Below are positions 1 to 64,000 of a stretch of 64,000 bases of DNA, piece by piece (positions within the stretch are counted from its first letter, which is position 1; each line of letters starts with the position of its first letter). Made by a program: the position numbers and the translations under genes. The DNA comes from an uncultured Chloroflexia bacterium. Its GTDB lineage: Bacteria; Chloroflexota; Limnocylindria; Limnocylindrales; CSP1-4. Under the pieces are notes generated by a model, which saw nothing but the letters and a program-made list of their open reading frames with translations, was not told where the DNA came from and searched no databases. The stretch lies in the NCBI GenBank assembly GCA_963749705.1, contig CAVVNQ010000007.1, positions 160,001 through 224,000 of the forward strand, read 5' to 3'.

Positions 1-348
1 ATTTGAGCAAAACGACGTCACGTTGCAGATGATCGAGGCTCGGCACTTTGCCCCGATCGCAGTGACCGCCGACTTCAAGTAGCAGCCGCTCGCCGCGGAT
101 GCCGATGCCCCGATGTTGTGGGCTACCAAGTCGGTCGCACGACGAGCCTCGCGATCGAAGTCCGCCAGGCGGTATGCAGCAATGGAGGCGAGGCTGGAAC
201 TGACCTCCCAATACACATAGGCGTCGATCGGGCCGGTCGCTCGGATTTCCTCGTCCAGTCGGGTCGCGGCATCAAGAAGTCGGGACTGTTCGAGAAGCCG
301 GATTCGGCGACGCAATTCCTCATGATCGGAACCACGGAAGTCGTGCAT
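1..348 (-). CDS. Possible hypothetical protein running off the left edge (MHDFRGSDHEELRRRIRLLEQ...)
   Basis: Minus-strand frame open from ATG at 348 to the window edge, with a G-rich RBS-like stretch upstream; no recognisable motif. A plus-strand C-terminal fragment ending at TAG 80-82 is an alternative. Confidence 0.25.
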   Translation of the reverse strand, partial: MHDFRGSDHEELRRRIRLLEQSRLLDAATRLDEEIRATGPIDAYVYWEVSSSLASIAAYRLADFDREARRATDLVAHNIGASASAASGCYLKSAVTAIGAKCRASIICNVTSFCSN

Positions 349-610
349 CGCTGTTTCGCACCCCCTGCTTCAGTCACCGATGCCTGGCAGTCTAGGCGAC
401 GGAGAGGCGTCGATCGAGGGCGCTGGGTTCGGGTGACGAGTGGTGAAGCCGTGCCCCGCGAGCTGACCTTGCTCGCATGAAGGACCGTTCCGGCCAGCCA
501 ATGAGGACGTGATGCCAAGGTCCTGGAAGGCGCAGTCGACCACCTCCCCCAGACCCGGCGGCACACGATGAGCAGATCGTGCCACGTCAGCGTCCGTGGG
601 ACGATGACCC

Positions 611-1831
611 TTGCGGCGGATCGGCCAGCAAGAGTCGCGGCTCGTGGAGTGGCAAGTGACCATCGACCCGATCAGGCGAATGACACCCGAGGAGTTGCGG
701 GCCGCCGTGGACGACTTCGACAGGCGTTATGTCGAAGACTGGGACGCCTGGCTGGCGGCGGGGCCTCGGGACAAGGCGAGACTATTTGGGAAGATCCTGC
801 GCAGGTGGCAGGCGACCCGGCCAAGGCCAATGCGCCGGATCAGGTCCGAGGCCCAGCACGGAGAGCCCTTCCTCGAGGACCTGCTCGAACTGGCGGCGGA
901 GCCACTGGAGAGACTGGCCGACCTGACGGTGCAGACGCTCCCTCACCGGACGGAGCGGCAGGGCCGGGCACTCGCGGATCTGTGGGCTCTGTTCTCGGGC
1001 CTAACCTCAAACGGAACCGCGTCATGCGTCGGAATCTCCAAGAGCGTCCTCCTCCTGACCGACGGGCGGATCGGTCCCGCCCTCGACTCGAACGTCCGCA
1101 AGCAGATCCATGTCCGTCGGCCGGAGACGTGCGCGGCCTGGGTGGCGATCCTGGAGGGCGTGGCCGAGGACATCGCAGCCTACGAGTCCCGGAATGGTCC
1201 GTTGGCAAGGGCCGTCCCACCACCGTTCGCGCATCTCGCCTGCGGCCGGCTGTACGACATGGCGCTCGGCCCCCGGTCGCGTCTTGGGCAACAGGTCCGT
1301 CGCCCGTCGGGAATTAGCCGTCCGGGGCGACCTGCGGAGGCCCGGGGGAGTGGCCGCGGATCGTCCCCAGCCGGCGTGCCGCACGCGACGGCGCGTCCTC
1401 CGGTCGCGCGCGCGATGGCCACTGATGCCGCTCCCGTCGCTGACCGGATCAGGCGCCGGTTCGAAGCCGCGGGGCCGACCGTCCGGATACCCCTGCTGAA
1501 GGGAGGTCGTTCCTTCACGGCCTCGATCGCGGAGGACGGGATCACGGTCAGCAACCTCGCCAAGCAGCCATTCCTGCCATGGGCCGTGTTCGAGGAAGCC
1601 GTCGCCCTCCTCGGGCGCACCGGGGGTCACGCGAGTCGCGGTGACGCCATGAACTGCAAGCTGGGCGACGATGGCCTCTCCCTGGACTCGGTGGAGGGCC
1701 ACGTCGCGGCGGCGGTCTACGGCCGCCGAGTGGGTGACTCGGTATTTCGGCGGATCACGCCCGTCGCGGGCGTCCTCATCTGGGCGGGCGTGTGCGGACA
1801 CAGCCCAGGCGAGCTGTTCCTGCTCGGCTAG
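611..1831 (+). CDS. Two-domain hypothetical protein (start may be downstream, ~656-680)
   Basis: 406-aa ORF with two globular-looking segments (…VGISKSVLLLTDGRIGPALDSNVRK… and …QPFLPWAVFEEAV…GDSVFRRITPVAGVLIWAGVC…) joined by a Pro/Arg/Gly linker. Confidence 0.6.
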   Translation: MRRIGQQESRLVEWQVTIDPIRRMTPEELRAAVDDFDRRYVEDWDAWLAAGPRDKARLFGKILRRWQATRPRPMRRIRSEAQHGEPFLEDLLELAAEPLERLADLTVQTLPHRTERQGRALADLWALFSGLTSNGTASCVGISKSVLLLTDGRIGPALDSNVRKQIHVRRPETCAAWVAILEGVAEDIAAYESRNGPLARAVPPPFAHLACGRLYDMALGPRSRLGQQVRRPSGISRPGRPAEARGSGRGSSPAGVPHATARPPVARAMATDAAPVADRIRRRFEAAGPTVRIPLLKGGRSFTASIAEDGITVSNLAKQPFLPWAVFEEAVALLGRTGGHASRGDAMNCKLGDDGLSLDSVEGHVAAAVYGRRVGDSVFRRITPVAGVLIWAGVCGHSPGELFLLG

Positions 1832-1896
1832 GTTGGGCAACCATTCACGATCCGTTCATCGTGTTGGGGCCGCCCGGCGGATCGCGCGGCTAACGA

Positions 1897-2499
1897 TCAG
1901 GGACGCATGGCATGGCGGATCCGGCTGAGGATCGTGCTGACCCTACTGCGCAGTCCGTCGCCGCCCGCGCGAGCCCCCTCGCCATCGTCAGTTGTCCAAT
2001 GCCGCTTTCGGGCAAGCTCTTCTTCCGCGGTGCGGCGCTGTTCGTCAAGTGAAAACTCGGCGAGGCGGCGCCTGTCGTTGTATTGCACGGCTGGCCTCCT
2101 CCTGGCCACGTTGAGAGGGCGGACCCTCCGAGTCAAGGGGCGGGCGTCGCATCTGGACGCGAACCCGTTGGTTTCCGACCCTCCCATCGCCTGGGGTTGC
2201 CAGATGGTGCCCTTCGCTCTCACTGGGACCACAAGACTGCTCGCGTGCGCGCGCCGCAGCTTGTAGATCGGTCCCTGGCGCGCCTGCATCTGGCGAATAG
2301 CGCCCACCATGCGGTCGATCGAGGCTAGGCCCTGTTCACGATCCTGTCGCGACCGCGCGGCCTCCTCCGGCGACAGTTTCCTCGGCGGGGCGGGCTCCGC
2401 CCGCAGCAGGGAAATGACTTCATCGATGGAGCGACCGGGCTCGCACTGCTCGCGCAGACTCGCACCGGTCTGCTGTAGGGTCCGCGAGGGAGGTGTCAA
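1897..2499 (-). CDS. Doubtful hypothetical ORF, possibly degenerate
   Basis: Only the helical-looking segment SIDEVISLLR…QGPIYKL looks protein-like; the region is less GC-rich than its neighbours. Confidence 0.2.
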   Translation of the reverse strand: MTPPSRTLQQTGASLREQCEPGRSIDEVISLLRAEPAPPRKLSPEEAARSRQDREQGLASIDRMVGAIRQMQARQGPIYKLRRAHASSLVVPVRAKGTIWQPQAMGGSETNGFASRCDARPLTRRVRPLNVARRRPAVQYNDRRRLAEFSLDEQRRTAEEELARKRHWTTDDGEGARAGGDGLRSRVSTILSRIRHAMRP

Positions 2500-3896
2500 T
2501 GCGCGACGAGGCCATCCACAGGGTCCTGGAGCGGGCGGACGCGGCGGGGGCGGAGCTCGTCCGGTTCCTGTACGTCGATCACGGTGGGGTCGTCCGGGGC
2601 AAGGCGACCAGCCGGGCGACGCTCGAGCGGCGGATGCGGACCGGGATCGGGCTGACGGTCGCGATGCAGGCCATGAACATGCTCGACGAGCTCCAGCCCG
2701 TCGAGGGCATGAGCCCGGCCGGTGAGGTGCGCATCGTTCCGGACCCCGGGTCGTACGTGGACCTGCCGTTCTCGCCCGGCGCGGCCGCGATGATGAGCGA
2801 CCTGGTCGATCTGGACGGGCGGCCCTGGGCCGCGTGCCCCCGCTCGTTCCTCCGGTCGGCGATCGCCATGGCCGCCGGCGAAGGCCTGGCGATCGAGGCC
2901 GCGTTCGAGCCGGAGTTCCTGCTCGCTCGACGGGAGACGGGCGCCGACGGCGATCGACTGGTGCCGGTGGACGAGAGCCTGTGCTTCTCCACGACCGGGT
3001 TCGCGCTCGCCCACGACTTCGCGCTCGACTTCGTCCGTGCGATCCAGGCCCAGGGCATGACGGTCGAGCTCTATCACCCGGAGCTCGGCCATGGGCAGCA
3101 GGAGATGTCGATCCGGCACGCCCCGGCCCTCAGCGCCGCGGACCATCAGGTCTGGTATCGCGAGACGGCACGCGGCGTGGCGTGGCGGCACGGCCTGTGG
3201 GCATCGCTCGCGCCCAAGCCGCTGCCGGACCAGGCCGGCAACGGCCTGCACTGCCACTTCTCCGCCTGGACATCGGCCGGGGAAGGGGAGGGCGACGGTG
3301 GAACCGCTCCCCGCAATGCCTTCCACGATCCCGGCGACCGATACGGGCTCTCGCAGCTCGCCTACCACTTCATCGGTGGCGTGCTGGAGCATCTCCCGGC
3401 GCTGGTCGCGCTGACCTGCGGGAGCGTGAACAGCTATCGCCGCCTCCTGCCGCAGCACTGGTCGAGCGCCTACGTGTGCTACGGCGACGACAATCGCGAG
3501 GCGGCGATCCGGATCCCGTCCCGGATGTGGGGCGACGACGAGGGCTCCACCAACCTCGAGCTCAAGGCGTCCGACAGCACGGGCAACCCGTACCTCGCGC
3601 TCGGCGGCCTCATCCACGCGGGGCTCGACGGCATCCGTCGACAGCTCGATCCGGGCGACCCGGTCAACGTCGATCCGGCCACGCTGAGCGAGCCGGAGCT
3701 GCGCCGGCGCGGCATCGCCCGCCTGCCGGCATCGCTGGGCGAAGCGCTCGACGCCCTGGAACGGGACGAGGTGCTCATGGAGGCCCTCGGGCCGTTGCGG
3801 CGGACGGCATACCTGGCCGTCAAGCGGTCGGAGGTCGCATCGTTCTCGGCGCACGACGCGGCGTTCGAGTGCTTCCAGCACGCGCTGCGGTTCTAG
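2499..3896 (+). CDS. Glutamine synthetase family protein (gamma-glutamyl-amine ligase-like, FluG C-terminal type)
   Basis: GS motifs FEPEF, HPELGHGQQE, PKP…GNGLHCHFS, NREAAIRIP, NLELKASD…NPYLAL; RBS GGGAGG before ATG 2499. Confidence 0.9.
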   Translation: MRDEAIHRVLERADAAGAELVRFLYVDHGGVVRGKATSRATLERRMRTGIGLTVAMQAMNMLDELQPVEGMSPAGEVRIVPDPGSYVDLPFSPGAAAMMSDLVDLDGRPWAACPRSFLRSAIAMAAGEGLAIEAAFEPEFLLARRETGADGDRLVPVDESLCFSTTGFALAHDFALDFVRAIQAQGMTVELYHPELGHGQQEMSIRHAPALSAADHQVWYRETARGVAWRHGLWASLAPKPLPDQAGNGLHCHFSAWTSAGEGEGDGGTAPRNAFHDPGDRYGLSQLAYHFIGGVLEHLPALVALTCGSVNSYRRLLPQHWSSAYVCYGDDNREAAIRIPSRMWGDDEGSTNLELKASDSTGNPYLALGGLIHAGLDGIRRQLDPGDPVNVDPATLSEPELRRRGIARLPASLGEALDALERDEVLMEALGPLRRTAYLAVKRSEVASFSAHDAAFECFQHALRF

Positions 3897-3950
3897 CCCG
3901 GCCGGCGCGATGGCGATGCGAGCCGGACCTGAGGATTTGAGGCGCCCCAG

Positions 3951-5726
3951 ATGTCGACGGACACCGTGACCGACCTGCTCGCACGGATCGGCGCGACGCT
4001 GGGCGAGATCCCGGCAGTGGACCAGCACTGCCATGGCCTCGTCGAGACGTGGCCGGACCTCGACGACGCCGCGCCCGCATGGCGCCGATGCTTCACCGAG
4101 GCCGTGCGGCCTGCCTCCCTGCAGCGTGACGTTCCGTCCACCCGGGGCTACGTCGAGCTCCTGCGGGCGATGGCCACGTACCTCGGAGGCGCGGCGCCCG
4201 CCCCCGCCGACCTCGAGGCATGGGTCGTGCGGGAACGTGCCCGAGCGATCGGCGACGATCCCGACGCCTACGCGCGCCGGCTGTTCGACGACGCCGGCGT
4301 CTCGATGATCCTCGTGGACACGGGGTACGGCTCGCCGGACGTGGTCGGGCTTGCGCGCACGATTGGCCGGCCCGCGCACACGATCGTCCGGATCGAGAGC
4401 GTCGCCGAACGATGCCTTGCGAAGCCGCCGGGGAGCGCCCGCACCCGGCTTGCGTTCACCGAGGCGGTGCTCGAGGCGCTCGACGACGCCATCGCGTCGG
4501 GGGCCGTGGGGTTCAAGACGATCGCCGCCTACCGCGCCGGCCTCGACCTGCCCGAGCCGTCGGCCGCGGAGGTCGATGGCGCATTCCGGCGTCTCGATCG
4601 CGCGGTTCAGGCTCGCCGTCTCGACGACCGGGTGATCATCGCCCACGTCCTGTGGACGGCCGCCCGACTGGCGGCGGTCCGAGGCGTCCCACTTCAGGTC
4701 CACGTCGGGCTGGGCGACGAGGACGTCCAGCTTCCGGCCTCCGATCCGTCGCTGCTTCGGCCGCTGCTGCGCGACGCCTCGATCGAGGAATGCCGCCTGG
4801 TCCTGCTGCACTGCCACCCATTCATCGACCAGGCCGCGTATCTCGCATCGGTGTTCCCGCAGGTTCACGTCGACCTGTCGCTGGCGATCCCGCTGCTGGG
4901 CGGCGCCGGTGCGGAGCGTGCGATCGCGTCCGCACTCGCGCTGTGCCCCACGACCAAGCTCCTGGCCGGCTCCGATGGCCACTCCTATCCGGAGATGCAC
5001 TGGCGCGGCATCCGCCTGTGGCGAGATGCGCTTGCCAGGGTGCTCGCGCGCGAGGTCGCGTCGGGTCGAATGGACGAGGCCGAGGTCGAGCCGATCGGCG
5101 CGGACATCCTGGCCGGGAACGCCCGGCGGCTGTATCGGCTGCCGCCCGAGGCCGCGTGCGATCGCCTACCCGCTCTTGCCGATCAGCTGCCGCAGGGCCG
5201 CCTGGTCCGGGGCGACCAGCTCGGCGATCCGCTCGCGGCTCACCTCGGCGACGATGACCTCGCCCACCTCGGTGTTGACCTCGCGGAAGATGCCGATGTC
5301 CTGCATCCGGGCCGTCTGGATCGCGTTGTCCTCGGTCGGGCTGACGTAGTGGACCGACTCCGCGCGGTAGCGGTGGATCAGGTACAGGTGCGCGAGCGTC
5401 ATCAGGCGCCGGCGCCGGAGCGAGGGATCGAACGTGTTCTGGTCGCGGACGGACAGGATGCTCCGGCCCCGGCGATCGTGGATGGGGGCGAACACGATCC
5501 CCGCCAGCTTGCGGTCGCCGCTGCCCACCAGGGCGAGCTCGAGGAGCTCCGACCCGGCCCGGTGCGGCAGCAGCCGGACCCGTGGCGCCGGCTCGAGCTC
5601 GTTGTGCTCCGCCCACAGCGCGAGCCACTGCTCGAGGAGGCGCTTGGGGACCTCGGTCTGCTGCGTGTGCTGGTGCTGGGTCGAGCCCTTGCCCATCGCC
5701 ATCGTGGTGGCCGTCCGGCCCGATGA
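3951..5726 (+). CDS. Amidohydrolase_2 family protein (FluG N-terminal-like); homologous core ends ~5140
   Basis: VDQHCH metal motif, [41 protein letters not shown]. The frame continues ~560 nt antisense into aceA. Confidence 0.85.
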
Positions 5727-7487
5727 CGCGACGAGCGCGGCATCCAGGCGCGGGCCGCCCACCAGCGTCTGCGGCGTTCGATACGGCGACTCGACCAGCC
5801 GGATCTTCCGCTGGAGCCGGGCGAGCGCGAGCATCCCGTCCTGCTGGAGCGCGGTCGCGAACTCCTCCGCCGCGACGCCGTCGACCTGGTGCCCGCCGTA
5901 GGTGATGAAGTTGAACACGAACCCGAGCTTCCCCAGCTCCTCGGGGAAGCGCCGCATCTCGTCGTCGCTCATGCCGGTCGAGTCCCAGTTGAACGACGGC
6001 GACAGGTTGTACGCGAGCATCTGGTCCGGGTGCACGGCATGGATCGCATCGGCGAACCGCCGGGCGTCCGCGAGATCGGCGGTCTTGGTCTCCATCCACA
6101 GGATGTCGGCGAACGGCGCGACGGCCAGCGACTTGGCGATGGCATAGGGGATGCCGCCCGCGACCTGGTAGTAGCCCTCCGGGGTCGTGGCTCGCTCGCA
6201 GTCCCAGTCGACCTCCAGCCCGAGCTCGGCCGCGCGCGCCCGCGCGACCGCGTGCGACGCGCCGCGCGCAAACGCCAGCCACGCCTCGCGCGTGATCGGC
6301 AAGGACGCCTCGTCGCCGTCGAGATCGTCGTCGCGCTCGCGCTCCTCCAGCTCGCGCGCCTCGATCACGTCCGCGACCGCATCCGCGTAGGTGGCCAGGC
6401 CGGCGTCCTCCTCCCAGGCCGCGAGGAACCGCTCGGCCACCCGGTCGAAGGTCGCGTCGAGATCGGCACCGCCCGCGATGTCCGCGCTCGCCGCACGCAC
6501 CGCGTCCGCGATCCCGGTGCGCTCCAGCCAGGCGTCGGCCGCGCGGTACTCGCCATCGTCGATCGCATACAGCCGGTGCCCGTTGAGCTCCTCCACGCCG
6601 GCCTCGTGGAAGCGCCGGTGCAGGGCGAGGAAGGCGACCTTGTACGCGGGCACCTCGAGGTTCGTGACGCCCAGGATGAACGGCTGGTCGCGCTCGTCAC
6701 CGCGAGACTCGAGCAGGTTGGCGGACTCGGCATCGGTCCGCGCCACGATGATCCCGGGCACGCCCATGACGTCCAGCTGGAAGCGCGCGGCGTTGAGGCG
6801 CTTGATCTGCTCGTTGCACGACACCAGCACCTTGCCGCCCTGGTGTCCGCACTTCTTGGTGCCCGGGCGCTGGTCCTCGATGTGGTAGCCGGGCACGCCC
6901 GCCTCGACGAACCGCCGGATCAGGTTGCGGACGTGGGGATCGCCGCCGTGGCCCGTGTCGGCGTCGGCGATGATGAACGGGCGGTAGTCCGCCGCCGGGG
7001 TCGCGGCGCGCTGCTCGGGCGTCATCCGGGAGCGCAGGAAATGCTGGTTCCGATCGGCGGTCAGCAGCGCCCGGACCAGGCCCGCCGCCTCGTCCGGGAC
7101 CTGTGACAGCGGGTAGCTGGCGAGATCCGGCCCCGGGTCCTCCGTTGCCGATCCCTTGGCCGAGGTCGCCCAGCCGCCGAGGTAGATCCCCTCGATCCCC
7201 AGCCGCCTGGCGACCACGGCCTGGCCGGGGGAGTAGGGACCGAACGTCGTGATGCAGCGCCGCTGCTCGAACAGCTCGCGCAGCCGCGCGTGGAACGCGA
7301 TCGCCGCGTCCCGGGCGACCGTGTGCTCGGACGCGATCGTGCCCCGCTGCTCTGCGACCTGGCGGGCGGAGTGCAGGCGCGTGATGCGGGCGAACCGGGG
7401 GCCCGTCAGCCAGTCACGGACCTCGGCGATGGTCGAATCCGGGCGCTGTTCGGGGACCCCCGCAGCCGGGGGCGGTGTTGCGAGCAT
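5166..7487 (-). CDS. aceA: Isocitrate lyase, long ICL2 type with C-terminal GNAT-like domain
   Basis: Catalytic [31 protein letters not shown]; C-terminal …VRDQNTF…[14 protein letters not shown]…VSPTEDN… like mycobacterial ICL2; 773 aa. Confidence 0.95.
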
Positions 7488-7502
7488 GTGGCCGTGGCTC
7501 GA

Positions 7503-7697
7503 TCAGTCGTTTTCGTGATCGCGGATGCAGTCGATGGGGCACGTGCACTCGGCAACGTCGGGCTCCGACGGGGGCGCCGGCGGCCAGGCGAGCTGGGTCC
7601 CGACGGCAGCCCAGGTGACGGCCATCCATTCCGGCGGCGGGGTGCGCTGCACGAGCAGGTCGACGGGGTAGGCGGTGAGATCGAAGAGGTGGGTCAT
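7503..7697 (-). CDS. 64-aa small protein with C-terminal CTCPIDCIRDHEND motif
   Basis: ATG with strong RBS (AGGAGGG), 15 nt upstream of aceA on the same strand. Confidence 0.65.
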   Translation of the reverse strand: MTHLFDLTAYPVDLLVQRTPPPEWMAVTWAAVGTQLAWPPAPPSEPDVAECTCPIDCIRDHEND

Positions 7698-7745
7698 GAT
7701 CGGCCCTCCTGTGGGGTTGGAACCCCATCCTGGGGGAGGCCGTAG

Positions 7746-7792
7746 TATCAGTCAAATCACTTGATATGATCAGACATATCATTTGCATTGAT
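7746..7792. promoter_or_regulatory. LysR-type operator region
   Basis: AT-rich island with two ATCA-N7-TGAT (T-N11-A) boxes at 7756-7770 and 7778-7792, 22 bp apart, between divergent genes. Confidence 0.7.
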
Positions 7793-7806
7793 GATCGAGG
7801 CCGGTC

Positions 7807-8724
7807 GTGCTCATCGCCCAGGTCGAAGGCTTCCTCGAGATCGCCCGCCAGCGGAACCTGAGTCGTGCCGCGGCGGCGCTCCACGTCACCCAGCCGGCGC
7901 TGACGGCGCGCATCCGGCTGCTCGAGGAGGAGCTGGGCACGCCGCTGTTCGAGCGCTCGAGTCGCGGGATGCAGCTCACGGACGCGGGCCGGGCGTTCCT
8001 GCCACACGCGGAGCGGGCGATCCGGGCGCTCGACGCCGGCCGGGACCTGGTGGCGGAGCACGCCCAGGGAACCACGGGCCAGCTCACGATCGGCACGGCC
8101 CCGGCGGTCGGCGCCTATGTCCTGCCCGGGATCCTCGCCCGCTTCGTCCGGCGGTTCAGCGGGGTGCGGCTGGTCGTCCGGACCGGCCACTCGGAGGAGA
8201 TCGCCGACCACGTCGCGCGCGACGAGCTCGACATCGGCCTCATCCGCGAGCTCGTCCGGCCGGGGCTGACCGTCAGGTTGCTGTACGAGGACGAGCTCAT
8301 CCTCGTGGTTCCCGCCCAGCATCCGCTCGCCCGGGTCGATGCGACCGGCGTGGAGCGGCTCGCCGACTCCACGCTCATCCTGTTCGACCGCACCTCGAGC
8401 TACTACGACCTCACCAACGCGATCTTCCGGGCCGCGGGCGTCGCCCCTCGAAGCGTGATCGAGCTGGACAACATCGAGGCCGCCAAGCACATGGTCAGGC
8501 AGGGCCTGGGGGTCGCCCTCCTGCCGCATACGGCGATCGCCGGGGATCTTGCGCGTGGTGACCTGCGAGCCGTCGACCTCGTGGGCGTCGGGCCGACGCG
8601 GCGGAGGATCGTGGCCGTCCATCGGGGTGGGGCCGGTTCACGTTCGCCGGCGCTGCAGGGCTTCCTGGACGTGCTCGACGAGATCGACGAGATCCTGCCC
8701 ACCCGGGGGGCGATCCTCGCCTGA
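7807..8724 (+). CDS. LysR family transcriptional regulator
   Basis: N-terminal HTH NLSRAAAALHVTQPALTARIRLLEEELGTPLFER plus substrate-binding domain. Confidence 0.95.
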   Translation: MLIAQVEGFLEIARQRNLSRAAAALHVTQPALTARIRLLEEELGTPLFERSSRGMQLTDAGRAFLPHAERAIRALDAGRDLVAEHAQGTTGQLTIGTAPAVGAYVLPGILARFVRRFSGVRLVVRTGHSEEIADHVARDELDIGLIRELVRPGLTVRLLYEDELILVVPAQHPLARVDATGVERLADSTLILFDRTSSYYDLTNAIFRAAGVAPRSVIELDNIEAAKHMVRQGLGVALLPHTAIAGDLARGDLRAVDLVGVGPTRRRIVAVHRGGAGSRSPALQGFLDVLDEIDEILPTRGAILA

Positions 8725-8747
8725 CCGGGTCGCCATCGGCGGTGGCG

Positions 8748-10379
8748 TCAGGGAGCGGACGCGGCCCCGTGCGTGTCGCGCAGCGGGATCTCGCGCAGCA
8801 GCAGCGTCGCCACCAGCGCCAGCACGGTCGCGCCGACGCCCAGCCACAGGCTGTTCGCGATCGCGATCGTCATCGCGCCGTGGATCCCCTCCACGAACAT
8901 CGGCTGCACCTGGGCGGGCAGCTGGGCGAGGAACTGCATCATGCCCGCAGCCCCGGCGGGGTTCGTCAGCCCGCCCAGGTCGAGGCCGGTCGGTGCCGTC
9001 GCCGGCACGACCGCGGCCGGCGCGCCCGCCGTGACGATCTCGCCCCGGAGCAGGTCCCAGGTGAGGTTGTTGCGGAACAGCGTGAACGCCATCGTGATCC
9101 CGACGGTCGTCCCGATCTGCCGGAACAGGGTCAGGTCGCTGGTCGCCGCGCCCAGCTCGTGGAACGGCACCGAGTTCTGGACCACGATCGTGAACACCGC
9201 GAACGTGGGTCCGACACCCAGCCCGGCGATGAACATCCAGCCCCACAGCAGGTAGTCCGACGTCCCGGCCCGCAGCTGCGTCATCAGCGCGAGGCCGATG
9301 CCCAGCAGCACCATGCTCACGACGAGCACGTTCCGGTAGCGACCCCGACGGGCGACGATCTGGCCGGACGCGATCGAGGCGAAGATCAGCCCGATCAGGA
9401 ACGGCAGCAGCTTGTAGCCCGACTCGGTGGCGCTGGCGCCCTCGACGACCTGGTAGTAGAGCGGCAGGAAGATGATCGCCGCCCCGAACCCGAACGTCGC
9501 CAGGAAGATGGCCACCATCGACGCCGAGAAGGTGCGGCTCCGGAACAGGTGCAGGGGGACGATGGGCTCCGCCGCCCTGGACTCCGCGACCACGAACCCG
9601 ACCAGCCCCGCGACGCCGAGGGCGAACAGGCCCCAGATCCACGGGTTGCCCCAGTTGCCGTCCTCGGCGATCGTGAGCGCGATCAGGATCGGCACCAGGC
9701 CCACGATGATGCTGGCCACGCCCAGGTAGTCGATCGCCGGTCGCGCGCCCTCCTTGCGGATCGTCGGCAGCAGGCGGGCGATGACGGCCAGGGCCACGAT
9801 CCCGATCGGGATGTTGACGTAGAAGATCCAGTGCCAGCTGAAGGTGTCGGTGAGGAACCCGCCGAGGCCGGGGCCGAGCAGGAACGCCAGGCCGAACATG
9901 GCACCGAACAGGCCCTGGTACTTGCCGCGCTCGGCCGGCGTGAACAGGTCGCCGATGACCGCCAGCGCGATCGGGAACAGCGCGCCCGCCCCCAGGCCCT
10001 GGATGCCGCGGAACAGGATCAGCTGCCACATCTCCTGGCTCAGCCCGGACAGCGCGGAGCCGACCAGGAAGATCACGATCCCGATCATCAGCAACGGCCG
10101 CCGGCCGTACAGGTCGGACAGCTTGCCGTAGATGGGCACGCTCACGGTGCTGGTCAGCAGGTACGCGGTCACGACCCAGGCGTAGTAGTCGGCACCACGG
10201 AGGTCGCCCACGATCCTGGGCAGGACCGGACCGACGATCGTCTGGTCGAGGGCGCCCAGGAACATCCCGAGCAGGATGGCGGCCAGGATCTCGAACTTCG
10301 TCCGTCGAGCGAGCCCCAGCGCCGGGTCGTGGGCGAGGTCCGGGGTCTCCGGCCCGTCCGCAAGCGGCATGGATTCCAA
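8748..10379 (-). CDS. MFS drug:H+ antiporter-2 (EmrB/QacA-like) transporter
   Basis: LDQTIV, GKLSDLYGRR, FRGIQGLG, WHWIFYVNIPIG motifs; about 14 hydrophobic segments. Confidence 0.92.
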   Translation of the reverse strand: MESMPLADGPETPDLAHDPALGLARRTKFEILAAILLGMFLGALDQTIVGPVLPRIVGDLRGADYYAWVVTAYLLTSTVSVPIYGKLSDLYGRRPLLMIGIVIFLVGSALSGLSQEMWQLILFRGIQGLGAGALFPIALAVIGDLFTPAERGKYQGLFGAMFGLAFLLGPGLGGFLTDTFSWHWIFYVNIPIGIVALAVIARLLPTIRKEGARPAIDYLGVASIIVGLVPILIALTIAEDGNWGNPWIWGLFALGVAGLVGFVVAESRAAEPIVPLHLFRSRTFSASMVAIFLATFGFGAAIIFLPLYYQVVEGASATESGYKLLPFLIGLIFASIASGQIVARRGRYRNVLVVSMVLLGIGLALMTQLRAGTSDYLLWGWMFIAGLGVGPTFAVFTIVVQNSVPFHELGAATSDLTLFRQIGTTVGITMAFTLFRNNLTWDLLRGEIVTAGAPAAVVPATAPTGLDLGGLTNPAGAAGMMQFLAQLPAQVQPMFVEGIHGAMTIAIANSLWLGVGATVLALVATLLLREIPLRDTHGAASAP

Positions 10380-10571
10380 GGGAGCGAGGGTCCTTTCGTT
10401 CAGACGCCGGCGAGGCCGTCGTCGGGGGGACGCAGCGGCCGCGTGGGCGGGGGGCGGCCAGCCCCGTGATCAGGGCTGAGGATGGCCGTCATCGAGGGCG
10501 GTCGTCAAGCGTGGCGGGCTCCGCGTCCGCCGCCTCGATCGACGTCCGATGGCGCGCCCGGGCTCCGGCCG

Positions 10572-13086
10572 TTAGCCGTGCAGCCGCTCGTTGCCCGGGT
10601 CGAACAGGGGCGTCGCGCCCGCGACGGCGACGGTCACCGGGTAGCGCTCGCCCATGTACTGCACGGCGAGCCTGGTGCCCCTGACCGCGAGCTCCACCGG
10701 CAGGTAGGCCATCAGCAGGTGCCTGCCGACCGACGGCCCGGCGCCCGCGCTGGTCACGTACGAGCGGCGGCCGCGGGCGTCGGTGATCGGCCGGCCATCG
10801 GGCGTCAGGATGGGCTCGCGGCCGAGCATGTAGCGCCGGGTGCCGTCGCTCGAGGTGTGGTCGTCGACGGTCAGCGTGCACAGCAGCGAGACGGGTGGCT
10901 CGGCGCGCTGCCGGAGGTACGCCTCCCGGCCCACGAACTCGGCGCGCTTCACGCTGGGACGGGCGAGGCCGGCCTCGACCAGCGTGTGGTCCAGATCGAG
11001 CTCCGCGCCATACGCGCGATAGCCCTTCTCGAGCCGCGCGCTGGAGAAGATCACCGACATCCCGGCGGCGATCGCCCCCAACGGCCGGCCGGCGGCCCAC
11101 AGCGTGTCCCACAGGTGGCCGCCCAGCTCGATCGGCGCGAACAGCTCCCAGCCCAGCTCGCCGACGTACGACAGCCGGTTGGCGAGGACGGCGACGCCGT
11201 CGATGTCGAGCGGCCGGCAGGTGGCGAACGGGAACGCCTCGTTGGACAGGTCGGCGCGGGTCACCGTCGACAGGATGTCGCGCGCGCGAGGCCCCCACAG
11301 CCCGATCGTGGTCCAGGCCGACGTCACGTCGGTGAGCTGCGCGGTCCCGTCGTCCGGGAGGTGGTCGGTGAACCACTTCTTGTCGCGCATGCCCATGCCG
11401 CCGCCGGTCACGACCCGGTACAGGTCGCGCCCCACGTGCATGACCGTGAGGTCCGCGACGATCCCGCCGTTGTCGTCGAGCAGCGGCGTGTAGACGGTCC
11501 GGCCGATCGGCGCCTCGATCCGGTTGACGCACAGGCGCTCCAGGAACGCGAGCGCTCCGGGTCCGCTGATGTCGAACATCGCGAACGTGGTGAGGTCGAT
11601 GAGCGCGGCACGGTCGCGCATCGCGAGATGCTCGGCGGCGGTGATCGGCGACCACCAGCGCGCGTCCCATTCGGCCGGCCGATCCGTCACCCGGTCGCCG
11701 TACTCGGCGACGAGCGGCGCATTGGAGGCGTACCACATCGGGCACTCCCAGCCGGCGACCTCGAACATCACCGCGTCCAGCGCCAGCTCGCGGTCGTACA
11801 TCGGGGGCACCCGGATGCCGCGGTCCGAGGCCCACTGCTCTGACGGGTGGACGATGCCGTAGAACTTGTTGAACGCCTCGTTGACGCGTGCCGTGGCGTG
11901 GGCCCACGTCCGCTGATGCGGGTAGAAGCGGGCGATGTCGGCGGCGTGGAGGTCGATCTGGAGCGGCAGGCCGCTCATCCGCCGGGCGATGTTCTCGGTG
12001 ATCGCGGGCGCCTCCTTGATCCACACCGCGGCCACCGACCACAGGCCCGGCCACCTCGGGCGACTCGCCCAGGACCGGGCTCCAGTCGGGCGTCACCGAG
12101 AGCAGCCCGTTGATCGCGTACTGCTCGCCGACCCGCTCGTCGCCCAGGATCTCGGGGATCAGCTCCAGCGCGTCCTCGTACTGCGGCTCGAAGTCCTCCT
12201 TGGTGAACGGCAGCTCGGTGGGCGACAGGACCGAGTCCTCGATCGACGGGATCTCGTCGGGGTGGAGGAGGATCGGCCGGTGGGCGTAGGAGCCGATCTC
12301 GAGCTGGCTGCCGTTCGGCCGCTCGTACATCAGGCTGTCCATGTCGCGCAGGATCGGGTAGGCCTGCTCTCCGCGAACATCGGCGAACCGCGGCACCGGG
12401 CCGACGCTGACGAACTGGTGGACGGTGGGGACGAGCGGGATGTGGGCGCCGGCCATCGCCGCGATCCGGGGGCTCCACACGCCGCACGCGACGACGATCG
12501 TGTCGGTCTCGATCGTTCCGGCGGTGGTCCGCACGGCCGCGACCCGGCCGTCGACGACGTCGATGCCGGTGACCTCGGTGCGGGCCATGAGCGACAGGGC
12601 GCCCATGTCCACGGCCGCCTCGCGCATCAGCGTGCCGGCGCGGACGGAGTCCACGACCCCCGCGCTGGGCGTGTACCAGCCGCCCAGGATCACGGTCTCG
12701 TCGAGGTAGGGGACGATCTCCCTGACCTCGGCCGGGGTCTTCAGCTCGGACTCGATGCCCCACGACGTGGCGAGGCCCTGGCGGCGCGCCAGCTCGGCCA
12801 TCCGCTCCGGCGTCCGGGCGACCTCCATGCCGCCGCACCGGGTGAACACGCCCAGCTCGGTGAACTGGCGGATCGACTCGACCGTGAGCGCCAATTCCTC
12901 TTTGGTGCCGTCGACCGGGAAGCAGAAGTTCGACGCATGCCCGGTGGATCCGCCCGGGTTCGGCAGCGGGCCCTTGTCCACCAGGACCATGTCGCGCCAG
13001 CCGAGCCTCGCGAGGTGCCAGGCCATGGCATTGCCGACGATCCCGGCGCCGATGATCACGGCCCTCGCGCGCGTGGTGCTGTCCAT
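10572..13086 (-). CDS. GcvT-family FAD oxidoreductase (dimethylglycine oxidase-like), frameshifted at ~12047
   Basis: GAGIVG, GSTGHASNF, SYVGELGWE, RLEKGYR. The two halves are joined by removing one C from the CCC run at 12046-12048. Confidence 0.88.
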
Positions 13087-13259
13087 CCGTCGCCTGCCCT
13101 CGTCGACCCCGGGTCCGGGCCGCCCGATGCTCACGCCGCCGCCGGCGTCCGCCGACTGGCCCCGGGGACCTACAGTATGGAGACCCTGCCGCCCGGGCCC
13201 GCCGTCCCATCCGACCCGCAGGAGAGGGGACCTACGTCATCGGTGCAAGGGTGTCTGCC

Positions 13260-14498
13260 ATGAAGGTCGCCGTCATCGGAACCGGGATCATCGGGTTGGC
13301 GACGGCGTACAGCCTCGCGAAGCGCGGTGCCGAGGTGGTGCTCGTCGGCGACCGCGCGCCGGGCAGCGGCGCGTCGAGCAACAACGCGGGCTGGGTGGTC
13401 CCGGCCGAGAGCGGCCCGGTGCCGGCGCCCGGCGTCGTGCTCCAGACGATGCGCTGGATGCTCCGGGCCGACAGCCCCGTCTACGTCCGACCCGAGGCCA
13501 GCCCCGGCTTCGTCCGGTTCATGGCCGGGATGCTCCGCGCGTGCAACGCGACGGCGTACCGGCGCGCGTTCGAGGCGACCACCCGGCTTGCCGCGGGAAC
13601 GATGGACGAGCTCGACGCATGGGCCGCGGACGGCCTGGCGTTCGAGCTGCACGCGGACGGCGAGGTGCGCGCCTACCTCGACCCGGCCGAGCACCGCGCG
13701 GCAGCCGCGGACCTGGCGCCGTACGAGCGGGCGGGGTTCGAGCCGGCGTCGCTGACCGGCGACGAGGCCCGGGCGACGGTCCCCGAGCTGTCCGATGCGG
13801 TGGTCGGGGCGATCCGCTTCCCGAACGAGCGCCATGTCCGCCCGGCCACGGTGGTGACCGCGCTGGTCGCGCGGCTCGAGGCGCTGGGCGCCGAGTGGGT
13901 GGACGGGGCGGTCACCGCGGCCTGGGCGCTGCCGTCGGGTGGGGCGGAGCTCCGGGGCGCGTTCGGCTCGGTGGTCGCGGATGCCGTGGTCATCGCCGCC
14001 GGCGCCTGGAGCGCCCGCGTGGCCCGGATGTTCGGCGTCCGGCTGCCGATCCGCCCGGGCAAGGGCTACAGCGTCGACTTCGTGCCGGCGCAGGTCGCGA
14101 TGCGGCCCGTGGTCATGCTCTCCGAGGCCCACTGTGCCGTGACCCCGCTCGACGGCGCGACCCGGGTGGCGGGGACCATGGAGTTCGGCGGTCTCGACGA
14201 GCGGATCTCCCCGGTCCGCCTGTCCGCGATCCGACGCGCCCCGGGTCGGTATTTCCGGTCCTGGGATCCCGATGCCCCGTCGCTCGAACCGAGCGCCGGG
14301 CTGCGACCCATGACCCCCGACGGCATCCCGGTCATCGGGCGGCTGCGGCCGTACGAGCACGTGTACGTCGCGAGCGGGCACGCGATGCTCGGCCTCACCC
14401 TTGCCCCGCGAACCGGGACCACGCTCGCGTCGATGATCCTCGACGGCACGGAGCCGGACGTGCTCGCCCCGTTCAGCCCGCGACGGTTCGGCGCCTGA
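13260..14498 (+). CDS. D-amino acid dehydrogenase-like FAD oxidoreductase (DadA family)
   Basis: VIGTGIIG, ASSNNAG, PGKGYS, VAGTMEF, GLRPMTPDGIPVIG, GHAMLGLTL. Confidence 0.88.
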   Translation: MKVAVIGTGIIGLATAYSLAKRGAEVVLVGDRAPGSGASSNNAGWVVPAESGPVPAPGVVLQTMRWMLRADSPVYVRPEASPGFVRFMAGMLRACNATAYRRAFEATTRLAAGTMDELDAWAADGLAFELHADGEVRAYLDPAEHRAAAADLAPYERAGFEPASLTGDEARATVPELSDAVVGAIRFPNERHVRPATVVTALVARLEALGAEWVDGAVTAAWALPSGGAELRGAFGSVVADAVVIAAGAWSARVARMFGVRLPIRPGKGYSVDFVPAQVAMRPVVMLSEAHCAVTPLDGATRVAGTMEFGGLDERISPVRLSAIRRAPGRYFRSWDPDAPSLEPSAGLRPMTPDGIPVIGRLRPYEHVYVASGHAMLGLTLAPRTGTTLASMILDGTEPDVLAPFSPRRFGA

Positions 14499-14511
14499 GG
14501 GGCGCCGAGGG

Positions 14512-16942
14512 CTATCCGCGCATCCGCGATCCGTCGGGGTCGTACACCGGGGACTCGATCACCGCACCCGGGCGCCGGACGCCGAGGATCTCGATCTCCA
14601 GCGGCGTCCCGGGTGAGGCCAGCTCGACCGGGAGGTAGGCGAGGCCCAGGGTCATGCCCACGGCATGGCCGGGGGCGGCCGCCCGCAGGTAGTCGACCAG
14701 CCGCCCGTCGGAGAGGACCGGCTCGCCGCCTCGCGGGAACAGGTCGTCGGACGGCTCGAGGTCGGTCCGGACCGTGACCAGGCGGCGGCGAATGCCCTCG
14801 GCCTGCTGGCGCAGCAGCGCGTCACGCCCGATGAACTCGCCCTTGTCGAGCGCGACGAACCGCTCCAGGCCTGCCTCGAGCGGCGTGTACAGCGCCGAGA
14901 TGTCCGCGCCCCACAGCCGGTAGCCCTTCTCGAGCCGCAGCGAGTCGAGCGCCAGGTACCCGATGTCGGCCAGGCCGTGCGCCTCGCCGGCCGCGAGCAG
15001 CAGGTCGTACAGGGTCCGCGAATCCTCGATCGGGTGGTGGAGCTCCCAGCCCAGCTCGCCCGTGTACGTGACGCGGAGCGCCCGCACCGGCACCGGGCCG
15101 AGGTGGATGTCGCGCACGGCCATGAACGGGAAGCCCGCGTTCGAGAGGTCGTCGTCGGTCACGGCCGCGAGGACGTCGCGCGCGCGCGGTCCCGCGATCG
15201 CGAGCACGCCCCAGGCCGCGGTGACGTTCTCCAGGACCACCGAACCGTCGTCCGGCGCATGCCGCGACGATCCAGTCCAGGTCGTGGGTCTCCGTCCCGG
15301 CTGCCGTGATGAGGTAGAACCGGTCCTCGGCCAGCCGCGACACCGTGACGTCGCACCAGATCCCGCCGGCGGGCGTGAGCATCTGGACCAGCGCAGCCCG
15401 GCCCACCCGCGGCAGCCGGTTGGCGCCGAGTCGATCGAGCAGCGCGGCCGCGCCCGGTCCCCGGACCTCGTACTTCGCGAAGCTGGTCATGTCCAGCAGC
15501 CCGGCTCGCTCCCGGACCGCCGCGCATTCGGCCACCTGGTACGGCAGCCAGTCGGGGCGGTGGTACGTCGGCCGATCGCCGGTCGGCTGACCCTCGGGCA
15601 CGAAGTACAGCGGACGCTCCCAGCCGTTGCGGGCGCCCATCACCGCGCCGCGCGCCAGCAGGCGGTCGTACAGCGGGTCCGTCTTGAGCGGCCGGCCGGC
15701 GGGGAGCTCCTCGAACGGGTAGGGGATCGCGTACTCACGTTCGTAGACCTCGCGGGCGCGATCGATCACGAACGGCAGCGCGCTCGCATACGGCCCGAAC
15801 CGGGCGACGTCCAGCTCCCACAGGTTGTCGACCGGCTGCCCGTCGATGATCCATGCCGCCGCGTTGTACCCGGCGCCGCCGCTCTGCACGATCCCGTAGC
15901 TGAACCCGGTGAGCGCGAAGAGGTTGCGCAGGCCGGGCACCCAGCCCATCAGCGCGTTGCCGTCCGGCGTGTAGCTGGTGGGGCCGTTGAGCAGCTGCTT
16001 CATGCCGGCCGTCTGCAGCACCGGCAGCCGATGCTGGGCGAGGTCGAGCACGTCGCCGACCTGCTCGAAGTCCGGCGCCAGCAGCTGCTGGCCGAACTCC
16101 CGCGGGATCCCCCGCGCAGCCCACGGCTTCGGGTCGTGCTCATAGGGCCCGACGATCAGGCCGCTGGCCTCCTCGCGGACGTAGAACGACGCCTCCGTGT
16201 CCCGGACGACGGGCATCTCCGCGTGCTCGGCGAGGAGCTCCGGCACGGCGTCGGTGATCAGGTACTGGTGCTCCATGGGCACGATGGGCAGCTCCACCCC
16301 GGCCAGCTGGCCGATCTCGCGGCCCCAGATCCCGCCGGCATTGACCACGATCCCGGCCCGGATCGTCCCGCGCGGCGTGACCACGTCCCATTCGCCGCCC
16401 GGCTGCGGCCGCAGCTCCGTGACCGGCGTCTCGAGCTCGATCTCGGCGCCCAGGTCGCGGGCGCCCCTGGCCATCGCCCGGGTGATGCTGCTGGGGTCGA
16501 CGTACCCGTCCGTCGGGGTCCAGGCACCGGCGATCACGCCGTCCACGTTGACCAGCGGCGCGCGACGGGCGATCTCCGCGGGCCCGATGAGCTCGTACGG
16601 CAGCCCGACGATCTTGGCCAGGCCCGCCTGGTCGCGGTACTGGTCCATCCGCTCCTGGGTCGTGGCCAGCCGGATGCTGCCGACGCCGTGGAAGTCGACG
16701 GTCTGGCCGGTATCCGCCTCCAGTCGACGGAACAGGTCGACGCCGTACATCAGCAGCGACGTCACGTTGATGCTGGCGTTGAACTGCGTGCACAGGCCCG
16801 CGGCGTGCCACGTCGAGCCCGCGGTGAGGTCGTGCTTCTCGAGCAGGACGGTGTCCGTCCAGCCACGCTTCGCAAGGTGATAGAGGAGGCTGCAGCCGAC
16901 GGCCCCGCCACCGATCACCACGACCCGCGCGTGTGTCCTCAT
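14512..16942 (-). CDS. GcvT-family dimethylglycine/sarcosine dehydrogenase-like protein, frameshifted at ~15265
   Basis: VIGGGAVG, TAGSTWHAAG, NGPTSYTPDG, TYTGELGWE, SLRLEKGYR; RBS GGAGG; one extra base near 15264-15267. Confidence 0.88.
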
Positions 16943-17001
16943 CGACCCGCCTCCATCCGTGCCGGGGTGTGCCTCGTCGTCGGTCGGCGCCCGTCCCCGC
17001 C

Positions 17002-17020
17002 ATTGTAATAATATGGTGCT
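17002..17020. promoter_or_regulatory. Back-to-back -10 elements (TACAAT on minus; TAATAT on plus, leaderless for TetR)
   Basis: AT-rich CATTGTAATAATATGG; TAATAT lies 6 nt before ATG 17021. Confidence 0.55.
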
Positions 17021-17686
17021 ATGAGCGTCAGCAGCGTCGACCCGGCGACCCGCCGCGCGACCGTGGGCGCCGGGCGGAGCGCCGAGCACCGCGAACGCCA
17101 GCGCGAGCGGATCCTCGCCGCCGCCGAGCACCTCCTCGTGGACAGCGGCGTCGAGCGGATGCGCCTGCGCGACGTCGCGGAGGCCGCGGGCGTGTCCATC
17201 GGGACCGTCCAGCACTACTTCGACACCCGGGACCGGCTGGTCGCCGAGCTGTTCGACTGGTCGGGCCGCCGCCGCCTGGAGGCCTGGACCTCGATGGAGC
17301 CCGGTGACGTGGACCCCTGGCGCCGGATCGAGACCCTGCTCGCCCACGCGCTCGCCGAGCCGCTCCTGCGGCGGAGCCGGATCTGGGTGGAGTTCCTTGC
17401 GATGGCCCGCGACGAGGGGCTGCGGGCCGAGCTCGCCGGCTTCTACGAGGCGTGGCGGCGCCCGTTCCGCGAGGCGATCGAGCAGGGGATCGCCGGCGGG
17501 CTGTTCCGCCCGGCGCTGTCCACCGAGCGCCTCGTGGACCTGCTGATCATGGGCGTGGACGGGGCGGAGGTCGCGACCGTCCTCGCGGCACCGGGGACCT
17601 CACGCGACCGGCTGCTGTCGTCGCTCGTGGACGCGGCGCGCACGCTCCTCGGCGTCGGACCAGATCCCGGCGAACCGCCGGCCTGA
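17021..17686 (+). CDS. TetR family regulator (BetI-like)
   Basis: RERILAAA…LRDVAEAAGVSIGTVQHYFDTRDRL HTH; WVEF C-terminal domain; located between betaine-pathway genes. Confidence 0.9.
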   Translation: MSVSSVDPATRRATVGAGRSAEHRERQRERILAAAEHLLVDSGVERMRLRDVAEAAGVSIGTVQHYFDTRDRLVAELFDWSGRRRLEAWTSMEPGDVDPWRRIETLLAHALAEPLLRRSRIWVEFLAMARDEGLRAELAGFYEAWRRPFREAIEQGIAGGLFRPALSTERLVDLLIMGVDGAEVATVLAAPGTSRDRLLSSLVDAARTLLGVGPDPGEPPA

Positions 17687-17721
17687 CGGCGGCGCTCCAG
17701 CACACGAGAGGTGTGGACCCG

Positions 17722-20199
17722 ATGACGAACGCCACCCCGGCCGCGCCCGATGCGGCGCCGTTCCCTTCCCAGGCCCGCGTCGTCGTCATCGGCGGCGGGA
17801 TCGTGGGCGCGAGCGTGCTGTACCACCTGACCGAGCGGGGCTGGACCGACGTGGTCCTGCTCGAGCGCAAGACGCTCACCTCCGGCACGACCTGGCATGC
17901 CGCCGGCCTGGTGGGCCAGCTCCGGGCGACGTACAACATGAGCCTGCTCGCGAGCTATGCGAAGGACCTGTTCCGCGAGCTCGAGCGGCGCACCGGCGAC
18001 GGCACCGGCTTCGAGCAGCACGGGTCGCTGCTGATCGCGTCGACACCCGGTCGCTGGGAGGAGATCCGGCGCGGCGCGTCGATGGGCCACCTCATCGGCG
18101 TCGACCTCGAGCTCGTGGACCGCGAGCGGGTCGGCGAGATGTGGCCGCTCCTCGACACCACCGACATCCTGGGCGCCGCCTTCATCCCGGGCGACGGGAT
18201 GGCGAACCCCACCGACGTCACCCAGGCGCTGGCCAAGGCCGCGCGCATGGCCGGCGCACGCGTGTTCGAGCAGACGAAGGTGACCGGCGTGCTCCGTCGG
18301 GACGGCCGCGTCAGCGGCGTGTCCACCGAGCGTGGTGACATCGCCTGCGAGTACATCGTGAACTGCACCGGCATGTGGGCGCGTGAGCTGGCGGGCCGCA
18401 GCGACGTCGTCGTCCCGCTCCATGCGGCCGAGCACTTCTACCTGATCACGGAGCCGGTCGAGGGGCTCACCCCGGACCTGCCGGTCCTGCGCATGCCCGA
18501 CGACGCGACCTACGCCCGCAACGAGGCGGGCAAGCTGATGGTCGGGTTCTTCGAGCCCGGCGCCAAGCCGTGGGCGACGGACGGCATCCCGGAGGACGCC
18601 GAGTTCCTCACCCTGCCCGAGGACTGGGACCACCTCGAGCCGTGGATCCTGCGCGCGACGAAGCGCCTGCCGGTGTTCGGGCAGGTCGGAATCCAGCTGT
18701 TCTTCAACGGACCCGAGAGCTTCACGCCGGACGACCGGTACGTCCTGGGCGAGGCGCCGACGCTGGGCGGCTACTTCGTCGCCGCCGGGTTCAACTCCGT
18801 GGGCTTCGCGTCGGGCGGCGGCGCCGGGCGCGCGGTTGCCGACTGGGTCGTGGACGGCCACGCGCCGATGGACCTGTGGGAGGTGGACATCCGGCGGTTC
18901 ATGCCGTTCCAGCGCAACCGCCGCTACCTCTACCAGCGCACGACCGAGACCCTGGGGCTGCTGTACGAGATGCACTGGCCGTTCCGCCAGATGGAGACCT
19001 CGCGAGGCGTCCGCCGATCGCCGCTCCACGACCGGCTCGCCGCGCGCGGCGCGTGCTTCGGCGAGGTGTCCGGCTGGGAGCGCGCGAACTGGTACGCCCC
19101 CGAGGGCGTCGAGCCGCGCTACGAGTACTCGTACGGGCGCCAGAACTGGTTCCCGTACTCGGCCGAGGAGCACCGCGCCGTCCGCGAGGCGGTCGGGCTG
19201 TTCGACCAGACGTCGTTCGGCAAGATCCTGGTCCAGGGCCGGGACGCGGAGCGGGAGCTCAACCGGGTGTGCGCGGGGGACGTCGCGGTCGAGCCCGGGC
19301 GGCTGGTCTACACGCCGTGGCTCAACGAGCGCGGCGGGATCGAGTCGGACGTCACGATCACGCGGCTCGCCGACGACCGGTTCATGGTCGTCACGACCGG
19401 CACCTCGACGATGCGCGACCTCGACTGGCTGCGCCGGACGATGGATCCCGAGGCACGGGTCGCGGTCACCGACGTGACCTCCGCCGAGACGGTGATCAGC
19501 GTGATGGGCCCACGCTCACGCGAGCTGCTCGCCTCGCTCTCGGACGCGGACCTGTCCAACGCGGCGTTCCCGTTCGGGACCGCGCGCGAGATCGACCTCG
19601 GCTTCGCCTACGCGCGGGCGGCGCGGGTGACGTACGTGGGCGAGCTCGGCTGGGAGCTGTACGTGCCGATGGAGTACGCGACCCACGTGTACGACACCAT
19701 CGTGGCCGCCGGCGATGGCTTCGGCCTGCGCCATGCCGGCTACCACGCGCTCGACTCGCTGCGGATCGAGAAGGCGTACCGCCACTGGGGCCACGACATC
19801 GGCATCGAGGACACGCCGCTCCAGGGCGGCCTGGGGTTCACGGTCGCGTGGGACAAGCCGGGCGGCTTCATCGGCCGCGAGGCGCTGCTCCGGCAACGGG
19901 CGGAAGGGATCCGGCGCCGGCTCGCGGTCGTGATCCTCGACGATCCCGAGCCGCTGCTGTACCACGACGAGCCGATCTGGCGCGATGGCCGGATCGTCGG
20001 GCGGATCACGTCGGCCGCATTCGGGCACACCATCGGCCGCTCGATCGGGCTCGGCTATGTCACCCGCGACGACGGGCCGGTGACCTCTGACTGGCTGACG
20101 GCAGGCCGGATCGAGGTCGAGGTTGCGCTGGAGCGGCTGCCGGCGACGGCCTCGCTCCGCGCCCCATACGACCCGACGAACGGCCGGATCCGGAGCTGA
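17722..20199 (+). CDS. GcvT-family sarcosine/dimethylglycine dehydrogenase-like protein (intact)
   Basis: VIGGGIVG, TSGTTWHAAG, NGPESFTPD, TYVGELGWE, SLRIEKAYR; RBS GAGAGG. Confidence 0.92.
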   Translation: MTNATPAAPDAAPFPSQARVVVIGGGIVGASVLYHLTERGWTDVVLLERKTLTSGTTWHAAGLVGQLRATYNMSLLASYAKDLFRELERRTGDGTGFEQHGSLLIASTPGRWEEIRRGASMGHLIGVDLELVDRERVGEMWPLLDTTDILGAAFIPGDGMANPTDVTQALAKAARMAGARVFEQTKVTGVLRRDGRVSGVSTERGDIACEYIVNCTGMWARELAGRSDVVVPLHAAEHFYLITEPVEGLTPDLPVLRMPDDATYARNEAGKLMVGFFEPGAKPWATDGIPEDAEFLTLPEDWDHLEPWILRATKRLPVFGQVGIQLFFNGPESFTPDDRYVLGEAPTLGGYFVAAGFNSVGFASGGGAGRAVADWVVDGHAPMDLWEVDIRRFMPFQRNRRYLYQRTTETLGLLYEMHWPFRQMETSRGVRRSPLHDRLAARGACFGEVSGWERANWYAPEGVEPRYEYSYGRQNWFPYSAEEHRAVREAVGLFDQTSFGKILVQGRDAERELNRVCAGDVAVEPGRLVYTPWLNERGGIESDVTITRLADDRFMVVTTGTSTMRDLDWLRRTMDPEARVAVTDVTSAETVISVMGPRSRELLASLSDADLSNAAFPFGTAREIDLGFAYARAARVTYVGELGWELYVPMEYATHVYDTIVAAGDGFGLRHAGYHALDSLRIEKAYRHWGHDIGIEDTPLQGGLGFTVAWDKPGGFIGREALLRQRAEGIRRRLAVVILDDPEPLLYHDEPIWRDGRIVGRITSAAFGHTIGRSIGLGYVTRDDGPVTSDWLTAGRIEVEVALERLPATASLRAPYDPTNGRIRS

Positions 20200-20221
20200 C
20201 CGCCGGGACCGCGCGGCGCCC

Positions 20222-21277
20222 TCAGGCGACCGGCGTGGTCTCCACCGGCGCCGGCGACGCGGGCTCCCCCTGGCCACCGCCGCCGCGCCGGTCGAACCAT
20301 TGCCCGACCCAGCGGACGAAACCGGCGAAGCCCGACGGGTAGAAGACCATGACCGCGATCAGCAGCAGGCCGTAGAGGGCGAGCTCGAGGCCCGGCAGGC
20401 TCGCGAGCTGCGCCTGAAGGAGCCCGGTGGCGACCATCAGCGGGAACGCGATGATGGCGGGGCCCCACAGCGAACCGCGACCGCCGATGTACGCGACGGC
20501 GAGGATCTCCACGGTGTGGTTGGTCGCCAGGAGGTCCGGCGTCAGGATCCCGTAGAAGTGGGCGTAGAACCCGCCCAGCAGGCCGGCGAACGCGCACGAC
20601 AGGGTGAAGTTGATGACCAGGAAGCGGGTCGGGTTGATGCCCGACGCCCTCGCCGCGGCCAGGTTCTGGCCGATCGCCCGGAACGCGAGGCCGAGCCGCG
20701 AGCGGATCACCACCATGAGCACGATCAGGGTGAAGAACAGGATGCCCAGGATGAGGTAGTAGTAGGGGAGGTTGTCGGAGGTGTCGAGCGCGAGCGGCAC
20801 GCTGAGGCCGAGCGAGCCGCGCGTGAGGTCCGTCGCGTTGCGCACGAGCCCCATCAGGGCCAGGCCCACGAACCACGCCATGACCGCCGCGTAGATGCCG
20901 CGCAGGCGCAGCGTCAGCATGCCGGTGAGGAGGCCGACGAAGCCGGCCACGAAGGCGCCGCAGACCATCCCGATCCAGGGCGAGATCCCCATGTCGGTGG
21001 CGAGCAGGCCGGAGGTGTAGGCACCCAGGCCGATGAACGCGGCGAAGCCGAAGTTCACGATGTCGATGTACCCGGCCGTGAAGTCGAACGCCACGGCGTA
21101 GGCGGCCATCAGGGCCCCGGTCACGAGGAAGCGTTGGTAGTCCTGGCCGTTGAACGGCGGGATCCACGGCAGGACCAGCGCGAGGGCCACCATGGCACCC
21201 GCGAAGATGATCCGGCGCCGGGCGGGCCCCGACCGCGGGTTCCGGGTCGTTGTGGTTGCGTCGGCTGTGGCGCTCAC
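20222..21277 (-). CDS. LIV-type ABC transporter permease (LivM-like)
   Basis: GYIDIVNFGFAAFIGLGAY, LRLRGIY, GLAFRAIGQN, IGGRGSLWGP; GTG start overlaps the upstream TAG. Confidence 0.9.
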   Translation of the reverse strand: MSATADATTTTRNPRSGPARRRIIFAGAMVALALVLPWIPPFNGQDYQRFLVTGALMAAYAVAFDFTAGYIDIVNFGFAAFIGLGAYTSGLLATDMGISPWIGMVCGAFVAGFVGLLTGMLTLRLRGIYAAVMAWFVGLALMGLVRNATDLTRGSLGLSVPLALDTSDNLPYYYLILGILFFTLIVLMVVIRSRLGLAFRAIGQNLAAARASGINPTRFLVINFTLSCAFAGLLGGFYAHFYGILTPDLLATNHTVEILAVAYIGGRGSLWGPAIIAFPLMVATGLLQAQLASLPGLELALYGLLLIAVMVFYPSGFAGFVRWVGQWFDRRGGGGQGEPASPAPVETTPVA

Positions 21278-22338
21278 TACTGCTCCCAAACGCCTTTCAC
21301 CTCGCTGCCGAACAGCCCCGATGGCCGGAACAGCAGGATCAGGATGATGAACACGGTCGGCAGGACCTCCACCCACTCCAGGCCGACGTAGTACACCGTC
21401 ACGGTCTGGAGCAGGGACACGATGAAGGCGCCGATGATGGCGCCCGGGATGTTCCCGAGGCCGGCCAGGATGACCACGTACCAGGCGAGGTAGAGCGGCT
21501 GCTGGCCCACGTCGGGCGATGACGGATAGAGGAACAGCAGCGAGGCACCCGCGAGCGCGGCGAGCCCACACGACAGGCCCATCGTCAGCACGAAGATCCG
21601 GTTGAGGCTGATGCCCGCCATCTGGGCGCCGGCCTCGTCCTGGGCGACCGCGCGCATGGCGCGCCCGGTCCTGGTCCGGAGCAGGAATGCCGAGAACAGC
21701 AGGATCGTGATCATTGCGATCACGAACACGGCCGCCCGGTCCATGGACACCGGGACCCCCAGGAACTCGAGCGGATGCACGTCCCAGTAGCGCGAGGCGC
21801 CGCGGAAGTCGTTGCCGAAGATCAGCCGGTCGCCGTTGATCAGGACGATCGAGATGCCCGCGGTCAGGAGGAACGTGTTGATCACCCACTGGTCGCGGCT
21901 TCGCTTGCGCAGCGGCCGGAACAGGAGCACCTCGAGCAGGGCGCCGACGGCGAACCCGACGACCGCGGCCACGATCATGCCCGGGATCGGCGCGATGATC
22001 TTGAGCAGGCCCGTGCCGGCCGGGTCGTTGAGCATCGCGTCCTGGATCGGCGAGAACACGAAGAACGCCGTCAGCGAGCCGATCATGAAGAACTCGCCGT
22101 GCGCGAAGTTGGGGATGTTCATCACCCCGAACACGAGCGCAAGACCGGCGGCCATCAGTGCCCACATGCCGCCCGTGACGAGGGTGTCGACCACGATCGA
22201 CGGCTGGACGAACAGGAAGGCGACCAGGACCAGGGCGGCGAACCCGACCGTGGCCCAGGTGAAGGTCAGGAAGCGTTGGAACAGCGGCACCCGGCGCAGG
22301 TTGCTCGGGGCGGGGGCGGCCGCGTTGGTCGTCGTCAT
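21277..22338 (-). CDS. LIV-type ABC transporter permease (LivH-like)
   Basis: GLALVFGVMNIPNFAHGEF, GRAMRAVAQD, LAGLGNIPG, RPSGLFG. Confidence 0.92.
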   Translation of the reverse strand: MTTTNAAAPAPSNLRRVPLFQRFLTFTWATVGFAALVLVAFLFVQPSIVVDTLVTGGMWALMAAGLALVFGVMNIPNFAHGEFFMIGSLTAFFVFSPIQDAMLNDPAGTGLLKIIAPIPGMIVAAVVGFAVGALLEVLLFRPLRKRSRDQWVINTFLLTAGISIVLINGDRLIFGNDFRGASRYWDVHPLEFLGVPVSMDRAAVFVIAMITILLFSAFLLRTRTGRAMRAVAQDEAGAQMAGISLNRIFVLTMGLSCGLAALAGASLLFLYPSSPDVGQQPLYLAWYVVILAGLGNIPGAIIGAFIVSLLQTVTVYYVGLEWVEVLPTVFIILILLFRPSGLFGSEVKGVWEQ

Positions 22339-22347
22339 CGGTCTCCC

Positions 22348-23052
22348 TCAGATCCCCAGGTACGCTTCCTGGACGTGGCTGTTGCCGAGCAGCTCCTCGC
22401 CCGTCCCCTCGAGGACGACCTTGCCCTGCTCGAGGACATACGCGCGGTCCACGATGCGGAGCGTGGTGTTCACGTTCTGCTCGACCAGCAGGATGGTCAT
22501 GCCACGCTCGCGGAGCGCCTTGAGGGCGTCGAACGCCGCGAGCGTCGGAATGGGCGCAAGGCCCAGGCTGGGCTCGTCCACGAGCAGCAGCGAGGGCCTG
22601 GGCATCAGGCCGCGGCCGATCGCGAGCATCTTGCGCTCGCCGCCTGAGAGCGTGCCGGCCAGCTGGTCCTTCCGCTCGAGGAGCCGTGGAAACAGCTCGA
22701 ACACGGTGTCCATCGTGGACGCGATCGCCTGCTTGTCCCTGACGGTGTAGGCGCCGACGAGCAGGTTCTCGTAGATCGACATCGAGGGGAACAGGTTGAG
22801 GCTCTCGGACACGTAGCCGATGCCCGACTGGCTGACCCGGTGGGGCGGGACGCCGGTCAGGTCCTTGCCGCGGAAGTTGACCGAGCCCCGGATGGGGGGC
22901 ACGAACCCCGCGATCGAGCGCAGGGTGGTGGTCTTGCCGGCGCCGTTGGGTCCCAGGATGGCGACGAACTCGCCCTCCTCGACGTGGAGGTCCACGCCCC
23001 ACAGAACCTGCAGGAAGTCGTAGCCGCTTTCGACGCCGGTCAGCTTGAGCAC
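22348..23052 (-). CDS. LIV-type ABC ATP-binding protein (LivF-like)
   Basis: GPNGAGKTT, LSGGE, LLVDEPSLGL, VEQN; GTG 23052 with RBS GAGGGAG. Confidence 0.93.
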   Translation of the reverse strand: MLKLTGVESGYDFLQVLWGVDLHVEEGEFVAILGPNGAGKTTTLRSIAGFVPPIRGSVNFRGKDLTGVPPHRVSQSGIGYVSESLNLFPSMSIYENLLVGAYTVRDKQAIASTMDTVFELFPRLLERKDQLAGTLSGGERKMLAIGRGLMPRPSLLLVDEPSLGLAPIPTLAAFDALKALRERGMTILLVEQNVNTTLRIVDRAYVLEQGKVVLEGTGEELLGNSHVQEAYLGI

Positions 23053-23080
23053 GGTGTCTCCCTCGACCCGGTCCGGTCGC

Positions 23081-23809
23081 TCATAGGATGTAGTGGGCGC
23101 CGAGATAGGCCTCGAGGACCTTCTCGTCCTTGGCGACGGTGGCTGCATCACCGTGGGCGATGAGCTGGCCGTACTGCAGCACCGCCAGGTTCTGGCACAG
23201 ATCCATGATGATTCGCATGACGTGCTCGACCATCACGATCGTCACCCCGTCGTCACGGACCCTGCGCAGGAGCGTGGCAACCGGCGCCAGCTCGGACGGC
23301 GTGAGGCCCGACGCGAACTCGTCGAGGAACAGCAGCTTGGGCTTGCTCGCCAGCGCGCGGGCGAGGTCGAGCCGCTTGAGCTGGACCGCGTTGAGGTGGC
23401 CGGCGATCGTGTCGACCGGGCGCGGGAAGTCGACGTACTCGAGCATCCGGCGCGCCTGTTTCGTGGCCGCCCCGGGCTGGGCGTGGGGATCGCCAAAGGT
23501 TGCCGCGACCGTCACGTTCTCGAGGACCGACAGCCGCGGGAACGGGCGCGGGATCTGGAACGTGCGCCCGATGCCCAGCCGGCACATGCGGTCGGCGGGC
23601 AGGCCGGTCGTGTCGTGCCCGTCGAGGAGCACGGTGCCGCCGTTCGGGCGCGTGGCGCCGGCCAGGCAGTTGAGCAGGGTCGACTTGCCCGCGCCGTTGG
23701 GACCGATCAGCCCGAAGATCTCGCCTCGCTCCACGTTGAAGGTGACGTTGTCAACCGCGGTCAGGCCGCCGAAGCGCTTGGTGACCCTGTTGAGCTCGAG
23801 AAGCGACAT
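23081..23809 (-). CDS. LIV-type ABC ATP-binding protein (LivG-like)
   Basis: KRFGGLTAV, GPNGAGKST, RTFQIPRPF, LFLDE, VEH, EAYLG. Confidence 0.93.
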   Translation of the reverse strand: MSLLELNRVTKRFGGLTAVDNVTFNVERGEIFGLIGPNGAGKSTLLNCLAGATRPNGGTVLLDGHDTTGLPADRMCRLGIGRTFQIPRPFPRLSVLENVTVAATFGDPHAQPGAATKQARRMLEYVDFPRPVDTIAGHLNAVQLKRLDLARALASKPKLLFLDEFASGLTPSELAPVATLLRRVRDDGVTIVMVEHVMRIIMDLCQNLAVLQYGQLIAHGDAATVAKDEKVLEAYLGAHYIL

Positions 23810-23831
23810 GGAGCCTCGCTCTGGATGGGTT

Positions 23832-23856
23832 GGGGGTCGGCGCTGCGCCGACCCCC
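23832..23856. other. Intercistronic GC stem-loop after the binding-protein gene
   Basis: Perfect inverted repeat GGGGGTCGGCG-ctg-CGCCGACCCCC; likely mRNA stabiliser or partial terminator. Confidence 0.55.
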
Positions 23857-23881
23857 CTGCGGACAGATGGTGGTGCTGGCG

Positions 23882-25207
23882 TCAGGGCTTCGCCTGGAGG
23901 GTCCCGGCGGCCTGATCGGCGGGCCAGACGACGGTCCGGTCGCCGTTCTGGTACTGGGTGACGGGGAAGATGTAGTGGCCGTTGCCGACGACCGGGTCGG
24001 GGATCGAGTCAGCGTTGAAGTCGTAGCTCGACATGATGATCCCATCGGTGTACGCCAGCTGGCCGGTCCACAGCTTGTCCTGTGCTTCCTTGTACAGCGT
24101 GGCACTGGTGATGGAGCCCTGGTCGTCGAGGGTCGACTGCAGGACCTTGATGAAGAAGTTCGTCCAGTCGTAGGACAGGCCGGCCGCCGCCGCGCTGGGC
24201 GAGGAGCCGAACTTCGCCTGGTAGTCCGACTGGAACTTCTTGGCCTTCTCGGTGGCGAATCCCGGGACCGAGTCGAGGACGTAGTTCGAGGAGGTGCCGG
24301 TCATCTTGTACCAGTCGCCGAACCAGCCGAGGCCGTCGGCGACGATCAGCGACTTGAGGCCGGCGTCGTCAGAGGCCTTGATGAAGGCGGTGATGGACGC
24401 GGCGGCCGTGCTCGTGCCCGCGATCACGGGCACGTTGTTGCTCTTGTAGCGCGACATCAGGGACGAGAAGTCGGTCTGGGTGAGCGGGAAGTAGTCCTCG
24501 CTGACGATGTTCCAGCCGGTGCTCTCGAAGTCCTGCTTGAGACCGGAGCCGAACGAGCGGCCCCAGTCGGTGTCCTCGCCGTAGATCGCCACGTCCTTCG
24601 AGGCGGGGGTGTACGTGCCCGCGGCGATGGCGTCGTTGATGGCGCCGACGTAAGCGGTCGTGAGCTTGACCGGGTCCGGCCAGCCCTTGGACGTCCAGTA
24701 GCCGTACTTCGCCTGGTCGGAGGCGAACTTCTGGTTCACGACGCCGGTGGCGCCCATGCCGAAGAACCACGGGATCTTGTACTTGGCGGTGAGCTCCATC
24801 TCGGCGACGGAGACCGAGCTGTTCCAGTTCAGGATGCCCGCGATGATGTTCTGGCCCACGATGGCCTGCTCGAGCGCGGCCGTGCCCTTGGCCGGGTCGG
24901 CCTGGTCATCGACGTAGACCGGGTTGATCTTGTAGTTGCCGACCTGCCAGTTGACCGCATCGAACGCCATCTGTGCGGCGTTCTTCATCTCGGTGCCCGT
25001 GAGGGCCGAGGTGCCGGTGAACGGCCCGTCGATGCCGATGTTGATGGTCTCGGTGGCGGCGGTCCCGGATCCGGCCGGGGCGGCGGACTCCGGGGCGCTG
25101 CTCGCACCCGCAGTCGGGGATGACGATCCGCTGCCACAGGCGCTCACCATGAGCACCGCAGCAACAGCGAGACCGGCAATCCGGAACCTGGTTCCAGTGT
25201 TGATCAC
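23882..25207 (-). CDS. LIV-type ABC substrate-binding lipoprotein
   Basis: Lipobox VSAC, Ser/Ala linker, IGIDGPFTG…DDQADP type-I periplasmic binding fold; RBS AGGAGGAG. Confidence 0.9.
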   Translation of the reverse strand: MINTGTRFRIAGLAVAAVLMVSACGSGSSSPTAGASSAPESAAPAGSGTAATETINIGIDGPFTGTSALTGTEMKNAAQMAFDAVNWQVGNYKINPVYVDDQADPAKGTAALEQAIVGQNIIAGILNWNSSVSVAEMELTAKYKIPWFFGMGATGVVNQKFASDQAKYGYWTSKGWPDPVKLTTAYVGAINDAIAAGTYTPASKDVAIYGEDTDWGRSFGSGLKQDFESTGWNIVSEDYFPLTQTDFSSLMSRYKSNNVPVIAGTSTAAASITAFIKASDDAGLKSLIVADGLGWFGDWYKMTGTSSNYVLDSVPGFATEKAKKFQSDYQAKFGSSPSAAAAGLSYDWTNFFIKVLQSTLDDQGSITSATLYKEAQDKLWTGQLAYTDGIIMSSYDFNADSIPDPVVGNGHYIFPVTQYQNGDRTVVWPADQAAGTLQAKP

Positions 25208-25261
25208 TGTGCTTCTCCTCCTGTCCGTCCAATCCGGTCGGATTGGTACAACCCACGCAAG

Positions 25262-27343
25262 TCAGATGTCGTCTCTGCCCCCCTCCCGGTCGTCGGAGAC
25301 GGCGGCGGTCGCCGCTCCCGATGAGGCTGCCGTCAGGGCGGCGGCGGGACGCTGCCGGCCTCGTTCGACGGCTTCGACCAGCAAGGTGGCGACATCCTTG
25401 ACCTCGAGCCCGCCGTCCGTCGCTCGCATCCCGTCATCGAGCATGACGGTGCAGAACGGACAGGCGACGGCGAGCGTTCCCGCTCCGGTGGCCGTGGCCT
25501 CGCGGGCGCGCTCCTCGTTGATCTGGCCGGCGCGCTCCTCGAGCCACATGTGGGCGCCGCCGGCACCGCAGCAGAAGGTCCGCTCCTCGCGGCGCGCCAT
25601 CTCGAGCGGGCGGCCGACGGCCGCCACCAGCTCCCGCGGCTCGGACCGGACGTCGTTGTGGCGGGCCAGGTAGCACGAGTCGTGGTAGGTGATCGTGTCG
25701 GCGCTCGCGGCCGGTGACAGGCGCCCGTCGCGCACCAGCTCCGCCAGCAGCTGCGTGTGGTGCATGACCTCGTACCTGCCGCCGAAGTCGGGGTACTCGT
25801 TGGCCAGCGTGTTGAAGCAGTGCGGGCAGGTGGTCACGATCTTCGTCACCTTCGCCTCGCCCAGGGTGTCGACGTTCTGCCTGGCCAGCGCCTGGAAGGT
25901 GTACTCGTCGCCCATCCGCCGGGCGGGATCGCCCGTGCAGCTCTCCCGCGGGCCGAGGATCGCGAAATCGACCCCGGCCTCCTTGAGCAGCGTCGCGGTC
26001 GAGATCGCGCCGATCCGCGCCCGCTCGTCGAACGCCGGTGCGCAGCCGACCCAGAACAGGACGTCGGGCGGGTCGTCGCCGGGCTGGAGGACGCGGAGGT
26101 CGAGGCCCTCCGCCCAGTCCACCCGCTCGGTCGCGGCACTGCCCCACGGGTTGCCCGTGCGCTCCAGGTCCCGGAGCATCGCCGCGCCGGCCGCGGGCAC
26201 GCGAGTGTCGACCATGACCAGGTTGCGCCGCAGGTCCACGATGTGGTCGATGTGCTCGATCCCCACCGGGCACTCGCGGACGCACGCGCCGCAGGTCACG
26301 CAGTCCCACACCGTCTCATCGGCGACGGCGTTGGGGACGAGCGGGCTGCCCGCGAAGGACCCGTTGCCCGCGGCGGCCAGCATCTGGTGGCCCTCGCGGT
26401 AGAGCTGGTCGCGGAGGCCCATGACGACGAGCTTGGGCGACAGGTTCTTGCCCGTGAAGAACGCCGGGCAGGCGTCCTGGCAGCGCCCGCACTCGGTGCA
26501 GGTCATGCCATCGACCATCTGCTTCCAGGTCATGTCCCGGATCGTCCCCATCCCGAACCGGATCTGGTCCTCGGGAACGTCGGGGTCGTCGAACCGCAGC
26601 GGCTCCAGGCGGCCTCGCCCGCGCGTGCGCTCGAAGAAGATGTTGAACGCGACGATCAGGGTGTGGAGATGCTTGGTGTACGGGATGTACAGCAGGAACG
26701 CGAGGATCAGGATCGCGTGGACCCACACCACGCCGCGCTCGAGAACCTCGGTGGCGGAGCCCGCCGGGAGCAGGCCCGCGATGGCCGTCGAGATCGGCGA
26801 CCACGCCGCCGGGTACTCGTTGTAGCCGAGCGCGACCCGCGACGCGTGCCAGATGAACAGCGTGATCGCGATCGCCGCCTCGAACAGCAGGATGTTGTAC
26901 GCCTGCTGCAGGTAGCTGCCGACGAACCGGACGGGCCGCTGCCCGAGCCGGATCGCGAACGCGATGCTCACGCCGACGAGGGTGCCCAGCGCGAACAGGT
27001 CGGCCATCAGCGCAAACCAGCCCTGCTCGGACAGCCAGGGAATGGTCCAGTGCGGGCTCACCGCGCCCAGCCACGACATGACGATGGTGGGCAGCAGGAC
27101 GAGGAAGCCCCAGAACAGCAGCAGGTGCATGACCCCGGGGATCGGGCGCAGGAACAGCTTGGACTGGGCGAGGAACCGAGGCACCTCGCGCCCGGTCCGC
27201 CGGGGCAGCTCGTCGAAGCGGGCCGACGCGCGGCCGTGCATCACGAGCCGCGCGAGGTACAGCGCGCGCCGGGCGAACAGCCCGACGAACGTCAGCCAGA
27301 CGGCAAGGAACAGGATCCCCGAGATGAGGATCCCGACGTCCAT
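25262..27343 (-). CDS. Membrane Fe-S oxidoreductase (FadF/HdrD-like: TM domain + 2x[4Fe-4S] + CCG domains); candidate ETF:quinone oxidoreductase
   Basis: TM His residues, CTECGRCQDACP, CVTCGACVRECP, CPHC, HDSCYL, CCGAGG, CPFC; directly downstream of etfBA. Confidence 0.9.
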   Translation of the reverse strand: MDVGILISGILFLAVWLTFVGLFARRALYLARLVMHGRASARFDELPRRTGREVPRFLAQSKLFLRPIPGVMHLLLFWGFLVLLPTIVMSWLGAVSPHWTIPWLSEQGWFALMADLFALGTLVGVSIAFAIRLGQRPVRFVGSYLQQAYNILLFEAAIAITLFIWHASRVALGYNEYPAAWSPISTAIAGLLPAGSATEVLERGVVWVHAILILAFLLYIPYTKHLHTLIVAFNIFFERTRGRGRLEPLRFDDPDVPEDQIRFGMGTIRDMTWKQMVDGMTCTECGRCQDACPAFFTGKNLSPKLVVMGLRDQLYREGHQMLAAAGNGSFAGSPLVPNAVADETVWDCVTCGACVRECPVGIEHIDHIVDLRRNLVMVDTRVPAAGAAMLRDLERTGNPWGSAATERVDWAEGLDLRVLQPGDDPPDVLFWVGCAPAFDERARIGAISTATLLKEAGVDFAILGPRESCTGDPARRMGDEYTFQALARQNVDTLGEAKVTKIVTTCPHCFNTLANEYPDFGGRYEVMHHTQLLAELVRDGRLSPAASADTITYHDSCYLARHNDVRSEPRELVAAVGRPLEMARREERTFCCGAGGAHMWLEERAGQINEERAREATATGAGTLAVACPFCTVMLDDGMRATDGGLEVKDVATLLVEAVERGRQRPAAALTAASSGAATAAVSDDREGGRDDI

Positions 27344-27346
27344 GCC

Positions 27347-28309
27347 CTAGGCCCCGCGCACCCGGCGGATCTCCGCGCTGATGGCGGGGAGCACCTGGTG
27401 GAGGTCGCCGATCACGGCGTAGTCGGCGGTGGCCATGATCGGCGCCTCCGCATCCTTGTTGATCGCGAGGATCTTCTTCGATGCCTTGCAGCCGGCCATG
27501 TGCTGGGTGGCGCCGCTGATCCCGCACGCGATGTACAGGTCGGGCGCGATCTTGGTCCCGGTCTGGCCGACCTGGTCGGTATGCGACCGCCAGCCCGAGA
27601 TGGTCACGGCCCGGGAGCAGCCGACGGCGGCGCCCAGCAGCCCGGCCAGCTCCTCGACGGGCCCGAACCCGGCCTCGGAGCCCACGCCCCGCCCGCCGGA
27701 CACGACCACCCTGGCGTCGGCCAGCGAGATGCCGCCCACGGCGGCGGGGATCCGCTCGATGGCACGGACCACGAGATCCGCGTCGTCCAGTGTGGGGGCG
27801 AACGTCTCGACCGTTGCCGCGCCACCCGTCTGCGTCGCGGCCACGGTATGCGGCGCGACCGTCATGATCGCGCGATCCGCGTGGATCACGGCCTCCTCGA
27901 GCAGGCTGCCGCCCCACCGCTGGCGGGTCACGGCAACCGGGCTGCCGGGGGTCGCGCGGGTGCAGTTCGCGGCAAACGGCAGGCTCGCCCGCGCCGCCAC
28001 CCGGGCCAGGACGGTGTTGCCGTGCTCCGATCCGGGACCCACGACGACCGACGCGTCGAGGCTGGTCGCGAGATCGAACAGGATGCGCGCCACGGCATCG
28101 GGCGCGGCGGCGCCGAGCGCCGCGTGCTGCGCCACGTGGACCTGTGACGCGCCCCACGCGCCAAGCCCGCCTGCCGCCGTCTCGTCACCGATGACCAGCG
28201 CGTGGACCGTGCCGCCATCGGCCACCTGCGCGGCCAGCGCGAGCGCCTGGAGCGAGACCTCGTCGGCGGCGCCGTCGGCGGTCGTGAGGTAGGCCAGCAC
28301 GGTCGACAT
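27347..28309 (-). CDS. etfA: Electron transfer flavoprotein alpha subunit
   Basis: VVSGGRG, QVGQTGTKIAPDLYIACGISGATQH, AINKDAEAPI. Confidence 0.95.
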   Translation of the reverse strand: MSTVLAYLTTADGAADEVSLQALALAAQVADGGTVHALVIGDETAAGGLGAWGASQVHVAQHAALGAAAPDAVARILFDLATSLDASVVVGPGSEHGNTVLARVAARASLPFAANCTRATPGSPVAVTRQRWGGSLLEEAVIHADRAIMTVAPHTVAATQTGGAATVETFAPTLDDADLVVRAIERIPAAVGGISLADARVVVSGGRGVGSEAGFGPVEELAGLLGAAVGCSRAVTISGWRSHTDQVGQTGTKIAPDLYIACGISGATQHMAGCKASKKILAINKDAEAPIMATADYAVIGDLHQVLPAISAEIRRVRGA

Positions 28310-29073
28310 CACAGCACCCCCAGCGTGCCGAGCACGTCCACCACGGCCGGGGCGGCATCCGCCCCCTGGCCGAGGACCACCGCCTGCTTCACCCGTCCCT
28401 CGGGGACCACCAGCCGGACCAGCTCGAGGCGCTGCTCGGGGCGGACCGGCGTCGAGGTGGCGACCGGCTTGCTCTTGGCGCGCAGCCGTCCCGGCACGGA
28501 CGGGAAGCGCGGCACGTTGAGGCCCTCGAGGACCGCGACCACCGCGGGCAGCGGCAGCTCGTACACGTCGCGCCCGCCCGATACCTCCTGCTCGCAGCGG
28601 ACGGCGGACGTCGTCGCGGACATCCCCTTGATCCCGGTCACGGTGGGCCGGCCGAGCGCTCGTCCGAGCCGGACGGCGGCCTGGTAGCCGCCCGAGTCGC
28701 CGGCCTCGTTGCCCATCAGGACCAGGTCGAACGGGCCGGATGCAGCCTCGTCGGCGCGAACGGCCTCCACGATCGCGGCGACCGTCGACTCCGGATCCCA
28801 TTCGCCGCCGTCGGTGACGAGGTGGATCGCGCGCGCGACGCCCAGGGCCATCGCGTCGCGGAGCTGCTCCAGCGCCTCGGCCGGCCCGAGCGTGAGCACG
28901 ACCGCCTCGCCGCCGTGCGCCTCGATCAGGCGCACCGCCTGCTCCACGGCGCACTCCTCGTGCGGCCCGATCGCGAAGCCCAGGTGCTTCGTGTCGACCG
29001 CCCGCGCGTCCGCGGTCAGCGTGATCCGGCCGCCGACGGCGGGCACGCTCTTGATGCACACGAGAACCTTCAT
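28309..29073 (-). CDS. etfB: Electron transfer flavoprotein beta subunit
   Basis: MKVLVCIKSVP, AVEQAVRL, LTLGP, DLVLMG…DSGG, NVPRFPS; TGATG coupling to etfA. Confidence 0.93.
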   Translation of the reverse strand: MKVLVCIKSVPAVGGRITLTADARAVDTKHLGFAIGPHEECAVEQAVRLIEAHGGEAVVLTLGPAEALEQLRDAMALGVARAIHLVTDGGEWDPESTVAAIVEAVRADEAASGPFDLVLMGNEAGDSGGYQAAVRLGRALGRPTVTGIKGMSATTSAVRCEQEVSGGRDVYELPLPAVVAVLEGLNVPRFPSVPGRLRAKSKPVATSTPVRPEQRLELVRLVVPEGRVKQAVVLGQGADAAPAVVDVLGTLGVL

Positions 29074-29075
29074 CG

Positions 29076-31584
29076 CTACGCCCGGATTCGCTGGTTCTCG
29101 GGGTCGAACAGGGGCCGCGATCCGGCCACCGCGACCGTCACCGGGTAGCGCTCGGCGAAGTACTCGACGAACAGGTGGTTGCCCTCCACGGCGTGCTCGG
29201 GCGGCAGGTATGCCATCAGCGCGTACCGTGCCGGTCGACGGGCTGGCACCCGCGGAGGTCACGTAGGACCGCCGGCCCTTCGCGTCCGTGAGCGGCGTGC
29301 CATCCGCGGTCACGATCGGCTGCCGGCCGAGCGGGTAGCGCTTCTCGCCGCTGGCCGACGTGTGGTCGTCCACGGTCAGCGTGCACAGGACGGCCGCCGG
29401 TTCCTCGCCCAGCTGGCGCAGGACGGCGTCGCGACCGACGAAGTCGATGCCCTTGACCTTGACCGGCGCCATGCCCGCCTCGACCACGTTGTAGTCGCCG
29501 TCGAGCTCGGCGCCGTAGGCGCGATAGCTCTTCTCGAGCCGACCGGTGGACACGTAGACCCCGATCCCGCAGGCGGTGAGCCCGTGCGGCCGTCCCGCCT
29601 CCCACAGCTCGTCCCACAGGCGCTGTCCCTGCTCCATCGGCACGTACAGCTCCCAGCCCAGCTCGCCGACGTACGAGATCCGCGATGCCAGCACCAGCTG
29701 GGACCCGATCTCGACGGTGCGGCAGGTGCCGAACCTGAACGCCTCGTTGGACATGTCCGCCCGGGTGATCGACTGCACGATGTCCCGCGCGCGCGGCCCC
29801 CACAGCCCGATCGTGGTGTACGCGGTGGACACGTCGACGATCGCGGCATCGGCGGGCATGTGGTCACGGAACCACTTGAGGTCGCTCATGCCGTGGGCCC
29901 CGCCGGTGACCACGCGGAACGTGGACTCGTCCAGCCGCATGATCGTGAGGTCGCTCTTGAAGCCGCCCTCCTGCGACAGGACCGGCGTGTAGACCACGCG
30001 CCCGACCGGGACGTCCATCTGGCGCATCGCGACCGACTGCACGCCCGCCAGCGCGCCCGGGCCCACGATGTCGAACTTCATGAACGACGACAGGTCGAAG
30101 ATGCCGGCCGTCTCGCGCATGGCGAGGTGCTCGGCGTTGATGATCGGCGACCACCACCGGGCGTCCCACTCGTTGGGGCGGGTCGCGATGCCGTACTTCT
30201 CGACCAGCGGCGCGTTGGACTCGAACCACTGCGGGCGCTCGAAGCCGGCGGCCTCGAAGAACGTCGCGCCGGCGGCCGTGTGCCACTCGTGCATCGGGGA
30301 TCGTCGGATCGGGCGGTCGGACTCGTACTGCTCGGCCGGATGGACGATGCCGTAGGTCTTGGGAAACGCCTCGAACGCGCGGGCCTTGACGTGCTGGCGC
30401 GTCTTCTGGTGGGCGTGGAAGCGCGCCACGTCGGAGGCGCCAAGGTCGATCGAGGGCTCGCCGTGGACCATCCACTCGGCGACGCACCTGCCGACCGCGG
30501 GACCCTCCTTGACCCATACGGCCGCCGCCGACCACAGGCCCTTGACCTCGGGCGTCTCGCCCAGGACGGGCATGCCGTCCGGGGTCAGCGCGATGAGGCC
30601 GTTGATCGCGTACTTCACGCCGACGGACTCGTCGCCCACGATCTCGGGCATCAGGTCCAGCGCGTCCCCCATCTGGGGGTCGAAGTCGTCCTGCGTGAAC
30701 GGGAACTCCGTGGGCGACAGCGCCGCCTGCTCGATCGACGGGATGTCCTCCGGGTCGTGGAGGATCGAGCGATGCGCGTAGGATCCGATCTCGAGCCCGA
30801 TGCCGTCCTGGCGCTCGTACATCAGGACGTCCATGTCGCGCACGATCGGGAACTCGATCGCCCTGGACGAGCGCTCGAAGCGGGGGACGGGACCGACGTC
30901 GATCATCTGGTGCACGACCGGCGTGAGCGGGATGTGCGAGCCGGCCATCTCGGCGATCATCGGCGCCCACACGCCGCACGCGATCACGACGTACTCGGCC
31001 TCGACGGTGCCCCGCGTGGTCTGGACGGAGCGGACCCGACCGCCGGTGGTGTCGAACCCCTGGACCTCGGTGTTGGCGAACACGGTCAGGGCGCCCATCG
31101 CCTCGGCCTTCTCGCGGCACAGGGTCCCGAACTGGAGCGAGTCGCACACGCCGACGCCCGGCGTGTAGAAGCCACCGACCAGGATCGACTCGTCGATGAA
31201 CGGGACCAGGTCCTTGATCTCGGCCGGCGTGACCAGGCGGGCGTCGTCGATGCCCCAGTTCTTGGCCGAGTCCATCCGACGGCGGAGCTCGTTCATCCGG
31301 GTCTCGGTGCGCGCGACCTCGATGCCGCCGCACTCGGTGTACACGTCCCAGTCGCGGTACTGTCGCGCGCTCTCGGCCGTGAGCGCGGTCATCTCCTTGT
31401 TGTGGTCGACCAGGAAGATGAAGTTCGACGCGTGGCCGGTGGAGCCACCGGGGTTGGGTAGCGGCCCCTTGTCGATCAGCAGGATGTCGCGCCAGCCCAG
31501 GTTGGCCAGGTGGTAGGCGAGGCTGTTGCCGACGATGCCTGCGCCGATGATGACGACCTTGGCGCGGGCCGGGAAGCTGGCCAT
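29076..31584 (-). CDS. GcvT-family dimethylglycine oxidase-like protein, frameshifted at ~29228
   Basis: GAGIVG, GSTGHASNF, SYVGELGWE, RLEKSYR. The canonical C-terminus (YALMAYLP…PLFDPENQRIRA*) lies in a shifted frame ending at TAG 29076-29078. Confidence 0.88.
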
Positions 31585-31772
31585 GAACGGTGCTCCTGTC
31601 CTGGATATGGCGATTCGCAGCAATGCCGTATGCGCGACGCGAGTCGCGTGCCTGGTCTGCGTGCTTCCTTCCCGTGGGGAGCTGGGACGAGAAGTCAGGG
31701 GCCGTTGGTCACTGGGATGTCGCGACCGGGAGTGCGCTCTGTCGCCCGTTGGGCCGATCGCTGGAGGCTAAC

Positions 31773-31795
31773 TGTTGACAATCGTCATGTCAACA
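31773..31795. promoter_or_regulatory. Perfect inverted repeat TGTTGACA-N7-TGTCAACA, candidate GntR operator
   Basis: Lies between the divergent gcvT-etf operon and the GntR gene; contains TTGACA on both strands. Confidence 0.7.
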
Positions 31796-31858
31796 ACAGA
31801 TGGGTCCCAAAGATGTATGCTCCGGCGCACTGGTCGGACCCCGGTCGACGGAGACCCG

Positions 31859-32665
31859 ATGACATCGATCGCACACAAGCAGCTCTGGGAGTCCGTGGCC
31901 GACGAGCTGCGGGATTCAATCCTCGACGGGCGCCTGCCGGCGGGATCCCGGCTCCTCGAGACGGAGCTCGCCGAGCGCTTCGGCGTGTCGCGCGGCCCGG
32001 TCCGGGACGCGCTCCGCGAGCTGGCCCGCGAGGGCCTCGCGATCGACCTCCCGCGCCGCGGCACGTTCGTCAGCAGCCTCACCGAACGGGACCTCGAGGA
32101 GGTCTACGTCATCCGGCGCGCGATCGAGGAGGCAGCCGTCCGGCTCGTCATCGAGCATGCGACCGACGAGGACATCGCCGCGATGTTCACGGTCCTCGCG
32201 GAGGCCGAGGCGGCATACGGCCGTGACGACCTCGGCGCCGCCTGGGAGGCCGACATGGCCTTCCACCGGAGCTACTGCCGCCTGTCGAGCAACGGGCGCC
32301 TGCTGGCGCTGTTCGATGACCTCGCATCGCAGACGGTGCTGCTGATGCGGACCGCCCTCGCGGCTCGCTCGTCGCTTGCCTGGACGCCCCCGGTGGAGCT
32401 CCATCGCCGGATCGCCTCGTGCATCGCGGCCCGCGACGTCCCGGGCGCCCTGGCGGCGGTCGGCGCGCACTACCAGTACACGCAGGACCGGCTGCACGCG
32501 TCGGAGGCCGCCCCGCCCCTTGAAGCCGTCTCGCCCGAGGCCGCATCGACCGCAGAGATCGTCGCGCTCGCCGCCGCCCCGCAGGACACGGCCGGCCGGG
32601 CGATGCCGGCTGCGACGGCTGACCACGGGCTCGAGGAGGCCGTTCCCGACCGGGTCGCCGGCTGA
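31859..32665 (+). CDS. GntR (FadR/FCD) family regulator
   Basis: LRDSILDG…ETELAERFGVSRGPVRDALREL, ADMAFHR, HRRI. Confidence 0.92.
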   Translation: MTSIAHKQLWESVADELRDSILDGRLPAGSRLLETELAERFGVSRGPVRDALRELAREGLAIDLPRRGTFVSSLTERDLEEVYVIRRAIEEAAVRLVIEHATDEDIAAMFTVLAEAEAAYGRDDLGAAWEADMAFHRSYCRLSSNGRLLALFDDLASQTVLLMRTALAARSSLAWTPPVELHRRIASCIAARDVPGALAAVGAHYQYTQDRLHASEAAPPLEAVSPEAASTAEIVALAAAPQDTAGRAMPAATADHGLEEAVPDRVAG

Positions 32666-32770
32666 CCCGGCAGCGGCGGCATCCCTGCCGCCGCGCGACA
32701 CGACCCTCGTCCGCGACACCTCGGCCGCCCACGATTCCGGTCTGGACGCGGGGCCGCCATGTGTCTAGAC

Positions 32771-32810
32771 TTGTCTCGCCATCAGCAACGAGTTGCTCAT
32801 GACGCGACAA
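32771..32810. promoter_or_regulatory. 40-bp imperfect palindrome (operator) upstream of the corrinoid operon
   Basis: TTGTCTCGCCATCAGCAAC-GA-GTTGCTCATGACGCGACAA (16/19 arm match), immediately after a TAGACT -10-like hexamer. Confidence 0.6.
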
Positions 32811-32830
32811 CTGCAGTCCTGAGGAAGGCG

Positions 32831-33535
<705 letters not shown>

Positions 33536-33536
33536 G

Positions 33537-34217
33537 ATGGCGCCGTCGGCGGCGACGTCCGGGGCGACCCGGCCGACCACGCTGGTGATCGGTTGCGGCG
33601 CGCTCGGCCGCGAGCTCGTGACGCTCGTCCGCCTCAATAACCTGGACGCGGTCGACATCCGCTGCCTGCCGGCCTCGCTCCATAACCGGCCCGACCGGAT
33701 CCCGGCGGCCGTGGACCGGATGATCCGATCGGCGCGCGGCAGCTACGCGCGGATCCTGGTCGCGTACGGCGATTGCGGCACCGGCGGCGCGCTGGACCGG
33801 GTCCTCGAGGTCCACGGCGTCGAGCGGCTGCCCGGGGCGCACTGCTACCAGGTCTACGGCGGGCCGGCCTTCGACCGCCTGGCCGACGAGGAGCCGGGCA
33901 CCTTCTACCTCACGGACTTCCTGGCCCGCAGCTTCGACCGGCTCGTGATCGAGGGGCTGGGGCTGGACCGCCACCCCGAGCTGCTCCCGGTGTACTTCGC
34001 GGGCTACCGGCGGGTGGTCTATCTCTCGCAGCGCGACGATCCGGACCTGCTGGCGCGCGCGCGACGGGCGGCCACCCGGCTGGGGCTCGCGTTCGAGCAC
34101 CGACGGACCGGGTACGGTGGGCTCGAGACGGCGATCGCCGCGCTCGGCGCGGCGGTGGCGCCCGGGCCCGGGGCCGCCCTGCCCGAACCAGCCCGCGCCG
34201 CGGCCGGGACCGCCTGA
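33537..34217 (+). CDS. DUF1638-like protein
   Basis: IGCGAL, CLPASLHNRP, YGDCGTGG, GAHCY, GTFYLTDFL. Confidence 0.85.
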   Translation: MAPSAATSGATRPTTLVIGCGALGRELVTLVRLNNLDAVDIRCLPASLHNRPDRIPAAVDRMIRSARGSYARILVAYGDCGTGGALDRVLEVHGVERLPGAHCYQVYGGPAFDRLADEEPGTFYLTDFLARSFDRLVIEGLGLDRHPELLPVYFAGYRRVVYLSQRDDPDLLARARRAATRLGLAFEHRRTGYGGLETAIAALGAAVAPGPGAALPEPARAAAGTA

Positions 34218-34219
34218 CG

Positions 34220-34687
34220 ATGGCACCGCGGCTGACCGTGATCTCGTGGCGCGACATCCCGGCGCAGGTCACCGCACGCGATGGCCGCCGGGCGGGCCGG
34301 GCGATGCTCGGGCTGCGGTTCCAGGTCGCGATCGACCGGGCAGCGACGCGCGCCGGCAAGAAGCACATGGACGACTACCTCGCGGAGTGGCGGCGGACCG
34401 ACCGCGCCTGCGGGCCGGACCTCGATGCGGAGGTGGCCGCCGAGGCTGCCCGGCTCGAGGCCCGCTATACCAACCGCGACCTTGCGTCCCTGGTCGCGAA
34501 CCTCGGCGCGGCGCCGGCAGGAACCGGCGACCCGGCCACGAACGGCGGTGGCTCCGGTCCTCGCCGTCGCGGCCGGCGGCTCGACGCGCGCCCCGACGAG
34601 GCCACGGCCAGCCCGGCAGCCGGCGAGCAGCCGGCAGCCGGACCGGCGCCCGGTGACGATCCGGACGCCACCAGGGAGGCACCATGA
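34220..34687 (+). CDS. 'Virulence factor' domain (PF13769-like) small protein
   Basis: WRDIPAQV…RFQVAIDRAA…YLAEWRR; ATGA coupling to the next gene. Confidence 0.8.
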   Translation: MAPRLTVISWRDIPAQVTARDGRRAGRAMLGLRFQVAIDRAATRAGKKHMDDYLAEWRRTDRACGPDLDAEVAAEAARLEARYTNRDLASLVANLGAAPAGTGDPATNGGGSGPRRRGRRLDARPDEATASPAAGEQPAAGPAPGDDPDATREAP

Positions 34688-35628
34688 CCCGCACCGTGAT
34701 CAGCTCGGCGACCCGGACCGTGACCATCGGGGACGACCGGCCGTTCGTCGTCATCGGCGAACGGATCAACCCCACCGGTCGCAAGCTGCTCGCGGAGGAG
34801 ATGCGCGCCGGCGACTTCAGCCGCGTCGAGCGCGACGCCGTCGCGCAGGTGGCCGCGGGGGCTCACATGCTCGACGTCAACGCGGGGATCCCGCTCGCCG
34901 ACGAGCCGGCCATCCTGGCCCAGACGGTGCGCCTGGTCCAGTCGCTGACCGACGTCCCGCTGTCGATCGACTCCTCGATCGTCGATGCGCTCGAGGCGGG
35001 GCTGGCCGCCTACCAGGGCAAGGCGCTGGTCAACTCGGTCACCGGCGAGGAGGAGCGGCTCGAGCGGGTCCTGCCCCTGATCAAGAAGTACGGCGCCGCG
35101 GTCGTCGCGATCTCCAACGACGACACCGGCATCTCGATGGATCCCGAGGTCCGGTTCGCGGTCGCGAAGCGGATCGTCGAGCGGGCCGCGGACCATGGCA
35201 TCCCGCGTGAGGATGTCATCGTGGACCCGCTGGTGATGCCAATCGGCGCGCTGGGGACCGCCGGCCGCCAGGTCTTCCGCCTGCTGGCCCGGCTGCGTGA
35301 CGAGCTGGGCGTCAACACGGTGTGCGGCGCGTCCAACGTGAGCTTCGGACTGCCGCGCCGCGAGGGGATCAACTCCGCGTTCCTCGCGATGGCCATCTCG
35401 AGCGGGCTGACGAGCGCGATCACCAACCCGCTGCTGGCCGAGGTCCGCGAGGCGATCATGGCTGCGGACGTGCTGATGGGCAACGACCCGGAGTGCGGAC
35501 GCTGGATCCGTTCGCACCGCGAGCCCGAGGTCGAGGGGCAGGCCGGGCGGCGCGTCAACCGCCGCCGATCCGGTGCCGCCGGCGCCGTCGCGACCCGCGC
35601 CGCGGACGCGGGTTCGGCCGGCGGCTGA
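34684..35628 (+). CDS. Pterin-binding methyltetrahydrofolate:corrinoid methyltransferase
   Basis: IGERINPTGRK, LDVNAG, SIDSS, NSVTGE, DPLV, GASNVSFGLP. Confidence 0.92.
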   Translation: MTRTVISSATRTVTIGDDRPFVVIGERINPTGRKLLAEEMRAGDFSRVERDAVAQVAAGAHMLDVNAGIPLADEPAILAQTVRLVQSLTDVPLSIDSSIVDALEAGLAAYQGKALVNSVTGEEERLERVLPLIKKYGAAVVAISNDDTGISMDPEVRFAVAKRIVERAADHGIPREDVIVDPLVMPIGALGTAGRQVFRLLARLRDELGVNTVCGASNVSFGLPRREGINSAFLAMAISSGLTSAITNPLLAEVREAIMAADVLMGNDPECGRWIRSHREPEVEGQAGRRVNRRRSGAAGAVATRAADAGSAGG

Positions 35629-35638
35629 GCCCCGCATC

Positions 35639-37678
35639 GTGGCCGCGTCCTCCGATCCGCTGATCGTGTTCACCCCCTCGGGTCGCCGGGGGCGCTTCCC
35701 GGTGGGAACCACGGTGCTCGATGCCGCTCGCTCGCTGAGCGTGGACATCGATTCGGTATGCGGCGGGCGGGGGATCTGCGGGCGGTGCCAGGTGGAACAG
35801 GGGCTGGGCGTGTTCCTCAAGCACGGGATCACCTCGATCCCCGAGCACCTGGATCCGCCGACCTCGGTCGAGGCCGTGTATGCGGCACGGAAGGGGCTGG
35901 CCGAGGGCCGCCGGCTCAGCTGCACGGCCACGATCCGGGGCGACGCCGTGATCGACGTCCCGGCCGCCAGCCAGGTCCATCGCCAGGTCGTGCGCAAGGA
36001 GCTCGACGTCCGGCCGTTCGAGCTCGATCCCGTCGTCCGCCTGCACTACGTGGAGGTCACGCCACCCGACCTGGGCGCGCAGGCATCGGATCTCTCGCGC
36101 CTGCTCGCCGCGCTCCAGCGCGACTGGACGCTGACCGGGCTCGACGTCGATCTGGCGGTGATCCGCGCCCTCCAGCCCGCGCTCCTCGCGGAGGGTGGCG
36201 CCGTCACCGTCGCCGTCCACGACGGTCGCTCCGTGAGCGCGGTGTGGCCGGGCTTCCGGGACCGTGCCTTCGGGGTCGCCGTCGACGTCGGCTCCACGAC
36301 GATCGCCGGCCACCTGGCGAACCTGCTCGACGGCACCGTGCTCGCGTCGGCCGGCATGATGAACCCGCAGATCCGGTTCGGCGAGGACCTCATGAGCCGC
36401 GTCTCGTACGCGATGCTCCACGACGGCGGGGCGGCCGAGATGACTCGCGCGGTGCGCACGGCCGTCCGCGATCTCGTCGGCCGGCTGGCGACCGAGGCCC
36501 GCGTCGAGCCCGACGAGATCCTCGAGCTCACGTTCGTCGGCAATCCGATCATGCATCACCTGCTGCTCGGGCTCGACCCGACGCCCCTCGGCCAGGCGCC
36601 GTTCACGCTGGCAACCGAGCACGCCGTGCGCACCAGCGCCGCGTCCCTGGACCTGGCCGTGAACGCCGGGGCGCGTGTCTACGTCCTGCCCTGCATCGCC
36701 GGCCACGTCGGCGCCGACACCGCCGGGGTGATCCTGGCCGAGCAGCCGCACCGGTCGGAGGCGATCGTGCTCATCGCGGACGTCGGCACCAACGCCGAGA
36801 TCGTGCTGGGCAACCGCGATCGGCTCCTGGCGGCGTCGAGCCCCACCGGCCCGGCGTTCGAGGGAGCGCAGATCAGCGCCGGCCAGCGTGCGGCGCCGGG
36901 CGCGATCGAGCGCGTCCGCGTGGACCGGCAGACGCTCGAGCCGCGGTTCCAGGTCATCGGCTCGTCGCTATGGTCCGACGACCCCGACTTCGCCCGGGCG
37001 ACGGCCGAGACCGGTGTCACGGGCATCTGCGGCTCCGGGATCATCGAGGCGGTCGCCGAGCTGTACCTCGCGGGCGTGATCGGCCAGGACGGGGTGATCG
37101 ACGGCAAGCTCGCGGCGCGGAGCAAGCGGATCGTGCCCGACGGGCGAACGTTCGCGTACCTCCTGGCGGACACCCCGCGGATCGCCGTCACCCAGTCCGA
37201 CGTGCGCGCGATCCAGCTGGCCAAGGCGGCGCTGTACGCGGGCGCCCGCCTGCTGATGGACGCCTACGGCGTGGATGCGGTGGACGAGGTTCGCCTCGCG
37301 GGCGCCTTTGGCAGCCACATCGACGTGCGCCACGCGATGGTCCTGGGGCTCGTGCCCGATTGCGACCTCGACCGCGTCGCATCGGTGGGCAACGCCGCCG
37401 GGGCGGGCGCGCTGATCGCGCTCCTGTCGGCAAGCGGCCGGGCGGAGGTCGAGGAGGCCGTCGGGAGGGTCAGGAAGATCGAGACCGCCATCGAGCCGCG
37501 TTTCCAGGAGCACTTCGTGGACGCGCTCGCGATCCCGCACGGCAGCGCGCCCTATCCCAACCTGTCCCGTGCGGTGGAGCTGCCGGCCCGACCGGCAGCC
37601 CGCCGCGAGACCCGCGCTGGACGACCAGGACGACGGCGACGGATGGCCACCGCCGCGACGCACGAGGAGGACCGATGA
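35639..37678 (+). CDS. ASKHA ATP-dependent corrinoid reductive activator (RACE/DUF4445) with N-terminal [2Fe-2S]
   Basis: CGGRGICGRC…RRLSC, DVGSTT, GEDLMSR, DVGTNAE, GPAFEG, GICGSG, LAGAFG. Confidence 0.93.
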   Translation: MAASSDPLIVFTPSGRRGRFPVGTTVLDAARSLSVDIDSVCGGRGICGRCQVEQGLGVFLKHGITSIPEHLDPPTSVEAVYAARKGLAEGRRLSCTATIRGDAVIDVPAASQVHRQVVRKELDVRPFELDPVVRLHYVEVTPPDLGAQASDLSRLLAALQRDWTLTGLDVDLAVIRALQPALLAEGGAVTVAVHDGRSVSAVWPGFRDRAFGVAVDVGSTTIAGHLANLLDGTVLASAGMMNPQIRFGEDLMSRVSYAMLHDGGAAEMTRAVRTAVRDLVGRLATEARVEPDEILELTFVGNPIMHHLLLGLDPTPLGQAPFTLATEHAVRTSAASLDLAVNAGARVYVLPCIAGHVGADTAGVILAEQPHRSEAIVLIADVGTNAEIVLGNRDRLLAASSPTGPAFEGAQISAGQRAAPGAIERVRVDRQTLEPRFQVIGSSLWSDDPDFARATAETGVTGICGSGIIEAVAELYLAGVIGQDGVIDGKLAARSKRIVPDGRTFAYLLADTPRIAVTQSDVRAIQLAKAALYAGARLLMDAYGVDAVDEVRLAGAFGSHIDVRHAMVLGLVPDCDLDRVASVGNAAGAGALIALLSASGRAEVEEAVGRVRKIETAIEPRFQEHFVDALAIPHGSAPYPNLSRAVELPARPAARRETRAGRPGRRRRMATAATHEEDR

Positions 37679-39216
37679 GCACTGACCTGCATCACCGTCG
37701 CACCGGGGGTCGTGCCGGCCGGCAGGCCGCCCGGGCGCATGCCGCCGTCGCGCGCGTGCCGTTCCTGACCCGGACCCTCGCTCCATTCGAGGTGCTCGAC
37801 GAGGAGGGCCTGTCGCTGATCGAGCGCAACGCCGACATCATCCTCCAGGAGGTTGGCCTCGAGTTCCACGGCGATCCGGAGGCCCTCCGGATCCTCGCCG
37901 ACGCCGGCGCCGACGTCGATGGCGAGCGGGTCCGCTTTCCCCTGGGCATGTGCCGCCAGATCGTCCGCGCCAGCGCGCCGCACCAGTTCGTGCAGCACGC
38001 CCGCAACCCGGCGAACAGCGTCACCATCGGCGGTCCGCACACCGTGCTGGCCCCTGCGTACGGCTCGCCGTTCGTGCGCGATCTCGATCACGGCCGGCGA
38101 TACGGCACCCTCGAGGACTTCCGCAACTTCGTCAAGCTCGCGTACCTCAGCCCGCACCTCCATCACTCCGGAGGCACGGTCTGCGAGCCCGTGGACGTGC
38201 CCGTCAACAAGCGGCACCTGGACATGGTCTACAGCCACATCCGCGACACGGACAAGCCGTTCATGGGCTCCGTCACGGCGCCCGAGCGCGCGCGCGACAC
38301 CGTCGAGATGGCCCGGATCGCGTTCGGCGAGGACTTCGTCCGGGACAACACCGTGATCGTGAGCCTGATCAACGCGAACTCGCCGCTCGTGTGGGACGCG
38401 TCGATGCTGGGGGCCGCGCGCGTCTACGCGGAAGCCAACCAGGCGACGATCATGACGCCGTTCATCCTGGCCGGAGCGATGTCCCCCGTGACCGTTGCCG
38501 GGACCGCGGCCCAGACCCTGGCCGAGGCACTGGGCGGGATGGCGTTCGTCCAGCTCGTCCGGCCCGGGGCGCCCGTGATCCTCGGCTCGTTCGCGAGCTC
38601 GATCTCGATGCAGTCCGGCGCGCCGACCTTCGGCACCCCGGAGCCGGCGCTCGTCCTGTACGTGATGGCCGCGCTCGCGCGCCGGCTGGGTGTCCCGTTC
38701 CGCTCCGGCGGCAGCCTCACGGCGTCCAAGCTGGCCGACGCACAGGCCGCCTACGAGTCCGCCGCGACCCTCCAGCCCACCGTGCTCGGCGGCACCAACT
38801 TCGTGCTCCATGCCGCCGGCTGGCTCGAGGGCGGCCTCACGATGGGCTACGAGAAGTTCATCCTCGACGCGGACCAGTGCGGGATGATGGGCGTGTTCAC
38901 GCGCGGCGTCGACCTGTCCGAGAACGGACAGGCGCTCGATGCCATCCGCGAGAACGGGCCCGGCCAGCACTTCCTCGGCACGGCGCACACCCTCGCCAAC
39001 TTCGAGACCGCCTTCTACCGTTCGGACGTTGCCGACAACAACAGCTTCGAGCAGTGGCTGGAGGATGGCAGCCAGGACGCCGCGTCCCGGGCCAACCGGG
39101 TCGCCAAGCGGATGCTGGCCGAGTACCAGGCGCCGCCGATCGATCCCGGGATCGACGAGGCGCTGCGGGACTTCGTCGCGCGACGCAAGGCCTCGATGCC
39201 GGACCAGGAGGTCTGA
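37675..39216 (+). CDS. MttB-family methyltransferase, non-pyrrolysine (glycine-betaine MT-like)
   Basis: PAYGSPFV, HHSGGTVCEP, DKPFMGS, INANSPL, GAPTFGTPE, DAQAAYES, HAAGWLEGG; no in-frame TAG. Confidence 0.93.
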   Translation: MSTDLHHRRTGGRAGRQAARAHAAVARVPFLTRTLAPFEVLDEEGLSLIERNADIILQEVGLEFHGDPEALRILADAGADVDGERVRFPLGMCRQIVRASAPHQFVQHARNPANSVTIGGPHTVLAPAYGSPFVRDLDHGRRYGTLEDFRNFVKLAYLSPHLHHSGGTVCEPVDVPVNKRHLDMVYSHIRDTDKPFMGSVTAPERARDTVEMARIAFGEDFVRDNTVIVSLINANSPLVWDASMLGAARVYAEANQATIMTPFILAGAMSPVTVAGTAAQTLAEALGGMAFVQLVRPGAPVILGSFASSISMQSGAPTFGTPEPALVLYVMAALARRLGVPFRSGGSLTASKLADAQAAYESAATLQPTVLGGTNFVLHAAGWLEGGLTMGYEKFILDADQCGMMGVFTRGVDLSENGQALDAIRENGPGQHFLGTAHTLANFETAFYRSDVADNNSFEQWLEDGSQDAASRANRVAKRMLAEYQAPPIDPGIDEALRDFVARRKASMPDQEV

Positions 39217-39219
39217 CGG

Positions 39220-40098
39220 GTGGCCCGGACCGCTGCCTCGGAGCCCGGCGCCGGCGCCGCGATCCGGGCGCTGCTCGAGGACCCGCTGTTCGAGCTGATC
39301 CCGCTGAGCAACCTCGGCGAGCAGGCCGCGGCGCTCCCGCCCGGGGCAGCCGTGTCCGTCACGGCTTCCCCCGCCAAGGGCATCGAGGCGACGATCGGGG
39401 CGTGCGAGATGCTTGCCGGGCGTGGCTTTCGCGTGACCGCGCACCTCTCGGCGCGGATGATCCGCGACCGCACGCACCTGCGCGGCCTGCTCGACCGGTT
39501 GGAGGGGGCCGGGATCGGCTCGGTGTTCGTGATCGGCGGCGATGCCGCCGAGCCGGGCGAGTTTCCGGACGCGCTGGCGCTCCTGCGTGCGATGGCTGAC
39601 CTGGGTGCCACCATTCGCGAGGTCGGCGTGGCCGGCTATCCCGAGGGGCATCCCGACATCCCGGATGGCCGCCTGCTCCAGGCGCTCGCGGCCAAGCAGC
39701 CGTTCGCGACCTCGATGACGACCCAGCTGTGCTTCGACCCCGGGGCGATCGCGCGCTGGCTCCGGTCGCGCCGGGAGGACGGGATCACGCTGCCCGCGAT
39801 CATCGGGCTGCCGGGCGTGACCGACCTCCGCAAGCTGCTCGCGATCAGCGCCCGGATCGGGGTGGCGGACTCCCGGCGCTTCCTGCGCAAGAACGTCCAC
39901 CTGGTGGGCCGCCTCGTGCGGCCGGGCGGGTTCGATCCGGATTCGCTGCTCGCCGGCCTGGGGCCGCTGCTCCTCGAGGCCGGGCTCGACGTCCGTGGCG
40001 TGCACCTGTACACGTTCAACCAGGCACAGTCGACCGTCGACTGGTGGCGGGCCTACCTCGGTGCGCTCAGCGGCGTGCCCGCGGGGGCGCCTCGATGA
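39220..40098 (+). CDS. metF: Methylenetetrahydrofolate reductase family protein
   Basis: HLSAR, VIGGD, AGYPEGHP, TQLCFD, HLYTFN. Confidence 0.85.
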   Translation: MARTAASEPGAGAAIRALLEDPLFELIPLSNLGEQAAALPPGAAVSVTASPAKGIEATIGACEMLAGRGFRVTAHLSARMIRDRTHLRGLLDRLEGAGIGSVFVIGGDAAEPGEFPDALALLRAMADLGATIREVGVAGYPEGHPDIPDGRLLQALAAKQPFATSMTTQLCFDPGAIARWLRSRREDGITLPAIIGLPGVTDLRKLLAISARIGVADSRRFLRKNVHLVGRLVRPGGFDPDSLLAGLGPLLLEAGLDVRGVHLYTFNQAQSTVDWWRAYLGALSGVPAGAPR

Positions 40099-40140
40099 CC
40101 GAGCGCGGGGCGACGCCTGTCAGCCGGTGGATCGCACGCG

Positions 40141-40947
40141 ATGCGTGACAACGGCGGCGAGCCGCCGCAGGTGCTCATCCAGTCGGTTGACCGTGCCGTG
40201 GACGTGCTCGAGCACCTCGCGCGGCACGGCGAGGTGTCGGTGACGGACGTCGCTGCGGCGCTCCGCGTCCACAAATCGACGGCGTCCCGCCTGCTCGCGG
40301 CGCTCGAATCGCGCGACCTCGTGGAGCAGGTCTCGGAGCGCGGCCGCTACCGCCTGGGCTTCGGGATCGTCCGTCTCGCGGGCGCCGCCAGCGCGCGGCT
40401 CGATCTCGTCGAGCAGAGCCGGCCGATCACGAGGCGGCTCGCGGCCGAGGTGGGCGAGACGGTCAACGTGGCGCGCCTCGAGTCCAACGTCGCGATCAAC
40501 CTGGATCAGGTCCGAGGACCCGCGGCGATCGCAAGCCACAACTGGATCGGGCAGCCCACGCCGCTCCACGCAACCTCGAGCGGCAAGGTGCTGCTGGCCT
40601 ACCTCGATGCCGGCGAGCGCGAGCTCCTCCTCGCCGCGCCGCTCCAGCGATACACGCCCGCGACGATCACCGATCCGTCGGTCCTCCGGCGCCAGCTCGA
40701 GCAGGTCGTCGAGGACGGTTGGGCGTCCACCTTCGAGGAGCTCGAGGCGGGCCTCAATGCCGTCGCGGCGCCGATCCGCTACCAGGACGGGACGGTGATC
40801 GCCGCGGTCAGCGTGTCAGGCCCGTCCTACCGGCTCACGCCGGCCCGGATGGAGGCAGCCGCTCGCGAGGTTGCCGACGCCGGCCGCGAGATCAGCGCAC
40901 GGTTGGGATACAGCGAACCGGTTCGGGAGATCGCCGCCGGGCGATGA
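40141..40947 (+). CDS. IclR family regulator
   Basis: QSVDRAVDVLE…VHKSTASRLL, GETVN, PLHATSSGKVLLA, VAAPI, SVSGP. Confidence 0.95.
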   Translation: MRDNGGEPPQVLIQSVDRAVDVLEHLARHGEVSVTDVAAALRVHKSTASRLLAALESRDLVEQVSERGRYRLGFGIVRLAGAASARLDLVEQSRPITRRLAAEVGETVNVARLESNVAINLDQVRGPAAIASHNWIGQPTPLHATSSGKVLLAYLDAGERELLLAAPLQRYTPATITDPSVLRRQLEQVVEDGWASTFEELEAGLNAVAAPIRYQDGTVIAAVSVSGPSYRLTPARMEAAAREVADAGREISARLGYSEPVREIAAGR

Positions 40948-41018
40948 CGCGTGGCGAGCCATGGGCGCGTGCGATGCCACGGACGCGTGGCGAGGCCATG
41001 GGCGCGTGCGATGCCACG
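40946..41018. repeat. Tandem 36/37-nt direct repeat, each unit with CGTGGC…GCCACG inverted ends
   Basis: GACGCGTGGCGA(G)GCCATGGGCGCGTGCGATGCCACG x2, no spacer, between convergent genes. Confidence 0.8.
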
Positions 41019-41066
41019 AACCCCGGATGGCGCCCTGGGACCCCCGGCGACGCCCGGTGATCCGAC

Positions 41067-43699
<2,633 letters not shown>

Positions 43700-43716
43700 G
43701 GGAGCGGCCGGCCACG

Positions 43717-44487
43717 ATGGGACGCCTGGACGGCAAGGTCTGCCTGATCACCGGAGCCGGCTCCGGGATCGGGCTGGCGACGGCGCACCTGTTCGCCCGG
43801 GAAGGCGCGCACGTGGTGCTCGCCGACATCGACGGCGCAGCGGCTGAAGCGGCTGCCTCGGACATCGTGGCGGGCGGCGGCCGGGCCGGCTCGGAGCAGG
43901 TCGATGTCGCGGATCCCGACCAGACGGTGGCGACGACGGCCCGGGTGATCGATCGGCTCGGCCGCATCGACGTGCTGTTCAACAACGCCGGCATCCCCGG
44001 CGTCGGCGACGTGGTCGAGACGGACCCGGAGCTGTTCGACCGGGTGATGCGGGTCAACGTGCGCGGCGTCTACCTGATGAGCCGGGCCGTCGTGCCGCAC
44101 ATGGTGGAGCAGGGGTCGGGCTCGATCATCAACTCGTCCTCCACGCTGGCCCTCATCGGCGTCGCCCGGCGCGTGTCCTATGCGGCCTCGAAGGGGGCCG
44201 TGCTGGCGATGACGAAGTCGATGCAGGTGGACCTCGCGCCGAAGGGTGTCCGGGTCAACGCGCTGTGCCCGGGGACGGTGATGACGCCGTTCGTCGAGCA
44301 GTACCTGCGCGACTCCTACGCCGACCCCGAGGAGGGGCTGGCCAACATCCGCCGGCGACAGCTCACCAGCGAGCTCGGCCAGCCCGAGGACGTGGCGCAG
44401 GCGGCCCTGTTCCTCGCCTCGGACGAGTCGCGGTTCGTCATGGCGTCCGGCCTCGTGATCGACGGCGGCATGACCGGGGGCAAGTAG
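43717..44487 (+). CDS. Short-chain dehydrogenase/reductase
   Basis: TGAGSGIG, NNAG, YAASK, VNALCPG, IDGG. Confidence 0.93.
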   Translation: MGRLDGKVCLITGAGSGIGLATAHLFAREGAHVVLADIDGAAAEAAASDIVAGGGRAGSEQVDVADPDQTVATTARVIDRLGRIDVLFNNAGIPGVGDVVETDPELFDRVMRVNVRGVYLMSRAVVPHMVEQGSGSIINSSSTLALIGVARRVSYAASKGAVLAMTKSMQVDLAPKGVRVNALCPGTVMTPFVEQYLRDSYADPEEGLANIRRRQLTSELGQPEDVAQAALFLASDESRFVMASGLVIDGGMTGGK

Positions 44488-44508
44488 CAGCGCGGCCGTG
44501 ACCGCGCA

Positions 44509-45606
44509 GTGAGGACGTACAGCGTGGACATCAGGCCGGCCGACGATGTCGAGCTCGATCTCGTCAGCCTGGGCGAGTGCATGATCCGGCTGAGCCCGCC
44601 GGGCCACGGCAGGATCGAGTTCGCGTCGACGCTCGAGGTCCACGTCGGCGGCGGCGAGTACAACGTCGCCTACGCGCTCGCCCGGCTGGGCCTCCGAACC
44701 GGATGGATCGGCGGCCTGGTGGACAACCCGCTGGGCGCGATCGTGCGCAACCACGCCCGCTCGGCCGGGATCGACATCAGCGACGCCATCACGATGCCCT
44801 ACGACGGTGTCGGGCGAGCGGCGCGGATGGGGCTCAACTTCACCGAGGTCGGCAGCGGCCCGCGGGCGTCGGCGACCGTGTACGACCGGGGATACAGCGC
44901 GTCATCCCGGCTCAAGCCGGGCGACGTCGACTGGGACGACCTGTTCGGACGCCGCGGCGTCCGCTGGTTCCACACGGGCGGGATCTTCACCTGCCTCAGC
45001 CCGTCGACGCGGGCGCTCGTCGCCGAGGCGCTGGAGGCCGCGAGCCGGCACGCCGTGTTCGTGTCGTACGACCTCAACTTCCGGTCGAAGCTGTGGACCA
45101 GCGAGGAGGCGATCGCCGCCACGCGACCGCTGATGCGCCATGTCGACTGCCTGATCGGCAACGAGGAGGACTTCCAGCAGGTGCTCGGCTACCGCGTCGC
45201 CGGGGTCGACGAAGGCCTGCGCATGCTGCCGGTCGAGTCGTACCGGTCGATGGTCCGCCGGGTCGTGGCCGACCACCCGACGCTGCGCCTGGTCGGAACC
45301 ACCCTCCGCGAGGTCGCAAGCGCGACCCGCAACACCTGGTCGGCGATCCTGTACCAGACCGACACGGACACCTTTCACGAGGGACCGCGGTTCGACCTCG
45401 AGGTCGAGGACCGGGTGGGCGGCGGCGATGGCTTCGCCAGCGGTCTCGCGTACGCGCTGCTGGGCGGACGCACCCCGGAGGCTTCGGTTGCGTACGGGAC
45501 CGCGCACGGCGCGCTGCTCCAGACAACGCGCGGCGACACCAGCCAGGTCACGGCGGCGGAGCTTCAGCGGCTCGTCGACGGCGGCGGCGCCCGGATCATC
45601 CGGTGA
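44509..45606 (+). CDS. kdgK: PfkB family sugar kinase (2-keto-3-deoxygluconate kinase-like)
   Basis: LGECMIRL, GGGEYNVA, YDLNFRSKLW, GNEED, DRVGGGDGF; adjacent to eda. Confidence 0.85.
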   Translation: MRTYSVDIRPADDVELDLVSLGECMIRLSPPGHGRIEFASTLEVHVGGGEYNVAYALARLGLRTGWIGGLVDNPLGAIVRNHARSAGIDISDAITMPYDGVGRAARMGLNFTEVGSGPRASATVYDRGYSASSRLKPGDVDWDDLFGRRGVRWFHTGGIFTCLSPSTRALVAEALEAASRHAVFVSYDLNFRSKLWTSEEAIAATRPLMRHVDCLIGNEEDFQQVLGYRVAGVDEGLRMLPVESYRSMVRRVVADHPTLRLVGTTLREVASATRNTWSAILYQTDTDTFHEGPRFDLEVEDRVGGGDGFASGLAYALLGGRTPEASVAYGTAHGALLQTTRGDTSQVTAAELQRLVDGGGARIIR

Positions 45607-45691
45607 CACCGTTGACCGGATCGCACGCCTTTACCGGTTCACCCGTCGCCACCACCGCCTGCGGCCAGCCGCGGCGAGGGAGCGCCGAGTC

Positions 45692-46327
45692 GTGACGGTG
45701 CTCGACCGGATCCGCGAGGCACGCGTGCTGCCGGTGATCGAGCTCCCGGATCCGGGGCTCGCGGTGCCGCTCGCGGAGACCCTGCGCGGGGCCGGGATCG
45801 GGTGCATGGAGATCACGTTTCGTGCGGCGGGGGCGGCCGAGGCGATCGCCGCCGTTCGGGCCGCCGTCCCGGACATGCTCGTGGGCGCGGGGACGGTCCT
45901 GTCGCTCGAGCAGCTCGACCGCGCTGTTCGGGCCGGCGCGGAGTTCGTCGTCTCGCCCGGGTTCAGCCGTGTCATCGTCGAGCAGGCGCTCGAGGCGGGC
46001 GTGGTGCCGTTGCCGGGTGTCGCCACCCCCACCGAGGTCCAGATGGGGCTCGACGCCGGCCTTTCGACGCTCAAGCTCTTCCCGGCCGAGGCGGCCGGCG
46101 GCATCGCCTACCTGAAGGCGCTCGCCGGACCGTTCCGCACCGTCGAGTTCGTCCCCACCGGCGGGATCGATGCCGCCAACCTCGCCGACTACCTCGCGCT
46201 CCCCAACGTCGCGGCGTGCGGCGGCAGCTGGTTCGTCAAGCGCGCCTGGATCGCGGCGGGGGACTGGGCATCGGTCGGGCGCACGGCGTCCGAGGCCGTG
46301 CGGATCGCGCGAAGCGTCCGCGACTGA
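45692..46327 (+). CDS. eda: KDPG/KHG aldolase
   Basis: EITFR, GAGTVL, VSPG, PGVATPTE, KLFPAE, PTGGI, GGSW. Confidence 0.93.
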   Translation: MTVLDRIREARVLPVIELPDPGLAVPLAETLRGAGIGCMEITFRAAGAAEAIAAVRAAVPDMLVGAGTVLSLEQLDRAVRAGAEFVVSPGFSRVIVEQALEAGVVPLPGVATPTEVQMGLDAGLSTLKLFPAEAAGGIAYLKALAGPFRTVEFVPTGGIDAANLADYLALPNVAACGGSWFVKRAWIAAGDWASVGRTASEAVRIARSVRD

Positions 46328-46341
46328 GGAAGCCCGCTGGC

Positions 46342-46803
46342 TCAGGATCGAGCGGACCTGATCCTTCGGACCCCTGGCAGCAGCCGCATGACGATCGTGC
46401 CCAGGAGCGCGGCCAGGATGATGGAGGTCGCCAATGCGTACGCGTCGAGCGGTCGGGCGATCGAGATCCAGATGCCGCTGGAGTCGAAGCCCTCCATCGT
46501 CAGCGGTCGCAGGGCAAGGAATGCGGCCGCGCCGATCGCGCCGCCGAGGATGCTCGCAACAAGGACCTGAAGGCGCCGGGCAGCGGGCACCGGGGCGATG
46601 ATGAAGGTCGCGAGCGAGATCATGAGCGTCAGGAACGGTGGGCCGACGCCGACATCCGGCACGATGCCCGACGCCCGGGCGCACTGGACCGCCGTCACCC
46701 CAAGCGGACCGAGGCACGCCACGACCTGGCCGCCGAGCAGAGCAGTCACCACCCCCAGCAGCACAAGGACCGCGGCGACGAGGACGCGGGAGGTCCGGCT
46801 CAT
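46342..46803 (-). CDS. Hypothetical membrane protein (~4 TM)
   Basis: Four hydrophobic segments; Cys pair (CLGPLGVTAVQC) in a loop. Confidence 0.65.
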   Translation of the reverse strand: MSRTSRVLVAAVLVLLGVVTALLGGQVVACLGPLGVTAVQCARASGIVPDVGVGPPFLTLMISLATFIIAPVPAARRLQVLVASILGGAIGAAAFLALRPLTMEGFDSSGIWISIARPLDAYALATSIILAALLGTIVMRLLPGVRRIRSARS

Positions 46804-46966
46804 GCGAACACCATCGGACGACCCCTGGCCTCGGTCAAGCAGGGAACTCCCGCAATGAAGCGCAATCGGCGACAGGCTCTGAGCTGCCGCGAGGCAAGCT
46901 GGCAGGCTGACGGAACGAACCGGGCCGAGCCGGCGCCGGGCCCGGGCGTCGTCGAAGTGGTCCCGC

Positions 46967-48262
46967 CTACGTAGCCCTGAGCGCCTCGCGCATCAGCTCG
47001 AACGCGCGATCGTGCTGGCCCGCACCCGCCAGCGCCTCTGCGAGCTCGCCCAGCACCTGTCGCACCTTTGCCGGCCTGCCTTCGCGCCGGACAAGGTCGG
47101 CGGCACGTTCGTACAGCGCCAGGGATTCGCCATCCTGGCCCTGGGCCCGGCGCGCTCGGGCAAGGGTGAGCACGGCGCCCAGCGTCGCGACGTCGCTCCC
47201 GACGTCCTCGGCGAGCGCGAGGGCCCGGGACGCGAGCTCCGCCGCCGCGCTCGTGTCGCCCGTGGCCAGCCGGATCTGGGCTTCGGTATCGGCCACGTAG
47301 GAGAGCCACAGCCGGTCCCCGCGCCGCTCGAAGAACCGGCGTGCGGCATCCGCCGCCTCGCGCGCCTTCTCGCTGTTCCCGAGCGCGAGGTATGAGAGCG
47401 CGAGATCCCGCTGGAGCGACGCGGCCTCGAACTCGGCCTGTGCGGCCCGCAACAGCGCGAGCCCCGAGGTGCCCGCACGGATCGCGGCCTCGAAGTCACC
47501 GGTGTGCCGGTAGCTGAACGCCAGGTCGAACAGGTAGACACCCCGCCGACGGTCGTCCAGCCCCTCGCTCAGCCCCCGGATCTCCTCGAGGTAGGCGAGC
47601 GCGACCGCGTGATCGCCATCGAGCGACGCGTTGCTCGACAGCGCCATCAGCACCCGCGCCTGGAAGTCGGGCTCCACGCGCAACCCGGCGCGTAGCCGGA
47701 CGAGGATCGAATCAAGGAGCGCCCGCGCCTCGACGGTGTTGCCCTGCTCGTACTGACCGCACGACAGCCAGTAGACAGCCAGCGCCTCCTCCGCGCCCCG
47801 TCCCAGGCTCGAGAACAGGCGCGCCGCCTCCGACGCCGCCCCGACCGCCTCCCTGCCGCGGTCGAGCCCCGCGTAGCCCTCGGCGAGCCCCAGCAGCAGC
47901 TCGGCCCGGGTCCCGTCGCCCGACGGCTGCTCGAGCAGCATCTGGTAGGCATCCACTGCCTGCTGCCAATGGCCCGCGGCCAGCTCGAGGTCCGCCTGGA
48001 GTCGCGTCCATTGCTCGGCCCTGTCCTCGAGGAACCGGCTGGTCGGCAGGTTGAGGCGCTCGGCGATGAAGCTCAGCGCGGCCATCGACGGGCGGCTGTG
48101 GCCATTCTCCAGGGCACTCACGTACGCCTTGGTGTACCGGTCCCCCGCAAGCTGCTGCTGGGTCAGGCCAGCCGCGAGCCTAGCCTGCCGGATCCGCGCG
48201 CCGATGGAGTGGGCGAGCTCGCCCCTGGTGGTTCGTGCGGTCGCGGTCGTCGGACGGTTCAT
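46967..48262 (-). CDS. XRE-HTH + TPR regulator (RRNPP-like architecture), ~431 aa
   Basis: N-terminal IGARIRQARLAAGLTQQQLAG…YVSALENG HTH followed by repeated helical TPR-like units (LAEGYAGLDRGREAV, LAFSYRHTGDFEAAI, LALSYLALGNSEKAR, LAEALAGAGQHDRAF); TACACT 7 nt before ATG. Confidence 0.88.
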   Translation of the reverse strand: MNRPTTATARTTRGELAHSIGARIRQARLAAGLTQQQLAGDRYTKAYVSALENGHSRPSMAALSFIAERLNLPTSRFLEDRAEQWTRLQADLELAAGHWQQAVDAYQMLLEQPSGDGTRAELLLGLAEGYAGLDRGREAVGAASEAARLFSSLGRGAEEALAVYWLSCGQYEQGNTVEARALLDSILVRLRAGLRVEPDFQARVLMALSSNASLDGDHAVALAYLEEIRGLSEGLDDRRRGVYLFDLAFSYRHTGDFEAAIRAGTSGLALLRAAQAEFEAASLQRDLALSYLALGNSEKAREAADAARRFFERRGDRLWLSYVADTEAQIRLATGDTSAAAELASRALALAEDVGSDVATLGAVLTLARARRAQGQDGESLALYERAADLVRREGRPAKVRQVLGELAEALAGAGQHDRAFELMREALRAT

Positions 48263-48560
48263 GCGCCGTAGTGTACGACTTGACCCGAGCGTCCGAGCGT
48301 GGCTCATCCCGGTTGACCCCGTCGATCAGCTCTCCGACGGTCACCCCGAGCCGCTCCGAGAGCAGCCACAGCGTGCCCAGCGACGGCAGCGTCAGCCCGC
48401 TCTCGAGCGCCGACACGTAGCCCCGCGACAGCGGCTGCCCGAGCTCGCTCTGGGTGAGGCCGCGCATCCGCCGCTGGGCACGCACGCGCCTGCCGAGCTC
48501 GATGGCCGTTGGTGAGCCCGGACCCCACCCCAGATGTTTAGCAATACTTGACTTCCGCAC
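48180..48560 (-). CDS. Stand-alone XRE-family HTH protein, paralogous to the HTH of the TPR regulator
   Basis: LGRRVRAQRRMRGLTQSELG…YVSALESG…LSERLGV; extended -10 TGcTAGTCT 7 nt before GTG 48560; 3' tail overlaps the start of the TPR gene. Confidence 0.8.
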   Translation of the reverse strand: MRKSSIAKHLGWGPGSPTAIELGRRVRAQRRMRGLTQSELGQPLSRGYVSALESGLTLPSLGTLWLLSERLGVTVGELIDGVNRDEPRSDARVKSYTTAHEPSDDRDRTNHQGRARPLHRRADPAG

Positions 48561-48577
48561 GATCTGAAGACTAGCAT
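48548..48577 (+). promoter_or_regulatory. Sigma70-type promoter for the peptide gene, overlapping the divergent HTH promoter
   Basis: TTGACT (48548-53)-N18-TAGCAT (48572-77); the minus-strand -10 lies at 48568-73. Confidence 0.65.
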
Positions 48578-48645
48578 TCCCGTCGATCGCTGGGAAACCA
48601 GCGGTTCCCCGGGTCACCGGCGAGCGCCAGTAGCTGGAGAATGCT

Positions 48646-48759
48646 GTGTCCGCTCGCCCCAACCGCATCCGCCCTTTCCTCGTCGCCCTGGCATCGGCCG
48701 GGATCATCGCCCTCCTCAGCGCCGCGGCTGCCCTCGCGCAGACGCCCTATCCGCACTGA
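48646..48759 (+). CDS. 37-aa secreted pre-peptide MSARPNRIRPFLVALASAGIIALLSAAAALA|QTPYPH, candidate signalling peptide
   Basis: RBS GGAGA 5 nt before GTG; basic n-region, hydrophobic h-region, A-L-A signal peptidase I site, 6-aa tail, TGA 48757-59; GC3-biased codons; below the ORF-track length cutoff. Confidence 0.8.
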   Translation: MSARPNRIRPFLVALASAGIIALLSAAAALAQTPYPH

Positions 48760-48787
48760 CCGAGCACTGACCGAGCACTGACCGAGC
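48753..48787 (+). repeat. 3 x 11-nt tandem repeat GCACTGACCGA overlapping the peptide stop codon
   Basis: Exact copies at 48753, 48764 and 48775; the last can pair with GTCGGTGC just downstream. Confidence 0.85.
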
Positions 48788-48974
48788 GTCGGTGCGCCCG
48801 AAACCGCCAACCGATTTGCCTGCTCGCCAGGGACCCGGGAACAGCGCACACGCGGGGGTACACTATTGGTAAACTCATGTCGTTCCTGGACCATGGTCCG
48901 ATGTCTGAGGGGAGGCCATCGTCCACAGCGACAAGCGGAGGGCATGCGTGGTCGCCCGTCGATCGGACGCCTGA

Positions 48975-49787
48975 GTGGGCGAACGCGCCGCCGGAGCCCG
49001 GGCGCGAATCGAAGGCGTCCTGGCCATGCCGGAGCTGCTCCGTCCGGCGTTCCAGCCGATCCTGTCGCTGGCAGACTGCTCGGTCGCCGGCTACGAGGCG
49101 TTCAGTCGCTTCCTCGTCGAGCCTGCGCGCCCGCCTGACCGCTGGTTCGCCGAGGCATCCCAGGTGGGGCTCGGCCCCGAGCTCCAGGCTCTCGCGATCG
49201 AGCGTGTTCTCGCTGCAGCGTCGGCCGCCCGCCTGCCCGACCGCGCCTTCCTGTCCGTCAACGTCAGCCCGCAATACCTCGACCATCCTGCGGTCGCCGC
49301 CGCGACCGCCGCAGCCGATCCGTCCAGGCTGGTCATCGAGATCACCGAGGAGGAGACCGTCGAGGACTACGGCGCCCTCCGGCAGGCGATGACGCGCTAC
49401 CTCGACCTGGGGGTCAGGTTCGGGGTCGACGATGCCGGCGCCGGCTTCGCGTCGATGCGCCACATCACCGAGCTCGGGCCGGCGTTCGTGAAGCTCGATG
49501 CGTCCCTCGTCCGGGGCATGCGCAGCCGCCGGACACTGCAGGCTTTCCTGCGGGCGCTCAACGGGTTCACGATCGAGGTCGGTGCGGTCCTGATCGCAGA
49601 GGGCGTCGAGAATCCCAACGACCTGGCGGTCCTGACCGAGACCGGCTTCCCGCTCCTGGCGCAGGGGTACGCGATCGCTCGACCCGGGCCGCCCTGGCCG
49701 AAGGTCAGCGCCACCGCGAGCCGCGCCTGGCTCGCCGCCTGCGCGGCGCGGCCGACCGGTGGCACCGCCCTCCTGTCGCCGGGCTGA
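48975..49787 (+). CDS. Stand-alone EAL domain protein (c-di-GMP phosphodiesterase-like)
   Basis: FQPI, YEAFSR, SVNVSP, EITE, DDAGAGFAS, VKLD, AEGVE, QGY; start uncertain. Confidence 0.9.
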   Translation: MGERAAGARARIEGVLAMPELLRPAFQPILSLADCSVAGYEAFSRFLVEPARPPDRWFAEASQVGLGPELQALAIERVLAAASAARLPDRAFLSVNVSPQYLDHPAVAAATAAADPSRLVIEITEEETVEDYGALRQAMTRYLDLGVRFGVDDAGAGFASMRHITELGPAFVKLDASLVRGMRSRRTLQAFLRALNGFTIEVGAVLIAEGVENPNDLAVLTETGFPLLAQGYAIARPGPPWPKVSATASRAWLAACAARPTGGTALLSPG

Positions 49788-49930
49788 CCCGCCGATCACT
49801 CCGGCTGGCTCGCGGGTTCGCGCAGCGTAAATTCCTGCGGGCGCGGGGCATCCGGCAGGACCATCTGGGAGGCCGGGGACCCCGAATGCGCCCCTGTCCC
49901 GGGCCGGGCCGGGCAACGAACATCGGGGCG

Positions 49931-51130
49931 ATGGCCCATCGTTCCGCCGCTGCGCTGCTCATCGCTGCCCTGGTCGCAGGCTGCTCCCCGATGGCGTCCA
50001 CCGCGCCCGCAGCCGACGCGGCGTCCACGTCCCCGGGGGTTGCCCGGGACGCGTCAACGATCGTCCCCGGCAATGCACCGTCGCCAACGGCGACGAACTC
50101 AGCGGGCATGCCGGCCCCGCCCTCGATGAGCTCCGGCCGGCCATCGCCGACGTCGGCGATCGACGACCCGGCAACGTCACCGACGCCGGCTGCAACGCGG
50201 ACGCCGGCACCCACACCCACGCCGAAGCCGACGCCCAAGCCGACCGCGAGCCCGGCCCCCAAGCCGACCGCGAGCCCGGCCCCCAAGCCGACCGCGAGCC
50301 CGGCCCCGAAGCCGCCGCCCCTGTCCGCCTGCCAGATCTTCCCGGCCAGCAACGCCTGGAACACCCGCGTCGACAACCTCCCTGTCGACCCTCGCTCGGC
50401 GGCGTACATCGCCGCGATCGGCCTGGACGCGGGACTCCACCCCGACTTCTCCGATGCCGGCGGCTACGGGATCCCGTACAACCTCGTCGGCGCCGCGACG
50501 CCGGACAGCGCCGTTCGCTTCGACTACGCGGACGAATCCGATCGCGTCGGCTACCCGATCCCGGCAAAGCCGAAGATCGAGGGCGGCTCGGACCGCCACC
50601 TGCTGATGGTCGACACCAGCGCCTGCCACCTGTACGAGCTGTACGACGCGGTCAGGACGTCAACCGGCTGGACGGCCGGCAGCGGTGCCACCTGGGACCT
50701 CCGCTCGAACAAGCTCCGCCCCGATGGCTGGACCAGCGCAGACGCCGCGGGCCTGCCCATCTTCCCCGGCCTGGCCCGCGCGGACGAGGTGCTCAAGGGC
50801 GCGATCGCCCACGCGCTCCGGTTCACCGCGCCCAGGACCTGTGCCGGGCACATCGCGCCCGCGCGCCACGACGCCGGCTCCGGATCCTGCGACACGCGGC
50901 CGCCGATGGGCCTTCGCGTCCGCCTCAAGGCATCGGTCGACCTGTCCGGGTTCGGGCCGCAGGCGCGGGCGGTGCTGGTCGCGCTCCAGCGCTACGGGAT
51001 GCTGCTCGCCGACAACGGCTCAGCCTGGTACATCACCGGCGCCCCCGACAGTCGCTGGGACGATGACGACCTCCACGCCCTGGGGCGCATCACCGGCGCC
51101 GACCTGGAGGTCGTCGACACCGGCGCCTGA
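49931..51130 (+). CDS. Lipoprotein with Pro/Thr-rich linker and uncharacterised C-terminal domain
   Basis: Lipobox LVAGC; CQIFPASNAWN…DESD…GSDRH…WTSADAAGLPIFPGL…HALRFT. Confidence 0.85.
   Translation: MAHRSAAALLIAALVAGCSPMASTAPAADAASTSPGVARDASTIVPGNAPSPTATNSAGMPAPPSMSSGRPSPTSAIDDPATSPTPAATRTPAPTPTPKPTPKPTASPAPKPTASPAPKPTASPAPKPPPLSACQIFPASNAWNTRVDNLPVDPRSAAYIAAIGLDAGLHPDFSDAGGYGIPYNLVGAATPDSAVRFDYADESDRVGYPIPAKPKIEGGSDRHLLMVDTSACHLYELYDAVRTSTGWTAGSGATWDLRSNKLRPDGWTSADAAGLPIFPGLARADEVLKGAIAHALRFTAPRTCAGHIAPARHDAGSGSCDTRPPMGLRVRLKASVDLSGFGPQARAVLVALQRYGMLLADNGSAWYITGAPDSRWDDDDLHALGRITGADLEVVDTGA
50234..50305 (+). repeat. 3 x 24-nt coding tandem repeat (PKPTASPA)
   Basis: CCCAAGCCGACCGCGAGCCCGGCC x3 inside the lipoprotein linker. 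Confidence 0.85.
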
Positions 51131-52396
51131 GGCCGGCACCGACGGGTCGGTCCGTATCGGGCCCGCCCGCCGCCTGCGCCACCAGTCGTACGCGAACAGC
51201 GCGAACGCCCCCAGCGCGACGATTGCCGTGATGACCAGGCTGTCGCGGATCCCGATCGCCACCTCGAGCGTCCCGCCCACGCTCGGCGCGACGATCAGGG
51301 CGAGGTTCTGGACGCTCTGGTCGACCGAGCTGAAGGTGACCCCGTGCTCGCGGGGAATGCGTCGCATCAGTTCGTCGAACAGGGCGAGCTGGGCGCCCGC
51401 CGCGGCAAGCCCGCCCACGAACACCGCCGTCGCGATGGCCGGCAGCCAGGACATGACGGACAGCGCCGCCGGCACCGCGGCTGCGGCGAGCAGCGCGGGA
51501 AGCAGGATCCCGGCCGCGCTGCGGCGTCGCGCCAGCTGTCGGACCGTCAGGTAGCCGATCACCGCCCCGGCCGACTGCGACGCGCCGATGATGCCGATCC
51601 ACCCGTTCGATGCGTGGACCTCGTTGACGTAGAACAGCGGCAGCAGTGGCATCGCCAGCCCGATGCTCGCCGTGTACACGATCGAGCGGGTCTCGAAGCG
51701 CAGGAACGACGGGCTCGAGCGGACGACGTCGATCGGCGCGCGCAGGCGCGCCGCGAGGGAGCTCGGCCGGACGGTCGCGCTGGGGACCTGGTCGGGCAGG
51801 ACGATCCGCCGGGTGACGAGGTAGCTTCCGAGCCCCGCCACGGAGATCGCCACGAACAGGGTCTCGAAGTTGGCCGGGAACGGGAGCACCGTGAGCAGCT
51901 GCCCGGTGATGACGACGGCGATCGAGGTGACGATGCCGGAGATCGCCCATCGCCGGCCGAGCAGGTCGAACCGCCCGTTGGGCCCGGCGGCCCCGTCCAT
52001 GACGATCGGGAAGGCGACCAGGCCGGCCGTCGACGGCAGCGAGGCAACGGCCCAGATGCCGAGGATCGCGGGGACCGCGATGTCGCGGGGCAGCAGCGCC
52101 GAAGCCACGCCCATCGTCCCGTAGCTGAGCCACGCGAGGAGGCGAAGCCGGCTGTACCAGGGCACGATGTTGCGGCGGCCCTGGAGCCAGCGCCCGAACG
52201 GGATGGCGAGCGTGAACGCGACCAGGGCCGGGATCGAGGTCAGCAGGCCGACTGCGGTTCCCGACGCCCCGAGCTTGACCAGGTACACCGGGAGGAACGT
52301 TCCGCCGGCGACCACCAGCCCCAGGAACACCGAATCGACCTGGACCAGCCGGTAGTTGCGGATCTGGTCCGGAGTCGGGCGAATGGACGGCTTCAT
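51020..52396 (-). CDS. MFS transporter (12 TM-like)
   Basis: Two blocks of hydrophobic helices; 3' end overlaps the convergent lipoprotein by ~110 nt. Confidence 0.8.
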   Translation of the reverse strand: MKPSIRPTPDQIRNYRLVQVDSVFLGLVVAGGTFLPVYLVKLGASGTAVGLLTSIPALVAFTLAIPFGRWLQGRRNIVPWYSRLRLLAWLSYGTMGVASALLPRDIAVPAILGIWAVASLPSTAGLVAFPIVMDGAAGPNGRFDLLGRRWAISGIVTSIAVVITGQLLTVLPFPANFETLFVAISVAGLGSYLVTRRIVLPDQVPSATVRPSSLAARLRAPIDVVRSSPSFLRFETRSIVYTASIGLAMPLLPLFYVNEVHASNGWIGIIGASQSAGAVIGYLTVRQLARRRSAAGILLPALLAAAAVPAALSVMSWLPAIATAVFVGGLAAAGAQLALFDELMRRIPREHGVTFSSVDQSVQNLALIVAPSVGGTLEVAIGIRDSLVITAIVALGAFALFAYDWWRRRRAGPIRTDPSVPASGAGVDDLQVGAGDAPQGVEVVIVPATVGGAGDVPG

Positions 52397-52408
52397 GCAG
52401 GGTGAACG

Positions 52409-53506
52409 CTACCGCCTGTCGACTCCGCGTGGCGGCCGCGCACGGCGGCGCGCGCCGAGCGCCAGGCTGCCGGCGGCGACGAGCGCCAGCAGGAGGAACA
52501 CGCCCACGCCGAGCGTCGCATCGAACCCCGCCGCGCTCGCGGTCTCGATGCCCGGCACACCGGACGGAGCCGGCGTTGCCGGCGTCGTCGTGGGCGGCGG
52601 GGACGGACTGGCGAGGACGGCTGCGACGTCGACCGATCGGGTTGTGGACGTCCCCGCGAGGGCTGGGGCCGCTGCCCGGTCAGTGGCGACGGTGGGCGTT
52701 GCGGCGATCGCCGCCGGCCGCGCGGTGGGCGTCGACGTGGGCTTCGGCTTCGGGGTCGGCGTCGGCGTTGGCTTGGGTGCTGCCACAGCCGCCGCGATGG
52801 GTTGAACGGAGACCCAGCGACCCTCCCAGGCCATCTTCACCCGGGCGTAGTGCCAGGGCGTGAAGAACGTCCTGAGCTGGGCGACCGTGAGCCTGGTGTC
52901 GGGGCGCATGTCGTAGCCGTAGGTCCGGCTCTGGAGGCCCCACAGCGGCCCGGTGACCCGCACGCTGGTGACCGTGAAATGCGTCGTGACGGCAGGGTCG
53001 GCGGTCGCCGTGAACCCGGTCAGGATCCACGCGTGGTTCCCGTGCGAGACCGTGATCGCGACCGGCAGGTTCGTACGCCGCAGGTTGGTGACCGCCGATC
53101 GGAGGGCGCTGTCGAAGCTGGTGCTCGCCACCAGCCGGTACCGGCCGTCGACGTAGTGGCGGAGGCCGGCCGTCCAGCCGGCCGGATCGACGCCGTCGCT
53201 GACCGGGATCGCATAGCGGTTGTGCGCGCGCATGTAGTCGAAGTAGCGCTGCTGGCCGGATCTCGAGTGGTCGGCCTGGTGGCGCGCGATGTTGCGCATG
53301 ATCTGCACATCCGCTGCCGTGCACCACAGCCAGGTCTGCTGCGTCGTGAACACGCCGCCGCGATAGAGGTCGATCCCGCCGGTCCAGCGTGGCAGCGAGG
53401 CGGCCGCGGCCGGACGCGGCGACACCGAGCCGCCGGCGCCGAGGGCGAGCAGGAGGGCGGCGAGAACGACCCGGGCGATCAGCCTCGGGCGAGACGGGCT
53501 GCGCAC
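52409..53506 (-). CDS. Secreted, C-terminally anchored protein with putative papain-like (C39-like) peptidase domain
   Basis: Signal peptide; QQTWLWCTAA (Gln…Cys), HGNHAWILTGF (His); PT linker; C-terminal TM with basic tail. Confidence 0.7.
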   Translation of the reverse strand: MRSPSRPRLIARVVLAALLLALGAGGSVSPRPAAAASLPRWTGGIDLYRGGVFTTQQTWLWCTAADVQIMRNIARHQADHSRSGQQRYFDYMRAHNRYAIPVSDGVDPAGWTAGLRHYVDGRYRLVASTSFDSALRSAVTNLRRTNLPVAITVSHGNHAWILTGFTATADPAVTTHFTVTSVRVTGPLWGLQSRTYGYDMRPDTRLTVAQLRTFFTPWHYARVKMAWEGRWVSVQPIAAAVAAPKPTPTPTPKPKPTSTPTARPAAIAATPTVATDRAAAPALAGTSTTRSVDVAAVLASPSPPPTTTPATPAPSGVPGIETASAAGFDATLGVGVFLLLALVAAGSLALGARRRARPPRGVDRR

Positions 53507-53571
53507 GCGCCTATCGTCCGCCTGTCCGGCGGATCTGTCATCGACGAGCAAGGCGAGGGGCGATGCCGGGG

Positions 53572-54003
53572 CTACAGACCCAGCAGGCGGCGCTTCGCGG
53601 CGGTGAACTCCTCGTCGGTCAGCTTGCCGCGATCGTGCAGCTCCGCGAGCTCCCGAAGCCGGTCGATGCCGTCATCAACCGAGGCCTGGAACGTGGTCGC
53701 GGGTGGTGACGCCGGCGCCTGGCCCGGGCCGCCCGGCGGCGGGTTGCGCTCGTCGAGCACCCTGACCAGCCCGACGACCAACAGCAGCCCGAGTCCGACG
53801 AGCAGCACCAGCCAGATCAGGCCGCCCAGCACCACGCCCGGACCGGCCCCCTGGCCGCGTGGAGCAAAGCCGCGCATCGGCATGTTGTCAAAGAATCCGC
53901 GGTTCGCCGCCGCCGATCCCAGCCCGAAGGCGATCAGAGCCACCGCGGCCACCACGATGACGAGGACGGCGATCCACAGGTACCGGCGGTTCCCAGCTTG
54001 CAT
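53572..54003 (-). CDS. SHOCT domain membrane protein
   Basis: Two TM helices; LRELAELHDRGKLTDEEFTAAKRRLL. Confidence 0.85.
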   Translation of the reverse strand: MQAGNRRYLWIAVLVIVVAAVALIAFGLGSAAANRGFFDNMPMRGFAPRGQGAGPGVVLGGLIWLVLLVGLGLLLVVGLVRVLDERNPPPGGPGQAPASPPATTFQASVDDGIDRLRELAELHDRGKLTDEEFTAAKRRLLGL

Positions 54004-54129
54004 CTTGGGCCTCTGCGCTCATCCGCCGGCGGCTGGACGGCCGCCGGCGGTCCGAACTTGCGCGCTTGGTCATCCGCGCGCCATCACAGGATCGCCGATC
54101 CGGATGAGAAGCGCGTGACAGCCACGAGA

Positions 54130-55431
54130 TCAGGCCGACGGCTGCCCACCGGCCAGGATCCAGGTCGAACCGTCGGCGCCGTCACGGACCTCGATGCCGG
54201 CCTCGCCGAGCCGGTCACGGACCAAGTCGGCAGTCGCGTAGTCGCCGGCGTCCCGGGCCCGAGCTCGCAGGGTGAGCAGCGTCTCGACGAGCGGGCTGAC
54301 CGTGGACCGTGGATCGCCGGCTCCGGTCGTGGCCGCCTCGCCCAGCCGGACGATCAGCGCCCGGAACGTCGAGCTGGCGTTGTCCAGGTCCGGGCTGTCC
54401 TCGCCGGCCCGGATCCGGGCCTCGATCGAGCTGTCAAGGTCGAGCAGCGCGGCCACGGCTGCGCGCGGATCGCCCTGCGCGAGCGCGGCGATGAACGCCC
54501 CTTCGAGGTCCGCCATCTCGTCCCGCAGCGGCTCCGCAGACCGCGTCCCGCGGCCGGCGGTCGACAGGGCTCGATCGGCATCGCGCTGACCTGTCCCGGG
54601 CGCGACATCGACCGCCTCGCCCGTCGCCAGCCGTCGAGCCGCAGCTGCCAGCGCGTCGATGTCGACATCGCTCCCGGCCGGGAACACCGCCGACCGTCCC
54701 CCGACGCGGACGGTCACGGCGCCCAGCCCCGACACGGTCGCGGTCCCGCGCTCAAGGTCGAGCACGAGCGCCGTGTGGCCGTCGACGCCAAGCACGAACA
54801 CGTCCTCCGGGAGCTGGGCCTCGAGCTGTCGCAGCCGGCGCTCGCCCATGTAGCAGAAGCGGGTGTCGTGGTTGCCGCCCTCGGCGTTGTCGTAGTGGGG
54901 GACGACCGCGGCGCGGAGCCCGGTCGCGGGCCCCAGGAGGTCGAGCCCTTGCAGCCAGGTCGGGTCGGCGCCGACCTTGTAGATCTCGTACACGGGGATG
55001 GTCAGCACCCCCAGCGTGAGCGCCGCCGCGCTGGCCATGGTCAGGATCCCGCCGTCCCGCAGCAGCGCCGCGAGCGAGGCCGGGATGGGGCCGTCGGCCC
55101 AGTGGCGGAGCGCGTAGCTCGGGCTCCCGGGGCCGGCCATCAGGTAGCGAGCCTCGCGGATCCGCGCGAGGGCCGTCGCGGCGGTCACCGCATCGACGTC
55201 GCGGGACCGGTAGGACGCCGCCGCCACGGTGCGCCCGACGCTGTCCGCGAAGAACCGGACCGTCCGCGCGGTCAGCTCGTCCGCGTTCTCCTGGAACCCG
55301 TACGGGGTATCGAGGACGGCCGCCGGCACCGGTCCATCGCCGAGGCGCGCGAACAGCTCGCGATGGACCTTCGCCATCGTCGGCGCGGTCTCGCCCGAGC
55401 CCATGATCGCCAGCACGCGGGGCAGGCTCAC
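54130..55431 (-). CDS. Peptidase S51/cyanophycinase-like domain fused to a CysRS-type anticodon-binding domain
   Basis: MGSGET, GPGSPSY, ASAAA, PHYDNAEGG, LGVDGHT; C-terminal LRARARDAGDYATADLVRDRLGEAGIEVRDGADGSTW. Confidence 0.8.
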   Translation of the reverse strand: MSLPRVLAIMGSGETAPTMAKVHRELFARLGDGPVPAAVLDTPYGFQENADELTARTVRFFADSVGRTVAAASYRSRDVDAVTAATALARIREARYLMAGPGSPSYALRHWADGPIPASLAALLRDGGILTMASAAALTLGVLTIPVYEIYKVGADPTWLQGLDLLGPATGLRAAVVPHYDNAEGGNHDTRFCYMGERRLRQLEAQLPEDVFVLGVDGHTALVLDLERGTATVSGLGAVTVRVGGRSAVFPAGSDVDIDALAAAARRLATGEAVDVAPGTGQRDADRALSTAGRGTRSAEPLRDEMADLEGAFIAALAQGDPRAAVAALLDLDSSIEARIRAGEDSPDLDNASSTFRALIVRLGEAATTGAGDPRSTVSPLVETLLTLRARARDAGDYATADLVRDRLGEAGIEVRDGADGSTWILAGGQPSA

Positions 55432-56282
55432 GATCCCGCCCCGTCGGCCGCCAGCTCGAGCATCACCGTTGCCACTTCGTCGGGATGCTGCGCGTGGATG
55501 TCGTGATCACCCCGGAACCAGCGGACCCGAGCCCGCGGGATCCGTCGGGCGGCCTCCTCGACGTCGGCGCGCTTCCTGCCCGTGCGCTCGGGATCGCCGC
55601 TGTCAGCCGGCATCAGCAGGACCGGGGCCTCGATCAGCGGATACCGGTCCACCGGCCGGTGCTCCCACAGCCCCCGCAGGACCGCCATGTGGCGGTCGAG
55701 GGTGAGCCACAGCGCGACGGTGCCGTCGGGCCGACGCTCGAAGTTCGCGAGCGCCCCCTGGATGCCGGTCTCGGGCCAGTCCGGGTGTACCGAACGGAGG
55801 TACGCCTCGACCTCCGCGAACCGCCGCCCCGCAAGGTCAGGCGGTGCGAGCGCAGCACGGCACGTATCCCAGTCCGGGAAGTCGCGCCCGAGCTGGAGCC
55901 AGCCCCCGTCGACGCAGGCGACCCCGCCGATCATTGCCGGCTCCCCGGCGGCCAGCTCGATCACCACGTTGCCGCCCCATGACTGGCCGGCGACCACCGG
56001 ACGCTCCAGCCCCAGCCGCTCGATCAGGCCGGCGAGATCCGCGGCGACCGTGGCCACGTCGTACGGACCGTCGGGCTTCGAGGATCGCCCATGGCCGCGA
56101 AGATCGACGGCGAGCACGCGGTGGCCGTGCGCGACCAGCCGCGCGGCCACGCCATCCCACATCCGGGCGTTCGAGGCCAGTCCGTGGACGAGCAGGTACG
56201 GCGGGCCTGCGATGTCCGCCGGTGCCCAGCTGTCGACCGCCAGCTCCACGCCCTCGGCGACCAGGACCCGTTCGGTATGCAT
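55428..56282 (-). CDS. Alpha/beta hydrolase
   Basis: VHGL, DLRGHGRS, GQSWGG nucleophile elbow, GDHDIH; TACCAT 7 nt before ATG. Confidence 0.92.
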   Translation of the reverse strand: MHTERVLVAEGVELAVDSWAPADIAGPPYLLVHGLASNARMWDGVAARLVAHGHRVLAVDLRGHGRSSKPDGPYDVATVAADLAGLIERLGLERPVVAGQSWGGNVVIELAAGEPAMIGGVACVDGGWLQLGRDFPDWDTCRAALAPPDLAGRRFAEVEAYLRSVHPDWPETGIQGALANFERRPDGTVALWLTLDRHMAVLRGLWEHRPVDRYPLIEAPVLLMPADSGDPERTGRKRADVEEAARRIPRARVRWFRGDHDIHAQHPDEVATVMLELAADGAGS

Positions 56283-56410
56283 GCCGACGATGGTAGTCGG
56301 CCCGGGCCGCGGACCTCCGTGTCGGAAGCGGGCCCGGAGCGGTTCCGTCGCCCCGGGCCCTCGCCCGCCGTCCCTGGCTGGGGACGATGGGTTGCGCCCA
56401 GACTATCAGC

Positions 56411-56473
56411 GGACCGCCGGACCGCCGGACGCCCGGACCGCCGGACCGCCGAACCACGGACCACCCGGACGGC
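56411..56473. repeat. Imperfect 8-nt tandem repeat (GGACCGCC), about 7 copies
   Basis: ggaccgcc ggaccgcc ggacgccc ggaccgcc ggaccgcc gaaccac ggaccaccc in a divergent intergenic region. Confidence 0.75.
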
Positions 56474-56575
56474 AGGTGCGGACGCGTAGGTGACCGCGCC
56501 GGTCGCCGTGATGCGCGAGCCTGCCGGGTGCCCGACATCGGCCGGTCGTTGAGGCGTGCCTGCTATCGTGCGATC

Positions 56576-57391
56576 GTGGACGGGGAGGCGATCCGGCAGC
56601 ACGAACCCGTGGACGACGGGCCGACCTCCGCGCTCACCGCGCGGTGGCTGGGCCGGGTCGACTATCGCGATGCGTGGCGGCTCCAGAAAGGGCTCGCGGC
56701 GGCGAGGGCCGATGGGCAGATCGGGGACCAGCTGCTGCTCCTGGAGCATCCGGCGGTGCTGACGCTCGGACGCCAGGCCGATGATGCCCATGTGCTGGCC
56801 CCGCCGGCGCTGCTCGAGGAGCGCGGCATCGAGCTGCTGCGCGTCGAGCGCGGCGGAGAGGTGACCTATCACGGTCCCGGCCAGCTGGTCGCGTACCCGA
56901 TCATCCGTCTCGCCGACCGGGATCTCCTGCTTCGTCCGTTCGTCCGCGCGCTCGAGGCGTCGCTGATCGAGACGTGCGCCGCCTTCGGCGTCAGCGCCGG
57001 GCGCCGAGACGGCCATCCCGGTTGCTGGGTGGACGGCGACGGTCCGCTCCCGCGCAAGATCGGCGCGCTCGGGATCCGCGTGGAACGCGGTGTCGCCTAC
57101 CACGGGATCGCGCTCAACGTGAACGTGGCGCTCGCGGACTTCGACCTGATCGACCCGTGCGGGATGCCCGGCCTGACCTCGGCCTCGATCGCGTCGGAGC
57201 TCGGCCGGCGCGACGAGACGCCATCGATCGCGGCGGTCGCCGCCGCCGCCGCCGTGTTCGCCCGAGCGCTGGCCGATCGGATCGGTGCGCCGCTCACGGG
57301 CCGGCTTCCGCCCGACGCCGACCCGGCCGGCGAGCGGGTGGCCATCGAGCGCCTCGCCATCGAGCGGCAGACCGCCGTTCCGGTCTCCTGA
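56576..57391 (+). CDS. lipB: Lipoyl(octanoyl) transferase
   Basis: LEHPAVLTLG, RGGEVTYHGPGQLVAYP, KIGALG, HGIALN, PCG; TGcTATCGT 6 nt before GTG. Confidence 0.93.
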   Translation: MDGEAIRQHEPVDDGPTSALTARWLGRVDYRDAWRLQKGLAAARADGQIGDQLLLLEHPAVLTLGRQADDAHVLAPPALLEERGIELLRVERGGEVTYHGPGQLVAYPIIRLADRDLLLRPFVRALEASLIETCAAFGVSAGRRDGHPGCWVDGDGPLPRKIGALGIRVERGVAYHGIALNVNVALADFDLIDPCGMPGLTSASIASELGRRDETPSIAAVAAAAAVFARALADRIGAPLTGRLPPDADPAGERVAIERLAIERQTAVPVS

Positions 57392-57410
57392 ACGGCCGGG
57401 TGGTGGAGAC

Positions 57411-58412
57411 GTGAGCCAGGGCCTGTTCGAGCTCCGCAAGGATGCGATCACCGGCTGGTGGGTCGCAACGATCATCGATCGCACCTTCGCGCGCGAGCAA
57501 TTCGCGCTGCCCGCGGCACGGGTCGACGACCGGGACGACTGCTTCAACTGCCGGCTTCCCCCCGGGGACGGCATCCGCCTGCGGACGCTCAGGGACTTCG
57601 CGTTCACCGTCGCCGGCACCGAGGAGGAGGCGCGAGCCCGGGCGTCGGTGGCCCAGGTCACGATCTCGGATGCGCGCGCCGCCGGATCCTGGCGGACCGT
57701 GGTCGCGCCGCCGGGAGAGCATCGGCCGCTCCACGCGGTGGGCAACGCGACGATCGAGGAGCTCCTGGCCCGCTGCCGGGACGAGATCACGGCGGCGCGC
57801 CGCGCCGACCGCACCCAGCACCTCCAGATCGTCCAGAACTGGGGCGCCCAGGCGGGTGCGCGGACGAACCACCTGTGCTTCGATCTCTATGACCTTCCCC
57901 AGATCCCGCACCGTGTCGCCGAGGAGCTGGGCGGCGCGGCCCGGTTCCTGATCCGCGAGGGAGAGTGCCCGTACTGCCGGCTCGTTCGAGAGGAGGTGCG
58001 GCGCCCGGACCACTTGCTCTACGCCGACGACCACGCGGTCGCGTTCGCGCCGTATGCGTCGCGGTCGCCGTTCGAGGTGTGGGTCGTGCCTCGCCGGCAC
58101 GATGCGGACTTCGCCGGCGCGACGGACCGTGACATCGCCGCGGCAGCGGAGGCGCTTCGCCAGGTCCTCGGCCGCCTCGCGGCGAGCCTCGATGGCCCGC
58201 CGTACAACCTCGTGCTCCACTCGGCCCCGCTCAGGGAGCAGGTCGAGTCGACGTACCATTGGCACTGGGAGATTCACCCGAGGCTGCGCGAGATCGCAGG
58301 TCTCGAGCTCGGCACCGGCCTGCCGGTGAACCCGGTGTCCCCGGAGGACGCCGTGGAGGAGCTCCGATCGGGTTTCTCGGGCGAGGGTCCGCCGGAGCAC
58401 CCCGCACGGTGA
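57411..58412 (+). CDS. GalT-like (HIT superfamily) protein with degenerate active site
   Basis: ELRKDAITGWWV, CFNC, NWGAQAGARTNHLCFD, CPYC, PYASRSPFE, YHWHWEIHPR, AGLELGTG. Confidence 0.85.
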   Translation: MSQGLFELRKDAITGWWVATIIDRTFAREQFALPAARVDDRDDCFNCRLPPGDGIRLRTLRDFAFTVAGTEEEARARASVAQVTISDARAAGSWRTVVAPPGEHRPLHAVGNATIEELLARCRDEITAARRADRTQHLQIVQNWGAQAGARTNHLCFDLYDLPQIPHRVAEELGGAARFLIREGECPYCRLVREEVRRPDHLLYADDHAVAFAPYASRSPFEVWVVPRRHDADFAGATDRDIAAAAEALRQVLGRLAASLDGPPYNLVLHSAPLREQVESTYHWHWEIHPRLREIAGLELGTGLPVNPVSPEDAVEELRSGFSGEGPPEHPAR

Positions 58413-58524
58413 GTGGGGCGGGGGGAGGAGGCCGTCACACGCACGGGGATCGCGGCGTCAAACGGATTCGGAGCGCAACGCTCCCGATCGGCGCCCCCGG
58501 CCGATCAGCCGCACCGGAGCTCCA

Positions 58525-59193
58525 GTGGCCGCAAACCTCCCCAGGATCCAACAGCGCCGACTCGTGCCCACGGGGCTTGCCGTGAGCGCGGGCTGGGATC
58601 GCGACGAGGCGTACCGCTTCGTCGAGGACCTGTTCGCACGGCACCAGAACGAGATCTACGCCTACCTCCTGCGGATGCTCCGTGACCCGGAGCTTGCGGC
58701 CGATCTGACGCAGGACGCGTTCGTCAAGGCATATCGCGCCTACGACGCGCTCCAGAAGCCCGAGAACGCCCGAGCGTGGCTGTACCAGATCGCCCACCGC
58801 GTCGCCCTCGATGACCTGCGCCGCCGGCGGATCGTGCGCTTCGTGCCGCTGGTCGGCGACACGCGCGGCGCGGCGCCATCCGCCGAGCACCTGGTGATGG
58901 ACGCGCGCCTCTCGGGCGACCTCCAGCGCGCCCTCGAGCAGATCCCCGACCGGCAGCGGTCCGCACTCCTGCTGGCGGAGCTCCACGACCTGACCGGCAT
59001 CGAGCTGGCGGCGGCACTGGGCGTCTCGCATGTCGCGGCGCGTGCCCTCCTGACCCGTGCCCGCGAGAGCCTGCGACGGGCCCTGGCTGCCGAGCGCGAG
59101 CAGCAGGCGGCCGCCGATGGGGCTCGAGAGCATTCTGCGGGAGCCATCGGGGCCGACGATGAACGGCGCCGTCGCCCGGGTGCGGGACGGTGA
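58525..59193 (+). CDS. ECF RNA polymerase sigma factor (start may be 58582)
   Basis: AADLTQDAFVKAY, AWLYQIA, region 4 ELAAALGVS…LTRARESLR. Confidence 0.92.
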   Translation: MAANLPRIQQRRLVPTGLAVSAGWDRDEAYRFVEDLFARHQNEIYAYLLRMLRDPELAADLTQDAFVKAYRAYDALQKPENARAWLYQIAHRVALDDLRRRRIVRFVPLVGDTRGAAPSAEHLVMDARLSGDLQRALEQIPDRQRSALLLAELHDLTGIELAAALGVSHVAARALLTRARESLRRALAAEREQQAAADGAREHSAGAIGADDERRRRPGAGR

Positions 59194-61031
59194 GCAGCCG
59201 GACCGGACGGTCGCGGGACCCGCGCGCCGCGGATCACCAGCGTGCGCGCGAGCTGGCCGCCCGGGCCGTCGACGAGCCGCTCGCCGGTGCCGATGCCGCG
59301 TGGCTGGTGTGGCATCTCGGACGCTGCGCTCCGTGCCGCGGCGTCGCCGCCGAGTACGACGAGCAGCGGGTGCTCCTGCGCCGGCTGCGTGATGCGGCGC
59401 CGCCTCCGCCCCGCGACCTGTGGGCCCGGACGGCCGCGAGCATCGAGGCCGTCGGGGCACGCCGGGCACCCTGGTACGGCATCCGGGGCCGGCGACGCGT
59501 GCCGCTCGCGCCGCTCGCCGGGCTGCTCGTCCTGGCCGTGGCCGTCGGGGCCGGGCTGCTCAACGGCGGCCCGCTGTTCCCGGGCCAGGGTCCCGCGGGC
59601 GGAGCTGCCTCCGGTCCGGCGCCCACGCCGATCGCGATGACCGCCGGTGTGTTCCAGTTCGTGACCCGCGGCGAGGACGGTGCGCTCGAGCTGTCGACCA
59701 GCCGGTACGACGCCGTGTGTCCGGTGGGATCGCAGGACTGCGGCACGTCGGCGGCCAGCGACACCACCCCGCTGTCGGCGGGCCTCAGCAAGCTGGGCAG
59801 CTTCGACGCGGTGATCTCGCCCTCGCAGGATCGGATCGTGGTCATGGGCACGAACCCGTCGTCGGGCGGCGTGTTCGTGGTGCCCGTGAACGTCGCGCCG
59901 GCCGCGTCGCCGACACCGGCCTCGACGGGCGAGCCGAGCCTGGACGCCACTCCGCCGCAGGCGTCCGCGAGTGCCTCAGTGGCGCCGTCGCAGCCCGCCA
60001 CGGAGACACCGACGGCGCCCGTGACGCCCCCGGCGACCCCGACCGTGACGCCCCCGGCCACCCCGACCGCGACGCCGCCGGCGACCCCGACCGCGACGCC
60101 CACGAGGGGAACGCCGTCGCCCGGTGCGGGCGCCAGCGCGACCCCGTCGCAGAGCCCCGACGCCACCCCCTCGCCGGCCGACACCGCGGGCGCGTCAACG
60201 GCGCCATCGCCGACGGCGACGGTGGAGGTCACGCCCGCCCCCGACGGCGCGCTCGAGATCGCAAGCGGGGTCGTGGTCGTCGGCTCGGCCTCCGCCTACT
60301 CACCCGACGGAACGCAGTTCGCGTTCACGGCTCGGCCTGCCGACGACTCGGCCGGTCCCGATGTCTACGTGTGGCAGACGAGCGAGGCCCTGGCGCACCA
60401 GGTCACGCTCGATCACGGATCGCTGCTGGCCGGCTGGCTGGGTGACCAGCTGCTGGTGAGCCGGCTTGTCGATGGCATTCCGACCACGTGGATCGTCGAT
60501 CCCGCGACCGGGTCAGAGGAGGCCGTTCCCGCCGAGCGGATGTGGCGCCCGACCGTCGGTCCGCACCAGCGAACCGGCGTGTGGTGGGATGGCACGGTGA
60601 CGTCCGCCGAGGACGGGTTCTCGTGGACCCCCGCCGAGGGACAGCTCGTGCTCGGTGGCTGGCCCGACGGCGCGGGGAGCCAGGTGCTCGAGACCGGCGT
60701 GATCCGCGATTGGCAGGTCCGCTGGGACGAGTCGGGAACCGCGCTCGCCCTGTGGGTGACCGACGGCGAGAGCGGCGATGCCGGTCGCCTGAGCCTGTAC
60801 CAGGTCGATCCGGTCACCGGTGCGGTCAACCTCGACAAGCCGATCCTTGCCGACGCTCCCGCGTTCGCGGGGTTCTCGCTGCGTCATGGGCGGCTTGCCT
60901 GGACGGCGCCGGCACCGGACGCGAGCGGCGCCGATCCCGAGGACACCACGGTCGAGGTCCTGGCGTGGTCGGGGGAGAGTGTCGGCCACCTCGCGGTGCA
61001 CGGCCGGCGGGGCGCCATCGTCGTCCGCTGA
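59190..61031 (+). CDS. Zinc-finger (HxxxCxxC) anti-sigma factor with TM and large extracytoplasmic domain
   Basis: HLGRCAPC, TM LAGLLVLAVAVGAGLL, TPPATPT repeats, SPDG beta-propeller-like motifs; GTGA coupling to the sigma gene. Confidence 0.85.
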   Translation: MSSRTGRSRDPRAADHQRARELAARAVDEPLAGADAAWLVWHLGRCAPCRGVAAEYDEQRVLLRRLRDAAPPPPRDLWARTAASIEAVGARRAPWYGIRGRRRVPLAPLAGLLVLAVAVGAGLLNGGPLFPGQGPAGGAASGPAPTPIAMTAGVFQFVTRGEDGALELSTSRYDAVCPVGSQDCGTSAASDTTPLSAGLSKLGSFDAVISPSQDRIVVMGTNPSSGGVFVVPVNVAPAASPTPASTGEPSLDATPPQASASASVAPSQPATETPTAPVTPPATPTVTPPATPTATPPATPTATPTRGTPSPGAGASATPSQSPDATPSPADTAGASTAPSPTATVEVTPAPDGALEIASGVVVVGSASAYSPDGTQFAFTARPADDSAGPDVYVWQTSEALAHQVTLDHGSLLAGWLGDQLLVSRLVDGIPTTWIVDPATGSEEAVPAERMWRPTVGPHQRTGVWWDGTVTSAEDGFSWTPAEGQLVLGGWPDGAGSQVLETGVIRDWQVRWDESGTALALWVTDGESGDAGRLSLYQVDPVTGAVNLDKPILADAPAFAGFSLRHGRLAWTAPAPDASGADPEDTTVEVLAWSGESVGHLAVHGRRGAIVVR

Positions 61032-61147
61032 GCGCGCGCAAAGCGCCGCACGCCTGAGGCCATCTACCCGGCGACGGAAGCCGCTGCTCGATCGTCGCCG
61101 GCCCACGACCAGCACGGATGGGCCGGCTGGGGTACCGTGTGCGACTC

Positions 61148-61702
61148 ATGCGACGCAAATTGGTCGTCGCGGCCGCGGCGCTCATCGCCGCGTTCGCCCT
61201 GGCTGGTTTGCCGGCTCCCGTGGGATCGAGGACATCCTCGACCGACCGGGCGGTGGAGCTGGCGGCCTTTTCGACCTTCAACCTCCACGGGACCGGCGCC
61301 TCGACTCAGGGAGCCCCGGGCGTACCTGCCCCTGCGCGGCGTTCCGCGGGGTTCCTGTCCGCGTCCGACGCGCTCGTCGAGCCCGGCAGCACGCCCCCGC
61401 CGCCGCCGGTCCGCCCGGTCATCAAGCAGCCCTCGACGTCGCCGAGCAGCGCGTGGAAGACGCCGAAGTACACGATGTCGGGCTACGCGACGTTCTACGA
61501 CAACGGGACCACCGCGATGCGCCTGCCGCGCGGGACCGTCGTGCGGATCTGCGGCAACGGCGGCTGCATCGAGCGCACCGTGACCGACTACGGGCCGGTC
61601 AAGCCGATCAGGATCGTGGACATGTACCGCCCCGACTTCTTCCAGATCTGCGGCTGCGGGTGGTACGCCGGCACGACCTGGGTCACGGTCTCGATCTACT
61701 GA
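61148..61702 (+). CDS. Secreted protein with RlpA/expansin-like double-psi beta-barrel
   Basis: Signal peptide, Pro-rich linker, GYATFY…LPRGTVVRIC…VTDYGP…IVDM. Confidence 0.75.
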   Translation: MRRKLVVAAAALIAAFALAGLPAPVGSRTSSTDRAVELAAFSTFNLHGTGASTQGAPGVPAPARRSAGFLSASDALVEPGSTPPPPPVRPVIKQPSTSPSSAWKTPKYTMSGYATFYDNGTTAMRLPRGTVVRICGNGGCIERTVTDYGPVKPIRIVDMYRPDFFQICGCGWYAGTTWVTVSIY

Positions 61703-61754
61703 CGCCGCGCGCTCCGGAGACGCGGGCCGCGCGGGCCCGGTCGCGCTAGACTGA

Positions 61755-63429
<1,675 letters not shown>

Positions 63430-63433
<4 letters not shown>

Positions 63434-64000
63434 GCACGGACGCGACGGGGGCGGGGGAGCGCGCTCGCGGCGAGGTCGCCGACGGCCGCACGCTCCGGGG
63501 CTGGGCGGTGGATCCCGCAGCCGGGCGCGAGGGCGCGGCCGAGGTCGTGGTCACCGGCGGGCGGATCGAGCGGCTGACCTGGCTCACCGGGGCGGCGGCG
63601 GACGGGATCGGCCCGGAGGGCACGTTGATCGTGCCCGGCTTCGTGGACCTCCATGCGCACTTCCGGGAGCCCGGCAACGAGGATGCGGAGACGATCGCCA
63701 GCGGCGTCGTGGCGGCGGCGCACGGCGGGTTCACGACGGTGTGCCTGATGCCCAACACGACGCCGGCGACGGACGATCCGGCGGTGGTCGCGCGCGTCCG
63801 GGCGGCCGCCGGGGCATCGGGGTCGCCGGTCCGGGTGCTCGTCCACGGGGCGGTCACGACCGGGCGGCAGGGTGACACCCTGGCGCCGCTGGGCGAGCTC
63901 GCCGACGCCGGGGTGGCCGGGTTCTCCGACGACGGATCGCCCGTTCGATCGGCCGCGATGCTCCGCAACGCGCTCCTGTACGCGGGCGCGCTGGGGCTGC
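63430..64000 (+). CDS. pyrC: Dihydroorotase (partial, runs off the right edge)
   Basis: PGFVDLHAHFREPG, GGFTTVCLMPNT, FSDDG; ATGA coupling to pyrB. Confidence 0.93.

What the first reader, a model, noticed from the sequence alone, without database searches (positions are those of the whole stretch)
48646..48759. Unannotated pre-peptide releasing the hexapeptide QTPYPH, possibly pyroglutamyl
Seen: RBS GGAGA, GTG start, n-region RPNRIR, hydrophobic core, and an A-L-A cleavage site followed by only QTPYPH and a stop. A secretion signal carrying six residues makes little sense except as a signal molecule. Signal peptidase I alone would release it, with no second protease needed. Inference: the N-terminal Gln can cyclise to pyroglutamate, and with two prolines this would give a protease-resistant pheromone.
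Basis: partly seen in the sequence, partly recalled or inferred. Interest (0 to 1): 0.85.

Follow-up and report, generated by a model that had tools for sequence, protein, structure and literature searches.

The report
Secreted signal peptide gene beside its regulator
A real, conserved 37-codon gene in an uncultured soil Chloroflexota bacterium encodes an export signal followed by only six residues and always sits next to a peptide-binding-type transcription factor, which looks like a peptide quorum-sensing pair of a kind so far described only in Firmicutes.

Summary
The ORF at 48646-48759 (+) is exactly as described: GGAGA, GTG, an Arg-rich n-region, a hydrophobic core, A-L-A, then QTPYPH and a stop. 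It is a real gene. The frame, an Ala at -1 of the predicted cleavage site (98% of 63 aligned sequences) and a short aromatic-Pro tail are conserved. Synonymous changes make up 0.55 of changes in frame, against 0.25 and 0.17 out of frame. A profile of the peptide matches 176 of 401 sampled genomes of the same class and 356 public protein clusters, all unnamed or "hypothetical".

The gene is paired with an XRE-HTH + TPR regulator of 446 aa. Anchored on the regulator, 76 of 80 loci have the peptide gene. Anchored on the peptide, 21 of 25 loci have the regulator. The regulator's model resembles Rap, NprR, AimR and PlcR, but equally resembles generic TPR proteins.

Best reading (about 0.55): an RRNPP-like peptide signalling cassette in which signal peptidase I alone releases the signal. 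Secretion, cleavage, binding and expression are all untested. Pyroglutamate is possible only in this sub-clade. I found no such system reported for Chloroflexota.

The parts
48548..48577 (+). Promoter of the peptide gene: TTGACT (48548-48553), 18-nt spacer, TAGCAT (48572-48577)
   Evidence: the only promoter-like site in 48250-49050 (0.1 expected from shuffles); both hexamers invariant in 9 of 9 clade sequences while the spacer varies. ACTTGAC in 42 of 63 family loci at a median of -101 from the start codon.
48585..48658 (+). 5' leader with two predicted RNA stems: a hairpin at 48585-48606, and an 8-bp GC stem (48619-48626 with 48651-48658) that encloses the SD and the GTG
   Evidence: MFE -37.2 kcal/mol, z -2.57, 2 of 200 shuffles fold as well; both arms of the second stem lie in invariant blocks, so there is no covariation to test it. 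Inference only.
48636..48640 (+). Shine-Dalgarno GGAGA, 5 nt before the start codon
   Evidence: GGAG conserved in the clade. AAGGAG in 33 of 63 family loci at -13.
48646..48738 (+). Predicted Sec signal peptide, codons 1-31 (GTG start, n-region with 3 Arg, h-region, c-region ending A-L-A)
   Evidence: Ala at -1 in 98% and an n-region Arg in 97% of 63 aligned family members; -3 is V, A, T or I. SignalP not available.
48739..48756 (+). Predicted mature peptide QTPYPH (codons 32-37), followed by TGA at 48757-48759
   Evidence: aligns with the +1 residue plus the 5-residue C-terminal core of the family, and the Gly-rich linker of other members is missing here; synonymous third-base changes within these codons in relatives, with conservation ending at the stop.
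48180..48560 (-). Small XRE-family HTH gene lying between the peptide gene and the regulator gene; start uncertain (GTG 48560 or 48485); its stop overlaps the regulator ORF
   Evidence: HTH_3 E 6.8e-10; 39% identical to the regulator's own HTH; conserved C-terminal stretch after the HTH in relatives. Present in about 22 of 80 loci.
46967..48307 (-). HTH-TPR regulator, the putative peptide receptor (446 aa from ATG 48307; probable true start at Met16, 48262)
   Evidence: HTH_3 2.1e-9, TPR_12 2.6e-18. AF2 mean pLDDT 89.8, HTH at 28-93 plus 17 TPR helices at 102-444. Z 24-26 to Rap, RapI and NprR; family consensus starts near Met16.
48975..49787 (+). EAL-domain (c-di-GMP phosphodiesterase-type) gene downstream of the peptide gene; a possible target
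   Evidence: EAL 1.5e-42; an EAL homologue flanks the cassette in 11 of 80 loci, after the peptide gene in some and after the regulator gene in others.
48753..48787 (.). 11-nt tandem repeat (3.2 copies) that begins in the last codon and the stop
   Evidence: also present, with a variant unit, in the closest relative L023 but not in L024, L026 or L029. Copy-number change cannot alter the peptide because the first unit carries the stop.

Best explanation
The ORF is the propeptide gene of a two-gene peptide-signalling cassette that works like the RRNPP quorum-sensing systems of Firmicutes. The proposed steps are below; all are inferred unless marked as shown.

1. A conserved sigma-70-type promoter drives a monocistronic mRNA (the promoter is shown).
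2. The 37-aa product is exported post-translationally by Sec.
3. Signal peptidase I cuts after A-L-A and releases QTPYPH directly, with no pro-region and no second protease.
4. The peptide accumulates outside the cell and is re-imported by an oligopeptide permease.
5. It binds the concave face of the TPR domain of the divergently encoded XRE-HTH-TPR regulator, probably through its aromatic-Pro-basic C-terminus with the free carboxylate.
6. Binding changes the regulator's activity at the shared intergenic region, and perhaps at an EAL gene.

The extra small XRE protein in this clade is probably a co-repressor derived from the regulator's own HTH.

Shown: gene reality, family conservation, the export and cleavage motifs, the tight linkage to the regulator, and the conserved promoter. 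Inferred: export, cleavage position, import, binding and regulatory output.
For: Coding frame: the synonymous fraction is 0.55 in frame versus 0.25 and 0.17 shifted. GC3 is 0.86. Conservation ends at the stop.

Export and cleavage motif: Ala at -1 in 98% and an n-region Arg in 97% of 63 members, and Pro in the tail in 87%. Signal peptidase I genes are present.

The tail is the functional part:
- The Gly-rich linker plus an aromatic-Pro-(H/R/K) end is kept while the leaders diverge.
- Seven loci have a 12-codon leaderless version that keeps only the tail, preceded by a strong SD.
- Five genomes of one genus carry an unlinked orphan gene with an unrelated leader and the same kind of tail. In one of them the last nine residues are identical to those of the linked gene.

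Linkage to the regulator:
- Anchored on the regulator, 69 of 80 loci have the signal-peptide form and 7 the leaderless form. One further locus is cut by a contig end.
- Anchored on the peptide, 21 of 25 loci have a divergent regulator within 1.5 kb.
- No other neighbour is conserved.

Receptor: 446 aa with HTH_3 and TPRs and a confident model. Rap with bound peptide (Z 25.8), RapI (24.9), NprR-NprX (24.6), AimR (20.1) and PlcR (18.8) are among the structural matches. PlcR is the best PDB sequence hit, for the HTH only.

It meets four of the five RRNPP signature criteria of PMC10075063 (passages read); the fifth (SignalP) could not be run.

Five or six SBP_bac_5 (OppA/DppA-type) genes are in the genome. 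The promoter is conserved.
Against: - There is no expression, secretion, cleavage or binding data of any kind.
- The structural resemblance is that of any long TPR superhelix. The top matches are eukaryotic LGN and Pins (Z 28), and MalT domain III ties with the Rap proteins.
- No Pfam or NCBIfam model of a known RRNPP receptor family matched. All NCBIfam hits are far below their cut-offs.
- SBP_bac_5 transporters are common and not specific for pheromone import.
- In the window the two genes are separated by another HTH gene, whose role is unexplained.
- Leaderless and orphan variants show that the Sec route is not universal in the family.
- Several A-x-A sites are possible, so the released peptide might be 6-10 residues.
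- Linkage between kin is not independent evidence.
Confidence: 0.55

Rival explanations
1. The peptide is exported and cleaved as predicted, but it is only a regulated product of the HTH-TPR protein and not its ligand. It would act outside the cell, for example on a membrane sensor, on other organisms or on an enzyme. The aromatic-Pro-Arg/Lys/His end resembles the P3-P1 residues of a trypsin-type protease substrate (recalled knowledge).
For: The same evidence for export and for a functional tail applies. Orphan copies without any adjacent regulator exist. The structural match of the regulator is generic TPR.
Against: The only conserved neighbour, in both anchoring directions, is the cytoplasmic HTH-TPR protein. 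No sensor kinase or other conserved partner lies nearby. Each regulator clade has its own tail type, including a second, convergently arranged pair in the same genomes.
Confidence: 0.2
2. The product is not cleaved. It would be a single-pass membrane micro-protein (N-in, C-out) that tethers or modulates a partner, as small membrane regulators such as MgrB do (recalled knowledge).
For: It is 37-41 aa with one hydrophobic helix and a positively charged N-terminus. The cleavage is unverified.
Against: Ala at -1 is near-invariant, the residue at -3 is small or aliphatic, and a polar or helix-breaking c-region is present. These are not needed for a membrane anchor. The leaderless variants drop the helix altogether but keep the tail. 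The orphan copies swap the helix for an unrelated one.
Confidence: 0.12
3. The ORF is a RiPP precursor whose short core is enzymatically modified.
For: It is a small peptide with a conserved aromatic-X-basic end. There is a very weak NCBIfam hit of the regulator's TPR region to a cyclophane-RiPP TPR protein (33 bits against a cut-off of 1125).
Against: No radical-SAM or other modifying enzyme is conserved next to the cassette. The leader is a classical Sec signal, not a RiPP leader. That NCBIfam hit is generic TPR similarity.
Confidence: 0.05
4. The ORF is a chance open frame, or a cis-acting leader peptide that controls a downstream gene such as the EAL gene.
For: High-GC genomes have many spurious ORFs. 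A predicted stem encloses the SD and start codon. No terminator was found before the EAL gene.
Against: The frame-specific synonymous excess, 356 public protein clusters and 176 of 401 genomes exclude chance. In about 30 loci the next gene is convergent, so there is nothing downstream to control. An EAL gene is adjacent in only 11 of 80 loci, often on the other side.
Confidence: 0.03

Closest known systems
NprR-NprX (Bacillus cereus group, RRNPP family)
   Same: The receptor has an N-terminal XRE-type HTH plus about nine TPRs and is of similar size. The partner is a small Sec-type propeptide gene next to it. The structural match to 4gpk_A is Z 24.6, rmsd 4.8, 310 residues.
   Different: The phylum differs (Bacillota versus Chloroflexota). 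There is no sequence-family membership. The genes are divergent here. NprX has a pro-region and needs further proteolysis (recalled), whereas here the tail abuts the A-x-A site.
PlcR-PapR (Bacillus cereus group)
   Same: The receptor is XRE HTH plus TPR. The signal is the extreme C-terminus of the propeptide (recalled). It is the best PDB sequence hit, 2qfc_A at E 2.3e-8, and Foldseek aligns the whole protein (3u3w_A, E 1.4e-6).
   Different: The sequence hit covers only the HTH (residues 22-82). PlcR is about 285 aa with five TPRs. PapR is processed by a secreted protease (recalled). The structural Z is only 18.8 at rmsd 11.1.
AimR-AimP arbitrium system of Bacillus phages
   Same: The mature signal is a hexapeptide formed by the last six residues of a roughly 40-aa Sec propeptide (recalled). 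The TPR receptor matches at Z 20.1 (5zvv_A) and 18.3 (5xyb_A).
   Different: Arbitrium is phage-borne, while here the cassette is chromosomal and no relative was found in IMG/VR. AimP needs extracellular trimming (recalled). The gene order differs.
Rgg-SHP, ComR-XIP and PrgX-PrgQ
   Same: Some of these pairs have a divergent receptor/peptide gene arrangement and very short leaderless peptides (recalled). The seven leaderless 12-codon variants resemble that mode. ComR and Rgg HTH regions give weak PDB hits.
   Different: Those peptides are exported by PptAB and cut by Eep (PMC10075063 passages, and recalled). The window's peptide has a classical Sec signal. Only the HTH part of these receptors matched.
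Rap-Phr
   Same: These are the best RRNPP structural matches: phage phi105 Rap with its hexapeptide (8rte_B, Z 25.8, rmsd 3.9, 326 residues) and RapI (Z 24.9). Phr peptides are Sec-exported (recalled).
   Different: Rap proteins have no HTH and act as phosphatases or anti-activators. Phr peptides need a second cleavage (recalled).

Membership tests
RRNPP quorum-sensing systems (signature of PMC10075063) | Propeptide is a small protein of 10-100 aa | tested here: met
   37 aa. Family members are mostly 39-41 aa.
RRNPP quorum-sensing systems (signature of PMC10075063) | Propeptide carries a Sec/SPI signal as judged by SignalP (or is an SHP/PrgQ-type PptAB substrate) | not testable with these tools
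   SignalP was not available. By hand the features fit: a positively charged n-region, an uncharged h-region, A-x-A with Ala at -1 in 98% of 63 members, and signal peptidase I genes in the genome.
RRNPP quorum-sensing systems (signature of PMC10075063) | Receptor is 250-500 aa long | tested here: met
   446 aa, or 431 aa from Met16.
RRNPP quorum-sensing systems (signature of PMC10075063) | Receptor contains TPRs | tested here: met
   TPR_12 at 2.6e-18 and TPR_2 at 1.2e-11. The model has 17 helices in TPR pairs.
RRNPP quorum-sensing systems (signature of PMC10075063) | Receptor and propeptide genes are direct neighbours (-60 to 400 bp) | tested here: inconclusive
   In the window the two start codons are 338 bp apart, but a small XRE gene lies between them. 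In most relatives the two genes are direct divergent neighbours, for example about 173 nt apart in L039.
RRNPP quorum-sensing systems | Mature peptide binds the TPR domain and switches receptor activity | not testable with these tools
   This needs binding and reporter assays.
RRNPP quorum-sensing systems | Peptide is re-imported by an oligopeptide permease | tested here: inconclusive
   Five or six SBP_bac_5 genes are in the genome. This is necessary but unspecific.
Known RRNPP receptor subfamilies (Rap, NprR, PlcR, Rgg, PrgX, AimR, ComR) | Sequence-level homology over the TPR/peptide-binding domain | tested here: not met
   Pfam at E <= 0.01 gives only generic TPR and HTH models. The PDB profile search hits PlcR, ComR and Rgg in the HTH only, and RapH weakly (E 2.3e-5, 92 residues). 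NCBIfam gives nothing above its cut-offs.
Known RRNPP receptor subfamilies | Shared fold with the peptide-binding TPR superhelix | tested here: inconclusive
   Z is 24-26 to Rap and NprR, but unrelated TPR proteins (LGN, Pins, MalT domain III) score equal or higher.

The most novel reading that the evidence does not exclude
This is the first RRNPP-type, genetically encoded peptide quorum-sensing system outside Bacillota. It is a whole family in the uncultured soil class Limnocylindria (Chloroflexota). Its signal is released by signal peptidase I alone, as a 6-10-residue peptide with an aromatic-Pro-basic C-terminus. Variants exist that are leaderless, that are convergently paired, or that are orphan second copies, so several 'dialects' can occur per genome. 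Either RRNPP-like signalling is much older and wider than thought, or it has evolved twice from XRE-HTH + TPR parts.
Probability: 0.5. Interest if true: 0.85.

Novelty: new variant of a known kind. Interest (0 to 1): 0.78.

Why it matters
Peptide pheromone systems with cytoplasmic TPR receptors are described as a Firmicutes speciality (PMC10075063, abstract and introduction passages read). Finding the same logic in Chloroflexota would widen the known range of peptide quorum sensing. It would also raise the question of whether this is common descent or convergence.

Limnocylindria are abundant in soils and have few or no cultured members (recalled). A six-residue, chemically trivial candidate signal makes the hypothesis directly testable with synthetic peptide and recombinant receptor. 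It might also help cultivation.

The one-step maturation by signal peptidase alone would be the simplest pheromone maturation route in this class of systems. The natural leaderless and orphan variants offer built-in comparisons.

Tried and rejected
**Tests that gave no usable answer**
- Complex prediction of the TPR domain (residues 98-446, 63-row alignment) with the 37-aa propeptide (62 rows): no verdict, score 0.02 against a mark of 0.32. I do not use it either way. The mature peptide alone is below the tool's size limit.
- Expression: the look-up of sequencing runs listed 6 soil DNA runs from 2 studies and no RNA holder. Read laying was therefore not used, so there is no evidence on expression.
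- The protein-atlas search: no usable hit for the 37-mer.
- Pfam and NCBIfam: no family for the peptide or for three relatives.
- Glutaminyl cyclase PF05096: not found in this 88%-complete genome.

**Searches that found nothing**
- Paralogues in the same genome: none. The next best match to the single protein has E 0.76, and the family profile finds one match in G000.
- Viral origin: 11 pattern matches in IMG/VR, none confirmed.
- Outside the class: in a phylum-wide sample the only hit outside the class lies inside a 481-aa frame and has no regulator nearby. I treat it as false.

**Readings rejected**
- Leader-peptide or secretion-monitor reading: the downstream gene is convergent in about 30 loci.
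- RiPP reading: no conserved modifying enzyme among the neighbours.

**Control and literature**
- My crude signal-peptide detector fired at the syntenic slot in 68 of 80 loci and about 31 times elsewhere in all six frames of the same loci (counted by eye).
- Literature searches for RRNPP with Chloroflexi (1 incidental paper), RRNPP + Actinobacteria + propeptide (2 papers, both RRNPP_detector), 'beyond Firmicutes' (0), Limnocylindria + quorum sensing (0) and 'RRNPP-like' (6 papers hold the term; the 4 listed are all Firmicutes) found no report of such a system in Chloroflexota.
- Supplementary tables of PMC10075063 were closed. They might list taxa that I could not see.

Full report
**Observation.**
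GGAGA lies at 48636-48640 and GTG at 48646. There are 37 codons:
- an n-region with three Arg;
- a hydrophobic core of about 14 residues;
- an Ala-rich c-region ending A-L-A;
- then QTPYPH (48739-48756) and TGA.

The genome is about 72% GC, and in such genomes open frames are cheap. The question was therefore whether this one is a gene.

**It is a gene.**
GC at codon positions 1/2/3 is 0.73/0.59/0.86. I used the neighbouring regulator as an anchor to fetch relatives.
- Eleven loci came from the same genus. Ten of 12 loci, including the window's own, have a small divergent ORF with a signal-peptide-like N-terminus. One is cut by a contig end and one has none.
- Eighty loci came from public genomes (449 of 476 candidate stretches were confirmed and the best 80 kept). 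Almost all are titled Chloroflexota or Candidatus Limnocylindria MAGs.
- A crude detector found the ORF at the syntenic slot in 68 of these 80 loci, against about 31 hits elsewhere in all six frames. A looser look added L048.

In an alignment of 63 members, synonymous changes are 0.55 of single-base codon differences in frame, but 0.25 and 0.17 in the shifted frames. Within the window's clade the tail codons differ at third positions only, and DNA similarity collapses right after the stop.

**Family anatomy.**
The most conserved columns are an n-region Arg (97%), Ala at -1 of the predicted cut (98%), two Gly of a linker (84-86%) and a Pro near the C-terminus (87%). The -3 residue is V, A, T or I.

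After the cut site most members have a Gly-rich linker and then a five-residue core ending aromatic-Pro-(H/R/K), for example GGGDFPR. Some carry two or more extra residues after it.

The window's clade (nine sequences) has lost the Gly linker. QTPYPH therefore aligns with the +1 residue plus the core.

The family is large and unnamed.
- A profile of it finds 356 protein clusters at E <= 0.01 among 3174 candidates. The 120 listed are unnamed or "hypothetical protein" and have no Pfam domain.
- Pfam and NCBIfam have no model for it.

**The partner.**
Divergent from the peptide gene lies a 446-aa protein with an XRE HTH and TPRs. In the window a small second XRE gene sits between the two. That gene is present in about 22 of 80 loci. 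In the rest the regulator and peptide genes are direct divergent neighbours.

Linkage holds in both directions.
- Anchored on the regulator: 69 of 80 loci have the signal-peptide form and 7 a leaderless form. One is cut by a contig end, two have none and one is unclear.
- Anchored on the peptide: 21 of 25 non-self loci have a divergent regulator within 1.5 kb. The four exceptions are one contig end and three weak matches.

No other neighbour is conserved. An EAL gene flanks the cassette in 11 of 80 loci, on either side. In the window it is the next gene downstream.

**The regulator's fold.**
AlphaFold2 on a 78-row alignment gives mean pLDDT 89.8: an HTH at residues 28-93 and 17 helices of TPR type at 102-444.
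- An all-against-representatives structural search puts a phage Rap with its bound hexapeptide at Z 25.8, RapI at 24.9, NprR-NprX at 24.6, AimR at 20.1 and PlcR at 18.8.
- LGN and Pins (Z 28), a degron receptor and MalT domain III score as high or higher.
- Foldseek likewise ranks generic TPR proteins first and PlcR at rank 29.
- By sequence, PlcR is the best PDB hit, but only over the HTH.

The fold is compatible with a peptide receptor of the RRNPP type but does not prove it.

**Promoter and leader.**
TTGACT, 18 nt, then TAGCAT (48548-48577) is the only promoter-like site in the region. It is invariant in 9 of 9 clade sequences while the spacer varies. Across the family, ACTTGAC occurs in 42 of 63 loci about 100 nt before the start.

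A conserved block immediately upstream of the -35 element forms a perfect 13-bp palindrome in six relatives but is degenerate in the window. The roughly 60-nt leader is predicted to form a hairpin and a GC stem that encloses the SD and GTG (z -2.57). This is inference only.

**Distribution.**
- The peptide profile matches 176 of 401 sampled genomes of the class. That is 87 of 177 high-quality genomes and 48 of 65 genera, and 0 of 16 in the family with genomes of about 1.1 Mb.
- In a phylum-wide sample, 24 of 401 genomes match at E <= 1e-5. All are in this class except one probable false hit.
- No relative was found in IMG/VR.
- The window's genome has one copy.

**Variants that bear on function.**
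- Seven loci replace the 40-codon gene with a 12-codon ORF. It has a strong SD and keeps only the Gly linker and an aromatic-Pro end (GGGWPS type), with synonymous variation between loci.
- Five genomes of another genus each carry three peptide genes:
  - one divergent from a regulator;
  - a second with a different tail, convergent with a second and more distant regulator;
  - an orphan between an EamA transporter gene and a 2-oxoacid dehydrogenase E1 gene. Its leader is unrelated, but its tail is of the same type as the first, and in one genome the last nine residues are identical.

Different leaders carrying the same tail argue that the tail is the product and the leader only a vehicle.

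**Mechanism.**
I read this as a peptide-signalling cassette that works like RRNPP systems, at about 0.55:
- Sec export;
- a single cut by signal peptidase I (genes present) that frees the tail;
- re-import by an oligopeptide permease (five or six SBP_bac_5 genes);
- binding to the TPR domain;
- control of the shared intergenic promoter, and perhaps of an EAL gene.

All steps after the gene's existence are inferred. The rivals are:
- a secreted peptide that is merely regulated by the HTH-TPR protein (0.2);
- an uncleaved membrane micro-protein (0.12), weakened by the invariant -1 Ala and by the leaderless and leader-swapped variants;
- a RiPP precursor (0.05);
- chance or a cis-acting leader peptide (0.03), excluded by the frame test and by convergent downstream genes in about 30 loci.

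**Pyroglutamate.**
Gln at +1 is limited to the window's clade (one member has Glu). No glutaminyl cyclase was found. Spontaneous cyclisation stays possible, but it is not a family feature.

**Comparison and novelty.**
The RRNPP signature of PMC10075063 (passages read) has five criteria.
- Small propeptide, receptor of 250-500 aa, and TPRs are met.
- Adjacency is met in relatives. In the window the distance is within the range, but a gene is interposed.
- The SignalP criterion could not be run.

Sequence-level membership in any known receptor subfamily is not met. That paper screened Firmicutes and viruses. My five literature searches found no report of such a system in Chloroflexota. Supplements were closed. 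I therefore file it as a new variant of a known kind. It works like RRNPP but is not a demonstrated member.

**Limits.**
- There are no expression data: no RNA run was listed.
- Complex prediction gave no verdict.
- No SignalP was available.
- The tallies include eight genomes flagged as unpublished.

Noticed in passing
window 48753-48787: An 11-nt tandem repeat (3.2 perfect copies) starts in the last codon and stop codon of the peptide gene. The closest relative, L023, has about four copies of a variant unit; L024, L026 and L029 have none. Copy number cannot change the peptide.
   Followed up: partly
window 48585-48658: The predicted 5' leader has a 9-bp hairpin with a GAAA loop (48585-48606). 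It also has an 8-bp GC stem (48619-48626 with 48651-48658) that encloses the SD and GTG. Both arms of the second stem are invariant in the clade, so it may gate translation.
   Followed up: partly
window 48180-48560 (-): The small XRE gene has an unclear start. Its candidate GTG at 48560 lies inside the peptide promoter's spacer on the other strand, and its stop overlaps the regulator ORF by about 80-130 nt. This suggests face-to-face overlapping transcription of the two divergent units. Relatives share a conserved stretch after the HTH.
   Followed up: partly
L062, L067, L078, L080, L082, L084, L093 (upstream of the regulator gene): A leaderless 12-codon version of the peptide gene with a strong SD keeps only the Gly linker and an aromatic-Pro end. 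It has no signal peptide in any frame.
   Followed up: partly
L134-L137, L144 (genomes G165, G214, G110, G116, G093): Orphan peptide genes with an unrelated signal peptide and the family tail lie between an EamA transporter gene and a fused 2-oxoacid dehydrogenase E1 gene. No regulator is nearby.
   Followed up: partly
L138-L140, L142, L143: A second paralogous pair in the same genomes has the peptide gene convergent with its regulator (42-43% identity to the window's) instead of divergent. Its tail type is different and rich in Pro.
   Followed up: partly
window 48975-49787 (+) and 11 of 80 related loci: A stand-alone EAL-domain gene flanks the cassette in two different arrangements: after the peptide gene, or after the regulator gene. 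This hints at a link to c-di-GMP turnover.
   Followed up: partly
L049, L090, L098 and several public proteins (e.g. P0006, P0014): Some family members have Cys at +1 after the A-x-A site, giving a lipobox-like motif. The position is variable (V, A, S or C), so lipidation is not a family trait.
   Followed up: no
window 49886-51130 (+): A 414-aa ORF has a signal-peptide-like N-terminus and a Pro/Thr/Ala/Lys-rich repeated linker. It has no Pfam match.
   Followed up: no
related genomes G025-G040 (family f2): The sister family with genomes of about 1.0-1.4 Mb lacks both the regulator (1 weak hit in 16 genomes) and the peptide (0 of 16).
   Followed up: no
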